From: Octopus vulgaris
Taxonomy: Eukaryota
Length of the DNA: 64,000 nucleotides
Assembly (NCBI GenBank): GCA_951406725.2
Contig: OX597833.1
Span: forward strand, 44,454,001-44,518,000
Direction: 5' to 3'
This document shows positions 1 through 64,000 of the stretch, one piece after another (the first letter of the stretch is position 1; every line of letters begins with the position of its first letter). The translations under genes were made by a program, and so were the position numbers. The notes under the pieces are model-generated. The model was given only the letters and a program-made list of their open reading frames with translations. It had not been told where the DNA came from and did no database searches.

Positions 1-1990
1 GTTTTATTATTTTGCGAAACTGACCTAGTTTCTCTTGCGAACATCAGTGTAGTAGGCGACTCGCCTGAAATAGATATTAGGGCTTCGTATTACACGGTTC
101 AGCTTGTCCGTTCGTTCTTTGGTGATACTGAGGGTTAGTGACTTGTTCAACTGAGTAGCTCTTGCAAACATTCTTAATTTCATTCGCCATGAATTGTTTA
201 GTTATCGGAGACTATGCTGTCGTGCACACCATACCTAACAAGAATTTCATGTTGAAGTTCGTCTGTTACCGTGGAGCTCGTTTTCTCAAATTTATATATT
301 TCTGGCCATTTCGTATAGCAATCTACTAATATTAGATAATATGATTGGTTTAACGGTCTAGCGAAGTCTAGGTGTGGTCTGGTGCATAGTATATCGGTCT
401 TGGGCCAAGGTTAAAAATTTTTAGGTGGTGCTTTCGCTGCAAGAGTACAACTTCTGAAGGATGTTACCATCTTCTCAATATCTAGATTCATTTTCGGCTA
501 GTAAACATAACTGCTCTTATATCGTTCATAACGGTCTGTATACCTGGTAATAATTCGCAAGGCCCCAAAAATATCTGTAACATTGTAATGTTCGTCGAGA
601 GTGGCATATTATTACACTCACCCTATACGGGTCTGATCTGCGTCCATTTTCATCAATAATCTACCCTAGATATTTTATTCTTGTCATAAAAAATTCACAC
701 TTTTCCCAGCTGAGTTATTTTTTCGAAGACCTTTTTAAAACACTCAACATTCTGACACCGAGATTCACTTTTATATGAGTATGTCGTCAAGGTATGTCGT
801 TCATAACTTATTGGAAAATGCCAGGTGCTACCTTTATTCCAAAATGAAGTCGCTTAAATTTATACAGCCCTTTATGAGTATTAATTGTCAATAATTTAGA
901 ACATTCATCATCAACTTTTTCATGCAAGTATGCTTCAGATAGGTCCAACATTGAAGAAATTTTCCTCCATTCAACTTCGCGAAAATTTCCTCCGGACTTG
1001 ATAACGAGCAATTTTATGACATCATGTTATATTGTACCAGGGGAGAGTCATTTTCTTTCTGTACCTTATAATTCACCACACTCACCGGGAAAATTTCCAC
1101 TAATTTCTTATTTTAATTTTCCCAAAATTTTCGTTGTGTCTTGCAACCATTTCGATTGTCTTGACTCTCAACAAACATTTTTCGTTGCGTCTTGCAAAAT
1201 CATCACCTACTCGGATTTTACTTTTTTTCTTGATATATACTGTTGGGGTAGTCTATTTTGTGTAATCAATTATTTCAATAACGTCAATCTTTTCAAGTCT
1301 ATCCAATCCTTTTTTGTCTTGTTTCAACGCTGCGAAAGGCACAGTTTGTTTTGGTTTAAATACCGGTATAGCGTTTTCTTTCATTGGATGTTTTGCCTCT
1401 GTTTTGGAGCAAAGACACAATTCATAAAAAACTTTTTTTAAGTCCTCCGATGCTTTGTATGTACTGGCAGAAGACCCAATCCCATTTTACAAAAGATTTT
1501 ATAAAAAGATCCCATAAGTTAAATAATTCCATCTAATCAGTTCCAAATAAATTTGTCATATTTTTCAATGCAAAATATTTTGCTTTCAAGGTTTTCCCAC
1601 GAAATGTAACATCACTTATCATTTCGTCCCTAAAATGCAATTTTTCTTTCCTGGAAAACCACGCGCAATTTTCGAACTTTCCTTTAATCTAAGCTTCCCT
1701 ATTTTCTCCATGTATCTGTAATAATTATCGTGATATCACTGCCCGTACCGAATTGTAACTTGATATTTAAGTAAAAGACGTATGAGTCAACATAACTGGA
1801 TGCAGACGAAGTTTCATGTGATATATCAGTGTAAGGTTTCCATCAGAATAAGGGATCTTATTCCAACCTGTTGGATGGCCATTAAATCTACCGCGTTAAT
1901 ACACATTTTCACAGGTCTTGTTTTTCGTCCTGTGGGGTGTCCAACGGAAATCACCCTCCTTACAAAACCAGCTGGGTAAGTCTCCCGGTA
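1..1990 (-). mobile_element. Ty3/Gypsy LTR retrotransposon pol remnant (protease/RT/integrase fragments, disrupted)
   Basis: Minus-strand peptide LDLSEAYL...LLTINTHKGLYKFKRLHFGIKVAPGIFQ (RT); integrase-like segments; many stops and frameshifts. Confidence 0.9.
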
Positions 1991-2159
1991 TATTCACCGA
2001 CAGTTCGACTATGCGACCGGCTGTGCTGGGTTGCACCTTACCAGTATCACTAAAAGTGACCTGGTTTAAACATATACACATGCATATATGAGTGCAGGTA
2101 TACATACCCATGTGGATACATACACTCCTATTACTCCTTAACTATGTTATTTCTTTTAC

Positions 2160-2420
2160 TCTTTTACTCATATACTGGTATCAGCCAAACGGATGCGGCC
2201 ATGTTTGAGCACCGCCCTATAACGTTGCTTGAAGAAATCGAAACAAATGATTTTTCTTCAGGAATATTTTGTCGAAACGCTGAGTTATATGAACGTATAG
2301 AAATCATCACAAGTTATCAATGATTGTGAGCAAAACAGGAAGTCCGCAAACACACACACGAATGTTTCTACACATTTTCCGTCTACAAAATGAACTCATA
2401 AACCAATGGTTGAGCAGAGT
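2160..2420 (-). mobile_element. Degenerate tRNA-derived SINE (same family as 5865-6273)
   Basis: cttttactc...tgcggccatgtttgagcaccgcc matches the reverse complement of the SINE 3' part; duplicated at about 23430-23700. Confidence 0.6.
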
Positions 2421-2729
2421 CTATTGATTCAAGCCAATTCACTTCTTCTATCAATGCACGTCATGATGACCATTAGATAGCACGCACAGGGATTTCGTAC
2501 TCAGTGGTGAAGGCTTGTATAGACTAAGTTTAGTGTCCAAGCTACCCTGCTGGCTTAATGCGCACTTAAATACAAGTCAGAAATCGCTCAATCACTCTCT
2601 CTCTCTAAATATGTATGTGTATATGTGTGTGTTTGTAACCATATATGTATTGCATGTATATATATATAATGAATATATATAGATATATATATATGTAAAA
2701 GTATATATAAATATATATATCTTGTTCTT

Positions 2730-3300
2730 CGTTATAACATATTCCACTATTTGCCACGGATCACAGACTAGTTCACAGCAAAGTATTTGTTAAAACATAT
2801 ACAAAGAGGATACTGAGATGCAGTATACATCTGAGAATAAGCATCGCTTCTTGAAAAAAATCTAGAAACGACAAAACATTTTGAAATGCATTTAAACTCA
2901 AAGCTTGCAGAAATAGAGGAGTGTAACAACCATGAAGTGTTGTAGCACAATTGGTTCAACGAGAACGATTCTCAAATTAAACCTCTCCCACAAACTTTGC
3001 ACAGGAGACACAAGACACGGATTCCGGACTAAAACTCACCAACACTAAGATCACTATACATTTTCTCTAGAAAAACTACACAGAAAAAATTGTATGATAT
3101 GAAAATTTCTTGGAGGGTCAAAAAGCCCAAGAACTTGAACAGGATGATAAATCTCCGAAACTTAGAGGAATGTATAACAATCTAAAGGGAGACACAGAAC
3201 CTTTTTTCTCTAGCGACAGAACAGAAATTAGCAAAGTTGAAATTCTGGGAAAGATGGGTTGAACACTGTAAATTTGTTCTAAATCAAAAATCCACTACCG
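2730..3300 (+). mobile_element. Highly degenerate L1/Tx1-like LINE fragment
   Basis: DHRLV-like endonuclease end motif followed by a GY(W)-like segment; heavily disrupted. Duplicated at about 24230-24850. Confidence 0.3.
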
Positions 3301-3344
3301 ATCCTGAAATAATCAGCGAAATCACCCTATAACGAAGGATTATG

Positions 3345-4100
3345 TGACCATTGTTCGAAAATAATAGTTTGAAAACAATTATGCGAAAACATTTATTCAA
3401 AAATCATTTATTCAAATGGAAAATTGTATGAATGAAAATTATTCAAAAGGACAATTTTACGAAATGTTAATTATTGTAATTTTTATTATTTTATTCAAAC
3501 AAAAATGATAAACTTAAAAATCAGTACACAAATGATATTTATTTAATATACATATATCTTTATCTGCAATGATTAAAAACAATTACGAATGAAACAAATA
3601 AATTTGTATAAGAGTATTAGAGAATATACAGTAAATTGTAATTATATAAATTTATTTAACTATATGGTAATTTGATTTAATTTATATTTTATCATAGTTA
3701 ATTCTAAATTTTAGGTTTCTAGTGGATGATATCTTATTGTTTATTATTTGTTTCTCTCTTAGAGATTTTATTCTCTTTTTTGCTAAGCTAAAATATATTT
3801 GTAGTTTTCATGGATAAAATGTATATTTCCATCTGTTTGTTCTATTTCTCTAAGCCACGTATTCACGAGTAAATTTATAAACGCTAAGTAATACGTTTTT
3901 CGTTTTGAAACTTTTTAGTTCATAATACGCCTTTTGGAGAGATAAGTAGACATTTTTGTTTGAGATATTTATTTAATCTATATAAGTATTGATTGTTAAA
4001 TATGATTTTCCTATTTTTTATTAGTTAATGATAATTTAGATACATTTATTTAATTATTATTATTTTATAATTATTATATCTGAAAATATAATCACTGTGA
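3345..4100 (-). mobile_element. Very degenerate MULE-like DNA transposon relic
   Basis: Short subterminal repeats (ttattcaaa/gaaaa) at about 3345-3465 and a decayed TNN-containing C-terminal transposase-like frame. Confidence 0.3.
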
Positions 4101-4164
4101 TTTTGATTGTACAAATGTTTTGGTATAACTAAAAGCTCTTATTATATTTCAAGTACTATTAAAT

Positions 4165-4165
<1 letters not shown>

Positions 4166-4217
<52 letters not shown>

Positions 4218-4312
4218 CAAGAAGAAGAAGAAGAAGAAGAAGAAGAAGAAGAAGAAGAAGAAGAAGAAGAAGAAGAAGAAGAAGAAGAAGAAGAAGAAGA
4301 AGAAGAAGAAAG
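4166..4312. repeat. Compound microsatellite (AAT)n(GAA)n
   Basis: Read directly; a longer copy lies at 25726-25940. Confidence 0.98.
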
Positions 4313-4739
4313 ATAATATGTATCTTTTCGTAAATAAGTTTATAAACGATAAGTTACACGTTTTTACTTTGGAATTTTTCATTTCTTATATTCAGCTTCA
4401 TAAATATTTTCGGAATGATATCTATAATATTTATTTAAGTAATAATGGAGTAATTCATTTCTTTATTTATATGTTTATTGATTGAAAAAATATGGACTTT
4501 CAATTACTATATTTTTTTTTACTTATAATTCAGATACGTAACATAATATAAATTTATTATTTCATAATTATTATATGTAAGCTAAAACCTAAAACCTGAA
4601 CATCTGATTTAGGTGTATCTGTCATGTAGATGTTCTTCTCGAGAGCTGATTTCAAGAGGTATCTCATTAAAATAAACTCTGTGTCGCAAGATTTCTTCTT
4701 GGTCTTCGTATATACAAATGGCAAATTATGCTATACAGC

Positions 4740-5240
4740 TTCCTTCTTACAGAAGATCCAATAACAAATATCCATAACAAATATCTTTTCATTTTATTAC
4801 TGCAAAAACGTCATCTTTTTGGAAGATCTCTTGTGCACAGCTTCTGGAATGGCTATCATCAAACACCAGCATTACTCCACCATCATATCTGAGTCCCATC
4901 GCCCTTGGTAGTGTTCTTCTGTTTGATGTTAACTGTTTGATGAAAGCGTTCACCTTTTTCGTCGCTAACATCACTCAGATTCTCAGAAAACTCATCCAAG
5001 AAACTGAGTAAGTAGTGCAATTTAATGTTCATTCTACATCCAAGTGCTTGCAAACTCAAGAGCAGCTCTTCCACAATCTCTTCATATTTGTCACCTTTCC
5101 TGTTCCCAAAGAATTCAGCACCACATCATAGGAGCCCACCCTCATTATAGCAGCAAAATGTGGATCCCTGAGGAGCGTTCTTATTTCATGTCCATCATAT
5201 ATTCCTGCCTTCTTCTCGTCACAGATACTTAGAAAGGATG
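4740..5240 (-). mobile_element. Chapaev3/CMC-like DNA transposase C-terminal remnant
   Basis: Peptide LGCRMNIKLHYL...NLSDVSDEKGERFHQ...YQGRW resembles the SDEQGERFHQ motif of this group; disrupted. Confidence 0.7.
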
Positions 5241-5864
5241 TACCTTAATAACTAAAACAGCCTCCACTATGATCAAGAGCTGTTGTGATTTGCTTCATTA
5301 TACTAAGTTTCAAGACATGTTTTGCAAATTTATGGGGAGCCCAAGTTTTGACCTGGTCTCAAAGTGCTACTTTAATGTAAGAAAGACACACCGTCTAGAC
5401 AAAGTTATTGATGTTGCACCAATGAGCCTATAGAATGAAGTATCCACTGACATAGAAGATATCGGGGTCATTACGGAACGTTCTTATCTTTGAGGATATA
5501 TCCACAACTAGGTCACTGTGGTTCAGTTTACACCCAAAAAGAATAGGAAGGATTATAAAGCAAAACTCAGCTTTAATATATTATTCAAAATTAACATCAC
5601 AATCCAGCCAAAATTTCCTGCAAATAGTAGTGCAAAGTTAATTTTTGGTATTAACTTTGTATAGAGAACTACATATCAAATCCTAATGAGAATTGTCGAA
5701 GGCTAATTAGTTCATTGATAAATTCATCAATTAATTGATTAACAATGCGTGCAAACCAAATACATTGTGATGAATAGCTTAAAAAGCTATTCAAATCTCT
5801 CAGAACCTTGAAGTTATGTAACAACATCGACTTCATTTTTGCGTCTGGTAAATATATATATATA

Positions 5865-6273
5865 GGCGCAGGAGTGGCGGTGTGGTAAGTAGCTTGTCTG
5901 ACAACCACATGGTTCCGGTTTCAGTCCCACTGCGTGGCACCTTGGGAAAGTGTCTTCTACTATAGCCTCGGGCCGACCAAAGCCTTGTGAGTGGATTTGG
6001 TAGACGGAAACTGAAAGAAGTCCGTCGTATATATGTATATATATATGTATGCGTGTGTGTGTTTGTGTGTCTGTGTTTGTCCCCTAGCATTGCTTGAAAG
6101 CCGATGCTGGTGTGTTTATGTCCCCGTTACTTAGCAGTTCGGCAAAAGAAGACCGATAGAATAAGTACTGGGCTTACAAAAGAATAAGTCCCGGGGTCGA
6201 GTTGCTCCACTAAAGGCGGTGCTCCAACATGGCCGCAGTCAAATGACTGAAACAAGTAAAGGAGTAAAAGAGT
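5865..6273 (+). mobile_element. Full-length octopus-type tRNA-derived SINE with CORE-like segment
   Basis: ggcgcaggagtggcggtgtggtaag A-box head, ggtttcagtccc B-box, ccttgggaaagtgtc CORE-like motif, internal (TA)/(TG) tract, gagtaaaa tail. Confidence 0.9.
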
Positions 6274-7107
6274 AATATTACATGGAAAATGCGAGCAAGA
6301 GAAACAATATTCTTAAGATTAGAAACCTGCAAAATTACAGGAAGCGTTATTATACTTGCAAAAGTTCATGAAAACTTATTACATCTGGTAAAATACAGAT
6401 GTAGAAAACTTTTACTTAAAATATTGCAGATAAGGATAAAATTTCAGATGAAATATTTAGATTCAGAAAATATTAGCTTTTATAAAAAGTAAAAGTTTTA
6501 TTACAAGTTATTACTTCTATTGGTTATTACAAGTTATTACTTCTATTTGTTATTACAAGTTATTACTTCTATTTGTTATTACTTGTTACTTCTATTAAAT
6601 ATTAAAAATAGCTCAGTTAAAATATATTTCGCACTTTAAGAAAATTCATCATTTTAATTATTAATTTATAATAGGAATTTTTAAAATGGACTATAAAAAA
6701 TTATAGTAGTACAAAATTAGTACAATAAACTGAATGATACAATAATAAATATTATATATTCAGCAAAATTTAGCCATAACATATACACAATAAAATTTGC
6801 TTGCGTGAGCCAATACTTCTTTTTTACATAACGAATTTGCCTACCATACATATCATTTCATTTTGCATAACACTTTAGCTATATTGATACTTTTTGTTTC
6901 TCACTTTTTAAAGTATTCTCGCTTGATCAAAACTCAATTTCTTTCTGCCAAAATGTACCTCGGAACAAGTCCTCTACGAAAATATTAACTATTTCAATTT
7001 GGTTAATAACTGAATTAGTGACAATCTCTGAAATGTACTACGTGTGAATATATTGCGGCCTTAAGAATATTATTCAATTACTACAGTAGTATATATATAT
7101 ATATATA

Positions 7108-7160
7108 TACTATTTGTTACTTTTCAGTCTTAAGTATGTATGCATGTATGAATCTACTAG

Positions 7161-7191
<31 letters not shown>

Positions 7192-7264
7192 TCATACTGT
7201 ATGTATAAAATATATATGTATATATATATGTATGAATGTATATACATATATATATATATGTATG

Positions 7265-7321
<57 letters not shown>

Positions 7322-7361
7322 TCATACATATATATATACGTATATATTTTATACATACAGT

Positions 7362-7406
<45 letters not shown>

Positions 7407-7454
7407 TAGTAGATTCATACATACATACTTAAGACTGAAAAGTAACAAGTAGTA
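7108..7454. repeat. Inverted repeat (arms of about 50-55 bp) enclosing a (TA)n-rich microsatellite; MITE-like
   Basis: ttgttacttttcagtcttaagtatg...aatctactagta is the reverse complement of tactagtagattcatac...cttaagactgaaaagtaacaa. Confidence 0.8.
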
Positions 7455-9833
7455 ATAGCTGAACAAAGAACTCAGTACACTATATAGAGGAAATATATTT
7501 ATTTATTACCAAGAAAGTTGACAGTGAAGTTGACTCCGAAATTTTGGATCAGGTGTTAAGTAAACAGCATTCTGAAAAAGGGAAGAATTGCCATCATATA
7601 GAGAAACAATGGTTAGGTTAGGAAGAAGGTAACATGTATACATATTTACACGCACGCGCTGTGTCAGTGCGTGCGCATTTATATGTGTGTGTTTATGAAT
7701 ATAAATAGATAAATAGACAGGTAGATAGATATACATACATACGTACATACATACATACATACATACATACATACATACATACATACATACATACATACAA
7801 TCATACATACATACAAACATACATCCTTTTCGGGCATGTTCGTTTGTTGGCTGCACCATATAACTCGTAACAATAAAATTCATACCAAACATTCAACTTC
7901 ATCTCATCTCAAGTGTACCTTCCGAAAAGATTTCCTAACTTCCATTTACAGTCATGATCTCCAATGAACCTGTAAATGTGAAATTCGACGTCTCACGCAG
8001 CTCATTGTCCAGTTAATACAATGTGGTAAGTGCTTGGTAACATTCAATATACAAAACCCCTAAGTTTGTGTGAACCTTTCTCCCAAGATTAAAAAATGGG
8101 GAAGGAGAGCAAGTGTACGAAAATAGGTTTCAGAACTGACACCCACATCTATCTGACTTGTTTATTTGGAAGTCTTTGTTCAGTGTGTTCATGTGTCTTC
8201 GCATCATCAGCCACACCATCTCACGTCTTCAATTGAAATGGATGTTTTGAGTAGATGCATCTCTTGAACACTGAACCCTGTTCCTTCTACAAGAAACAAA
8301 ATGAATTGTTGTCACTCTGCTCAGAAGGTTCTTATGACGAGATCAGCCGTCATTCAGCTACACCAATGCCAATCAGTTATCACCAGTACTTAATCCTTTC
8401 TGAGTGGGAAGGGTAACGATGCTTGAAAATTATTATCAATTTTAATTAACATGGACATATGGACTGAACCAGAATACCTAAAATTATAAACGATATCCAT
8501 TCATCTTGTCATCTATAACAGACATTCATGCAACCATCTCGATCGCTTTTGGTAAAGCACCGTTTATCATGAGTTCCAGTGGTCGAAACGATGAGAGTGA
8601 AATCGCCAGTCTTTATGCAGACACGATTCTTCCTTCTCTGTTATAGTTAGGGCGTTATACCTTTCAATATTTATAACAGCTCGTTTCGATCCTCAATTGA
8701 GAGAACATGTAAAAAAAACAAAGAGGCAAATTTAATGCAGCAAACTCTTGATTCAACGCACGACCAATAGATTATTGCTTATTTTGATAACCAACAGAAG
8801 TCACTGTGCATTATAGCAACGATCCACGTTCAAAATCCGACATCTCCAGTCTGTGGTTTTTGGAAACATTTAGGCTAAGTTCAGCTTAAAAACTACTACC
8901 ATTGTCTGGAACCATTTGACTTACTCGTTGCAGTCCGTCACAGACATAAATGGGGCCTATATACGCGCTGAGTCTCTGTAAATCCCTGTCCATGAATTTC
9001 AGGGATCGAGCCCTAAGTACATGCACGGCATACTTCGTGATTCGTGTCGAGAAAATGATGAATGATTATTCTCACAAAGAACACGTCGTAAGCGATGTCT
9101 TTTCTCTTCACTTCTAATTTTCTGTTAATATTTCTTTTTGATGAAACCCAACATCTGTTATTAAATTTACCCATCAATTCCTGCGTAACTGGTTGGCTAA
9201 TTCGATCTGCACAACTTCTCCATTTTGTGTGAGATATGTTCCGTCTTCAGTATCCTGAAGCTGTTTATTAATCTCGTCTATGTTGATTGTATGGATAACC
9301 AATTTGACTTAACTGTAACCAGCTGCCCGAAACTGTGGACAACATACGCTAAGCCGATCGTTTATTTTGTAAACAATTTATCTACAACCCAAATATTCTA
9401 CGGTTATTTCTTCGGCGTTGGTGATACCGGTTTGGCAACTGTGAGTCGGAGCGCACTAAGTATCATTCCTAATAATATTATTAATATTATATAAGGGTTT
9501 AAGTGTGTTTTGATGAAAAAAGTATATACATACATGGAAATACGCATGCATACATATATTCACAATCACGCGTGTGTGTAAACGTACACAAAATATGCAT
9601 GCCGCCATACATATACAAATATGAATGCAAGCCTATTTCTAAAAGAATTTTTTCCCAGATGTTTGGCACCAACCCCGCCCCCACCCCATCAGGGAAACAT
9701 ATCCATTTCACGTATGCAAATGCACAGAAACCACATACATATAACCACATAAACAAAGCTTTTTTGCAAACACCCACACGTATAAAAACATGAAAACATA
9801 TTCGTACGCAAGAAGGCACAGACACACACACAG

Positions 9834-9870
<37 letters not shown>

Positions 9871-10255
9871 TGAAAAGTATGAATACATACAATGGGGAGC
9901 ACTCCGCTGCCCTAACCACTGGGCCATTGCGCCTCCACACATACAATAGCATAGAGACGCCGTAAGCATATTTAAACGAGAATACCTCTATGTGGCATTT
10001 TAACTAACAAGAAATAGTAGCCACGTCACATACATATCACAAGAACTTTTTTAAAAGAAGTTTGGATACATTGGATATTATAGTCCCAGGTGTTCTATTC
10101 CTGAAAAGAACGGATGCGATTGTTACACCCGGAATACCGTCGACTCTTAGATAACGGTTGAGCTGAGGCTAAATAACCGTTGTGACAAGAAAAGGGTAAA
10201 CACCAATAAGGGTAAGAAATAGAAAATGGATTTACCTTTTCTTACGAACTGCTCC

Positions 10256-10551
10256 CTAACCGGAGATTTGTCTGGTAAGTGAACCAAAATTTGTTTTGCA
10301 TGTGATACTTGTGTCAGATACGTCTTTCATTTGTGTAGTGAAATTATAAAAAGATGATACCAGAGAATAACAGCTGGAAGTAACTGGTATTTTCTCTCCT
10401 TTGATGTCATAATTTGATTTACCATGCTTTGTAACAATCCACGCAAAGGCTACATGCGATTCAAATGGTGCGCCAACATTTGCTACACATCTAAAGATTA
10501 TTATTTTTCTGTATTTCTTGACAAGTTCCAGACTCTTTAAGCTAGATCTTG
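10256..10551 (-). CDS. Two-Ig-like-domain gene, paralog A, exon 3 (second Ig-like domain, ends in TAG)
   Basis: Acceptor ttttcttttcag|CA (phase 1). Reads ARSSLKSLELVKKYRKIIIFRCVANVGAPFESHVAFAWIV...TSITCKTNFGSLTRQISG*, with Ig-like C-x15-W...C spacing. Homologous to 31750-32048 and 62626-62930. Confidence 0.8.
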
Positions 10552-10885
10552 CTGAAAAGAAAACGATCTAATATAGCAAAATGTTATAACAATATGCTTT
10601 GACTATTGGGTGGTTTCACTAATATAAACAACAATCTTCATACTAAACTAAAATGTTTAACACCAGACGAATTGTTCTTGATGCTGGACCCTGTGAACTA
10701 CTGTTTCTAATTTGCATACACATGCACACGCACACAGAGACACACACGCTCTTAGACAGGCATACATCTCATGGGCGTCTCTTTGCTATTTTCGTACATC
10801 TATCTGGTTTAAATAATTGTTGTGTTCTAATTTTTCGCCTCTTGTCAAATATATGATTTTACCTACTCGTTTTGTTACTACTCCG

Positions 10886-11441
10886 TAGGACATTTTCATA
10901 TGAAATGCTGTTTTTTATGAGAAAAAAAAGACACCCTGTGGCAATAAACTGAGGCGTCACTCGTAAATAGAGCTGGATAACAAAACCTTTCCCTCTTTAG
11001 TGTCCACCAATAATTATGACCCTAGTATCCATCTGTTGCATTTCAATCTGTTTCAGGGTTAGGGTTAGAGTTAGGGTTAGGGTTAGGGTTAAGGTTAGGG
11101 TTAGCGGTGGGGGGAAGGGTATCTTTTTTCTTCAGAAATGTAAATAAACCCAATCTGTTTTTTAAAAGAATATATAATATGTAACAGGGACATTTTCATA
11201 TGACGCCGCCAGAAAATGTTACGGCAGATATCGCTTTCACCTCAATAGACGTCATTCATTGGTTGAAATTGCCGAAATGCAAGAAATTAAACTACAAATA
11301 TCTTACAAACTACAGAATTTTCTCACAAAAGCCAACAGAGAAAGATATTTTATAGACACATTCTACCAGTATACGAAGTTTAAAATTTTTTAGATACATA
11401 GAAATTATTTTTAAAATATGCCAGTCAAAGTGAAAAGATCC
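10886..11441. mobile_element. Non-autonomous repeat carrying an interstitial (TTAGGG)n tract, in intron 2 of gene A
   Basis: About 8 TTAGGG-like units at 11056-11104; internal direct repeat ggacattttcatatga; absent from the paralogous intron of gene B. Confidence 0.6.
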
Positions 11442-12800
11442 GAATATATTTCAAAGTGAGAACTATCGGATTTTTGTGTGCGGCACAGAATCAAAGATTT
11501 CCTAATTCGAAACCACTAAACTCATGTAATGAAACAAAATACATTAAATATCTGTGGAATATATGGATATTGGCAAGAGAAAAATTAAATATGGTCACTG
11601 GTTAACCATATTTAACAAGGAATGGATACAACAGACCTGACAAAGCTGGATGTTTCAATTGCTTGGAAATTAAATAAATTAGGCAATTTAGACTTACATC
11701 TGAAAAAAACCTCTACATCTCACAAAACAGCACATTGGAATCTGTTAGTTCACAGACTCCAAGATATCAATGTTAATCGACCACATATTTTCCAAAGCTA
11801 GCAGGAAATGAATTGCTTTTTCATTTTTTACCAAAATGCTACACACCGTACAAAAAATACACAGGGACGCTTAAGAAAACTTAGTAGTAATGGATGATAG
11901 CAAACTTCTGATGGCAATTCAAGATACAATATATTATAATTAAGAATAAAACCCTTTTTGCCAGAATAAATTACTAATCTTAGTCACTGCTACATAAAAC
12001 AGAAAAGAGAGACAACCCAATATTAAATAGAGACTGTAGTAAAGCAGAAGTATGGTCTTTAGTGTTACCGAAAAATCGCCAAAACTGTTCCGGTCTTATT
12101 AGACGTGATTTGCGAATCTTCGGCTAAATCTAACTGATAATCATGGAATGACGAGCAGATATATAGCTGGATGAAACGTTAACACTTAACTGATTGCTAT
12201 ACCCCCAGGAATTATTATTTATAAAGTTACACATTTATTGATTAGAACAATCTTTTTGTAGATTACAGACCCTGGTTTGAAACAGGTTGATGGATCTTAG
12301 AAATTTAGTTAATTATAATTCATCAAAAATGAAAAGTAAAAGGAGAGAATCTAATATTTAGCCGCTGTATGGTGACTATGAAGGACCTGCTTTAATCTTA
12401 TTCCTAAATCTTTTCCTTAAAACCTAATCTAAGCGTGACTGGAAAATTATAAAAATTTAACCGAATTTAGTCATTTACATAATGAATTGCTTTTAACATA
12501 CAGTTGTTTACTAGTGAATAATTGAGATTTTTTGGCCTTATACATCATTAATACTAACTTCTACTTCATTCAACAGAGAACAGAAAAACTAGGTATATCA
12601 CATCATACACAGAGTATTTTCATTACAATATAAAATAGAAAACCAAAGGATTTTGGCAGGTGCAACATATTGCATGTGTCAAAATGTGATGGTATGCGCT
12701 CCACAGTGCATTAGAAATACACAGAAGAAATAAATCTACTTAAAATGATAAAATGAATATTTCTGGGGCTCAGTAAATGCAAAAGCCGGGTAACACCAAC

Positions 12801-13121
12801 CTTTCATGATCTTCGGTTGTGAAGCTGCCTTGAATGTTTTACATGAGTAAGCTGCTATATCATTGCAAGTGGGTTTATATTTCCAACACGTAATATAACC
12901 TATATTATCAACAGGTAAATCACAGTCGAAACCTTTGGTAGTATTTAATTTCAGGTATTTCTTCTTTTTCCTAGAATATTGTATATGTACGAGTGTAGTT
13001 CCGTTTCGTTGGAGTTTGAATTCAAGAAAATTCTTTAACGCATGCAAGCATGTTATTGATACATTACTTGTCTTTCCAACTTCAAAACCCTCAGCTGGTG
13101 TTATTTCTACAACATATATTG
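12801..13121 (-). CDS. Two-Ig-like-domain gene, paralog A, exon 2 (first Ig-like domain)
   Basis: Acceptor cttttacttatag|CA and donor AAAG|gttggt. 321 nt, symmetric phase 1-1, open frame: IYVVEITPAEGFEVGK...ITC...DIAAYSC. The D-x-A-x-Y-x-C motif is typical of an Ig F strand. Confidence 0.85.
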
Positions 13122-13779
13122 CTATAAGTAAAAGCAAAGTTAACAAGTAAATGAGAGAAATATACAATTGAAGTTATATAACAATGGTGCAGAAAGAGAT
13201 AACAATATGGAGTCATGAAATTGAAGAAAATGAATGAATGAATTATTTATTTATTTAATTAATTAATGATAGTAGGCTCTCGTAGGCTGAGAACGAAGGT
13301 TTTGCAATATCTTGCTGAACACCCTGCAAAATAATTTGTTTAAAAGTAATCAGAAGTATGTGTCGTACATTAGCTAACTCCATTCATCAAATCGACGTGC
13401 TGTGAATAGGAGTTCGGTATATCACACGTTGGGTGTCGCAGTTATGGAAAAGTAATGTGAGTAGATAGGATTTGCTCAAGAACACAATGCACCACTCAAT
13501 CCAGAAATGGATATCATGATCTTGCGGTCATGACTACGATACCCTAAAATCTAGGCCATGCACCCTTATGTTGAAAACGATAATCAAAGCATGAATGGCA
13601 GCCCAAGCCAAAGGATGTGATAGAAAACGGGAATGCAGAATAAAACGTTGCGTGGGCTTCATACGAAAAAGCAGAAGTCATATAAGTACAAGGTCTGAGG
13701 AAGATCAAATACAAGACAAATGAAATGAAGGAGTTGGCAGAAAGCGAAATGAAATTAAGTAAATCAGTAGAATACGAAC

Positions 13780-13890
13780 AAGAATAAAGCATACAGCAAA
13801 TTATCAATGAAAAGAACAAAAATGAAATCAGCATACAGCAAATGATCAACGAAAAGGTCAAAGGCGAACAAAAATGAAATCAGCATATAT
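13780..13890. repeat. Short imperfect minisatellite (about 36-bp unit) in intron 1 of gene A
   Basis: Repeated agcatacagcaaat...atcaa-gaaaag and aaaatgaaatcagcata. Confidence 0.65.
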
Positions 13891-13989
13891 ATACAAGAAA
13901 ATAAAACAAACGATAGCGATCCAGTATACCATCGAGAAAATAGTATGAAAGTGAAGCTGAATGAGGAAAATACAAGAATGCTAACAGAT

Positions 13990-14723
13990 AATCCATGAGA
14001 GGGTTCAGAATATTTTGCACAATAACGACCGTTTCTGCTCGATGGGTGCCACGTCTTCTAACACCTGATCAAAAGCGACCCAGGAGAATCATATGACCTG
14101 AAAATCTCACATCGTCTCAAGAAGACCGAGCTGATTTCCTTGAATGTTTACTTACCTAGGATGAGTGTTGACTTTATCACTTTGAGCCAGAGACTATGAA
14201 ACAATCCCTGGAGTAGAAATGCCCCTCCTCACCTGCAGCAAAGAAGACCAAAGTCTTTTAATCTACAGGGAAGATGACGGCCTCAGATTTTTGAGATACA
14301 AATGATATTGTGTTTCTTGACTTATCTTCAAAATGGCCACATCAGAAACGGAGAGTTTTATTTCAAAATGCTGACGTAGTTAAGAAAAGTTATCAAGACC
14401 AAACACACATGTCGATTTTGTGTGACTGTGGCTTTGAACTGTTTGATCCCTCCCACTCACAATTCTCCTGGTTTGACCCCAGCAGACTATCCATTGCTTC
14501 CCTGGTATGATGAATGACTAGATTGGGTACTAGTATCGCAGTCTGAACGACCTCATATCTGCTGTTGGATGAAAGCTTCTTCACGAATGGAATCCAAGCA
14601 CTGCAACACCGATGGAGGCAGTGTATGGACTGCAAGAAGGAATACGTTGAGAAATAAACTTCATTTGGTTATTTTCAGTCAGGGTATCTTGATCAGCCTA
14701 TAAATTTTCAGCCGACCATCTTA
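13990..14723 (+). mobile_element. Old Mariner transposon remnant in intron 1 of gene A
   Basis: Decayed ARWVP-like (gctcgatgggtgccacgt) and C-terminal transposase segments; longer paralogous copy at about 36200-37443. Confidence 0.7.
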
Positions 14724-14968
14724 TAGGTACCTCTAATTTAGTGTAAATAAGTACGCGTTATGAGACATTTGCTGACCATTAATGTCAGGAAAGTCAGTGT
14801 TCTACTTCTATAGTCATGTATGCGTATGTGCCTCTGTGTGTGTTTGCGCGCGCGTGTCTAAGCACTTGTCTGGGTGGCACAGAAATACAGAAAGCATGGC
14901 AAATAACCAAGTGAGAAAGATTGTGTGTTGGAGCCAAAAAGAAAATATTTTCTTTAATTTTAACTTAC

Positions 14969-15062
14969 ACTCCCTTTTCTTCATTAACAGTGTAATCATA
15001 GCTGTCAACATCGTTGAAATGAAAATGAGGCCTCCTGTAACAGAAATATGATCAAAAGACAT
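14969..15062 (-). CDS. Two-Ig-like-domain gene, paralog A, exon 1 (hydrophobic leader)
   Basis: ATG at 15062; MSFDHISVTGGLIFISTMLTAMITLLMKKRE then T|gtaagt consensus donor in phase 1, matching exon 2. Joined CDS is 94+321+296 = 711 nt (236 aa). Confidence 0.7.
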
Positions 15063-17017
15063 GTATGATTCAGTTAAAAATTATGGATAAACAGCAAAAG
15101 AGTAAGAAAACTTGATAGAAAGTTGGAAAATATCTAAGCGTGAATAATCAAGTAATGTTTCTTGGCTACAGATAGATACACGCTATTGACGATCCATATT
15201 GATTTAGTCATTCGTTTTGGTATGCACCATACATAAAATGATGCAAGGAAGACTCTTCAATCACTCACACTTGTCAAATTCATGACAGTCAAAACAAAGA
15301 GAGATCGCTACGTAACGCTGAAAATGACAAAGTAATCAATAAGGACATTTAATAATATTAACAACCGTTTCTTAATTGACATTTATTAGTGATTCCTGTA
15401 GTGTTTTTATTAATGCTATCACACCGACACATCTTAATGTTAGCAACGTGGCAGCTGTTGCAGCAAGCAAAAAATATTCAATGAAAATGTCTGATGTTTT
15501 TTTTCTTATTCATGATAATAATTTATTGATATTGCTGTGGTTTCACTAAGTTACTGATAATTTTGGTGTCCTTCTGACATTTCTTTTTCTCTTTTTTTCC
15601 GCTTCGTGATGCTATGGTAATTTCATTTTGGTTTTCTTCCACATTTTGATCGCAATTTGCCACACTCTCATGTATTTATCGACGTTTGATGAGACACAAG
15701 AAGAAAAGACGGAATTTGTCTGATGCCTATAAGTGTACATCTGCCATTTGTGCTCATGTTACGATGTCGTTAGTTGTGGTAGGTTGGCACCCCTGTGGGA
15801 CTTCAAAGTTTCGATAACAGGAGTGGCAAACCCCTTCTCTGTCTTTGTTGCGAATATGAAGCGAGTAATGTTCTTCAAGCTGCTGTTGTGGCTACCTTTC
15901 TCCCTATAGTACCCGTGCGTGACTATCATTTTTGCTTCCACCTCATTGGAGCATAAACACTAAATCTATGCTGTCCTGAAATAGAACTTCAACCCAGTCT
16001 CGTGTTGCTTTCTCAAATGATGGTGCTAACTGATGTGGTGGTCTTGTTGTTGCCTATTAAGTTTATATGGAAGTCATTGTTAATGTTTCCGGTTACATAA
16101 CAGGAGAGACCGCAGACGCGGTGTTTCACCAATTTCTGTTGCAAGCGGAAGAGTATTTCTGGGTTTAATAAGTTCAGAAATATTTCATTGTATTTTGTTG
16201 ATGTAATGTTTGCGTTGTTGCTGTTATTGTTCTTGATGATGTTATTGTTATAGAAACCATCAGGTTCCTCTAAGTCAGACTCAGATGCAAACGTAATGGA
16301 TGATCACGTAAACATCTTTTCGTATACAAACATGCTCTTGTTGTGAGATCATGCACAAATAGAGCATCTGCTACACACAGTACAGACATTCATTTAGGCA
16401 CTGCATATGAGATTTGGATTAGAAAACTGCACCGAAATAACAATCAATGGCAGGAAATAGTTAAGAACACTAATGTTAAGAATTTTGATGTCATTTGATA
16501 AAGGAACGAGGGACATGGAATGACACCAACTAGATTATATTTACTATTAACACAGATATATGGAAATTATGCAACTATAACACTGTGGAATTATAAATAT
16601 AAGTTGTAAAGAACAGAAGAAGGCTAAAATAAATTGCCGAAAGATATGAATACAAAGAAAATATTGTTTTGTATCTTCAATATAAGCAACAATAAGAAAA
16701 TGCATAACAATCATGCAATAGAAAAATGTTAAAATGATGTTCAATACCTGACATTTCTACAGAAAGTGGGAATAGATAGAAGAATGCGAGGACTGTCGAA
16801 GTTTTGAGTGAGGCACAAAATAAAAGCTTTCTTAAATCGAAAATACTAAAATCATGTAATGAAACAGAATGAATTAAATACCTGTGGAATATTTGGATAT
16901 TGGTGAGAGAAAAATTAAATATAGTCGCTAGTAAACACAGATTTAACAAAGACTGAATACAAGAGACGCGACAAACTTGAAATTACGCTTACTGGAAATT
17001 ATATTAACTTCATATAA

Positions 17018-17445
17018 TCCTTTCTATATTGGGCACAAGGCCTGAACTTTTGGTGTGGGAGGGGCTAGTCGATTACATCTTAAATGGTACTTATTTCATC
17101 GACCTCAAAAGGATAATAGGTAAAGTCAACCTAGGTGGAATTTTAACTCAGACCGTAAAAGGACAAAACACTGTGAAGTGTTTTTTGACCGGCGTGCTAA
17201 CGATTTTGCCAGCTCGGTGTCTTATTGATTTTATATGATCCTTACTACTAAAGGTGGAAAATTTGGTGGGAGGAGACAAGTCGATTACATAAACTGCAGT
17301 ATTTCATTGGTACTTGATTTATCGACACCGAAAGAATAAATCACAAAATTTGACCTCGAGGGAATTTGAACTTAGAATGTAGTGACGTGCCAAATACCCC
17401 AAAGCAATTTCGTACAGCGTGCTAACAGTTATGTTAGCTCACAGC
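17018..17445 (-). mobile_element. Two tandem degenerate Meta-domain-like SINEs
   Basis: ggtacttatttcatcgacc...aaagtcaacc motifs like the SINE at 56322-56547; paralogous pair at 42443-42860. Confidence 0.7.
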
Positions 17446-17928
17446 ATTAATGCCTTTATATAATACAAAAATGAGGTGGTGTAAACTTACACCAGAAAAG
17501 CCTCTGCAAAAGAAAAAATCAACAGTCTGGGATGTGTCAGTTCACATAGCCCTGGAGATCAACGTTAATCGACACTGATACATTCAAAGGCTACCAGGAA
17601 AGAAATTGTTTTTTTACAAAAGATACCAGCCTCAACAATAGATAATTCATTTCTAAACGAAATGGAAAAGTGTCCTAAATATACAGATATGAAATAAGGG
17701 ACAACTAGAATGTAAGAGATGAAAATAGAAATAATCGCTATAATAAGATGTCTTAGGAGTGATTTAAAAAGAAATATCAAAAACCTAAGCCAAACTCCAA
17801 ATTTATCAACATACAGAAAATACTCAGGGACGCTTACTCGACAGTGCTGTAGAAATACACAATAAGAATAAATCTGCCGAAAATTAATAGTAATGTAGCT
17901 GAATAACTGTAAGCCAGATAACACTAAC

Positions 17929-18232
17929 CTTTAACCATCTTCCTTGTTCAAGTTCGTTTATAATCTTCCCATGAGCAGACTGCTACAGCTTCGCATGTGG
18001 GGTTTGCTTTCCAACACGTAATAGAGCTTACTTCACCAGAAAATAAATCATTCTCGATACCTTGGATAATTATTAATGGTTTTCACGTATGTTGTCCTTC
18101 GTGACGTATTGTATATGCACAACTCTAACTTCGTTTTGTTGCAGTTTGAAGTCAAAAGAATTATATACCACATATCATCATGTTACAAGTCATCCGAACA
18201 TCAATACCGTCAGCTGGTGTCATTTATAGAAT
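17929..18232 (-). pseudogene. Orphan pseudo-exon P1 homologous to exon 2 of the Ig-like gene
   Basis: Fragments TPADGID, FDFKLQQNEVRVVHIQY and ITCWKANPTCEAVA with frameshifts and stops; donor AAAG|gttagt retained; flanking sequence homologous to introns of A. Confidence 0.85.
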
Positions 18233-18511
18233 CTAAATGAACAATGAAGAGAAACATATATATCAGAGAAATACATAATTGCGCTTATATAACAATGGTT
18301 AAGAAGAAGATATAGTACGGAGAGCAATGGCATTGAAAAGGTGAATGAGTGAATGCCAATTGTAGTCTCTCGCACTCTGAGAAAGAAGGTTCAGCAGTTT
18401 CTTGCTGAAAGACCTGTATAAAGATTTTGTTTATAATGATCAAACGTATGTAATATACTTTTATACCCTTAAAATGTTCGGATATATAATTTAACGAAGT
18501 GGACTTAATAT

Positions 18512-19570
18512 TGTTACGAGGTGGGGGGCATCCGATTCGAACTGTTACGGAAATCTTCACACAGGCCCGTTCCATGCAGCGAATAAGCTACGGAAACTCG
18601 TCGGAGAGAGGAGAGAGAGACACAACCGCAGCAAGGCAACAGAGACACAGAGATACAACCGAGAGATACACCAAAAGAGGCAGGACGGCAACACTGGCTT
18701 ACATTTAACAACCAGTTTATATGACAATCAATTGTTACACATCAAATACATTTAAGGCAAACATTTAAAGGAGGACATGCACGTGACTACTCAATACATC
18801 ATGTTCAATAACAACAGCATTTCAAAGGTACACGTCCGAAGACAACAGTTCTATTTCAAATCACTTCAACAGATAACGTTCACAGTTCTTTTGCAAAACA
18901 CATCACAGATAACGTCACATCAACAAGTCCTTTACTGTTCTTTTCACTGTTCAATACACCAATTCTTTTCACTGTCTCTTTACATCGTGACACGTATCAA
19001 TACATAATCAAATACCTTAATTCCTAATTAGAATCGCCGGTGTCCCATATTGCACTCCATCTCTCTCTCAATTCTGCTAACTCCAGCTTGCCAAGTCCTG
19101 AATCCAGCCGCTTGATCCTAAGGTTCCAACTACTCCCTTTGACTTCCAAAATCCGACTGTCCTTCTTGACGACCGACTACCAACTGCCAAAACCTCACTT
19201 CCTCTCTCTCCTTCCCACTACCCTAATCTCCATCTGCTCTTCTGCTTATAGCCTCTCTCTCTGCCCTGGTCCCTAACTGCCTATGTCTATCGCCCCTCAT
19301 CCTCTATCACTGCCAATATCCTCTCTATCTGCTCTCTGCCCTTACTGCCTATCTCTATCCTCAATCTCCCTTAGCCTTATACCCTATCTCTCTCACTAAT
19401 TTTCTTCCTCTTCTTCAAGGGGTGTCTAGGACGACCTCCAATCGACCGCACAAGGCCAAAAGGTCCCATTAATCTCCCAGTAAACAAAGGACTGTCACTT
19501 TTCTTCCAGACGTGCCGGCGCCACACCCAAAAGTGGGTCAGAAATACTGCACTAGCCAAAATCCATAACA
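18512..19570. mobile_element. Solo LTR (1059 bp)
   Basis: TGTTA...TAACA termini; ATAT target-site duplication at 18508-18511 and 19571-19574; empty site ggacataatatcaatgtc in the paralog near 47030. Confidence 0.85.
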
Positions 19571-19694
19571 ATATCAATGTCTTCACAAGGCGTAATTTAT
19601 ATTTCTCTGTTTACTGAGCGGAAGTTTCAAAAGCACCCTTTGACGTAATTAACGATATAACAATCCGATAAGTCTACACAGATGTGTGTTAATA

Positions 19695-20964
19695 CGAGGG
19701 GCGTTCAATAAGTAATGCCCCTGACCCACGTCCCATAACAGTAGAGCAACGACACTTGGCACAGTTATTAGTCTTTTCCTACATAGGAACTACCCAGAGT
19801 TATGCATTTCTCCCATCGTTTGATACAGCTCTGGAGGCCGTTTTTGTAGAAGACTCCAGCTTGGTCCTCCAACCACGACGTGACTTCAGAAATCAAGGCT
19901 GCATCATCTGGGAAACGCTTTCCTTTCAAAATCAACTTCATGGCTGGGAAGAGGTGAAAATCAGAGGGTGCAAGGGGAGGAGTTCATAGCTGCACGCCTG
20001 TGCTTCTGATCTGGCGACACGCGAGTTGTGGACCGGAGCGTTGTCCTGCAGGAGGAGGATGCCTTTGCTGATCTTGCCCCGCCTCTTTATTTTGATAGCT
20101 TCTATTAATTTCCTCAAAAGTGAAGCATAATAGGCTCCTGTAATTGTGGTACCCTTTGCCAGGAAATCTGTCATCACTACTCCGTCCTGGTCCCAGAAGA
20201 CTGTGAGCATAACCTTGTCAGCGGAGGGCTGCACCCTTGCCTTCTTTGGAGGAGGTGAGTCACGGTGCTTTCACTGCATTCACTGGGCTTTGGTCTATGG
20301 ATCATAGTGATAGACCCAGGTTTTATCCTGTGTGATCAGTCTTTTGAAAAATGTTGACTCATCTTCTTGGCACATCTCCAAATTCATCCTCGAGCACTCA
20401 ACGCGTTCTTGCTTCTGGAAAGGTGTGAGCAACCTGGAAATCCATCTGGCAGACACCTTTTGCATATGTAAATGGTCATGAATGATAGTTTCGACAGACC
20501 CGGTACTAATCTTGACCTTATGGGCTATTTGGCGAATAGTTATGCGTTGACCTTTCAAAATGGCAGCCTCAACTTGACGGACAGACGTCTCATCAACTGC
20601 AGAAGGGGGCGACCAGATCAGGGAGCTGTTTCCACAGAGTTCCGACTATGTTTGAATTCACAATGCCAGCGTTTTACAAGGTCATATGATGGGGCATCAT
20701 CACCATAAGTTACTTTCATTTCATCAAAAGTCTCCCGTGGTGTGCGTCCTTTCAAATACAGAAACCAGATCACTGCTCGACACTCAACAGGCTCCATTTC
20801 ACACTTGACTCAGTTCAAACACCTGTAAATCAGAAACCACAATAAGTTCAGAGCTGTAATTCGCCACTTAATCTATAGAGGTATAAATACGTGCACATGC
20901 AAACTTTCAGCTAGATCAAACAACTGCAAGTGGGTCAGGAACATTACTTATTGAACGCCCCTCG
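19695..20964 (-). mobile_element. Near full-length Mariner (DD34D) transposon with pseudogenised transposase
   Basis: TIRs cgaggggcgttcaataagtaatg; TA TSD; motifs KVSARWI, ITQDKTW, LLQDNAPVH; stops and a deletion near YSPDL; empty site near 47152. Confidence 0.95.
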
Positions 20965-20974
20965 TATCTATCAC

Positions 20975-23225
20975 ATCTCCCTTTTTGAGACTGACTTCTG
21001 CTGGAAGTGAATATTTTTTTCTACACCACATCTTTCTTTTTAGAATTTGTGGTACTACCTCCAACCATTTCGTATGCTTTGTTTTTCCTGTACCGCTACG
21101 CCTTGATTCGACAATTTCTTGTGGAGTCGGCGCATTAAAAATATCGTCGTGGACTTCCATGGATACTTCTTTCCTCGTAAACCTTTCTTCAGCAAACCTT
21201 CTTTTCAGCTGATTTATGTGTTTTATGCTTCCATGTCGAATCTTTCACCATGTTTGTCATTTTACCGACTCGTTTTATTATTTTGCGAAACTGACCTAAT
21301 TTATCTTGCGAACATCAGTGTAGTAGGCGACTCGCCTGAAATAGATATTAGGGCTTCGTATTACACGGTTCAGCTTGTCCGTTCGGTCTTTGGTGACACT
21401 GAGGGTTAGTGACTTGTTCAACTGAGTAGCTCTTGCAAACATTCTTAATTTCATTCGCCATGAATTGTTTAGTTATCGGAGACTATGCTGTCGGGCACAT
21501 CATACCTAACAAGAATTTCATGTTGAAGTTCGTCTGTTACCGTGGAGCTCGGTTTCTCAAATTTATATATTTCTGGCCATTTTGTATAGCAATCTACCAA
21601 TATTAGATAATATGATTGATTTATCGGTCTAGCGAAGTCTAGGTGTGGCCTGGTGCATAGCATATCGGTCTTGGGCCAAGGTTAAAAATTTTTAGGTGGT
21701 GCTTTCGCTGCAAGAGTACAACTTCTGAAGGATGTTACCATCTTCTCAATATCTAGATTCATTTTCGGCTAGTAAACATAACTGCTTTTATATCGTTCAT
21801 AACGGTCTGTATACCTGGTAATAATTCGCAAGGCCCCAAAAATATCTGTAACATTGTAATGTTCGTCGAGAGTGGCATATTATTACACTCACCCTATACG
21901 GGTCTGATCTGCGTCCATTTTCATCAATAATCTACCCTAGATATTTTATTCTTGTCATAAAAAATTCACACTTTTCCCAGCTGAGTTATTTTTTCGAAGG
22001 CCATTTTAAAACACTCAACATTCTGACACCGAGATTCACTTTTATATGAGTATGTCGTCAAGGTATGTCGTTCATAACTTGTTGGAAAATGCCAGGTGCT
22101 AACTTTATACCAAAACGAAGTAGCTTAAATTTATACAGCCCTTTATGAGTATTAATTGTCAATAATTTAGAACATTCATCATCAACTTTTTCATGCAAGT
22201 ATGCTTCCGATAGGTCCAGCATTGAAGAAATTTTCCTCCATTCAAATTCCGGACTTGATAACGAGTAATTTTATGACATCATGTTATGTTGTGCCAGGGG
22301 AGAGTCCTTTTCATTCTGTGCCTTATAATTTACCACACTCACCGGTAAAATTTCCACTAATTTCTTATTTTAATTTTCCCAAAATTTTCGTTGCGTCTTG
22401 CAACCATTTCAATAGTCTTGACTCTCATCAAACATTTATTTAAGCCTCTTAAAAAATCAGCACCTAATCGGATTTTACTTTTTTTCTTGACATATACTGT
22501 TGGGGCAGCCCATTTTGTGTAATCAATTATTTCAATAACGTCAATCTTTTCAAGTCTATCCAATCCTTTTTTGACTTGTTTCAATGCTGTGAAAGGTACA
22601 GCTTGTTTGGGTTTAAATACCGGTATAGCGTTTTCTTTCATTTGATGTTTGCCTCTGTTTTGGAGCAAAGACACAATTCATAAAAAACTTTTTTTTAAGT
22701 CCTCCGATGCTTTGTATGTACTGGCGGAGGACCCAATCCGATTTTGCAAAAAATTTTATGAAAAGATCCCATAAGTTAAATAATTCCATCTAATCAGTTC
22801 CAAATAAATTTGTCATATTTTTCAATGCAAAATATTTTGCTTTCAAGGTTTTCCCACATATCATTTCGCCCTAAAATGCAATTTTTCTTTCCTGGAAAAC
22901 CACGCGCAATTTTCGAACTTTCCTTTAATCTAAGCTTCCCTATTTTCTCCATGTATCTGTAATAATTATCGTGATATCACTGCCCGTACCGAATTGTAAC
23001 TTGATATTTAAGTAAAAGACGTATATTAGTCAACATAACTGGATGCAGACGAAGTTTCATGTGATATATCAGTGTAAGGTTTCCATCAGAATAAGGGATC
23101 TTATTCCAACCTGTTGGATGGCCATTAAATCTACCGCGTTAATACACATTTTCACAGGTTTTGTTTTTCGTCCTGTGGGGTGTCCAACGGAAATCACCCT
23201 CCTTACCAAACCAATTAGGTAAGTC
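20975..23225 (-). mobile_element. Ty3/Gypsy pol remnant (duplicate of 1-1990 plus its 3' extension)
   Basis: HLDFARPIN...LILVDCYTKWPEI...VPDSIVSDN (integrase); PVFKPKQAVPF...WAAPTVYVKK (RT start). Confidence 0.9.
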
Positions 23226-23939
23226 TCCCGGTTTATTCACCGACAGTTGCCCCATGCGACCGGCTGTACTGGGTTGCACCTTACCAGTATCACTAAAAGT
23301 GACCTGGCATAAATATATACACATGCATATATGTATACATACATTCATACATAGATTTATGAGTGCAGGTATACATACCCATGTGGATACATACACTCCT
23401 CTTACTCCTTAACTCTGCTATTTCTTTTACTCTTCTACTCATTTACTTGTATCAGTCATACGGATGCGGCCATGTTTGAGCACCGCCCTATAACGTTGCT
23501 TGAAGAAATCGAAACAAATGATTTTTCTTCGGGAATATTTTGTCGAAACGCTGAGTTATATGAACGTATAGAAATCATCACAAGTTATCAATGATTGTGA
23601 GCAAAACAGGAAATCCACAAACACACACACATGAATGTTTCTACACATTTTCCATCTACAAAACAAACTCATAAACCAATGGCTGAACAGAGTCTATTGA
23701 TTCAAGTCAATTCACTTCTTCTATCAATGCACGTCATGATGACCATTAGATAGCACACACAGAGATTTCGTACTCAGTGGTGAAGGCTTTTATAGACTAA
23801 GTTTAGTGTCCAAGCTAGCCTGCTGGCTAAATGTGCACTTGAATAATGGTCAGAAATCACTCAATATCTCTCTCTCTCTAAATGTGTGTGTGTGTGTGTA
23901 ACCATATATGTATTGCATGTTTGTGCATGTATATTTGTA

Positions 23940-24047
23940 TAATGAGTGTAAGATAAATATTTCAATTACCTGAAGATTGACTGTAACCATAACTCGAATT
24001 ATTACGGATTGGACAGCCATGAAACGATCGTAGTGTTTTACTCATTA
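23940..24047 (+). ncRNA. Type I hammerhead ribozyme motif in a Penelope-type pLTR remnant (about 23930-24175)
   Basis: CTGAAGA at 23970-23976; stem II TGACTGT...ACAGCCA; GAAA at 24021-24024; palindromic stem III ACGATCGT; GTA triplet; distal stem I taatgagt/actcatta. Confidence 0.7.
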
Positions 24048-25723
24048 TCTTTTAGTAAACTTTTAATACTTTTGATATATATTTAAAATAATATAAATTA
24101 ATTAATTTTATGTATTGGCTTAGGTTTTTCATTGTTTGATTTGCATAATAGTGGTTTATCTCCAATTTAATACAATATATATATATATATATAAGTAAAT
24201 ATATGAATATATATGTTGTTCTTCGTTATAACATATTCCACCATGTGCCAGTGCCAGTGACTAGATCGGGAATGCTTCCAAGTGTTTTCGTATTTGTCTG
24301 CCTGCTGAAACGGATCACAGAATAGGTCACAGCAAAGTATTTGTTAAAACATATACAAAGAGGATACTGAGATCCAGTATACATCTGAGAATAAACGTCG
24401 CTTCTTTAAAAAAAATCTAGAAACGACAAAGCATTTTCAAATGCATTTAAACTCAAAGCTTGCAGAAATAGATGAGTGTAACAACCAGGAAGTGTTGTAG
24501 CACAATTGGTTCGACGAGGACGATTCTCAAATTAAACCTCTCCCACAAACTTTGCACAAGAGACACAAGACACGGATTCCGGACTAAAACTCACCAACAC
24601 TAAGATCACTATACATTTTCTCTAGAAAAACTACACAGAAAAAATTGTATGATATGAAAATTTCTTGGAGGGTCAAAAAGCCCAAGAACTTGAACAGGAT
24701 GATAACTCTCCCAAACTTAGAGGAATGTATAACAATCTAAAGGGAGACACAGAACCTTTTTTCTCTAGCGACAGAACAGAAATTAGCAAAGTTGAAATTC
24801 TGGGATAGATGGGTTGAACACTGTAAATTTGTTCTAAATCAAAAATCCACTACCGATCCTGAAATAATCAGTGAAATCACCCTATAACGAAGGATTATGT
24901 GACCATTGTTCGAAAATAATAGTTTGAAAACAATTATGCGAAAACATTTATTCAAAAATCATTTATTCGAATGGAAAATTGTATGAATGAAAATTATTCA
25001 AAAGGACAATTTTACGAAATGTTAATTATTGTAATTTTTATTATTTCATTCAAACAAAAATGATAAAATTAAAAATCAGTACACAAATGATACTTATTTA
25101 ATATACATATATCTTTATCTGCAATGATTAAAAACAATTACGAATGAAACAAATAAATTTGTATAAGAGTATTAAAGAATATACAGTAAATTATAGTTAT
25201 ATAGATTTATTTAACTATATGGTAATTTGATTTTATTTATATTTTATCATAGTTAATTCTAAATTTTAGATTTCTAGTGGATGATATCTTATTGTTTATT
25301 ATTTGTTTCTCTCTTAGAGATTTTATTCTCTTTTTTGCTAAGCTAAAATATATTTGTAGTTTTCATGGATAAAATGTATATTTCCATCTGTTAGTTCTAT
25401 TTCTCTAAGCCACGTATTCACGAGTAAATTTATAAACGCTAAGTAATACGTTTTTCGTTTTGAAACTTTTTAGTTCATAATACACCTTTTGGAGAGATAA
25501 GTAGACATTTTTGTTTGAGATGTTTATTTAATCTATATAAGTATTGATTGTTAAATATGAATTTTTTATTTTTTATTAGTTAATGATAATTTAGATACTT
25601 ACATTTATTTAATCATTATTATTTTATAATTATTATATCTGAAAATATAATCACTGTGATTTTGATTGTACAAATGTTTTGGTATAACTAAAAGCTCTTA
25701 TTATATTTCGAGTACTATTAAAT

Positions 25724-25725
<2 letters not shown>

Positions 25726-25784
<59 letters not shown>

Positions 25785-25790
25785 GAATAA

Positions 25791-25821
<31 letters not shown>

Positions 25822-25940
25822 AAGAAGAAGAAGAAGAAGAAGAAGAAGAAGAAGAAGAAGAAGAAGAAGAAGAAGAAGAAGAAGAAGAAGAAGAAGAAGA
25901 AGAAGAAGAAGAAGAAGAAGAAGAAGAAGAAGAAGAAAGA
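25726..25940. repeat. Compound microsatellite (AAT)n(AAG)n
   Basis: Read directly. Confidence 0.98.
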
Positions 25941-26349
25941 TAATATGTATCTTTTCCGTAAATAAGTTTATAAACGATAAGTTACACGTTTTTACTTTGG
26001 AATTTTTCATTTCTTATATTCAGAGTCATAAATATTTTCGGAATGATATCTATAATATTTATTTAAGTAATAATGGAGTAATTTATTTCTTTATTTATAT
26101 GTTTATTGATTGAAAAAATATGGATTTTTAATTACTATATTTTTTTTACTTATAATTCAGATACGTAACATAATATGAATTTATTATTTAATAATTATTA
26201 TATGTAAGCTAAATCCTAAAACCTGAACATCTGATTTAGGTGTATCTGTCATGTAGATGTTCTTCTCGAGAGCTGATTTCAAGAGGTATCTCATTAAAAT
26301 AAACTCTGTGTCGCAAGATTTCTTCTTGGTCTTCGTATATACAAATGGC

Positions 26350-26860
26350 AAATTATGCTATACAGCTTCCTTCTTACAGAAGATCCATAACAAATATCCA
26401 TAACAAATATCTTTTCATTTTATTACTGCAAAAACTTCATCTTTTTGGAAGATCTCTTGTGCACAGCTTCTAGAATGGCTATCATCAAACACCAGCATTA
26501 CTCCACCATCATATCTGAGTCCCATCGCCCTTGGTAGTGTTCTTCGATTATGTTAACTGTTTGATGAAAGCGTTCACCTTTTTCGTCGCTAACATCACTC
26601 AGATTCTCAGAAAACTCATCCAAGAAACTGAGTAAGTAGTGCAATTTAATGTTCATTCTACATCCAAGTGCTTGCAAACTCAAGAGCAGCTGTTTCACAA
26701 TCTCTTCATATTTGTCACCTTTCCTGTTCCCAAAGAATTCAGCACCACATCATAGAAGCCCACTCTCATTATAGCAGCAAAATGTGGATCCCTGAGGAGT
26801 GTTCTTATTTCATGTCCATCATATATTCCTGCCTTCTTCTCGTCACAGATACTTAGAAAG
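26350..26860 (-). mobile_element. Chapaev3/CMC-like transposase remnant (duplicate of 4740-5240)
   Basis: SDEKGERFHQTVNIIEEHYQGRWD. Confidence 0.7.
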
Positions 26861-27487
26861 GATGTACCTTAATAACTAAAACAGCCTCCACTATGATCAA
26901 GAGCTGTTATGATTTGCTTCATTATACTAAGTTTCAAGACATGTTTTGCAAATTTATGGGGAGCCCAAGTTTTGACCTGGTCTCAAAGTGCCACTTTCAA
27001 GTAAGAAAGACACACCGTCTAGACAAAGTTATTGATGTTGCACCAATGAGTCTGCAGAATGAAGTATCCACTGACATAGAAGATATCGGGGTCATTACGG
27101 AACGTCCTTATCTTTGAGGATATATCCACAACTAGGTCACTGTGGTTCAGTTTACACCCAAAAAGAATAGGAAGGATTATAAAGCAAAACTCAGCTTTAA
27201 TATATTATTCAAAATTAACATCACAATCCAGCCAAAATTCCTGCAAATAGTAGTGCAAAGTTAATTTTTGGTATTAACTTTGTATAGAGAACTACATATC
27301 AAATCCTAATGAAAATTGTCGAAGGCTAATTAGTTCATTGATATATTCATCAATTAATTGATTAACAATGCGTGCAAACCAAATACATTGTGATGAATAG
27401 CTTAAAAAGCTATTCAAATCTCTCAGAACCTTCAAGTTATGTAACAACATCGACTTCATTTTTGCGTCTGGTAAATATATATATATA

Positions 27488-27897
27488 GGCGCAGGAGTGG
27501 CTGTGTGGTAAGTAGCTTGTCTGACAACCACATGGTTCCGGTTTCAGTCCCACTGCGTGGCACCTTGGGCAAGTGTCTTCTACTATAGCCTCGGGCCGAC
27601 CAAAGCCTTGTGAGAGGATTTGGTAGACGGAAACTGAAAGATGCCCGTCGTATATATGTATATATATATGTATGCGTGTGTGTGTTTGTGTGTCTGTGTT
27701 TGTCCCCTAGCATTGCTTGACAACCGATGCTGGTGTGTTTATGTCCCCGTTACTTAGCGGTTCGGCAAAAGAAGACCGATAGAATAAGTACTGGGCTTAC
27801 AAAAGAATAAGTACCGGGGTCGAGTTGCTCGACTAAAGGCGGTGCTCCAACATGGCCGCAGTCAAATGACTGAAACAAGTAAAGGAGTAAAAGAGTA
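27488..27897 (+). mobile_element. Full-length tRNA-derived SINE (duplicate of 5865-6273)
   Basis: Same head, CORE-like segment and tail. Confidence 0.9.
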
Positions 27898-28074
27898 ATA
27901 TTACATGGAAAATGCGAGCAAGAGAAACAATATTCTTAAGATTAGAAACCTGCAAAATTACAGGAAGCGTTATTATACTTGCAAAAGTTCATGAAAACTT
28001 ATTACATCTGGTAAAATACAGATGTAGAAAACTTTTACTTAAAATATTGCAGATAAGGATAAAATTTCAGATTA

Positions 28075-28165
28075 AATAAGTCCTGGGGTCGATTTGCTCG
28101 ACTAAAGGCGGTGCTCCAGCATGGCCGCAGTCAAAATGACTGAAACAAGTAAAAGAATAAAAGAA
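28075..28165 (+). mobile_element. 5'-truncated SINE 3' end, present only in unit B
   Basis: aataagtcctggggtcgatttgctcgactaaaggcggtgctcc...aagtaaaagaat; not found at the unit A site near 6455. Confidence 0.8.
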
Positions 28166-28779
28166 AAGAATTAAAAAATTAAGAAAATATTAGCTTTTAT
28201 AAAAAGTAAAAGTTTTATTACAAGTTATTACTTCTATTGGTTATTACAAATTATTACTTCTATTTGTTATTACTTGTTACTTCTATTAAATATTAAAAAT
28301 AGCTCAGTTAAAATATATTTCGCACTTTAAGAAAATTCCTCATTTTAATTATTAATTTATAATAGGAATTTTTCAAATGGACTATAACAAATTATAGTAG
28401 TACAAAATTAGTACCATAAACTGAATGATACAATAATAAATATTGTATATTCAGCAAAATTTAGCCATAACAAATACACAATAAAATTTGCTTGCGTGAG
28501 CCAATACATCTTTTTTACATAACGAATTTGCCTACCATAAATATCATTTCATTTTGCATAAAACTTTAGCTATATTGATACTTTTTGTTTCTCACTTTTT
28601 AAAGTATTCTCGCTTGATCAAAACTCAATTTCTTTCTGCCAAAATATACCGCGGGACAAGTCCTCTACGAAAATGTTAACTATTTCAATTTGGTTAAGAA
28701 CTGAATTAGTGACAATCTCTGAAATGTACTACGTGTGAATATATTGCGGCCTTAAGAATATTATTCAATTACTACAGTA

Positions 28780-28854
<75 letters not shown>

Positions 28855-28944
28855 CATTCATATTATATTTTACTATAAAATTGGATTCAATCCTAAATCT
28901 GATTTTTCCCTGTAAATTTGGATTTATTCCCTAATATTTATTAT

Positions 28945-29004
<60 letters not shown>

Positions 29005-31353
29005 TAGTAGATTCATACATACATACTTAAGACTGAAAAGCAACAAGTAGTAATAGCTGAACAAAGAACTCGGTACACTATATAGAGGAAATATATTTAT
29101 TTATTACCAGTAAAGTTGACTGTGAAGTTGACTTCGAAATTTTGGATCAGATGTTAAGTAAACACCATTCTGTAAAATGGAAGAATTGCCATCATATAGA
29201 GAAACAATGGTTAGGTTATGAAGAAGGTAACATGTATACATATTTACAATCATGCGCTGTGTCAGTGCGTGCGCATTTATATGTGTGTGTTTATGAATAT
29301 AAATAGATAAATAGACAGGTAGATAGATATACATACATACGTACATACATACATACATACATACATACATACATACATACATACATACATACATACATCC
29401 TTTTCGGGCATGTTCGTTTGTTGGCTGCACCATATAACTCGTAACAATAAAATTCATACCAAACATTCAACTTCATCTCATCTCAAGTGTACCTTCCGAA
29501 AAGATTTCCTAACTTCCATTTACAGTCATGATCTCCAATGACCCTGTAAATGTGAAATTCGACGTCTCACACAGCTCATTGTCCAGTTAATACAATGTGG
29601 TAAGTGCTTGGCAACATTCAATATACAAAACCCCTAAATTTCTATGAACCTTTCTCCCAAGAGTAAAGAACGGGGAAGGAGAACAAGTGTACGAAAATAA
29701 GCTTCAGAACTGACACCCACATCTATCTGACTTGTTTATTTGGAAGTCTTTGTTCAGTATTTTGATGTCTTCCCATCATCACACCATCTCACGTCTTCAA
29801 TTGAAATGGATGTTTTGAGTAGATGCATCTCTTGAACACTGAACCCTGTTCCTTCGACAAGAAACAAAGTGAATTGTTGTCACTCTGCTCAGAAGGTTCT
29901 TATGACGAGATCAGCCGTCATTCAGCTACACCAATGCCAATCAGTTATCACCAGTACTTAATCCTTTCTGAGTGAGAAGGGTAACGATGCTTGAAAATTA
30001 TTCTCAATTTTAATTAACATAGACATATGGACTGAACCAGAATACCTAAAATTATAAACGATATCCATTCGTCTTGTCATTAATAACAGACATTCATGCA
30101 ACCATCTCGATCGCTTTTGGTAATGCACCGTTTATCATGAGTTCCAGTGGTCGAAACGATAGAGAGTGAAATCGCCAGTCTTTATGCAGACACGATTCTT
30201 CCTTCTCTGTCATAGTTAGGGCGTTATACCTTTCAATACTTATAACAGCTCGTTACGATCCTCATGAGAGACAATATGTAAAAGAAAAAACAAAAATGCA
30301 AATTTAATGGAGCAAACTCTTGATTCAACGCACGACCAATAGATTATAGCTTATTTTGATAACCAACAGAAGTCACTGTGCATTATAGCAACGATCCACG
30401 TTCAAAATCTGACATCTCCAGTCTGTTGCTTTTTGGAAACACGTTCCGCTTAAAAACCGCTACCATTGTCTGGAACCATTTGACTTACTCGTTGCAGTCC
30501 GTCACAGACATAAATGGGGCCTTTATACATGGTTAGTCTCTGCAAATCTTTGTCCATGTATTTCAGGGATCGAGAAAATGATGAATGATTATTCTCACGA
30601 CGAGCACGCCGTAGGCGATGTCTTTTCTCTTCACCTCCTCTGTCGAAACTACACTTCTAATATTCTGTAAATATTTCTTTTTGATGAAACCCAACATCTG
30701 TTATTAAATTTACCCATCAATTCCTGCGTAACTGGTTGGCTAATTCGATCTGCACAACTTCTCCATTTTGTGTGAGATATGTTCCGTCTTCAGTATCCTG
30801 AAGCTGTTTATTAATCTCGTCTATGTTGATTGTATGGATAACCAATTTGAGTTCACTGTAACCAGCTGCCCAAAACTGTGGACAACATACACAATGCCTA
30901 TCGGTTATTTTGTAAACAATTTATCTACAACCCAAATATCCTACTGTTATTTCCTCGACGTTCGTAACAACTGTGATTCAGAGTGCACTAAGTATCATTC
31001 CTAATAATATTATTAATATTACATAAGGGTTTAAGTGTGTTTTGATGAAAAAAGTATATACATACATGGAAATACGCATGCATACATATATTCACAATCA
31101 CGCGTGTGTGTAAACGTACACAAAATATGCATGCCGCCATACATATACAAATATGAATGCAAGCCTGTTTCTAAAAGAATATTTGCCCAGATGTTTGCAC
31201 CATCCCCCATCAAGGAAACGTATCTATTTCACGTATGCTAATGCACAGAAACCACATACATATAACCACATAAACAAAGCTTTTTTGCAAAGACCCACAC
31301 GTATAAAAACACGAAAACATCTTCGTACGCAAGAAGGTACAGACACACACACA

Positions 31354-31443
<90 letters not shown>

Positions 31444-31749
31444 TCTATGAAAAGTATGAATACATACAATAGCATAGAGACGCCGTAAGCATATTTAAAC
31501 GAGAATACCTCTATGTGGCATTTTAACTAACAAGAAATAGTAGCCACGTCACATACATATCACAAGAACTGTTTTAAAAGAAATTTGGATACATTGGATA
31601 TTATAGTTCCTGAAAGGTACAGATGTGTGATCACACCCGGAATACCGTCGACTCTTAGATAACGGTTGAGCTGAGGCTAAATAACCGTTGTTACAAGAAA
31701 AGGGTAATCACCAATCAGGGTAAGAAATAGAAAATTGATTTACCTTTTC

Positions 31750-32048
31750 TTACGAACTGATTCGTCTGGTAATTGAACCAAAATTTGTTTTACATGTGAT
31801 ATTTGTGTCAGATACGTCTTTCATTGGTGTATGGAAATTATACTCAGATGACACCAGAGAATAACAGCTCGACGTAACTGGTATTTTCACGCTTTTGGTG
31901 GCATGATTTGATTTTCCATGTTTTGTTACAATCCACACAAAGGATACATGTGATTCAAATGGTTTGACAACATTTGCTACACATCTAAAGGTTCTTACTT
32001 GTCCGCCAGACTCCTTAACTTTTTCCAGACTCTTTAAGTTGGATTTTG
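31750..32048 (-). CDS. Two-Ig-like-domain gene, paralog B, exon 3
   Basis: Acceptor ttttctttgcag|CA. Reads AKSNLKSLEKVKESGGQVRTFRCVANVVKPFESHVSFVWIV...TNITCKTNFGSITRRISS*. Confidence 0.8.
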
Positions 32049-32339
32049 CTGCAAAGAAAACGATCTAATACATCAAAATGTTAGAACAATATGCTTTGAC
32101 TATTGGGTTGTTTCACTAATATAAACTACAATTTTCATACTAAACTAAAATGGTTAACACCAGACGAATTGTTCTTGATGCTGGACTTCTGTGAACTACT
32201 GTTTCTAATTTGCATACACATACACACACGCGCACAGTGACGCACACGCGCTGGTTTAAATGTATTTTGTGTTCTCATTTTTCGCCTCTTATCAAATATA
32301 TCATTTTACCTTCTCGTTTTTTTTACTACTCCGTCTTCC

Positions 32340-33180
32340 CAATGTCTCTGCATTTTTATATATTTTGAAAAACACATTGGCACCGATATTAAAATACTTT
32401 CTCGTATTTTTAGTGTTTTCCCTATTTGTTTTTCTTACTGGTAACAATATTTCCAACTGATAACAGTATTTTTAACAGTATTTGCTAACTATTTGTTTTT
32501 CTTACTGGTAACAGCTAGTAAAAAAATTGGTTTTATCTTTCAAGCAAATATTAGTTCTGCAAACGACTTGCCTGGACAAGTGTTTGGGTTTGGTGTTATC
32601 CTATAAACATTCAACAGTTCTGTCATTGCTGCGTTATCGATTAGCTCGTTTCTTGATTTTTTTAAATACTCCTTTAAACGCATCCACGAACAGTTCCGTG
32701 ATATGACGGAGTACAGATGTGTTCAATTTCATTTTTAGTAAAAATCTCGTACGTCGTAAGCTGCGTACCGTTTTCTGATACTATGGTGAGTTGATGAAGA
32801 TATTCTAGTGTTACCGTAAAAGTTGGTTTCCTACATCTACATATTTCCAGCCACTTAGTATAACTATCTACTACAATCAGAGAATATGCGCCATTTATTG
32901 ATCCAGCAAAATCTATACACAGCCTGATCTATAGACTGTCGGTTTTAAACTACGGTTGGAATTTTACCGGTGGTGACATGGCTGCAAGTGTACAACCTCT
33001 GCAGGATTTCACCGACTCTTTAATATCACTGTCCATTGTAGGCCAATATACGAATTTTCTCATTTGTGGTTTCATTCTCGAGACTCCTGGGTGCCCCATA
33101 GGAAATTCCTTTATTAAAAGCTTTTGTAGTGCAGATGGCACTACGACTTTCTTCGCATGCATCAAGCCTTTCTCAAACTT
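32340..33180 (-). mobile_element. Gypsy integrase fragment in intron 2 of gene B
   Basis: VVVPSALQK...GHPGVSRMK...VYWPTMDSDIKESVKSCRGC (integrase zinc-binding region); absent from gene A. Confidence 0.85.
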
Positions 33181-34306
33181 GGATGCTTCAATTGCTTGGA
33201 AATTAAATAAATTAGGCAATTTAGACTTACATCTGAAAAAGATCTCTACATCTCACAAAACAGCACATTGGAATCTGTTAGTTCACAGACTCCAAGATAT
33301 CAATGTTAATCGACCACATATTTTCCAAAGCTAGCAGGAAATGAATTGCTTTTTCATTTTTTACCAAAATGCTACACACCGTACAAAAAATACACAGGGA
33401 CGCTTAAGAAAACTTAGTAGTAATGGATGATAGCAAACTTCTGATGGCAATTCAAGATACAATATATTATAATTAAGAATAAAACCCTTTTTGCCAGAAT
33501 AAATTACTAATCTTAGTCACTGCTACATAAAACAGAAAAGAGAGACAACCCAATATTAAATAGAGACTGTAGTAAAGCAGAAGTATGGTCTTCGGTGTTA
33601 CTGAAAAATCGCCAAAACTATTTCGGTCTTATTAGACGTGATTTGCGAATCTTCGGCTAAATCTAACAGATAATCATGGAATGACGAGCAGATATATAGC
33701 TGGATGAAAAGTTAACACTTAAATGATTGCTATACCCCAGGAATTATTATCTATAAAGTTACACATTTATTGATTAGAACAATCTTTTTGTAGATTACTG
33801 AGTCTGGTTTGAAACAGGTTGATGGATCTTAGAAATTTAGTTAATTATAATTCATCAAAACTGAAAAGTAAAAGGAGAGAATCTAATAATATTTAGGAGC
33901 TGTATGGTGACTTATTCCTACATCTTATCCTTAAAACCTAATCTAAGCGTGACTGGAAAATTATAATTGTTTTAACCGAATTTAGTCATTTACATAATGA
34001 ATTGATTTTAACATACAGTTGTTTAATAGTGAATAATTGAGATTGTTGTCCTTATACATCATTAATACTAACTTCTACTTCATTCTACAGAGAATAGAAA
34101 AACTAGGTATATCACATCATACACAGAGTATTTTCATTGCAATATAAAATACAAAAGCAACGGATTTTGGCAGGTGCAAAATATTGCATGTGTCAAAATC
34201 TGATGGTCTGCGTTCCACAGTGCATTAGAAATACACAAAAGAAATAAATCTACTTAAAATGAATATTTCTGGGGCTGAATAAGTGCAAAAGCCGGGTAAC
34301 ACCAAC

Positions 34307-34621
34307 CTTTAATGATCTTCTGTTTTGAAACTGCGTTAAATGTTTTACATGAGTAAGCTGCTACATCATTGCAAGTGGGGTTATGTTTCCAACAGGTAAC
34401 AAAACCTATATTATTAACAGGTAAATCACAGTCGAAACCTTTGCTCATAAATATTTTCTGGTATGATCTAGATTTCCTGTGATATTGTATATTTAAGACT
34501 GTAGTTCCGTTTTGTTGGAGTCTGAAGTCAAGAATATTCTTTAACACATGCATGCATGTTATATTAAATGTCTTTCCAAATTCAATACCCTCAGCTGGTG
34601 TTGTTTCTACAATGTTAACAG
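34307..34621 (-). CDS. Two-Ig-like-domain gene, paralog B, exon 2
   Basis: Acceptor cttttacttatag|CT and donor AAAG|gttggt. 315 nt, phase 1-1, open frame: VNIVETTPAEGIEFGK...ITC...DVAAYSC. Confidence 0.85.
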
Positions 34622-36199
34622 CTATAAGTAAAAGCAAGGGTAACAAGTAAATGAGAGAAATATACAATTGCAGTTATATAACAATGGTGCAGAATGAGAT
34701 AACAATATGGAGAGCCATGGACATTGAAGAAAATGAATGAATTAATTCATGAATGAATGAATGATAGTAGCCTCTCGTAGGCCGATAAAGAAGGTTTTGC
34801 AATTTCTTGCTAAATACTCTGCAAAGTAATTTGTTTAAAGTAATCAGAAGTATGTGTCGTACATTAGCTAACTCCATTCATTAAATCTACGTGCTAGAAA
34901 ATAATAGGCTAATTTGGAAAAGAATGACACAATGAAGACAGAATTGGAATGAAGACAGAATTGGAAGCGCATTCTGTCCAGCGGTGTGTAACAGCATCTG
35001 ATACATAGCCGATACTGTACATATATACAATTTCCATTCTCTGACCTCTGCCTCTTCTTTTTCTTGTATTCACGCCCTTGTCTCTTACCGTTGATAATCT
35101 TTTAGTTCCTTGTCACTTTATCTTTCATTCTAGAATTTTCTGGACATTTCATTCGCTTTCTCTTTGCTCTTTGATTTCTCATTGCCACTTTTCCCAGGCC
35201 TTCACTGTCCTCCATAATTTTAAATCGCTTCGATTTATTTGGATTATCTTAGACGGAGTCGCGAAAATGTCCGTATTCCAAACCGACAAAGTGACTAATG
35301 CATTACTTTAGAAATAGCGGCCAACTTACACCGAAATAACATCTCCTTCTTGAGGCACGCATTTCCAAGAATGGCAATCACTATTCCAGTCACTTTCAGG
35401 ATGGATGTGCATGGTGAGGCTGGGATAGTGTTCCGGCAGTTTCTAAAAGAAACCTATCTACGGTTGTTTCTGTTAGAAATACACAATTTCATTGAGAATT
35501 TCTACACAGTTGTATTTTCTATGGCAGCTACGAGAAAATAGAAGCAATGTTTGGAGGACGTTCAATGATCGAAATTCTAAACAATATCGTAACAGTGATA
35601 TGAAAAGTACCTTGTTTTTTTTGTTTTAATAGTTTTGTTTCCGACACATGACGCAAGGAAAATTACAAATAGACATTTTTGGATAAATTAATAGTGAAAA
35701 GGTTACAAAACGATTAATGCAAAAAGAAAGAATGTAGGAATGAAAGGAAACAAATTAACATTTATAATGGTATTTTGAAAAACTCTGTAAACACTAAACT
35801 TAACTCTAAAACCTAATCCTGAACCTTATCCCTAAACCTAGCCAGAGCACTAAGCCTTAAATCCAAATCATGATTATAAATCCTAAATACTAGCATCTAA
35901 CCCTACAGCCTAAAACTTGCGATAAAGCTAAAATTTTTCTTATCTGAAAACAACCGACATTTACTCAGCTTGCCAAACTTAGTCGGTTGGATGAATTCTG
36001 GATCTGAAGACGATTTCATAAGACGGCATACATCAACTTTGTATAATAGAGTGGCAGAATATTTTGTGCATTACAACACACGGCCTTCTCTACACGGCGA
36101 TCTGGCCAGTTCCAAAACCATCCTCGATTACTCATTGTTTTTTCAAATCAGAGATTGTCACTTTGGACAACATACATTTAGTTAAGTTCATAGGCTATC

Positions 36200-37443
36200 T
36201 GTCAAATCTTTTCATTAATTCTGAAATATCTGAAATCTTTTCGTTAATTTCAACCCATTTTTTTATAACTGAACTGTCACGTTCCAGGTAAACTGAGGTC
36301 TGATTGTTCAAAGAATGTTCAAGAACTAACTGGTAGCGGATTCTCTTGAAGATGGACAAAACTGGCATCACCTTTTTATCAAGTACTTGCAGAAAGAGTG
36401 TTTCAACCCCAAGAACATTCCTGCTGACATGGTTGCTACATAATTGGTGACGCTCCAGATTTATCAACAATGCAAAAGTGGGCAGTTGAATTTAGGAGAG
36501 GAAGGGAGCATCTTGAAGATGTACCAAAATCTGAACGTTCTGCAACCGCCTCAACCAAAGAAAACGTTGATAATATTCACCACATGATGATGCATGATAG
36601 ACTATAAATCAAATAGGCAATGCTAACAACATATTCCATGAGAGAGTCGAGTATATTCTGCGGAATGAAATTTATACAACGAACGTTTCTGTTCGATGGA
36701 TGCCACGTCTTCTAATACCTGATCAAAAGAGACCCAGACCAATCATGAGACGGGAAAATCTCACATTGTTTCAAGAAGATCGAGCTTATTTCGTTGAATG
36801 CTTCCTAACCCAGGATGAGCATTGGCTACATTAATATGAGTCTGAGACAAAGAGACAATCCCTGCAGCGGAAACACCTCTCCTCGCCTTCTCCAAAGATG
36901 GCCAAGGTCGTTTAATCTGCAGAGAATATGATAGCGTTACATTTTTGAGATACAAATGACATTGTGTTTCTTGATCTATCTTCAAAATGGCACAGCATAA
37001 ATGGAGAGTTTTATCTTAAAATGCTGAGGGAGTTAAGAAATGTTATCAAGACCAAAGACCTATGAAAACTGGCGAAAGGGGATTTTTTTATCAGGACCAT
37101 CCTCCAGTTCAGAAATCCTTTCTTTCAATGGCTATTTTGAGTGACTGTGGCTTTCAACTGGTTGATCCTTCCCACTCACTATTCTTCTGGTTTGACCCCA
37201 GCAGTCTATCCATTGCTTCCATAGCATGAAGATTGACTAGGCTGAGTACCAGTATCGCAGTCTGGACGACCTCATATCTGCTGTTGGGTGAAATCTTCTT
37301 CACAAATGGAATCCAAGCACTGCAACACCGATGGAGGCAGTGTATGGACTGCAAGAAGGAATACGTTGAGAAATAAACTTCATTTGGTTATTTTCAATGA
37401 GAGTATCTTGATCAGCCTATGAATTTTCAGCCGTCCATCTTCT
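36200..37443 (+). mobile_element. Old Mariner remnant in intron 1 of gene B
   Basis: Decayed Mariner transposase segments (VSVRWMPRLL and others); homologous to 13990-14723. Confidence 0.7.
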
Positions 37444-37687
37444 AGGTACCTCTAATTTATTGTAAATAAGCACGCGTTATGAGACATTTGCTGACGAGTA
37501 ATGACAGGAAAGTATGTGTTCTACTTCTATATGCATGTATGTGTAGGTGCCTCTGTGTGTGTTTGCGCGTGCGTGTCTAAGCACTTGTCTGGGTGGCACA
37601 GAAATACAGAAAGCATGGCAAATAACGAAGTGAGAAAGATTGTGTGTTGGAGCCGAAAAGAAAATATTTTCTTTAATTTTAACTTAC

Positions 37688-37781
37688 ACTCCCTGTTTTT
37701 CATTAACAGCGCAATTATAGCTGACAACAACGTTGAAATTACAACGCGGCTCCCAGTAACTGAAATATGACGAAAAGACAT
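37688..37781 (-). CDS. Two-Ig-like-domain gene, paralog B, exon 1 (hydrophobic leader)
   Basis: MSFRHISVTGSRVVISTLLSAIIALLMKNRE then T|gtaagt. Joined CDS is 94+315+299 = 708 nt (235 aa). Confidence 0.7.
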
Positions 37782-38093
37782 GTATGATTCAGGTAAAAAT
37801 TATGGTTAAAACAGCAAAAGAATAAGAAAACTTGAGAGAAAGTTGGAAAATATATAAGCGTGAATAATAAAGTGTGATGATTTGGTATCAAGGGGCATAA
37901 CTCTTAACTGAACCCATCATCCTTTTCACAACAACTACAAACCGGATGTGTCTGTTCTCCTCCAACAATAGAAAGCAGTCACCATATTTCATTTCATATC
38001 AGCTACCTGTGATGTGTGCAGGGGTGCATAATCGGATTATTGCCTGACACTCTGGAAAGCCTAGAAGGATTCTGATTGGTAAATCGGCTGTAA

Positions 38094-38455
38094 TCTCTCT
38101 ATATATAAACGGCAGTTTGTCTGTGTGTGTTTCTGTGTGTCTGTTAGGTTGTACCCTCACCCTGACCACGGCTTTCAACCGATTCTGATGAAACTTGACA
38201 CACACATAGCCCAATGTCATAATTCAAAACTAACGCAGCGAAAATTTTGGAAAGTGCCCCCAGTACTGAAAAAAATCGATAAATTCGACATGGGGTCGAG
38301 AATCAGAAACACAAACTGTCTAGGGGACGCAACTCGACCTTTTTAACTAAAAAAATTTACCATCACTTTTTTCCCATTTTTTGGCTATAACTCTCTAAAA
38401 ATGCTTTATAGTTATTTCCCTTACAAACCCGAGCAACGCCGGGCGATACTGCTAG
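38094..38455 (+). mobile_element. Short non-autonomous Helitron
   Basis: 5' TC(tctctatatataaa); 3' hairpin cccgagcaacgccggg followed by CTAG; inserted between A and T with no TSD. Confidence 0.9.
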
Positions 38456-38489
38456 TGGATGTATAAAATTGTACATTTCGGATAATGTG

Positions 38490-38835
38490 AGTGTGTGTGT
38501 CTATGTATGTATGTATGTATGTATGTATGTATGTATGTATGTAGGTAGGTAGGTAGGTAGGTAGGTAGGTTGGTAGGTAGGTAGGTAGGTAGGTAGATAG
38601 GTAGGTAGGTAGGTAGGTAGGTAGGTATGCATGTATGTATGTATGTATGCATGTATGTATGCATGTATGTATGTATGTATGTATGTGAATGTATGTATGT
38701 GTGTATATATGTATATATATGTGTGTGTGTATGCATGCATGTATGTATGTATGCATGTATGTATGTATGTAGGTATGTATGTATGTATGTATGTATGTAT
38801 GTATTATGTATGTGAATGTATGTATGTGTGTACAT
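38490..38835. repeat. Compound (ATGT)n/(AGGT)n microsatellite
   Basis: Read directly. Confidence 0.95.
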
Positions 38836-38840
38836 ATGTA

Positions 38841-39320
38841 TCGGCGACTAAACCGGCAACCCTACCAAGCTTGCTTGGTGAGGAGGGTGTTTATTGGACA
38901 TCCTGCGGGATGAAAAACAAAATTCGTCAAAGGGCGGGGGAACTCTTGAGAGTCAACGGCCATCCAATAAATGTCTAAAGGCTGTATCATGCGCGGGGAC
39001 ATAGAAATAATCGGACTGAATACCCGATCGTGCAGTTAAACCATTGGGAATGAAGGACTTCTAGCCTTTGTTAGGGCATCCTTCTAGGAGAAGGTAACTC
39101 AGGTAACTGGGATAACTCCGACATAAAACCTGCGGCTCAGTGGCTACCGATGATGTTGACTTGTTCTTCTTTTCGGATTATGGCTGCTTAGTGAGTGGGA
39201 TTGACTCAGTGCACAGCCTTTCCTCACTTTAAAAAAATCTCTTGCACAGGCATTGCACGATAACAACATTGATTAAGCTTCGTGCAATGGCCATACTCGA
39301 TAACGAGGGGGCAGCCACCA
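38841..39320 (+). mobile_element. RTE-clade LINE 5'-UTR-derived element with a structured leader
   Basis: tctagcctttgttagggcatccttctaggagaaggtaactc resembles RTE 5' leaders; several hairpins; flanked by ATGT microsatellites. Confidence 0.55.
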
Positions 39321-39919
39321 TGTATGTATGTATGTATGTATATATGTATGTTTGTTTGTTTGTATGTATGTATGTATGTATGTATGTATGTATGTATGTA
39401 TGTATATATGTATGTTTGTTTGTATGTATGTATGTATGTATGTATGTATATATGTATGTATGTATGTATGCAAATTAAGACTATGATAAAGACAATAACC
39501 ACTAGTTTTACAATACAGTACATAGTGATTAATTGTTTCTCATCCACGTTAATCACTTTCAGCGAGTAAGACTGAATCATTTGTAAGTAATGTTTCTTGT
39601 CTACAGATAGATAGACGCTATTGATCCATATTGAATTAGTCATTCGTTTTGTTATGCACCATTTCTCAAATTCATGAGAGTCAAAATAAAGAGAGATCGC
39701 TACATAACTCTGAAAATGACAAAGTAATCAATAAGGAAATTTAATAATAATAAAAACCGTTTCTCAATTGACATTTATTAGTGATTCCTGTAGTGTGTTC
39801 AAATGATTAATACCTATATGTAATGAATGTTATCACATAGACTCACCTTAAAGTTAACAAAGTGTCAGCTGTTGCAGCAAGCAAAATGAATATGCAATAA
39901 AAATGTCTGATGTTTTATT

Positions 39920-42145
39920 AATCACCTTTAACAGAGAGTTCCTTTGTTGTGGAGGGTGAGATAATCAGGATTTGAAACTCTAGTACTGCAATATATAGTA
40001 AATATGTCTCGTCTAAAGTAAGTTTGTCAACTTCTTTTAATCTCCTACTGCAACTACAGATATGTCGTAGACATGTCTAGTCAATACTCTATCAACATTG
40101 TACCACCTACTGAAGATTGTACCTACGCTTCATTCCATTGTACCTACGCTTCATTCCATCTTCAATTTAAAGTATCTCAAAATGTACTCATTCTTTAATC
40201 CTGAAATTCGAAATTGCTTGTTCATTTGCTGATAACAGGGAACCTATGAGGTGATAAACTTGCCCTTGAACTTTGACCTCGACATAAATTCATGTTTATC
40301 TATCTTTTTTGATGCACCAAACGATGTCATTTGAAATACAGAATTGTATTGTCTGATATCGTCCAGAAAATCCTTTGACTGGATGGAAGTGCCTTCTAGA
40401 AGATTCATAAGCAGTTGAGAAGGAGCTGGTAGTGCTGGCAATGTTATCTGACCACCTGAGCAGCATATTGCATTTGTTTCATTTGAAAATTTTAAAGCCC
40501 TACATTAACGACAATTTGTATTTACCACACCAATTTGGGCAGTTATCATTTTTATAAGAATAGAATGGATCGTGTCTGAAAACAGCTTCAGGAGTTGTGA
40601 AGAATGAATTTGTACGTAGTCTGTTTCTGAGAGCTATTCTACTGGACCTCTGTCTAATCATTAAAACATTGATTTAATGATCCGGCATTAAGTGCTGCAA
40701 CATGCATTTGCTGATATTGAGAAAATCTCATCTCTCTTCAGACTCTTGCCTTCGGTTTTCTACAATCCTCCTTGTTTTATACTTGTTTCTAGAGAGATTA
40801 TTTCTTTTCTGTGTTTCTCCTGCTCATTCTGTAAAAATTTATTTCGAGAGAGCAGAAATTGAAAGAAGAGAAAGCGAAAAGAACAGAGAAAGAAAGTGAA
40901 AGATGCATGTACGTCTATATGAAATGGACGTATATGTGTGTGTATGCGTGCGTGCGCGTGTGTGTGAGAGAAAGAGAGTAAAACGAGAGATAGAGTGAGT
41001 GAGTGAAGGTGTGTGTCGTGATGATTGATGTCTTTTAAGGTACACATAGAAAATGTGACGTCATCGTATAGCATGTTTACGATAGTTAATTTATGGAAAA
41101 GATTATAATGTTAAATTTTTGAAATGCAAATATGTGAATGGAGGTTAAGTTTAATTTGTAGCTGAAATAGTACTGAATCTTTTGATGTTCCATACGTGAA
41201 AATCTGTAACTCGGTTTTGGAATGCATAAGGAATGTATATATATATAGGACAGACTACTTTCAAACTGAAAGTATTATCTCACATTACAATAGAGACATA
41301 ATACTGAAATAGAGTAAGATATTAAAGATTGCTCTGGACTCGCCATTAGGCAAGAAGCTGGAAATGTTTTTGGTTCACGACATTGCATGGATCTTGGCTT
41401 TTGTATTTGACGATTGTTACATTAAATATTTTATTTCGATTTTATGTATATATGTATGAGCCAATGAGGGAGACCTCTACATAGTAGCTATACCTGTTCG
41501 AAATAGCAGCCAAATCTCCCTCAAAACACCCTACTGTCTTAATCCGACAATTCTACCTATTATGAAGTTTGAATGAGAAACTGTAACTAAAGATTAATAT
41601 TATTAACCTCAAAATTTCCCGCATTATAATAGCAATTAATTTTTTTCTCTTTTTGCGTAGTTTTCATATCAGCTGTAAAGGTGAAGAGGGTTAACTTGGA
41701 CGGTGTTAAGCAGTGGAGATGTTTGGTGATTCAATGGGGTGGTTACTTTTGACAGTTTCTTCTCAATAAGGATAATTGATTGATAACGAATCTCAACACA
41801 ATATATATACTACCACTTCAAGTGGAATTGGATGTCATTAGAGAGACAGCATAGCGACGGTTTTGGCTGAATGTCATCCTGTACTCCCCTTGCTGTTAGC
41901 AAAATGGTATGTGCCGGCTGTCTCAGCAACTGGTTGATCTTAATGGCGGAACAAACAGGACAAAAAGATTACAAAAATGGCGATTCTCACCTTGAAACTA
42001 TTTTGAAAATCTTTTTAGAATACGGAACGCCCCGCTCTCTCATGTATCCATTTTTAAAGTTTCAGCGCGATCGGATGAACAATACTGGAGTTATGAGCAC
42101 ACAAACAGACAGACAGACAGAAAGAACGGATTTTATATATTAAGA
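39920..42145 (-). mobile_element. Helitron 5' portion with a decayed Rep N-terminal region
   Basis: Minus-strand 5' end TCttaatatataaaa plus (CTGT)n at 42145. Peptide FLDDIRQYNSVFQMTSFGA and an upstream Cys cluster are typical of the Helitron Rep/helicase N-terminus. Confidence 0.8.
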
Positions 42146-42442
42146 TTAACACAGAGATACATGGAAATTGCGCAACTATAACACTGTAGAATTATAAATA
42201 TAACTCGTAAAGAACAAAAGAATGTTAAAATAAATTGCCTAAAACATGAATAGAAAGAAAACACTATTTTCTATCTTCAAAGTAGCCAAGAATAAGAAAA
42301 TGCATAACAGTGGCTCAGTATATTGTTGAGAGAAAATTTAAATATAGTCGCTAGTAAACACAGATTTAACAAAGACTGAATACAAGAGACGCGACAAACT
42401 TGGAAATTACGTTTACTGGAAGTTATGTTAACTTCATATAAT

Positions 42443-42860
42443 CCTTTCTATATTGGGCACGACACCTGACATTTTGGTGTGGTGGGGGCTAGTCGATTAC
42501 ATATTAAATGGTACTTATTTCATCGGCCCCGAAAGGATAATAGGTAAAGTCTACCTAGGTGGAATTTTAACTCAGAACGTAAAAGGACAAAACACTGCAA
42601 AGCGTTTCTTGACGGCGTGCTAACGATTCTGCCAGCTCGCTGTCTTAGTGATTTTATATGTTCCTTACTACTAAAGGTGGGAAATTTAGCGGACAAGTCG
42701 ATTACATCAACTGCAGAGTTTCACTGGTACTCAATTTATCGACCCCGAAAAGATAAAAGACAAAATCGACCTCTGCGGCATTTGAACTCAGAACGTAGCG
42801 ACGTGCGACATACAGCAAAGCAATTTCGTGCAGCTTGCTAACAATTCTGTTAGCTCACTG
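42443..42860 (-). mobile_element. Two tandem Meta-domain-like SINEs (paralog of 17018-17445)
   Basis: atttatcgaccccgaaaag...gaactcagaacgta motifs. Confidence 0.7.
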
Positions 42861-43289
42861 CATTAATGCCTTTATATAATACAAACAAAAATTAGGTAGT
42901 GTAAACTATATCAGAAAAAGTCTTTTGCGAGTAACAAAAGCAACAGTCTGGGATGTGTCAGTTCACATAACCCTGGAGATCAACGTTAATGGACACTGAT
43001 ACATTCAAAGGCTGCCAGGAAAGAAACTGCTTTTTGATATAAGATACCAGCCTCACCAATAGATAATTCATTTCTAAACGAAATGGAGAAGTGTTCTAAA
43101 TATACAGGCGCAGGAGTGGCTGTGTGGTAAGTAGCTTGCTTACCAGCCACATGGTTCCGGGTTCAGTCCCACTGCGTGGCACCTTGGGCAAGTGTCTTCT
43201 ACTATAGCCTCGGGCCGACCAAAGCCTCGTGAGTAGATTTGGTAGACGGAAGCTAAAAGAAGCCCGTCGTATATATGTATATATATATA

Positions 43290-43672
43290 TCTCTTATTAT
43301 AAAAGGCAGATTTTATCTGCCTCCCTTTGTCAGTTATAGAAATCTACAATATAGGATTTCTTCAATTACAATTTACTTAGCATTTTTAAGAGTAGAATGC
43401 ATCGGGTTTTGCCAGGTCCACTTTTTAAAATTTAAACTCCAATTAAGCAAAATTTACAGAAAACTCACATTCTGGTGTGTATGTCAAATGCTTTTCTTAA
43501 CATGTTTTACACCACACGCACACGCACACACACAGTGTGCAAGGAATAAAATGGAAGTAATTCACCTTTTGTAGTGAGTGACTCTTTCAGTCTGCCACTT
43601 CCTCTTTACACACATAGACACGCAAATATATAAATAAAATTGTAAGCTAACGTGCGTGTGTGTGAGTGTGTG

Positions 43673-43724
<52 letters not shown>

Positions 43725-45387
43725 CGTGTGCGTGAGTGTGTGACAGGAAAGTATTTTAGGACGAATATAAGACCTATATCGGCGATGTTTCGCTTGTCGT
43801 AGCACAGGTTTCCGTCGATTTCCGTAAAAAAATTATTTTTTTACATAAGTAATGAGAGCGAAAGAGACTAAGAGAAAGCGATTGTATGACGAGAGAAGTT
43901 CTTTTGAAGTTACCGTGCATGGGACGCATTGATGTACATGTGTGTGTGTGTGTGTTTGATGGAGTGTGGGAGACAGACAGTATGTTGTGTAAGTGAAGTG
44001 CTTCTGTTAGTGTGTGTGAAGAGACAGAGAGAGTAATGTGTGAAAGAGAGAGATAACTGAAATTTTTTACTCGGTTTATGTGTATATGTATGTATGCATG
44101 TATGTGTGTGTGTGTATGTATGTGTGTGTGTATGTATGTATGTATGTATGGCCGATTCAGTGTTTACATTTTTTACGGAAATCGACGGAAACGTGTGCTA
44201 CGACAAGCGAAACATCGCCCCTATATCCAAGTAGCAGAAAGATCGCCCAAAAGTGTATATAGATATATAAATGTATTTATATATTCATCTATGCACACAT
44301 GTATGTATAACGTGTGTGTATATATTTCCATAGAGGTAACCATTCACTCCATACAAAGTTTTTTAGCACGAAAATAAGATCTAAAGTTATCTCTAAGAAA
44401 CAGAAAGATCGCCCAAAAGTGTATATAGATATTTAAATGTATTTATATATTCATCTATACACACATGTATGTATAATGTGCGTGTATATATTTCCATAGA
44501 GGTAACCATTCAATCCATACAAAGTTTTTTAGGACGAAAATATTTATATATAAAAGAAAGGTTGTGTGTCTGTCTACTCCGATTTAGATTCCTAACTACT
44601 CCCACATTTTGCGATGCAGTTTAACCAAAACCGGGTATCTTATAGTCGTGATTCATATCGAGCCCTTCTGGGTATTAGCGCGCGTCTACGATGAGTCTAT
44701 GATTTTACAAATAATTTACCATCATTTTTTTCCATTTTAATGCATATTTTTTAAAATAAACGGAAGTAACTCTCAAACTTCACACCAATATGCGTGCTCA
44801 TATGCGACGTAATATCACATCAGCAGCATTTCCTCACACCCTCCTTGCACTTGGCGAAGGCAAAATACCAGGGGATGAAAATGGTAATATTGCCATCGAT
44901 TCCATTTGTACCATTGTTAAGACGCCTTCTGATCTCAGAGATGCAGTGTTCCCAGATCTACAAGCTAATTATCAGAATATGGATTGGATTGGCAAAAAGG
45001 CTATACTGGCCCCGAGGAATAAAACTGTTCACCATATTAATGATGAAATGCTAAAACTCATTCCTGGGGAAGTCTATGTATATCAGTCTATCGATACAAC
45101 TCCTGACCCAGAGGACGTCATCAACTATCCAATAGAGGTACTCAATTCCTTTGAGCATCCCGGACTACCACCACACTTTCTCAAACTTAAAGTTGGTGCC
45201 CCTATAATGCTCATCAGAAATTTGGTGCCCCAAAAACAATGCAATGGCACACGTTTGATCGTTAAGTCCTTATCTCCCACCGTAAGCTTATATCAATATT
45301 TGCCTGAATAATCATCATAATTCAGTGCAATCATTAACAGTACTTTCAAGCAATTCAGCCCCGAGCAACGCCGGGCAATTCTGCTAG
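43290..45387 (+). mobile_element. Composite non-autonomous Helitron carrying a PIF1-helicase fragment
   Basis: 5' TCtcttattataaaa; 3' cccgagcaacgccggg hairpin plus CTAG; second internal 5'-end-like module at about 44545. Confidence 0.88.
44790..45283 (+). pseudogene. Helitron PIF1-like helicase fragment (uninterrupted for about 165 codons)
   Basis: AILAPRN...YPIEVLNS...GLPPHFLKLKVGAPIMLIRNL...CNGTRLIV; lacks Walker A and the Rep domain. Confidence 0.9.
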
Positions 45388-45388
45388 T

Positions 45389-45502
<114 letters not shown>

Positions 45503-46558
45503 ATCTGTGTGTGTGTATTTGTGTGTCTGTGTTTGTCCGACCAACATCGCTTGACAACTGATACTGGTGTGTTTACGTCCCCGTAACTTAGCGGTTCGGT
45601 AAAAGTGACCGATAGAACAAGTACTAGGCTTACAAAGAATAAGTCCTGGGGTCGATTTGATCGACTAAAGGCGGTGCTCCAACATGGCCGCACTCAAATG
45701 ACTGAAACACGTAAAAGAGTAAAGAGTAAAGAGTAAATGAAATAAGCGACACTTAGAATGTGAGAGATGAAAACAGAAATAATCGCTATAATAAAATTCT
45801 TAGGAGGGATTTAAAAAGAAATATCAGAAACCTAAGTTAATCAATATACAGAAAATACTCAGGGACGCTTACTTGCAGAAAACTTAGTAGTGATGTAGTT
45901 CATAGTAAACTTCTTATGGCAATTCAAGATATTATAATTAAAATTTAAACCCTTTCTTGTCATAATAAATAATTCTATAAATAATTAATTTCAGTCACTG
46001 CTAAATAAAGATAAAAAAGCGGCGACAACCCAATATTTTGATTAAAATCAATTCTATATATAGACTGTACTAAAGCAGGGGTTCAGTCTTTATTTGTACT
46101 GGAAAAACAGAAAAACTACTTCGGTTTTATTACACATCGTCTGCGAATCTTAGGATAATAGTAACTGATAGTCGTGGAATGACGAGAAGATATATAGCTA
46201 CACGAATTTCGTTGTTTATGCAATAAATTGTTCTTGTTACAAATTTAATTTTGACTAATTAATTTTTTTTTCTGTTTTTTGTTGGGTTTTTTTTTTTGTT
46301 TGTTTGTTTTTTGTCTTTCTACATCACTTATCCCAGTGTCTGTTCCAGTCTACAGGAAAAAGAACACCTAGGTACTTTACACAGTACATAGATTATTTCC
46401 ATTGTAATATGATACGGAAAACCAAAGGATTTTGGCATGTGGAAAATATGGCACAAACCAAAGTCCACAAATTTGGTCTCAACAGTGCTGTAGAAATACG
46501 CAATAGAAATTAAAATCCTGAAAATTAATAGTAATTAGGTAAGCCAAATAACACTAAC

Positions 46559-46749
46559 CTTTAATCATCTTCCTTGTTTATAAGCTTTATATGAACAAAC
46601 TTTTACTGCTTCGCAAGTGGGGTTTGCTTTCCAACACGTATTGTACATGCACTAATCTAACTTCGTTTTGTTGGAGTTTGAAGTCAAAATAATTATACAC
46701 CACATGTCACCCCAACTTCAATACCGTCAGCTGGTGTCATTTATAGAAT
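46559..46749 (-). pseudogene. Orphan pseudo-exon P2 homologous to exon 2, with internal deletion
   Basis: TPADGIEVG, DFKLQQNEVRLVHVQY and TCWKANPTCEAVKVCSY fragments; central part missing; donor AAAG|gttagt. Confidence 0.85.
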
Positions 46750-47154
46750 CTAAATAAAAAAAGCAAAGAGAAACATATAAATCAGAGAAATATATAATCG
46801 CAGTTGTATTTCAAAGGCGAAGAAAACGATAATAGTATGGAGAGCAATGGCATTGAAAAGGTGAATGAGTGAATGACAATCGTAGTCTCTCGTACTCCGG
46901 GAAAGAAGGTTCTGCAGTTTGTTGCTGGAAAAACCTGCACAAAGAATTTGTTTATAATGATCAAACGTATGTAATGTACTTTTATACCCTTAAAACGATC
47001 GGATATCTAATTCAACGAAGTGGACATAATATCAATGTCTTCACAAGACGTAATTTTTATTTCTCTGTTTACAAAACGCAAGTTTTCAAAAACGCCCTTT
47101 GGCGTAATTAACGATATAACAATCCGATTAGTCAACACAGATGAGTGTTAATGT

Positions 47155-48130
47155 CAATCACATTTCTTCTTTTGAGATTGACTTCTGTTGGAAGTGAATA
47201 TTTTATTCTCCACCACATCACTCTTTTTGAGATTTACTTCCATTTGAAACTCAATATTTTTTTTTCGATTTGGAACCATTTCGTATGCTTTCTTTTTCTT
47301 GTACTGTTATGTCTTAATTCGACGATTTCTTGTGGAGTTGTCACATTAAAAATATCGTAGAGGACTTCCATGGGTACTTTCCTCGAAACACTTTCTTCCG
47401 CAAACCTTTTCAACTGATTTTAAGTGTCTTTTATTCTCCCATTTCGAATCTTTCACCACGTGTCTCATTTTACCGACCTGTTTTCTTATTTTGCCGCTTT
47501 CCCAACCTTCTTTTCCATTTCTGTACATTCTTTAAACACCTTATCACCAGGTTTAAAATACTTGGTCGTATCTTGAGTGTTTTCCCTAGTTTTTAGTTTT
47601 CTTCCAGGTAATAACTTGTCAAAAGCCGTGAATTGTGTACCGTTATCGGAGATTATGCTATGCGGCTATCCGGGACACTACACCAAACAAAAGGTTCGTG
47701 TTGAAATTCGACTGCTACCGTGGAGGTCGGATTGTCACATTTACACATTTCTGGCCATTTTTTTAATTAGCTATCTACCACTATTAGGTAATATGATCAG
47801 TTTAACGGTCCTGTGAAGTCTGTGTGTAGCCTGGTCCATGGTATATCGGCCTTGGGTCAAGGTTGAAATTTATTAGGTAGTGATTTCGCTGCAAGAGCAC
47901 AACTTCTGAAGGATGTTACCAACTTCTCAATACATTATCGATACATTATCGCCCAGTAAGTATAACTCCTCATAAGCGACTTCGTACTAGAAATTCCTGG
48001 ATGTACAGTGTGGAATTTCTTTAACATTCGATTTTTTAGCGAGGCAGGCGTTCCAACCCTCTGTGCGTACATAAGCATATTATCACAAATCGAATACAAA
48101 TTCGAAGCGGTGTTTCGTCCGGCCACATTA
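47155..48130 (-). mobile_element. Gypsy integrase remnant, older paralog of 20975-21800
   Basis: TPASLKNRMLKKFHTVHPGISSTKSLMRSYTYW; colinear with 20975-21800 but more diverged. Confidence 0.85.
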
Positions 48131-48373
48131 TTATACACACACACACATGCACACATATATGTGTGTGTGTGTGTGTGTATGCATAACTAACATGTAACTG
48201 AGAACCGTTGGCTCTTCTGAGTCCATCCGCCCTTTCACAGATCTGATATTCATCCCACCAGGTGTTCAAAATCACCACGCAAGCTTGTGGTGTTATCGGT
48301 GTATTGGCCTACGTTTTGACCATTCAGCATGTTGTACTGGGATGCGTTAGAAGTAGCACTCAAGAGCTACCCT

Positions 48374-48416
<43 letters not shown>

Positions 48417-48424
48417 GCGTGCGC

Positions 48425-48462
<38 letters not shown>

Positions 48463-49161
48463 GTGAGTATTATCTAGAAATCCGAGTGTAGCAAGTTAAT
48501 TAGCTTCAAGCAATAATAAAATAATAGTAAATTTTTAAAATAATTATTCTCGGCTGCAATATTTTAAGTACAGTAGAATTTAAATTTTAAGTACTTTTTA
48601 GTTTCCTTTACAAGTGACAAATTAGGTAAATTCTACTGTAGAAATCTTGTTTTGTACTTTTCCAGATGTAATAACTTGAGAATATTAACATGCATACGCC
48701 CGCATTTTCCATTGTAATATAGAAATACCAGCGATAATAATTAATTTATTTTATCGCAATTTGATTTGTTTACATATTTCTCGATAAATTTTGGAGCGTT
48801 AGACAATATACCAGAAATCCCTAGTTTTGTCGGGACGTTCTGAGTCTGCGCAGTGATCTGATTAGTTAGAGAGAGCAAATCATTAGAAGCACATGCTTCT
48901 AGTGAGTTAGGATCTCAGAACAACAGGGCTCTTACCGATGAATTCTCCCTGAGCAAATAAATTATATTTATTGCTGAAAAGAACGAAACTGCAGTCTAAG
49001 AGTAACCGAGTTAGTAAATGTTTTTATCTTCATTTCACTAAATTTATCTAGCTTCTGTGTTTCAGGCACATATTTCGCCTTAATGTACTGATATATGAAA
49101 AATATATGGCTTGTGCTAGAAATACCAGCGATAATAATTAATTTATTTTATCGCAATTTGA

Positions 49162-49202
<41 letters not shown>

Positions 49203-49321
49203 ACAATAAAGGAACGGCCATAATAGGCCATTCACCCACTAGAAATAACAGCCAAAGCTTCAACCGCAAATAAAAGTTAATTCAGTAAACCAGGAGAAAA
49301 TTTAAAAACATTTACCCTGTA

Positions 49322-49428
49322 ATTTCTTATACGATATACCGTTTCATCTGCTGATTAATGGTAAACTAACCTGATTAAATTAAATCAAGCCAATCTTCCA
49401 CAGGCCCTCAGATTCTTCAGTAAGAAAT
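49322..49428 (-). ncRNA. Type I hammerhead ribozyme, copy 1
   Basis: Reverse complement of the motif at 50566-50672. Confidence 0.88.
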
Positions 49429-49813
49429 AGCCCAAGACGGAACAGATATTTTCACGAGGCATTTCCGACGTTGCCAAGTTTATATCTGACCTAAAATTTT
49501 CAAATCGTCGCACTCGCGCCAAATTTATCGGCAGCAAATAAATATAAGCCGTCGATTCCATTACGGAATTAACCAGAAAATTCATAATTAATCAATATAG
49601 GGTGGCAAAAAAATTTTGTAGAATTCTTTTGCCACCAGCGGCCTAGTAGGAAAAAATTAAAATAGTCATAGACCATTTTTAAGTTCAACATCAACAATAA
49701 AGGAACGGCCATAATAGGCCATTCACCCACTAGAAATAACAGCCAAAGCTTCAACCGCAAATAAAAGTTAATTCAGAAAACCAGGAGAAAATTTAAAAAA
49801 CATTTACCCTGTA

Positions 49814-49920
49814 ATTTCTTATACGATATACCGTTTCATCTGCTGATTAATGGTAAACTAACCTGATTAAATTAAATCAAGCCAATCTTCCACAGGCCCT
49901 CAGATTCTTCAGTAAGAAAT
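49814..49920 (-). ncRNA. Type I hammerhead ribozyme, copy 2
   Basis: Reverse complement of the motif at 50566-50672. Confidence 0.88.
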
Positions 49921-50302
49921 AGCCCAAGACGGAACAGATATTTTCACGAGGCATTTCCGACGTTGCCAAGTTTATATCTGACCTAAAATTTTCAAATCGT
50001 CGCACTCGCGCCAAATTTATCGGCAGCAAATAAATATAAGCCGTCGATTCCATTACGGAATTAACCAGAAAATTCATAATTAATCAATATAGGGTGGCAA
50101 AATTTTGTAGAATTCTTTTGCCACCAGCGGCCTAGTAGGAAAAAATTAAAATAGTCATAGACCATTTTTAAGTTCAACATCAACAATAAAGGAACGGCCA
50201 TAATAGGCCATTCACCCACTAGAAATAACAGCCAAAGCTTCAACCGCAAATAAAAGTTAATTCAGTAAACCAGGAGAAAATTTAAAAAACATTTACCCTG
50301 TA

Positions 50303-50409
50303 ATTTCTTATACGATATACCGTTTCATCTGCTGATTAATGGTAAACTAACCTGATTAAATTAAATCAAGCCAATCTTCCACAGGCCCTCAGATTCTTCA
50401 GTAAGAAAT
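50303..50409 (-). ncRNA. Type I hammerhead ribozyme, copy 3
   Basis: Reverse complement of the motif at 50566-50672. Confidence 0.88.
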
Positions 50410-50565
50410 AGCCCAAGACGGAACAGATATTTTCACGAGGCATTTCCGACGTTGCCAAGTTTATATCTGACCTAAAATTTTCAAATCGTCGCACTCGCGC
50501 CAAATTTATCGGCAGCAAATAAATATAAGCCGTCGATTCCATTACGGAATTAACCGTCTTGGGCT

Positions 50566-50672
50566 ATTTCTTACTGAAGAATCTGAGGGCCTGTGGAAGA
50601 TTGGCTTGATTTAATTTAATCAGGTTAGTTTACCATTAATCAGCAGATGAAACGGTATATCGTATAAGAAAT
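50566..50672 (+). ncRNA. Type I hammerhead ribozyme, copy 4 (inverted)
   Basis: Stem I ATTTCTTA/TAAGAAAT; core CTGAAGA at 50574-50580; stem II ATCTG...CAGAT with a long extension; GAAA at 50649-50652; stem III ACG-GTATAT-CGT; GTA triplet with predicted cleavage after 50664. Confidence 0.9.
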
Positions 50673-50918
50673 TACAGGGTAAATGTTTTTAAATTTTCTC
50701 CTGGTTTACTGAATTAACTTTTATATGCGGTTGAAGCTTTGGCTGTTATTTCTAGTGGGTGAATGGCCTATTATGGCCGTTCCTTTATTGTTGATGTTGA
50801 ACTTAAAAATGGTCTATGACTATTTTAATTTTTTCCTACTAGGCCGCTGGTGGCAAAAGAATTCTACAAAATTTTTTTTGCCACCCTATATTGATTAATA
50901 TATATATATATATATATA

Positions 50919-52212
50919 CGAGGGACGTTCAATAAGTAATGCCTCTGACCAACTTGCAGTTGTTTGATCTAGCTGAAATTTTTCATGTGCAATTATTTAT
51001 ATCTCTATAGATTAAGTGGCAAATTACAGCTCTGAACTAATTGTGGTTTCTGATTTACAGGTGTTTGAACTGAGTCAAGTGTGAAATGGAGCCTGTTGAG
51101 TGTCGAGCAGTGATCCGGTTTTTGTATTTGAAAGGAGGCACACCACGGGAGACTTTTGATGAAATGAAAGTAACTTATGGTGATGATGCCCCATCATATG
51201 ACCTTGTAAAACGCTGGCATCGTGAATTCAAACATGGTCGGAACTCTGTGGAAACAGCTCCCAGATCTGGTCACCCCCACCTTCTGCCATTCATGAGGCA
51301 TTTGTCCGTCAAGTTGAGGCTGCCATTTTGGAAGATCGACGCATAACTATTCGCCAAATAACCCATTAGGTCAAGATTAGTACCGGGTCTGTGGAAACTA
51401 TCATTCATGACCATTTGCATATGCAAAAGGTGTCTGCCAGATGGATTCCCAGGTTGCTCACACCTTTCCAGAAGCAAGAACGCGTCGAGTGCTCGAGGGT
51501 GAATTTGGAGATGTGCCAAGAAGATGAGTCAAAATTTCTCAAAAGACTGATTACACAGGATGAAACCTGGGTCCATCACTATGATCCATAGACCAAAGCC
51601 CAGTCAATGCAGTGGAAGCACCGTGACTCACCTCCTCCAAAGAAGGCAAGGGTTCAGCCCTTCGCTGGCAAGGTCATGCTCACAGTCTTCTGGGACCAGG
51701 ACGGAGTAGTGATGACAGATTTCCTGGCAATGGGTACCACAATTACAGGAGCCTATCATGCTTCACTTTTGAGGAAATTAAGAGAAGCTATCAAAATCAA
51801 GAGGCGGGGCTAGATCAGCAAAGACATCCTCCTCCTGCAGTACAACACTCCAGTTCACAACTCGCGTGTCGCCAGATCAGAAGCACAGGCGTGCGGCTAT
51901 GAACTCCTCCCCCATCCCTCTACTCTCCTGACCTTGCACCCTCAGATTTTCACCTCTTCCCATCCATGAAGTTGTTTTTGAAAGGAAAGCGTTTCCCAGA
52001 TGATGCAGCCTTGATTTCTGAAGTCACGTCGTGGTTGGAGGACCAAGCTGGGGTCTTCTACAAAAACGGTCTCCAGAGCTGCATCAAACGAGGGGAGAAA
52101 TGCGTAACTCTGGGTGGTTCCTATGTAGAAAAAGACTAATAACTGTGCCAAGTTTCGTTGCTCTACTACTGTGGGAAGTGGGTCAGGGGCATTACTTATT
52201 GAACGCCCCTCG
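50919..52212 (+). mobile_element. Full-length Mariner (DD34D), same family as 19695-20964; transposase 51086-52139 pseudogenised
   Basis: TIRs cgaggg(a/g)cgttcaataagtaatg; TA context; motifs ARWIPRLL, ITQDETW, YSPDLAPSDFHLF; frameshifts and in-frame TAG codons at about 51589 and 51811. Confidence 0.95.
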
Positions 52213-52250
<38 letters not shown>

Positions 52251-52292
52251 TAAGAAAGTTTGTTTGTGAAAGCACGTGGGTGAATATATAAG

Positions 52293-53496
52293 AAAATAGT
52301 AAAGAGTGAAAAAACGACAGAAGGCTTAAATGTTAAAGAATATATATATTTGCGTCAATATGTCTGGAGAATATTGGAAAAAATTTTTTCCCTTCTTATA
52401 ATGACATAATTTTATAATTTTTAAAGAAAGACCGGTTTCGCATTTAGCTCTTCAAATTTCTTGCGACGTAATGTTTATCTTTAATAGCGTTATCCTTGTT
52501 TTTTTGCTACGGAGAGTTCTAAATAAGGGAAGGTAGTGCGTGATTTCTTCCGAAAATACTACCTTACATATCTACATACAACCCCAGAAACAAAGAAGCT
52601 TTCACCATCATCACCCAGAATTTACCAATACTTCATAAAAACCCCAAATTAAAGGAGATTCTAAACATACACCAAATCATTAAAAGCTACAAACAGCCTA
52701 AATCACTTAAAAAGATTCTCACAAAGGCAAAAATTATCTTCTGAAATTACGGATGCAAAAGTAAAAAAATGTAGTAGATCGAACTGTGCAACATGTCCTA
52801 ACCTACTAGAAGGATCAGAATTCTTCTTTAAAGAGGGACAGAAATTCAAGATCAAATCTAACTTTACTTGTGCCTCTGAAAACATAATTTATGTCATAAA
52901 ATGCTCGGGCTGCCACCAAGACTACGTGGGGTCCATGGGACTATCACTCAGACGTAGATGCACACTGCATCGACAACAGATTGCATTCCCAGAATATAGA
53001 ATGATACCTTTTAGTGAGCACATTGAGAAATGCGCAAAGCAACTACAACCACAATTTTTAATCTTTCCATTTTACCAATGTGCTTTCGGATCATCAACAC
53101 AAATTAGACTAAACAAGGAAACATTCTTCATTGAAAAGTACAAACCCAGACTCAGCTATCCAAACATAATAATACAGAGAAATTCACACTAAGAGAAAAA
53201 GGAAAAAAAAATTTTTAAGCGATTATCTCCTTTACACCGGAAGAAATCACGCACTACCTTCCCTTATTTAGAACTCTCCGTAGCAAAAAAACAAGGATAA
53301 CGCTATTAAAGATAAACATTACGTCGCAAGAAATTTGAAGAGCTAAATGCGAAACCGGTCTTTCTTTAAAAATTATAAAATTATGTCATTATAAGAAGGG
53401 AAAAAAATTTTTCCAATATTCTCCAGACATATTGACGCAAATATATATATTCTTTAACATTTAAGCCTTCTGTCGTTTTTTCACTCTTTACTATTT

Positions 53497-53497
<1 letters not shown>
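52293..53497 (+). mobile_element. 5'-truncated Penelope-like retroelement: GIY-YIG endonuclease region flanked by inverted pLTR arms
   Basis: KQPKSLKKIL...CSRSNCATC...IIYVIKCSGCHQDYVGSMG...RRRCTLH...ETFFIEKYKPRL, with a frameshift near 52730. Arms 52293-52552 and 53238-53497 are 260-bp reverse complements. Confidence 0.92.
53328..53366 (+). ncRNA. Minimal hammerhead-like motif in the Penelope pLTR (mirror copy on the minus strand at 52424-52462)
   Basis: AAGAAA-t-TTGAAGA-GC taaat GC-GAAA-CCG-GTC-TTTCTT; palindromic stem III; C3-to-U variant. Confidence 0.6.
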
Positions 53498-53539
<42 letters not shown>

Positions 53540-53542
<3 letters not shown>

Positions 53543-53757
53543 AAAAGAGTTTCTGAATATAAGTCTATAGGCTTATTTTTTTCTCCTTTTTTTTTTTTCT
53601 CTCCTTGTTTCTCTCCTCGTTTTCTCTGTCCCTTTCTGTAGAAGAGCGTAGGCTCGAAACGTAAAATACTTTTTCCATTCCTGAGCGTTATACTAATATA
53701 TCTGTTTATTTTGTACACCACATGTCTTCGTCTTTTGTTTTTGTTTTTGTAAACTCT

Positions 53758-53760
<3 letters not shown>
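53540..53760 (+). mobile_element. Penelope-type pLTR remnant between (TA)n tracts, with a hammerhead-like motif at 53628-53669
   Basis: ttt-CTGTAGA-a-GAGC gtag GCTC-GAAA-CG-TA-aaa; non-canonical core. Confidence 0.55.
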
Positions 53761-53822
<62 letters not shown>

Positions 53823-54102
53823 TAAAGTTCTATAACCACTTGTCAGTTTTACAATCCTATTAATGTTTATAGTGATTGCTTCTCATCCACCTTAGTCACT
53901 TTCAGCAAGGCGGACTGAAATGGGTACAGATAATTACAAGCTGTTGCAACATTCCATGTTGATTCAGCCATTCATTCTGTTATGTACCGTACGTAAAATG
54001 TTTCACGGGAAATTCTTTAATTACTAACACTTGTCAAAATCATGAAGGTCAAAACGAAGTGAGGTAGCTGCGTAACGTTGAAAATCTAAAATTTATCAAT
54101 AA

Positions 54103-55254
54103 CTAGCAGCATAGCCCAGCGTTGCCCGGGTACGTAAGAGCCCCTAGTAGGCGACGACTAATCCGAATCTAGTCCTTTCCCTCTAGGGAACGAAGGTGCA
54201 TGTGTAGGTTGCAATGTCTTCTCTTCACTCCCAAATAACTATCAAACAGCTATCGATAATTCAACCCAACCAATTCCTACCAGGAAGAAATTGCATTCGA
54301 GACTTTACCCCCAACACCGCCACTTCTGCTAATAGCTGCTGCAGCCGCAAGTTATTCGAATACTTTTTTTGTTTAAACTTTCTTTATAACTACCATCCCA
54401 AACGTTTTACCTTAAATTTTTGACGTACCCTAAGGGTCCTCGGACGCTACTTGCAAACTCTTGGTTTATTATAAACCGCTTTTGTCGTGTGCACCAAAAA
54501 ACCTTTTCCGTTCGTTTGTTCAGTTTGGTCACTTTTCACTTTTTCGTTGTTGTCACTCACATTGCTGCCCGCTTTTTTGCCGTTTTTGTACATATTTATA
54601 CATTTTGGGATACTTACCCCACGTTTTCCGAGAGTTAAAAAGGTCGAGTTGCGTCCCCTAGACAGTCTGTGGTCTGCGTTTAATACACAAATCGGTTTGC
54701 TATGTGTGCCACATATGATTTAATTAACCGATTTTTTCCAGTAATAAAGTATCCTATTGGAATAAAAACGGCCATATAGCTCCTTGGAGCAGACATGATG
54801 CTCGCAGTGAATTTTTTAAAAAATTCCTGCCAATTTGTGAAAGATATTGTCGAAAATATGTCATCTTGAATTTGAACGCGATTTCCCAAAATGGCATGAT
54901 TTTATCGATTTTTTCTGATGGTAAGATATTGCATGGAAAACTAACGTCAGAATTAAGTTTCTTAGGGTAACATTAAGCTTCACCATGAGTTTGGTGAAAA
55001 TCGATTGCAAGTTGCGAAAACTACAACAGAAAATGTGTTGCATATAAAAAGCTTAGATTCTCGACCCCATGTTGAATTTATCGATTTTTTTTCAGAACTG
55101 GGGAACTTTTCAAAATTTTCGCTGCGATAGCTTTGAATTATGACATTGGGCTATGTGTGTGTCAAGTTTCATGAGAATCGGTTGAAAGCCGTGGTCAGGG
55201 TGAGGGTACAACCTGACAGACACACAGACAAACTGCCGTTTATATAGAAAGAGA
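54103..55254 (-). mobile_element. Non-autonomous Helitron (same 5' family as 38094-38455)
   Basis: Minus-strand 5' TCtctttctatataaacggcagtttgtctg; 3' hairpin cccgggcaacgctgggc plus CTAG at 54103; A/T insertion site. Confidence 0.9.
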
Positions 55255-55429
55255 TCAAGTGTAACAATATTTGCAACTGCTTGTCAACTGACATTTGCTA
55301 GTGATTCCTGTAGAATCTCCAAATGAGAAATGTATGTCATTAATGTTACCAGACAGACTCGTCAGTTAAAGTTAATAATGAGTAAGCTGATGCAGCAAGC
55401 AAACATTATACAATAAAAAATGTCTAAAG

Positions 55430-55850
55430 TTCCTAGCAGATACTTTCCTGGATGCGTGGAGGGTAAGATAGTCAACTGTTGAGATCGAACACTTGACCTA
55501 TTCCTACAATATTCAGTAAGTTTGTCAATTTCCTTTAATGTCCTACTTCAACTATAGATATGTTATGGAAACTTTTAGTCAATACTCTATCAACATTGTA
55601 CTAACTACTGAAGATTATGCCTGAGGCTCATTCCACTGAGTACCTTCTATCTCAAAGTGTAGACGTGCTTTAATCCTGAAATTCGAAATTGTTTTACGCA
55701 CCTGATCAGACATACCGCAGAGACATAAATCGAAGTTGTACGTTATTGACAAAAGGCGATATCAAATATATTGCCCCACACGATTTCGGAATTAATACTT
55801 TATAACAAAACAACTGGTTATCTTCCAAAGTAAACTACATTAGTGACGAA
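55430..55850 (-). mobile_element. Decayed Helitron Rep fragment paralogous to about 39930-40500
   Basis: Shared tracts such as tagtcaatactctatcaacattgtac and ctttaatcctgaaattcgaaattg in the same flanking context. Confidence 0.6.
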
Positions 55851-56321
55851 ATGCAGACTTTTTGCAGCAACTTATGACTTCTTAAGCTGACAAAATAGAG
55901 TATTGGTGAGACAAATAGCACAAATATTAAAATTTCATATCGACTAACTTGAAGCATATTTTATAAGACCAGAGTACTATAGAAATTGATTTGTCATATA
56001 AATAATCATGGAGTTGAATGATGAGGGAGATTGGTGTAAAAAAAAAGAGTTTACAAAACTTTTTTCATACAAAGATGCGCCCCCATCCCATCATTTCAAA
56101 GGCTGTGATATTTTTTTTTTTAAATTAGGAATATTCCTAAAAAAAATGTCCCCACAAATTTCTTTATAATCGTAATCTATGCCTTTTGAAAGGGACTTGT
56201 ATAAATTTTCATTAAAACATACCCATCTTTCTGAAAGTTATGAAATAAAAAAGTTAGATCGTGTGAATTATCCAAAACTTCTCTCTCCACCCCCTCGGAA
56301 AAATTCTTTCTCATAAATCCC

Positions 56322-56547
56322 ATTTCTTTATTGCTCACAAGGGGCTAAACATAGAGAAGACAAACAAGGAAAAAGGGATTAAGTCGTTTACCTCGACCCC
56401 AGTGCATAACTGGTACTTAATTTATCCACCCCGAAAGGATGAAAGGCAAAGTCGACTTCGGCGGAATTTGAACTCAGAACGTAACGGCAGACGAAATACA
56501 GCTAAGGATTTCGCCCGGCGTGCTAACGTTTCTGCCAGCTCGCCGCC
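56322..56547 (-). mobile_element. Young tRNA-derived Meta-domain-like SINE with target-site duplication
   Basis: Head ggcggcgagctggcagaaacgttagc; gtcgactttgcctttcatcctttcgggg domain; 15-bp TSD tttctcataaatccc at 56307-56321 and 56548-56562. Confidence 0.9.
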
Positions 56548-56719
56548 TTTCTCATAAATCCCTATATACTCTGAGCCACAACAGTTAAGCGGTATTTGCA
56601 GAAACCTGTATACGATAGTGCAGCAGCTGATATGGATGCACAGGATGCAAACTCAAAGCCATGCATTTCAATGCACAAGACCGCCTCAAGTGACAGTCCC
56701 AGGATGGCCAACACTAACA

Positions 56720-57670
56720 CCTGCCCCAATATCGCACCCATATTCCAACTAAACATTGGAGGTCTGCTAAAACTCAGCAACAGAGGTAAAATTCTCTATC
56801 TAAAAGAGCTTGCTATATGCAGTCGAGCAATATGCATGGCACTCACTGAAACGCATTTAACCCCAAATGTAACAGAAGCTGTAGTACACATACCAGGGTA
56901 TGCTATATTTCGTACCGACAGAAAAGGAACAAGCCACGGTGGAGTTGCTAAGTACATCAGTGAAGATGTCACACCTTTTGTATTACTGTGACATTCAAAC
57001 TTAGTCTGCGATACCTTAATAATACATACAAGGCAAGTTTATGCAGCTGTATGCACAACATATCGTCTGATGAATAGCACAAAATATGATGGTAAGTTTG
57101 AGGATAGCCTCTAACACATTGAACAAGTATTAACAAACCTAGATCAGAACATCAACATACTCCTCCTAGGTGACTTCAACCTCCCACATGTTAAATGGTC
57201 AGAAGGCCACATTCTATCTGGGATGTCATAAACAAAAACATGTGGAGTCGTTATTTGAACTCACTAATATTCTGCTCATGAAGCAGGTGATACTCAGGAC
57301 AATCAGGGGTAACAACATATTGGACCTCTACTTCACATATAATAATGACCTTATCCATAATACGGAGGTGACACCAGCAGCACTGTCAGATCACTACATT
57401 GTTGAACTAACTATGTATGGTCCTGCGCGAACTGCTGACCTCTACCCTATCAGAAATACTCAAGCATTATCCAACCTGAATTTCTATAAAGCAAAATGGG
57501 AATCAATCCGCAAGAAGATCCACAAATGAAACTGGTTCAACATTCTATGTACGCAAGACATTGACTTGAAACTCAGCTAGTTTATGACAACAGTGCAAGT
57601 TATATGCACTAAATATACCCCAGAAATAAAGGCCAGCACAGACAAACAAGATTCCCAGAGACAGAAAAAT
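56720..57670 (+). mobile_element. CR1-clade LINE APE endonuclease region, pseudogenised
   Basis: LTETHL, IPGYAIFRTDR...GGVA, LLGDFNLP, GNNILDL and LSDHYIV motifs, with stops. Confidence 0.88.
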
Positions 57671-57674
57671 CCTT

Positions 57675-58175
57675 GCTTTGCTGTTGTAACGGCTTTGGTC
57701 TCGTCCTTTTTCTTCAGGATGGTGCAGATGGTCAACGTGTTCCTGTTGTAATTACGTGCTATGTCCACTACACACATTCCTCTTTCATGTTTTTCAATGA
57801 TTTCCTTCTCCAATTCTATCGTAATCAGCTTTTCTTTCTTCTCAACACTGTCCTTTGCCCTAAACTTCTTTGGATAACTAATGGCTAACACAGCTAATTA
57901 TTATGAAATAATAGTAAAAAAAAATACCCACAAAAACAAGATGTCACTGGGAAAAACACAAGAATTTTGTCACAACGAGATAAACACGTGAACTGAGCGA
58001 GTGGCGGCTGCGCTTGTTGGGAGAGCGTGTGTGAACTCAGCACTGACTAGCGGTCGCTTGTATGAGACTCGCTCATACTGCAGATTTCCACTCGTACTTT
58101 AAGAGAAAAATTCATACGAGCCACGCCTCGTATAGCAAATTAATCGTGCAATGGTGCACTCGTACTGCGAGGTTG
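57675..58175 (-). mobile_element. Tigger/pogo 5' fragment (CENP-B-type HTH)
   Basis: ITIELEKEIIEKHERGMCVVDIARNYNRNTLTICTILKKKD; TIR-like cctcgcagtacgag near 58172. Confidence 0.8.
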
Positions 58176-58589
58176 TATATAAATATATGATATATGGTAT
58201 ATATATATATATATATATTTGTTTATTTATTTATTTATATTAAGGGTATTACTATACATAAATGCCTCACGCTAGGAGGGACTATTACAGTCAAATCTAC
58301 CATAATAAATACCGAACTCGAGGGAATGCAAATCTCGAAGCGAGCATTTTGAAAACAGAATTCAGCTGCATATCATATGATTTCATAATTAGTGTACAAA
58401 ATGCACCTTTTAATCGTAAGTGCAAGCATAATTCAAGATACACAAAAAATGAACAAAAATCAACATGCCAGATGAACAGCAAATGTATCCAGCATAGTAC
58501 ATAGAATTGTTCACACTTATATATCTATGTAAAAGGCGGGCTTTTCGAATTGCATCTTGCTGCTTTTGTTGTTGTTGTTGTTGTTAAAC

Positions 58590-58760
58590 ATGACGAAGTG
58601 GCAAGATCGTTACACGATGAACAAACTACTTAGCGACATTTCTTCCGGCTTTACGTTCTGACTTCAAATTCCACCGAAGTCAACTTTGCCTTATATCATT
58701 CCGGGGTCGGTAAAATAAGTACTGGTTGAATACTGGGGTGGTGTAATCGATTTATCTCCG
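58590..58760 (+). mobile_element. Degenerate Meta-domain-like SINE
   Basis: ttacgttctgacttcaaattccaccgaagtcaactttgccttatatcattccggggtcggtaaaataagtac. Confidence 0.7.
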
Positions 58761-59199
58761 AAATTCTGCTCTTCATATCTGTTCTTACTTTATTTTCAGA
58801 ACTTCACTAATTAATGCTGTACTTTGTAGACGTTTGTTCTGCACTGCACTAACTACTAAAGTCGAGGGCGCGAGGCCTAGTTGCTGGGATTGCAATCACA
58901 ATTACGAGATCGTGATTCCAGTTCCTGGATTAAGAGGTGTGTTGTACTCTTGAGCACAAACATTTGATCACTATTAACAAATTATTTATGTAGATTGCTC
59001 TGCAAGAAATTGCAGAACTCGGACTACAAGAAACTACCATCTTAACTCTCAGATTAAGAACAGGTTTTCTTAGGTTTTCTCTCAAATTATTTGTCACAGC
59101 TCCAAGGCACAAGTAATAATTGACAGACATTACTTTGTGAACTTCTCTCTTACCTGCAGATGTATTTTACTTGAAGTGGATTTTTTTCTTTTCTCTTTT

Positions 59200-60600
59200 A
59201 ATCTTTTTTGTACCTTTAGTATCAAATGAGCATGCCACGTCGATTACAATACATAATTTCTTCATATCAACAAATACAATACCCAGTTTGTTGTGTCTTT
59301 TGCTTCTTTCGCTTTAAACAGGAACGTCGCATCGAAACCTCACTTCATGTTATTTGATGATTTTCCTGTCTATTCCTACAAAATAATTGGGGATTTTTAT
59401 GCAAACCTTTTCGCAAAAATTCCAGCGAATTATCGCAGTAATTTTATCATCTCTACAGTTTTTGAATTCATTCTAAACTAATTGAATATTCAAAGGCAAT
59501 GAGCTATGGTTTCTTCCCAGTAATCGCACGTTCTGCATTTGGAGGAACAGCCTTACCAATCTAACATCTCCTTGATCCAGTTTTCCCTTAGAGCTTGTTC
59601 CTGTTCTACAAAGCCCATTCTATCAGTTTCTTTCTTCAATCCTTTTTAACCAAAGCCAGCTATGCATGAGATCTCCCATTTATTTTGGCGAATGAAGATT
59701 CTGTCCTGCAAAGTTTTATATTCCTCTTTTCCATATATCTCTGTTTTCTTTTTGGGCACTGCAAATTCTGTAAATAGTCTCCCTGACAGAGGAAGTAAAC
59801 TATGTATATCTTATTTGCCGAATACAAATCAAATATCTTTATACCATCACTGCTGCTTGGGATAGGACTTTTGAGAGCAAAGCCGGAATGAAGAAACACC
59901 TGGTCTGACGTGTCACACGCCTCCTAATATACTGGTACTACAATTTATGGGAATACGCAATACTGATGTCAAGTTGAAGGTCGTTGGCAATAGCTTTGTT
60001 GACACTTGGCTTATCATGACATTTGTGACACAGCATAGGCTACTGGTGAGTGCTGAGGAAACAAGGCATGAAATTTTGTCGTGTAGTGTCTGAAGAGTGA
60101 CATTTTCTCAGGTAGTTGTCTCTGATAAGCTCCGAAGACCAGAAAGCCATTGCGGAAATGTGCCCCGCTAAGAGTGAGGTGGAGAAGACCATGAAAAATT
60201 GGTGGCGCAAAGCAACCAAAGCTTCTTAGCTTGGATATACTACAGGAGGACTTTGTCTGTTCGGAATAAATTGTAGATGTTTAACTATGCTGGGGCTGCC
60301 AGTGAATGAATATCTCTGAGATGCGTGCAGGTTTAGAAACTATCCAGTACACACACGTTTCAGTGCCGTGAATTTCGTTTATGTCGAAAAACTGTTATCA
60401 TGTCCGGAGTGGAAATAGCTATCAACCAACTTTATCTATATCTATCGCCTTCCTTTCGCCTGATGGCTGGCTGTGAAGAGGAAAGTTGTGTAGCGTACAT
60501 GAGTAAAATATTTGTTAACTGGAGCTTTTTCTCAAGTATCACTCGAAGAAGAAGCTGGATGTAAAAATGGAGATAGACCCTTCTAGAAAGTGTTATGAAA
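59200..60600 (-). mobile_element. Highly degenerate RTE-like LINE (5' UTR and endonuclease relic)
   Basis: Decayed LQLDI-like endonuclease start and a GC-richer leader; no intact frame. Confidence 0.35.
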
Positions 60601-60809
60601 TGTGTGTGCTGTTGAATAAATATACACTATACTGTTGTATACTTCCAGCAAGAAACAGTAATCAAGGATTCTTTATATGTATACCTTCAATCACCGCATG
60701 TACTTGCCCGCTTCAATTCTGAGGATCTATGGTGCTTATTCTATTGCTCTATAAATATGTATGTATAATTGTTAAAGAGGGCAACAAATATTAAGGCAAA
60801 GCAAACATC

Positions 60810-61040
60810 TCAAATCATGTACATTGTAATTATTATTGGAAAAAATTCAAACTCTTACAGCTGTTTCTGGGATATCCCGTCACCGGAGACAATTATGGAA
60901 AATGAAGATAGTATAGATTAATGGAATGATGACATAGAGGACAGGAGTAAAGGAATAAGGGATATGATATACTCTGGGATATCCCAGAAACATCGGGAAG
61001 ACTTTGAATTTTTTCCAATAATAATAATGTATATGACTTG
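60810..61040. repeat. Imperfect inverted repeat (arms of about 65 bp); Penelope-type remnant with a degenerate minimal hammerhead on the minus strand at 60852-60889
   Basis: attattggaaaaaattcaaa...tgtttctgggatatccc versus gggatatcccagaaaca...tttgaattttttccaataat. Minus strand reads tct-CCGGTGA-cgggatatccca-GAAA-CAGCTG-TA-aga. Confidence 0.65.
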
Positions 61041-61786
61041 GAGTACACATGCAAGGCAATTTCTTATGTATGACAAGTAAATCCAAATACGTATAGAGAA
61101 ACTTACATCTTTTAATTGCAGAATTCACCTTACAAAGCTGACAATTGCTTCAGCTGAATTAAAATATTTATATATAGAAAATATGATTGAAATTAATTTT
61201 TCGAAAAATACACGTTAACGCAACGTTTTCAAGGTGATCCAAAATTAGTTAAATTCTAAGTAAACTCAGGAAATATTTCCAGTACACGAACGTATACATA
61301 AAGAACGCTAGAAAGAAATATAATATAATAAAAGCTATTTTTTGTATTCGATTATCGGTGACGTCACTGGATAATGAAAGTATAAAAAATAAACATAAGA
61401 ATTCTACGTTACAACAATTAGAGAGACTTCATGCAAATTAGTTATCTATTTATTGAATTTAATAAACAATTTTAGAGAAATCATGCTTATCATATAACAT
61501 ATAAAAAGCAATTACAATCAAAAATAGGAATATTTAAAAGCCTTCCGAAATTTGTGGCAACATTTCATTGTAAAATTCCTATCAAAATTTAATAAAATTA
61601 ATTTAGAAGTAATTACGCAGCCTGCTTTCCAACCACATAGCTCCGGGTTCAGTCCCACTGCGTGCCACCTTGAACAAGTGTCTTGTGAGTGAATTTGGTT
61701 ATCGGAAACTAGAAGAAACCCGTCGAATATGCGTGTGTGTCTTCTAGTATGCATCTTGTACGTATGTATATATGTGTATGCATGTG

Positions 61787-61818
<32 letters not shown>

Positions 61819-61927
61819 CGTACATATATATATATAGTTGCATTACTATGTATGTACGCTTATGTATATACGTGTCAGTTTGAGTGTGTGTGTGTTTATG
61901 TGTGTGTGTATTTGTGTGTGTGTGCCT

Positions 61928-61961
<34 letters not shown>

Positions 61962-62625
61962 TTGCACTCTGCCGACGATCCACATTCAAATTCCACCATC
62001 CCCAGTCCATTGTTCGTTGCGAACGTTTAGGCTAAGTTCTGCTGGAAAGCTGTTTACATCAGTCTGGAATCCGTTGACGTGCTCGATTTAGTCCGTCACA
62101 TACCTATGTAGAACTTTGATACTCACTGACTCTATGCAAGTGCTATCAATCGAACGGTTTCTACCCAGTGGGTTTCAGAGATCAGGAGCTAGTATGAACA
62201 ACGCATCCTTTGTGATTTGAGTTGAGGAAATGATCAATGATTATTTCCACTACAATTATGCCGTATGACTTTATCCGTTCGCCTTCTAACATATAACCTA
62301 CTGCCTTTTCTGATCTACTACCCTCTTTTGCTACCACTTTGTTAAAACTAACAAATGAAATTGGGAACATTCAGAATGGCATTCTTAACAATATTCCTAA
62401 TTACTAATTACATAGAAATATACATGCATACCCGCATGCAAAAGACATATACGCGCATGAAAATATAGATATACGCATGTCAAAAATATGCAAAAACTAA
62501 TACACATACGTATTTAAAACTAAGCTTGCTCACTGATCTGAGGCTAATAGCAACAATTTTTTTTTAAAAAGCGATAAAATATTAACCAATGTGAACCAAC
62601 GATAAGTAGCTCAGCTTTTGTTACG

Positions 62626-62930
62626 TCATTCCAAACTGATAGTTCGCGCAATTTCTGTTCCAAATGCTTTGCATGTGAAAGTTGTGTAATCTAAGTCTTT
62701 CTCTGTTACAAGGTAGTAATACTCCGCATCTACCACAACAAAGCATTTGTCACTATGTGGAACTATCTGTATTTTATAGAGCTTACGCCATAGATTGGGA
62801 GTCCCTATGGTCCATTTAAAAGTGACAGTTGGTGGAGAAGGTAACCCAACAATTGCTGTACATCTGATGATCCATGGTCTTACGAAGGTTTTATCACTGA
62901 CCATTTCCAGAGACTGTATATGAGATTTCG
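62626..62930 (-). CDS. Two-Ig-like-domain gene, divergent paralog C, exon 3 (upstream exons lie beyond the window)
   Basis: Acceptor ttttttccag|CG (phase 1). Reads AKSHIQSLEMV...IRCTAIVGLPSPPTVTFKWTI...DKCFVVV...TTFTCKAFGTEIARTISLE*. The three Cys, the Trp and the stop position match exon 3 of A and B. Confidence 0.8.
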
Positions 62931-63515
62931 CTGGAAAAAAATGAATCAATATATGTAATTCTTTCAACAATAAGCCTCACAATAAAATATTGTATATTTA
63001 CACTGATGAAAATTACAATCTTCGTACAACACTGAAATATTTAACAACACTTCCGATGGACCCTTTTCGTTACTGGTTCCAAGTGTTCAAATATCTAACT
63101 TTATAACAAAAGCAATGCTTAAGCAACGTAGAGCCAGACTAATCTGACAATAACTATAGAGACACAGATACAATCATGCACGTATATACATGTGTATGTA
63201 TGTATGTATGTATGTATGTATGTATGTATGTATGTATGTATGTATGTATGTATGTATGTATGTATGTATGTATGTGCATGTTTGAAAGACGCTCCTTTTC
63301 TTTCAATAGAGTCTTCCTTGGAAAACAACTCCAATGGACGTGAGTTGTTTCCGAGCTTTCCATCTACTTTTCTACTGTTTTCGTCACTAAGGAATATTTT
63401 TAGATGTTTGGGAGAATTAATTTTTCAAAACTCTTTACTTTCATATCTATTTTATCTCTCCTCAGCTCTTATGCTGGACACAATCATTTAGAAAATGCGA
63501 ACATTTGAAACGATG

Positions 63516-63721
63516 TACTCTTTACACTTTTACTTGTTTCAGTCAGTTGACTGCGGCCATGCTGGAGCACCGCCTTTAGTCGAGCAAATCGACCCCGGGA
63601 CTTAGTCTTTATAAGCCCAGTACTTATTCTATCGGGCTCTTTTGCCGAACCGCTAAGTGACGGGGACGTAAACACACCAGCATCGGTTGTCAAGCAATGC
63701 TAGGGGGACAAACACAGACAG

Positions 63722-63754
<33 letters not shown>

Positions 63755-63897
63755 CATATATACGACAGGCTTCTTTCAGTTTGCGTCTACCAAATCCACT
63801 CACAAGGCATTGGTCGGCCCGGGGCTATAGCAGAAGACACTTGCCCAAGATGTCACGCAGTGGGACTGAACCCGGAACCATGTGGTTGGTTAGCAAG
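63516..63897 (-). mobile_element. tRNA-derived SINE (family of 5865-6273), head slightly truncated
   Basis: Reverse complement of the SINE body and tail. Confidence 0.9.
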
Positions 63898-64000
63898 CTA
63901 GATGTGTGAACTTTCGTAAACAAAGTTTGTATAGAATTGGAAGCTACCTGTTGGAATGTTTCAGCTATAACGAAAAAAAACACATTCAAAGCGTTCTGAG

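Follow-up and report, generated by a model that had tools for sequence, protein, structure and literature searches.

Metazoan retrozymes and Penelope-like elements are the closest described systems to the locus examined here. For metazoan retrozymes, the accessible part of PMC7229834 proposes a model in which RNA circles are copied into tandem cDNA, with a Penelope element as mobiliser. The consulted sections of a recent preprint (Li, Clavereau, Pollet 2026, 10.64898/2026.07.22.740005) regard retrozymes as non-autonomous Penelope derivatives, arguing from co-occurrence and pLTR similarity, and report that eight of nine predicted Xenopus retrozymes failed to cleave in vitro. Penelope insertions are characterized, in the available portion of PMC8557442, by 5' truncation, inversion, a one-sided tail and a preference for (TA)n. 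The Penelope protein performs cleavage and extension on both strands, with two internal reverse transcription start sites delimiting the tail (PMC11167929); for the anole element studied in that work, insertion in vitro proceeded normally with ribozyme mutants, and the cut was not the end point of any read. The mobiliser of animal retrozymes, the question of whether their template is a circle, and the role of the hammerhead in the Penelope cycle are stated to be open in the literature as far as it was accessible, and the octopus family provides genomic footprints for each, comprising two fixed start sites, cut-site ends and array-wide variants.

The window, meaning the whole 64,000-nt stretch of Octopus vulgaris DNA analysed, holds an element spanning 49199 to approximately 50899 between (TA)n tracts. 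Judged from sequence, it is with high probability a recent retrozyme insertion into (TA)n made by a Penelope-like protein, the candidate source of which is the coding family designated D below. The first-pass annotation had described four essentially identical 107-nt hammerheads, three of them in minus-strand tandem; scanning the window on both strands for the core and stems finds exactly these four, which are identical throughout their 107 nt. The minus-strand copies are spaced 489 and 492 nt apart, and TRF reports the array with a period of 489, 2.8 copies, 99%. The fourth hammerhead lies on an inverted second arm joined at 50554-50555, the whole element being embedded in (TA)n. The numbering of unit positions begins with the base that follows the predicted cut and takes a natural 493-nt copy as reference. 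The features are as follows.

49164-49200, no strand: (TA)n target microsatellite, left flank, from TRF
49199-50555, minus strand: arm A, 2.75 units in head-to-tail order, its 3' end lying at unit position 132 (upstream start site) and its truncated 5' end at unit position 249
49322-49428, minus strand: type I hammerhead 1 from the scan, predicted cut between 49330 and 49329
49330-49821, minus strand: cut-to-cut monomer of 492 nt, predicted linear or circular RNA
49814-49920, minus strand: type I hammerhead 2, from the core-and-stem scan
49822-50310, minus strand: cut-to-cut monomer of 489 nt with a shorter T run
50303-50409, minus strand: type I hammerhead 3, from the core-and-stem scan
50554-50555, no strand: back-to-back arm junction with a 2-nt overlap
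50554-50899, plus strand: arm B, inverted, unit positions 383-493 followed by 1 to about 235, with the downstream start site at its 3' end
50566-50672, plus strand: type I hammerhead 4, its cut predicted to fall after 50664
50796-50899, plus strand: 'tail' present at one end only, about 106 nt long and bounded by the two fixed 3' ends; a 15-nt motif in common with Penelope family D lies in its final 20 nt
50899-50918, no strand: (TA)n target microsatellite on the right flank, beyond which lies a mariner remnant

A broken mariner with terminal inverted repeats (HTH_48, Transposase_1) occupies 50917-52214, so that retrozyme, mariner and Penelope are stacked within one series of (TA)n tracts. Immediately left of the retrozyme insertion, a 70-nt direct repeat is present at 48720-48789 and 49117-49186 (87% alike), and the minus strand of 47600-48180 carries a broken LTR-retrotransposon integrase remnant (Integrase_H2C2, E 2e-5). 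Elsewhere in the window, one series of simple repeats is present in two copies, at 2657-11104 and 24926-31443, about 21.6 kb apart, which suggests a local segmental duplication.

The hammerhead motif contains the type I core, with CUGANGA, GAAA, UH and three stems, stem I being open. Stem I measures 8 bp, the base of stem II 5 bp below a long hairpin, and the loop of stem III reads UAUA. The motif folds far better than shuffled sequences (z -4.1, 0/200), the catalytic fold lying at -29.6 kcal/mol, 1.8 above the predicted minimum of -31.4 kcal/mol. A search with the Rfam hammerhead models, proposed earlier as a check, gave no match at the gathering threshold nor even at E<=10, probably because of the long stem II insertion; the hammerhead call therefore relies on the core, the stems, the folding z-score and the pattern of variation. 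The circular monomer folds at -132.1 kcal/mol (z -4.2 against 60 shuffles) with 62% of its bases paired. Among sister subfamilies, the free core positions vary, N7 taking all four bases and position 17 being A or C, while the 11 invariant core sites are unchanged in 11-14 sister loci, against 143 variable positions among the 493 of the unit. Stem II shows one compensatory change, and loop 3 switches from UAUA to UGCA, both palindromic, which fits the dimer model of hammerheads as presented in the accessible part of PMC4209133. Covariation is modest, its score being reached by 11 of 500 shuffles, and the sequences compared are related and few. Array-wide variants at invariant core sites are absent from the young subfamily, an observation that alone is not significant. 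Taken as a whole, the subfamily variation supports, without deciding, that the putative ribozyme is under selection.

The 2.8-Gb assembly contains roughly 1,000 insertions dispersed on many contigs. The 39 candidates scored out of 758 hold 223 unit matches; genome-wide there are 550 exact core-to-cut copies, 181 exact junctions between unit position 132 and (TA)n, and 1,241 hits to a pattern of the 238 end, a number inflated by double counting in about one case in seven (14 of the first 100 rows). A total of 138 loci were read, consisting of the window, the 38 best matches, 79 others and 20 sites with a 238 end on C1. The 79 complete all 100 junctions at the 132 end listed for C1-C10, of which 21 overlap the 38. 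Copies of the window's subfamily are about 0.3% from their reference, in agreement with the recent insertion claimed at first pass, and sister subfamilies differ by 0.6% within loci and 4.9% between loci. The unit has 35% GC, below 50%, and the longest ATG frame in a natural dimer is 66 aa, bearing out its description as lacking a meaningful ORF. With all sequence-level features of the class present, the element is likely a young, non-coding family of metazoan non-LTR retrozymes with a unit of about 492 nt. A different long type I hammerhead was encountered at L203:400-480, in a short (TA)n-flanked element (about 360-720) beside a family C Penelope, and is possibly another retrozyme family.

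The structure of the insertions was examined in 100 loci picked solely by their 132 end. A second, inverted arm with its 3' end at about 232-243 is present in 76 of them, and (TA)n follows beyond the far end in 91. The 3' ends of both arms point outwards, one at position 132 and the other about 106 nt further on (approximately 238), while the back-to-back arm junction is variable, often with an overlap of 1-6 nt or a short insert. Fold-back synthesis of the second arm was considered and rejected, the second arm ending at 238 and not at the end of the first. The coding Penelope families of the same genome, among them A and D, also display inversion with a tail at one end only, their tails measuring about 35-50 nt; in family D, both ends could be typed in four of eight fetched loci, each having one end of each kind. 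The octopus insertions combine 5' truncation, an inverted copy, a one-sided tail and a microsatellite target, as Penelope insertions do. The RT/GIY-YIG protein that placed them into (TA)n likely came from a Penelope-like element with an endonuclease. The first-pass annotation had already suggested mobilisation by Penelope. That proposal agrees with the inverted-arm-plus-tail anatomy, on which it now stands, and its original argument from the neighbouring GIY-YIG remnant was wrong, the family of that remnant having no similarity to the unit.

The two arms of an insertion are coupled. Of the 76 loci, 17 have both arms stopping just after the predicted cut (Fisher p 1e-5), and the arm primed downstream has its end 3' of the other arm's in 14 loci against 2 for the reverse (p 0.004). 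The remaining 59 loci include 8 in which the arm ends fall within 5 nt of each other modulo the unit, with 1.6 expected (permutation, p 2.5e-4). The unit counts of the two arms also correlate (rho 0.57). Coupled arm ends, along with variants that are mostly array-wide, favour the reading that one RNA was copied by two enzymes. A further trait of the junctions is a stutter, defined by at least three reiterations of a 9-nt A/T motif, which occurs in 7 of the 100 loci and in 1 of the 20 with a 238 end. Both arms of all stutter loci are at the 5' end, and the repeats extend up to 239 nt. The motif is copied from unit positions of about 21-33 and the repeats are antisense, making slippage on RNA the economical reading, with host repair polymerase theta as the alternative source. 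One of the loci read, L155 (G000:C8:76107524-76114824), carries a retrozyme in the (TA)n tract where a family D Penelope has its 3' end, with a junction stutter of 109 nt.

Variation among the units informs the nature of the template. The variants of 117 loci comprise 60 that are array-wide, 7 partial and 114 confined to a single unit, counted without L056, a likely duplicate of L057, and with L119 and L123, which share a layout and may not be independent. Variants found in several units are nearly always present in all units of both arms. The 37 multi-unit loci represent 13 haplotypes, and 7 array-wide variants are private to one locus. Array-wide transitions on the RNA strand are all A/G (6 A>G and 5 G>A, polarity unfixed, with no C/T), four of the six A>G lying in the long stem II; among variants of a single unit, A>G is not in excess, with 9 cases to 7 of T>C. 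Array-wide variants imply a recurring single-unit bottleneck followed by amplification, as rolling-circle copying gives, and the arrays would be expected to release monomers or circles of about 490 nt. No record containing the unit is registered as RNA; the eight runs analysed consist of contigs, which say nothing about ends or strand, and four further runs presumed to be RNA contain parts of the unit and were left out of the evidence. A predicted circular RNA is accordingly the template that we modestly favour.

The strongest competitor keeps the same element and enzyme and dispenses with circles, invoking linear read-through of slowly cleaving arrays whose homogeneity is inherited; we consider it possible, though distinctly less probable than a circular template. 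It accommodates the single haplotype found in 16 of the 37 multi-unit loci, the competing fold that is slightly more stable than the catalytic one, and the dominance of unprocessed RNA as substrate of the anole Penelope in vitro (PMC11167929). It also draws on the excess of stops within the 30 nt that follow the predicted cut, which extends from first passes of the unit (42/150) to later ones (14/114; ratio 3.4, p 2e-4), and on the 7 partial variant patterns, which lack clean periodicity; from these last two results it follows that linear, partly cut multimers are also used. However, read-through would require another way to fix new variants in all units, considering the 60 array-wide and 7 private ones, as well as regrowth of arrays shrunk by 5' truncation. 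The restriction of array-wide transitions to A/G, as if a change at the RNA stage had been copied to all units, speaks against it too, and so do the 11 loci with near-equal arm ends, in 5 of which the unit counts of the arms differ.

The positions at which arms end carry a trace of the ribozyme. Among 176 arms, four of whose ends were set by hand, 56 have their end in the first 30 nt downstream of the predicted cut (a rate ratio of 6.2 with p approximately 2e-22), and a second sample repeats the pattern, with 9 of 33 arms stopping just after the cut (ratio 4.5, p 6e-4, two rows being counted twice). Few ends lie exactly at the cut, most of the pile-up falling 4-25 nt inside it. The simplest reading of this 5' pile-up suggests that ribozyme-cut RNAs served as templates, with a few bases lost on arm joining, and the predicted hammerhead cleavage in vivo is probable. 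These post-cut ends contrast with the dispensable ribozyme of the anole element (PMC11167929). A pile-up could also arise from a transcription start in each unit or from stalling of the enzyme at the folded ribozyme, with a hammerhead that rarely cuts, an account that we hold to be rather improbable. Most ends do lie at positions 5-25 rather than at 1, pLTRs likely hold promoters (PMC11167929), and 108 of the 176 arms cross at least one predicted cut site. Against this, the boundary coincides with the predicted cut, with 10 stops in the equal window of 30 nt before it; the post-cut window reaches 7.7 ends per kb, compared with 3.0 in the best other 30-nt window, stronger hairpins elsewhere giving no more than that; and the two free core positions are the only ones of the core to vary across subfamilies.

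The coding Penelope families of the genome were considered as partners of the retrozyme or as its possible parents. Four families, A to D, with a mutual identity of 55-60%, were compared; others may exist in the genome. Family D is present in many identical copies with intact 753-aa frames comprising RT, a CxxC finger and a GIY-YIG region; its nucleotide divergence of 0.18% makes it equally as young as the retrozyme family. Immediately before the downstream start site, family D and the unit are identical at 13 of 15 nt, a level reached by none of 452 other unit windows and by 2 of 3,000 shuffles, in a match that is short, AT-rich and post hoc. When anchored by position, the cut-to-tail segment of family D aligns better to unit positions 1-238 than 322 control windows do, a preference that families A-C do not show; in unconstrained local alignment the similarity does not exceed that of shuffles, and the region upstream of the family D ribozyme has no alignment to the unit. 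From these comparisons, the chance that family D supplies the mobilising protein is about even. Families B and C were rejected as partners, their ends and segments showing no similarity to the unit, and searching with another protein query brought up no additional Penelope family. The neighbouring GIY-YIG remnant belongs to family A, nine long copies of which have no similarity to the unit beyond chance; it lies near the retrozyme, 1.4 kb away, because both target (TA)n.

The remnant itself, at window 52249-53499, is a 5'-truncated family A copy with a GIY-YIG end, 269-nt inverted pLTRs and a tail of about 35 nt on the left arm. It bears a minimal hammerhead-like motif with U for C3 at 53328-53366 (plus strand) and 52424-52462 (minus strand), and family A has 18,770 first-look candidates in the genome. 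Family B (L172-L201, L206-L213) is young, with many intact 776-aa frames, and its 3' region of about 2 kb, ahead of the pLTR end, consists mostly of TG/TA microsatellite and a short tandem repeat. The tails of families A, B and D (L246, L213, window 52249-52290) have in common a short C-rich motif and, next to it on the 3' side or otherwise following it, an AC-rich stretch, which recalls the AC-rich start region of the anole element.

A parental relationship, in which the unit is the pLTR of a coding Penelope and the arrays are truncated insertions of it, is very improbable. It would explain the Penelope-type ends and tail, and the survey covered 138 of the roughly 1,000 loci and four coding families. 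Nevertheless, a coding Penelope frame is joined to the unit in none of the 138 loci, the Penelope pieces seen in seven of them all lying outside the element, and the first-pass annotation, which had named occurrence solely as such a pLTR as the case against a retrozyme, is upheld in its retrozyme reading, the units being dispersed, non-coding and each equipped with a type I hammerhead. Within an arm, as many as ten units directly succeed one another, and the coding families here carry minimal hammerhead-like motifs instead of the unit's long one. The surplus of 238 over 132 ends was also considered as the sign of a hidden coding parent and rejected, the 20 loci being sister retrozyme subfamilies with 85-100% identity, and no chimera with Penelope RNA was seen in single-arm loci. 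Least probable of all is the later satellite expansion of single insertions by unequal crossing-over, which the accessible part of the preprint suggests for vertebrate retrozymes (10.64898/2026.07.22.740005) and which would suit the variants common to some adjacent units, but which is opposed by identical array-wide variants in both inverted arms, the correlated arm unit counts, the small distance of copies from their reference and the dispersal of arrays over many contigs; amplification at the time of insertion is favoured.

A mechanism consistent with these footprints would begin with transcription of the arrays, whose RNA would partly self-cleave, perhaps through dimer folding, into linear monomers and multimers, and host ligation of the cut RNA would yield circles. 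The Penelope protein, supplied perhaps by family D, would then cut both strands of (TA)n, and each of the ends would prime reverse transcription at its own fixed internal site, one 132 and the other about 238 nt after the cut. Two enzymes would move along the same RNA, the downstream-primed one trailing; on cut RNA both would stop near the 5' end, and on a circle or an uncut multimer they could copy up to 9-10 units. Joining of the two cDNA ends via short microhomologies would finally produce the inverted junction. A more detailed joint reading is offered tentatively, as a possibility that may well fail in one of its parts: a dimer would prime both cut strands at the fixed sites; two reverse transcriptases would chase each other round a circle of about 492 nt or reach a ribozyme-cut 5' end; RNA edits would become fixed in every unit; the trailing enzyme, blocked about 20 nt short, would add telomerase-like repeats of the 9-nt template; and family D would be hijacked via the 15-nt start-site motif, which the unit would have retained from a D-like pLTR. 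If the Penelope enzyme makes the junction stutters, they would represent repeat addition by the sister group of telomerase. Family D offers an intact protein that can be tested directly in the existing in vitro Penelope assay.

In comparison with the metazoan non-LTR retrozymes of PMC7229834, as far as the accessible text describes them, the octopus family is alike in its non-coding, low-GC, self-paired tandem units with a type I hammerhead, dispersed and coexisting with Penelope-like elements. Its unit is longer than their 170-400 nt, its hammerhead, known here from DNA, has a stem II extension of about 58 nt unlike theirs, and that text contains no description of two-armed (TA)n insertions whose two ends are fixed. 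A literature search, outside which most subscription papers lay, found no paper on two-armed retrozyme insertions, cut-site ends or repeat addition at Penelope junctions. The preprint 10.64898/2026.07.22.740005 reaches the same overall conclusion as ours in its consulted sections, which deal mostly with vertebrates, contain no analysis of tail, inversion or start sites and favour local amplification; in the octopus, by comparison, a short motif and weak colinear similarity alone link unit and partner. Non-autonomous Chlamys elements such as MRC1 resemble the family in being non-coding, multicopy, arranged head-to-tail and similar at their 3' end to an autonomous family, and differ in belonging to a green alga, no hammerhead being mentioned for them in the available portion of PMC8557442. 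With EN+ Penelope elements of the Neptune/Nematis type, as covered by the consulted parts of PMC8557442, PMC11167929 and PMC4209133, the family shares 5' truncation, an inverted copy, a one-sided tail from two start sites, (TA)n preference and a palindromic loop 3, whereas the octopus unit has no ORF, a tail of about 106 nt against 30-50, a long rather than minimal hammerhead, and 5' ends enriched at the cut site. The element itself is of a known kind, a retrozyme, and its footprints are informative on mechanism.
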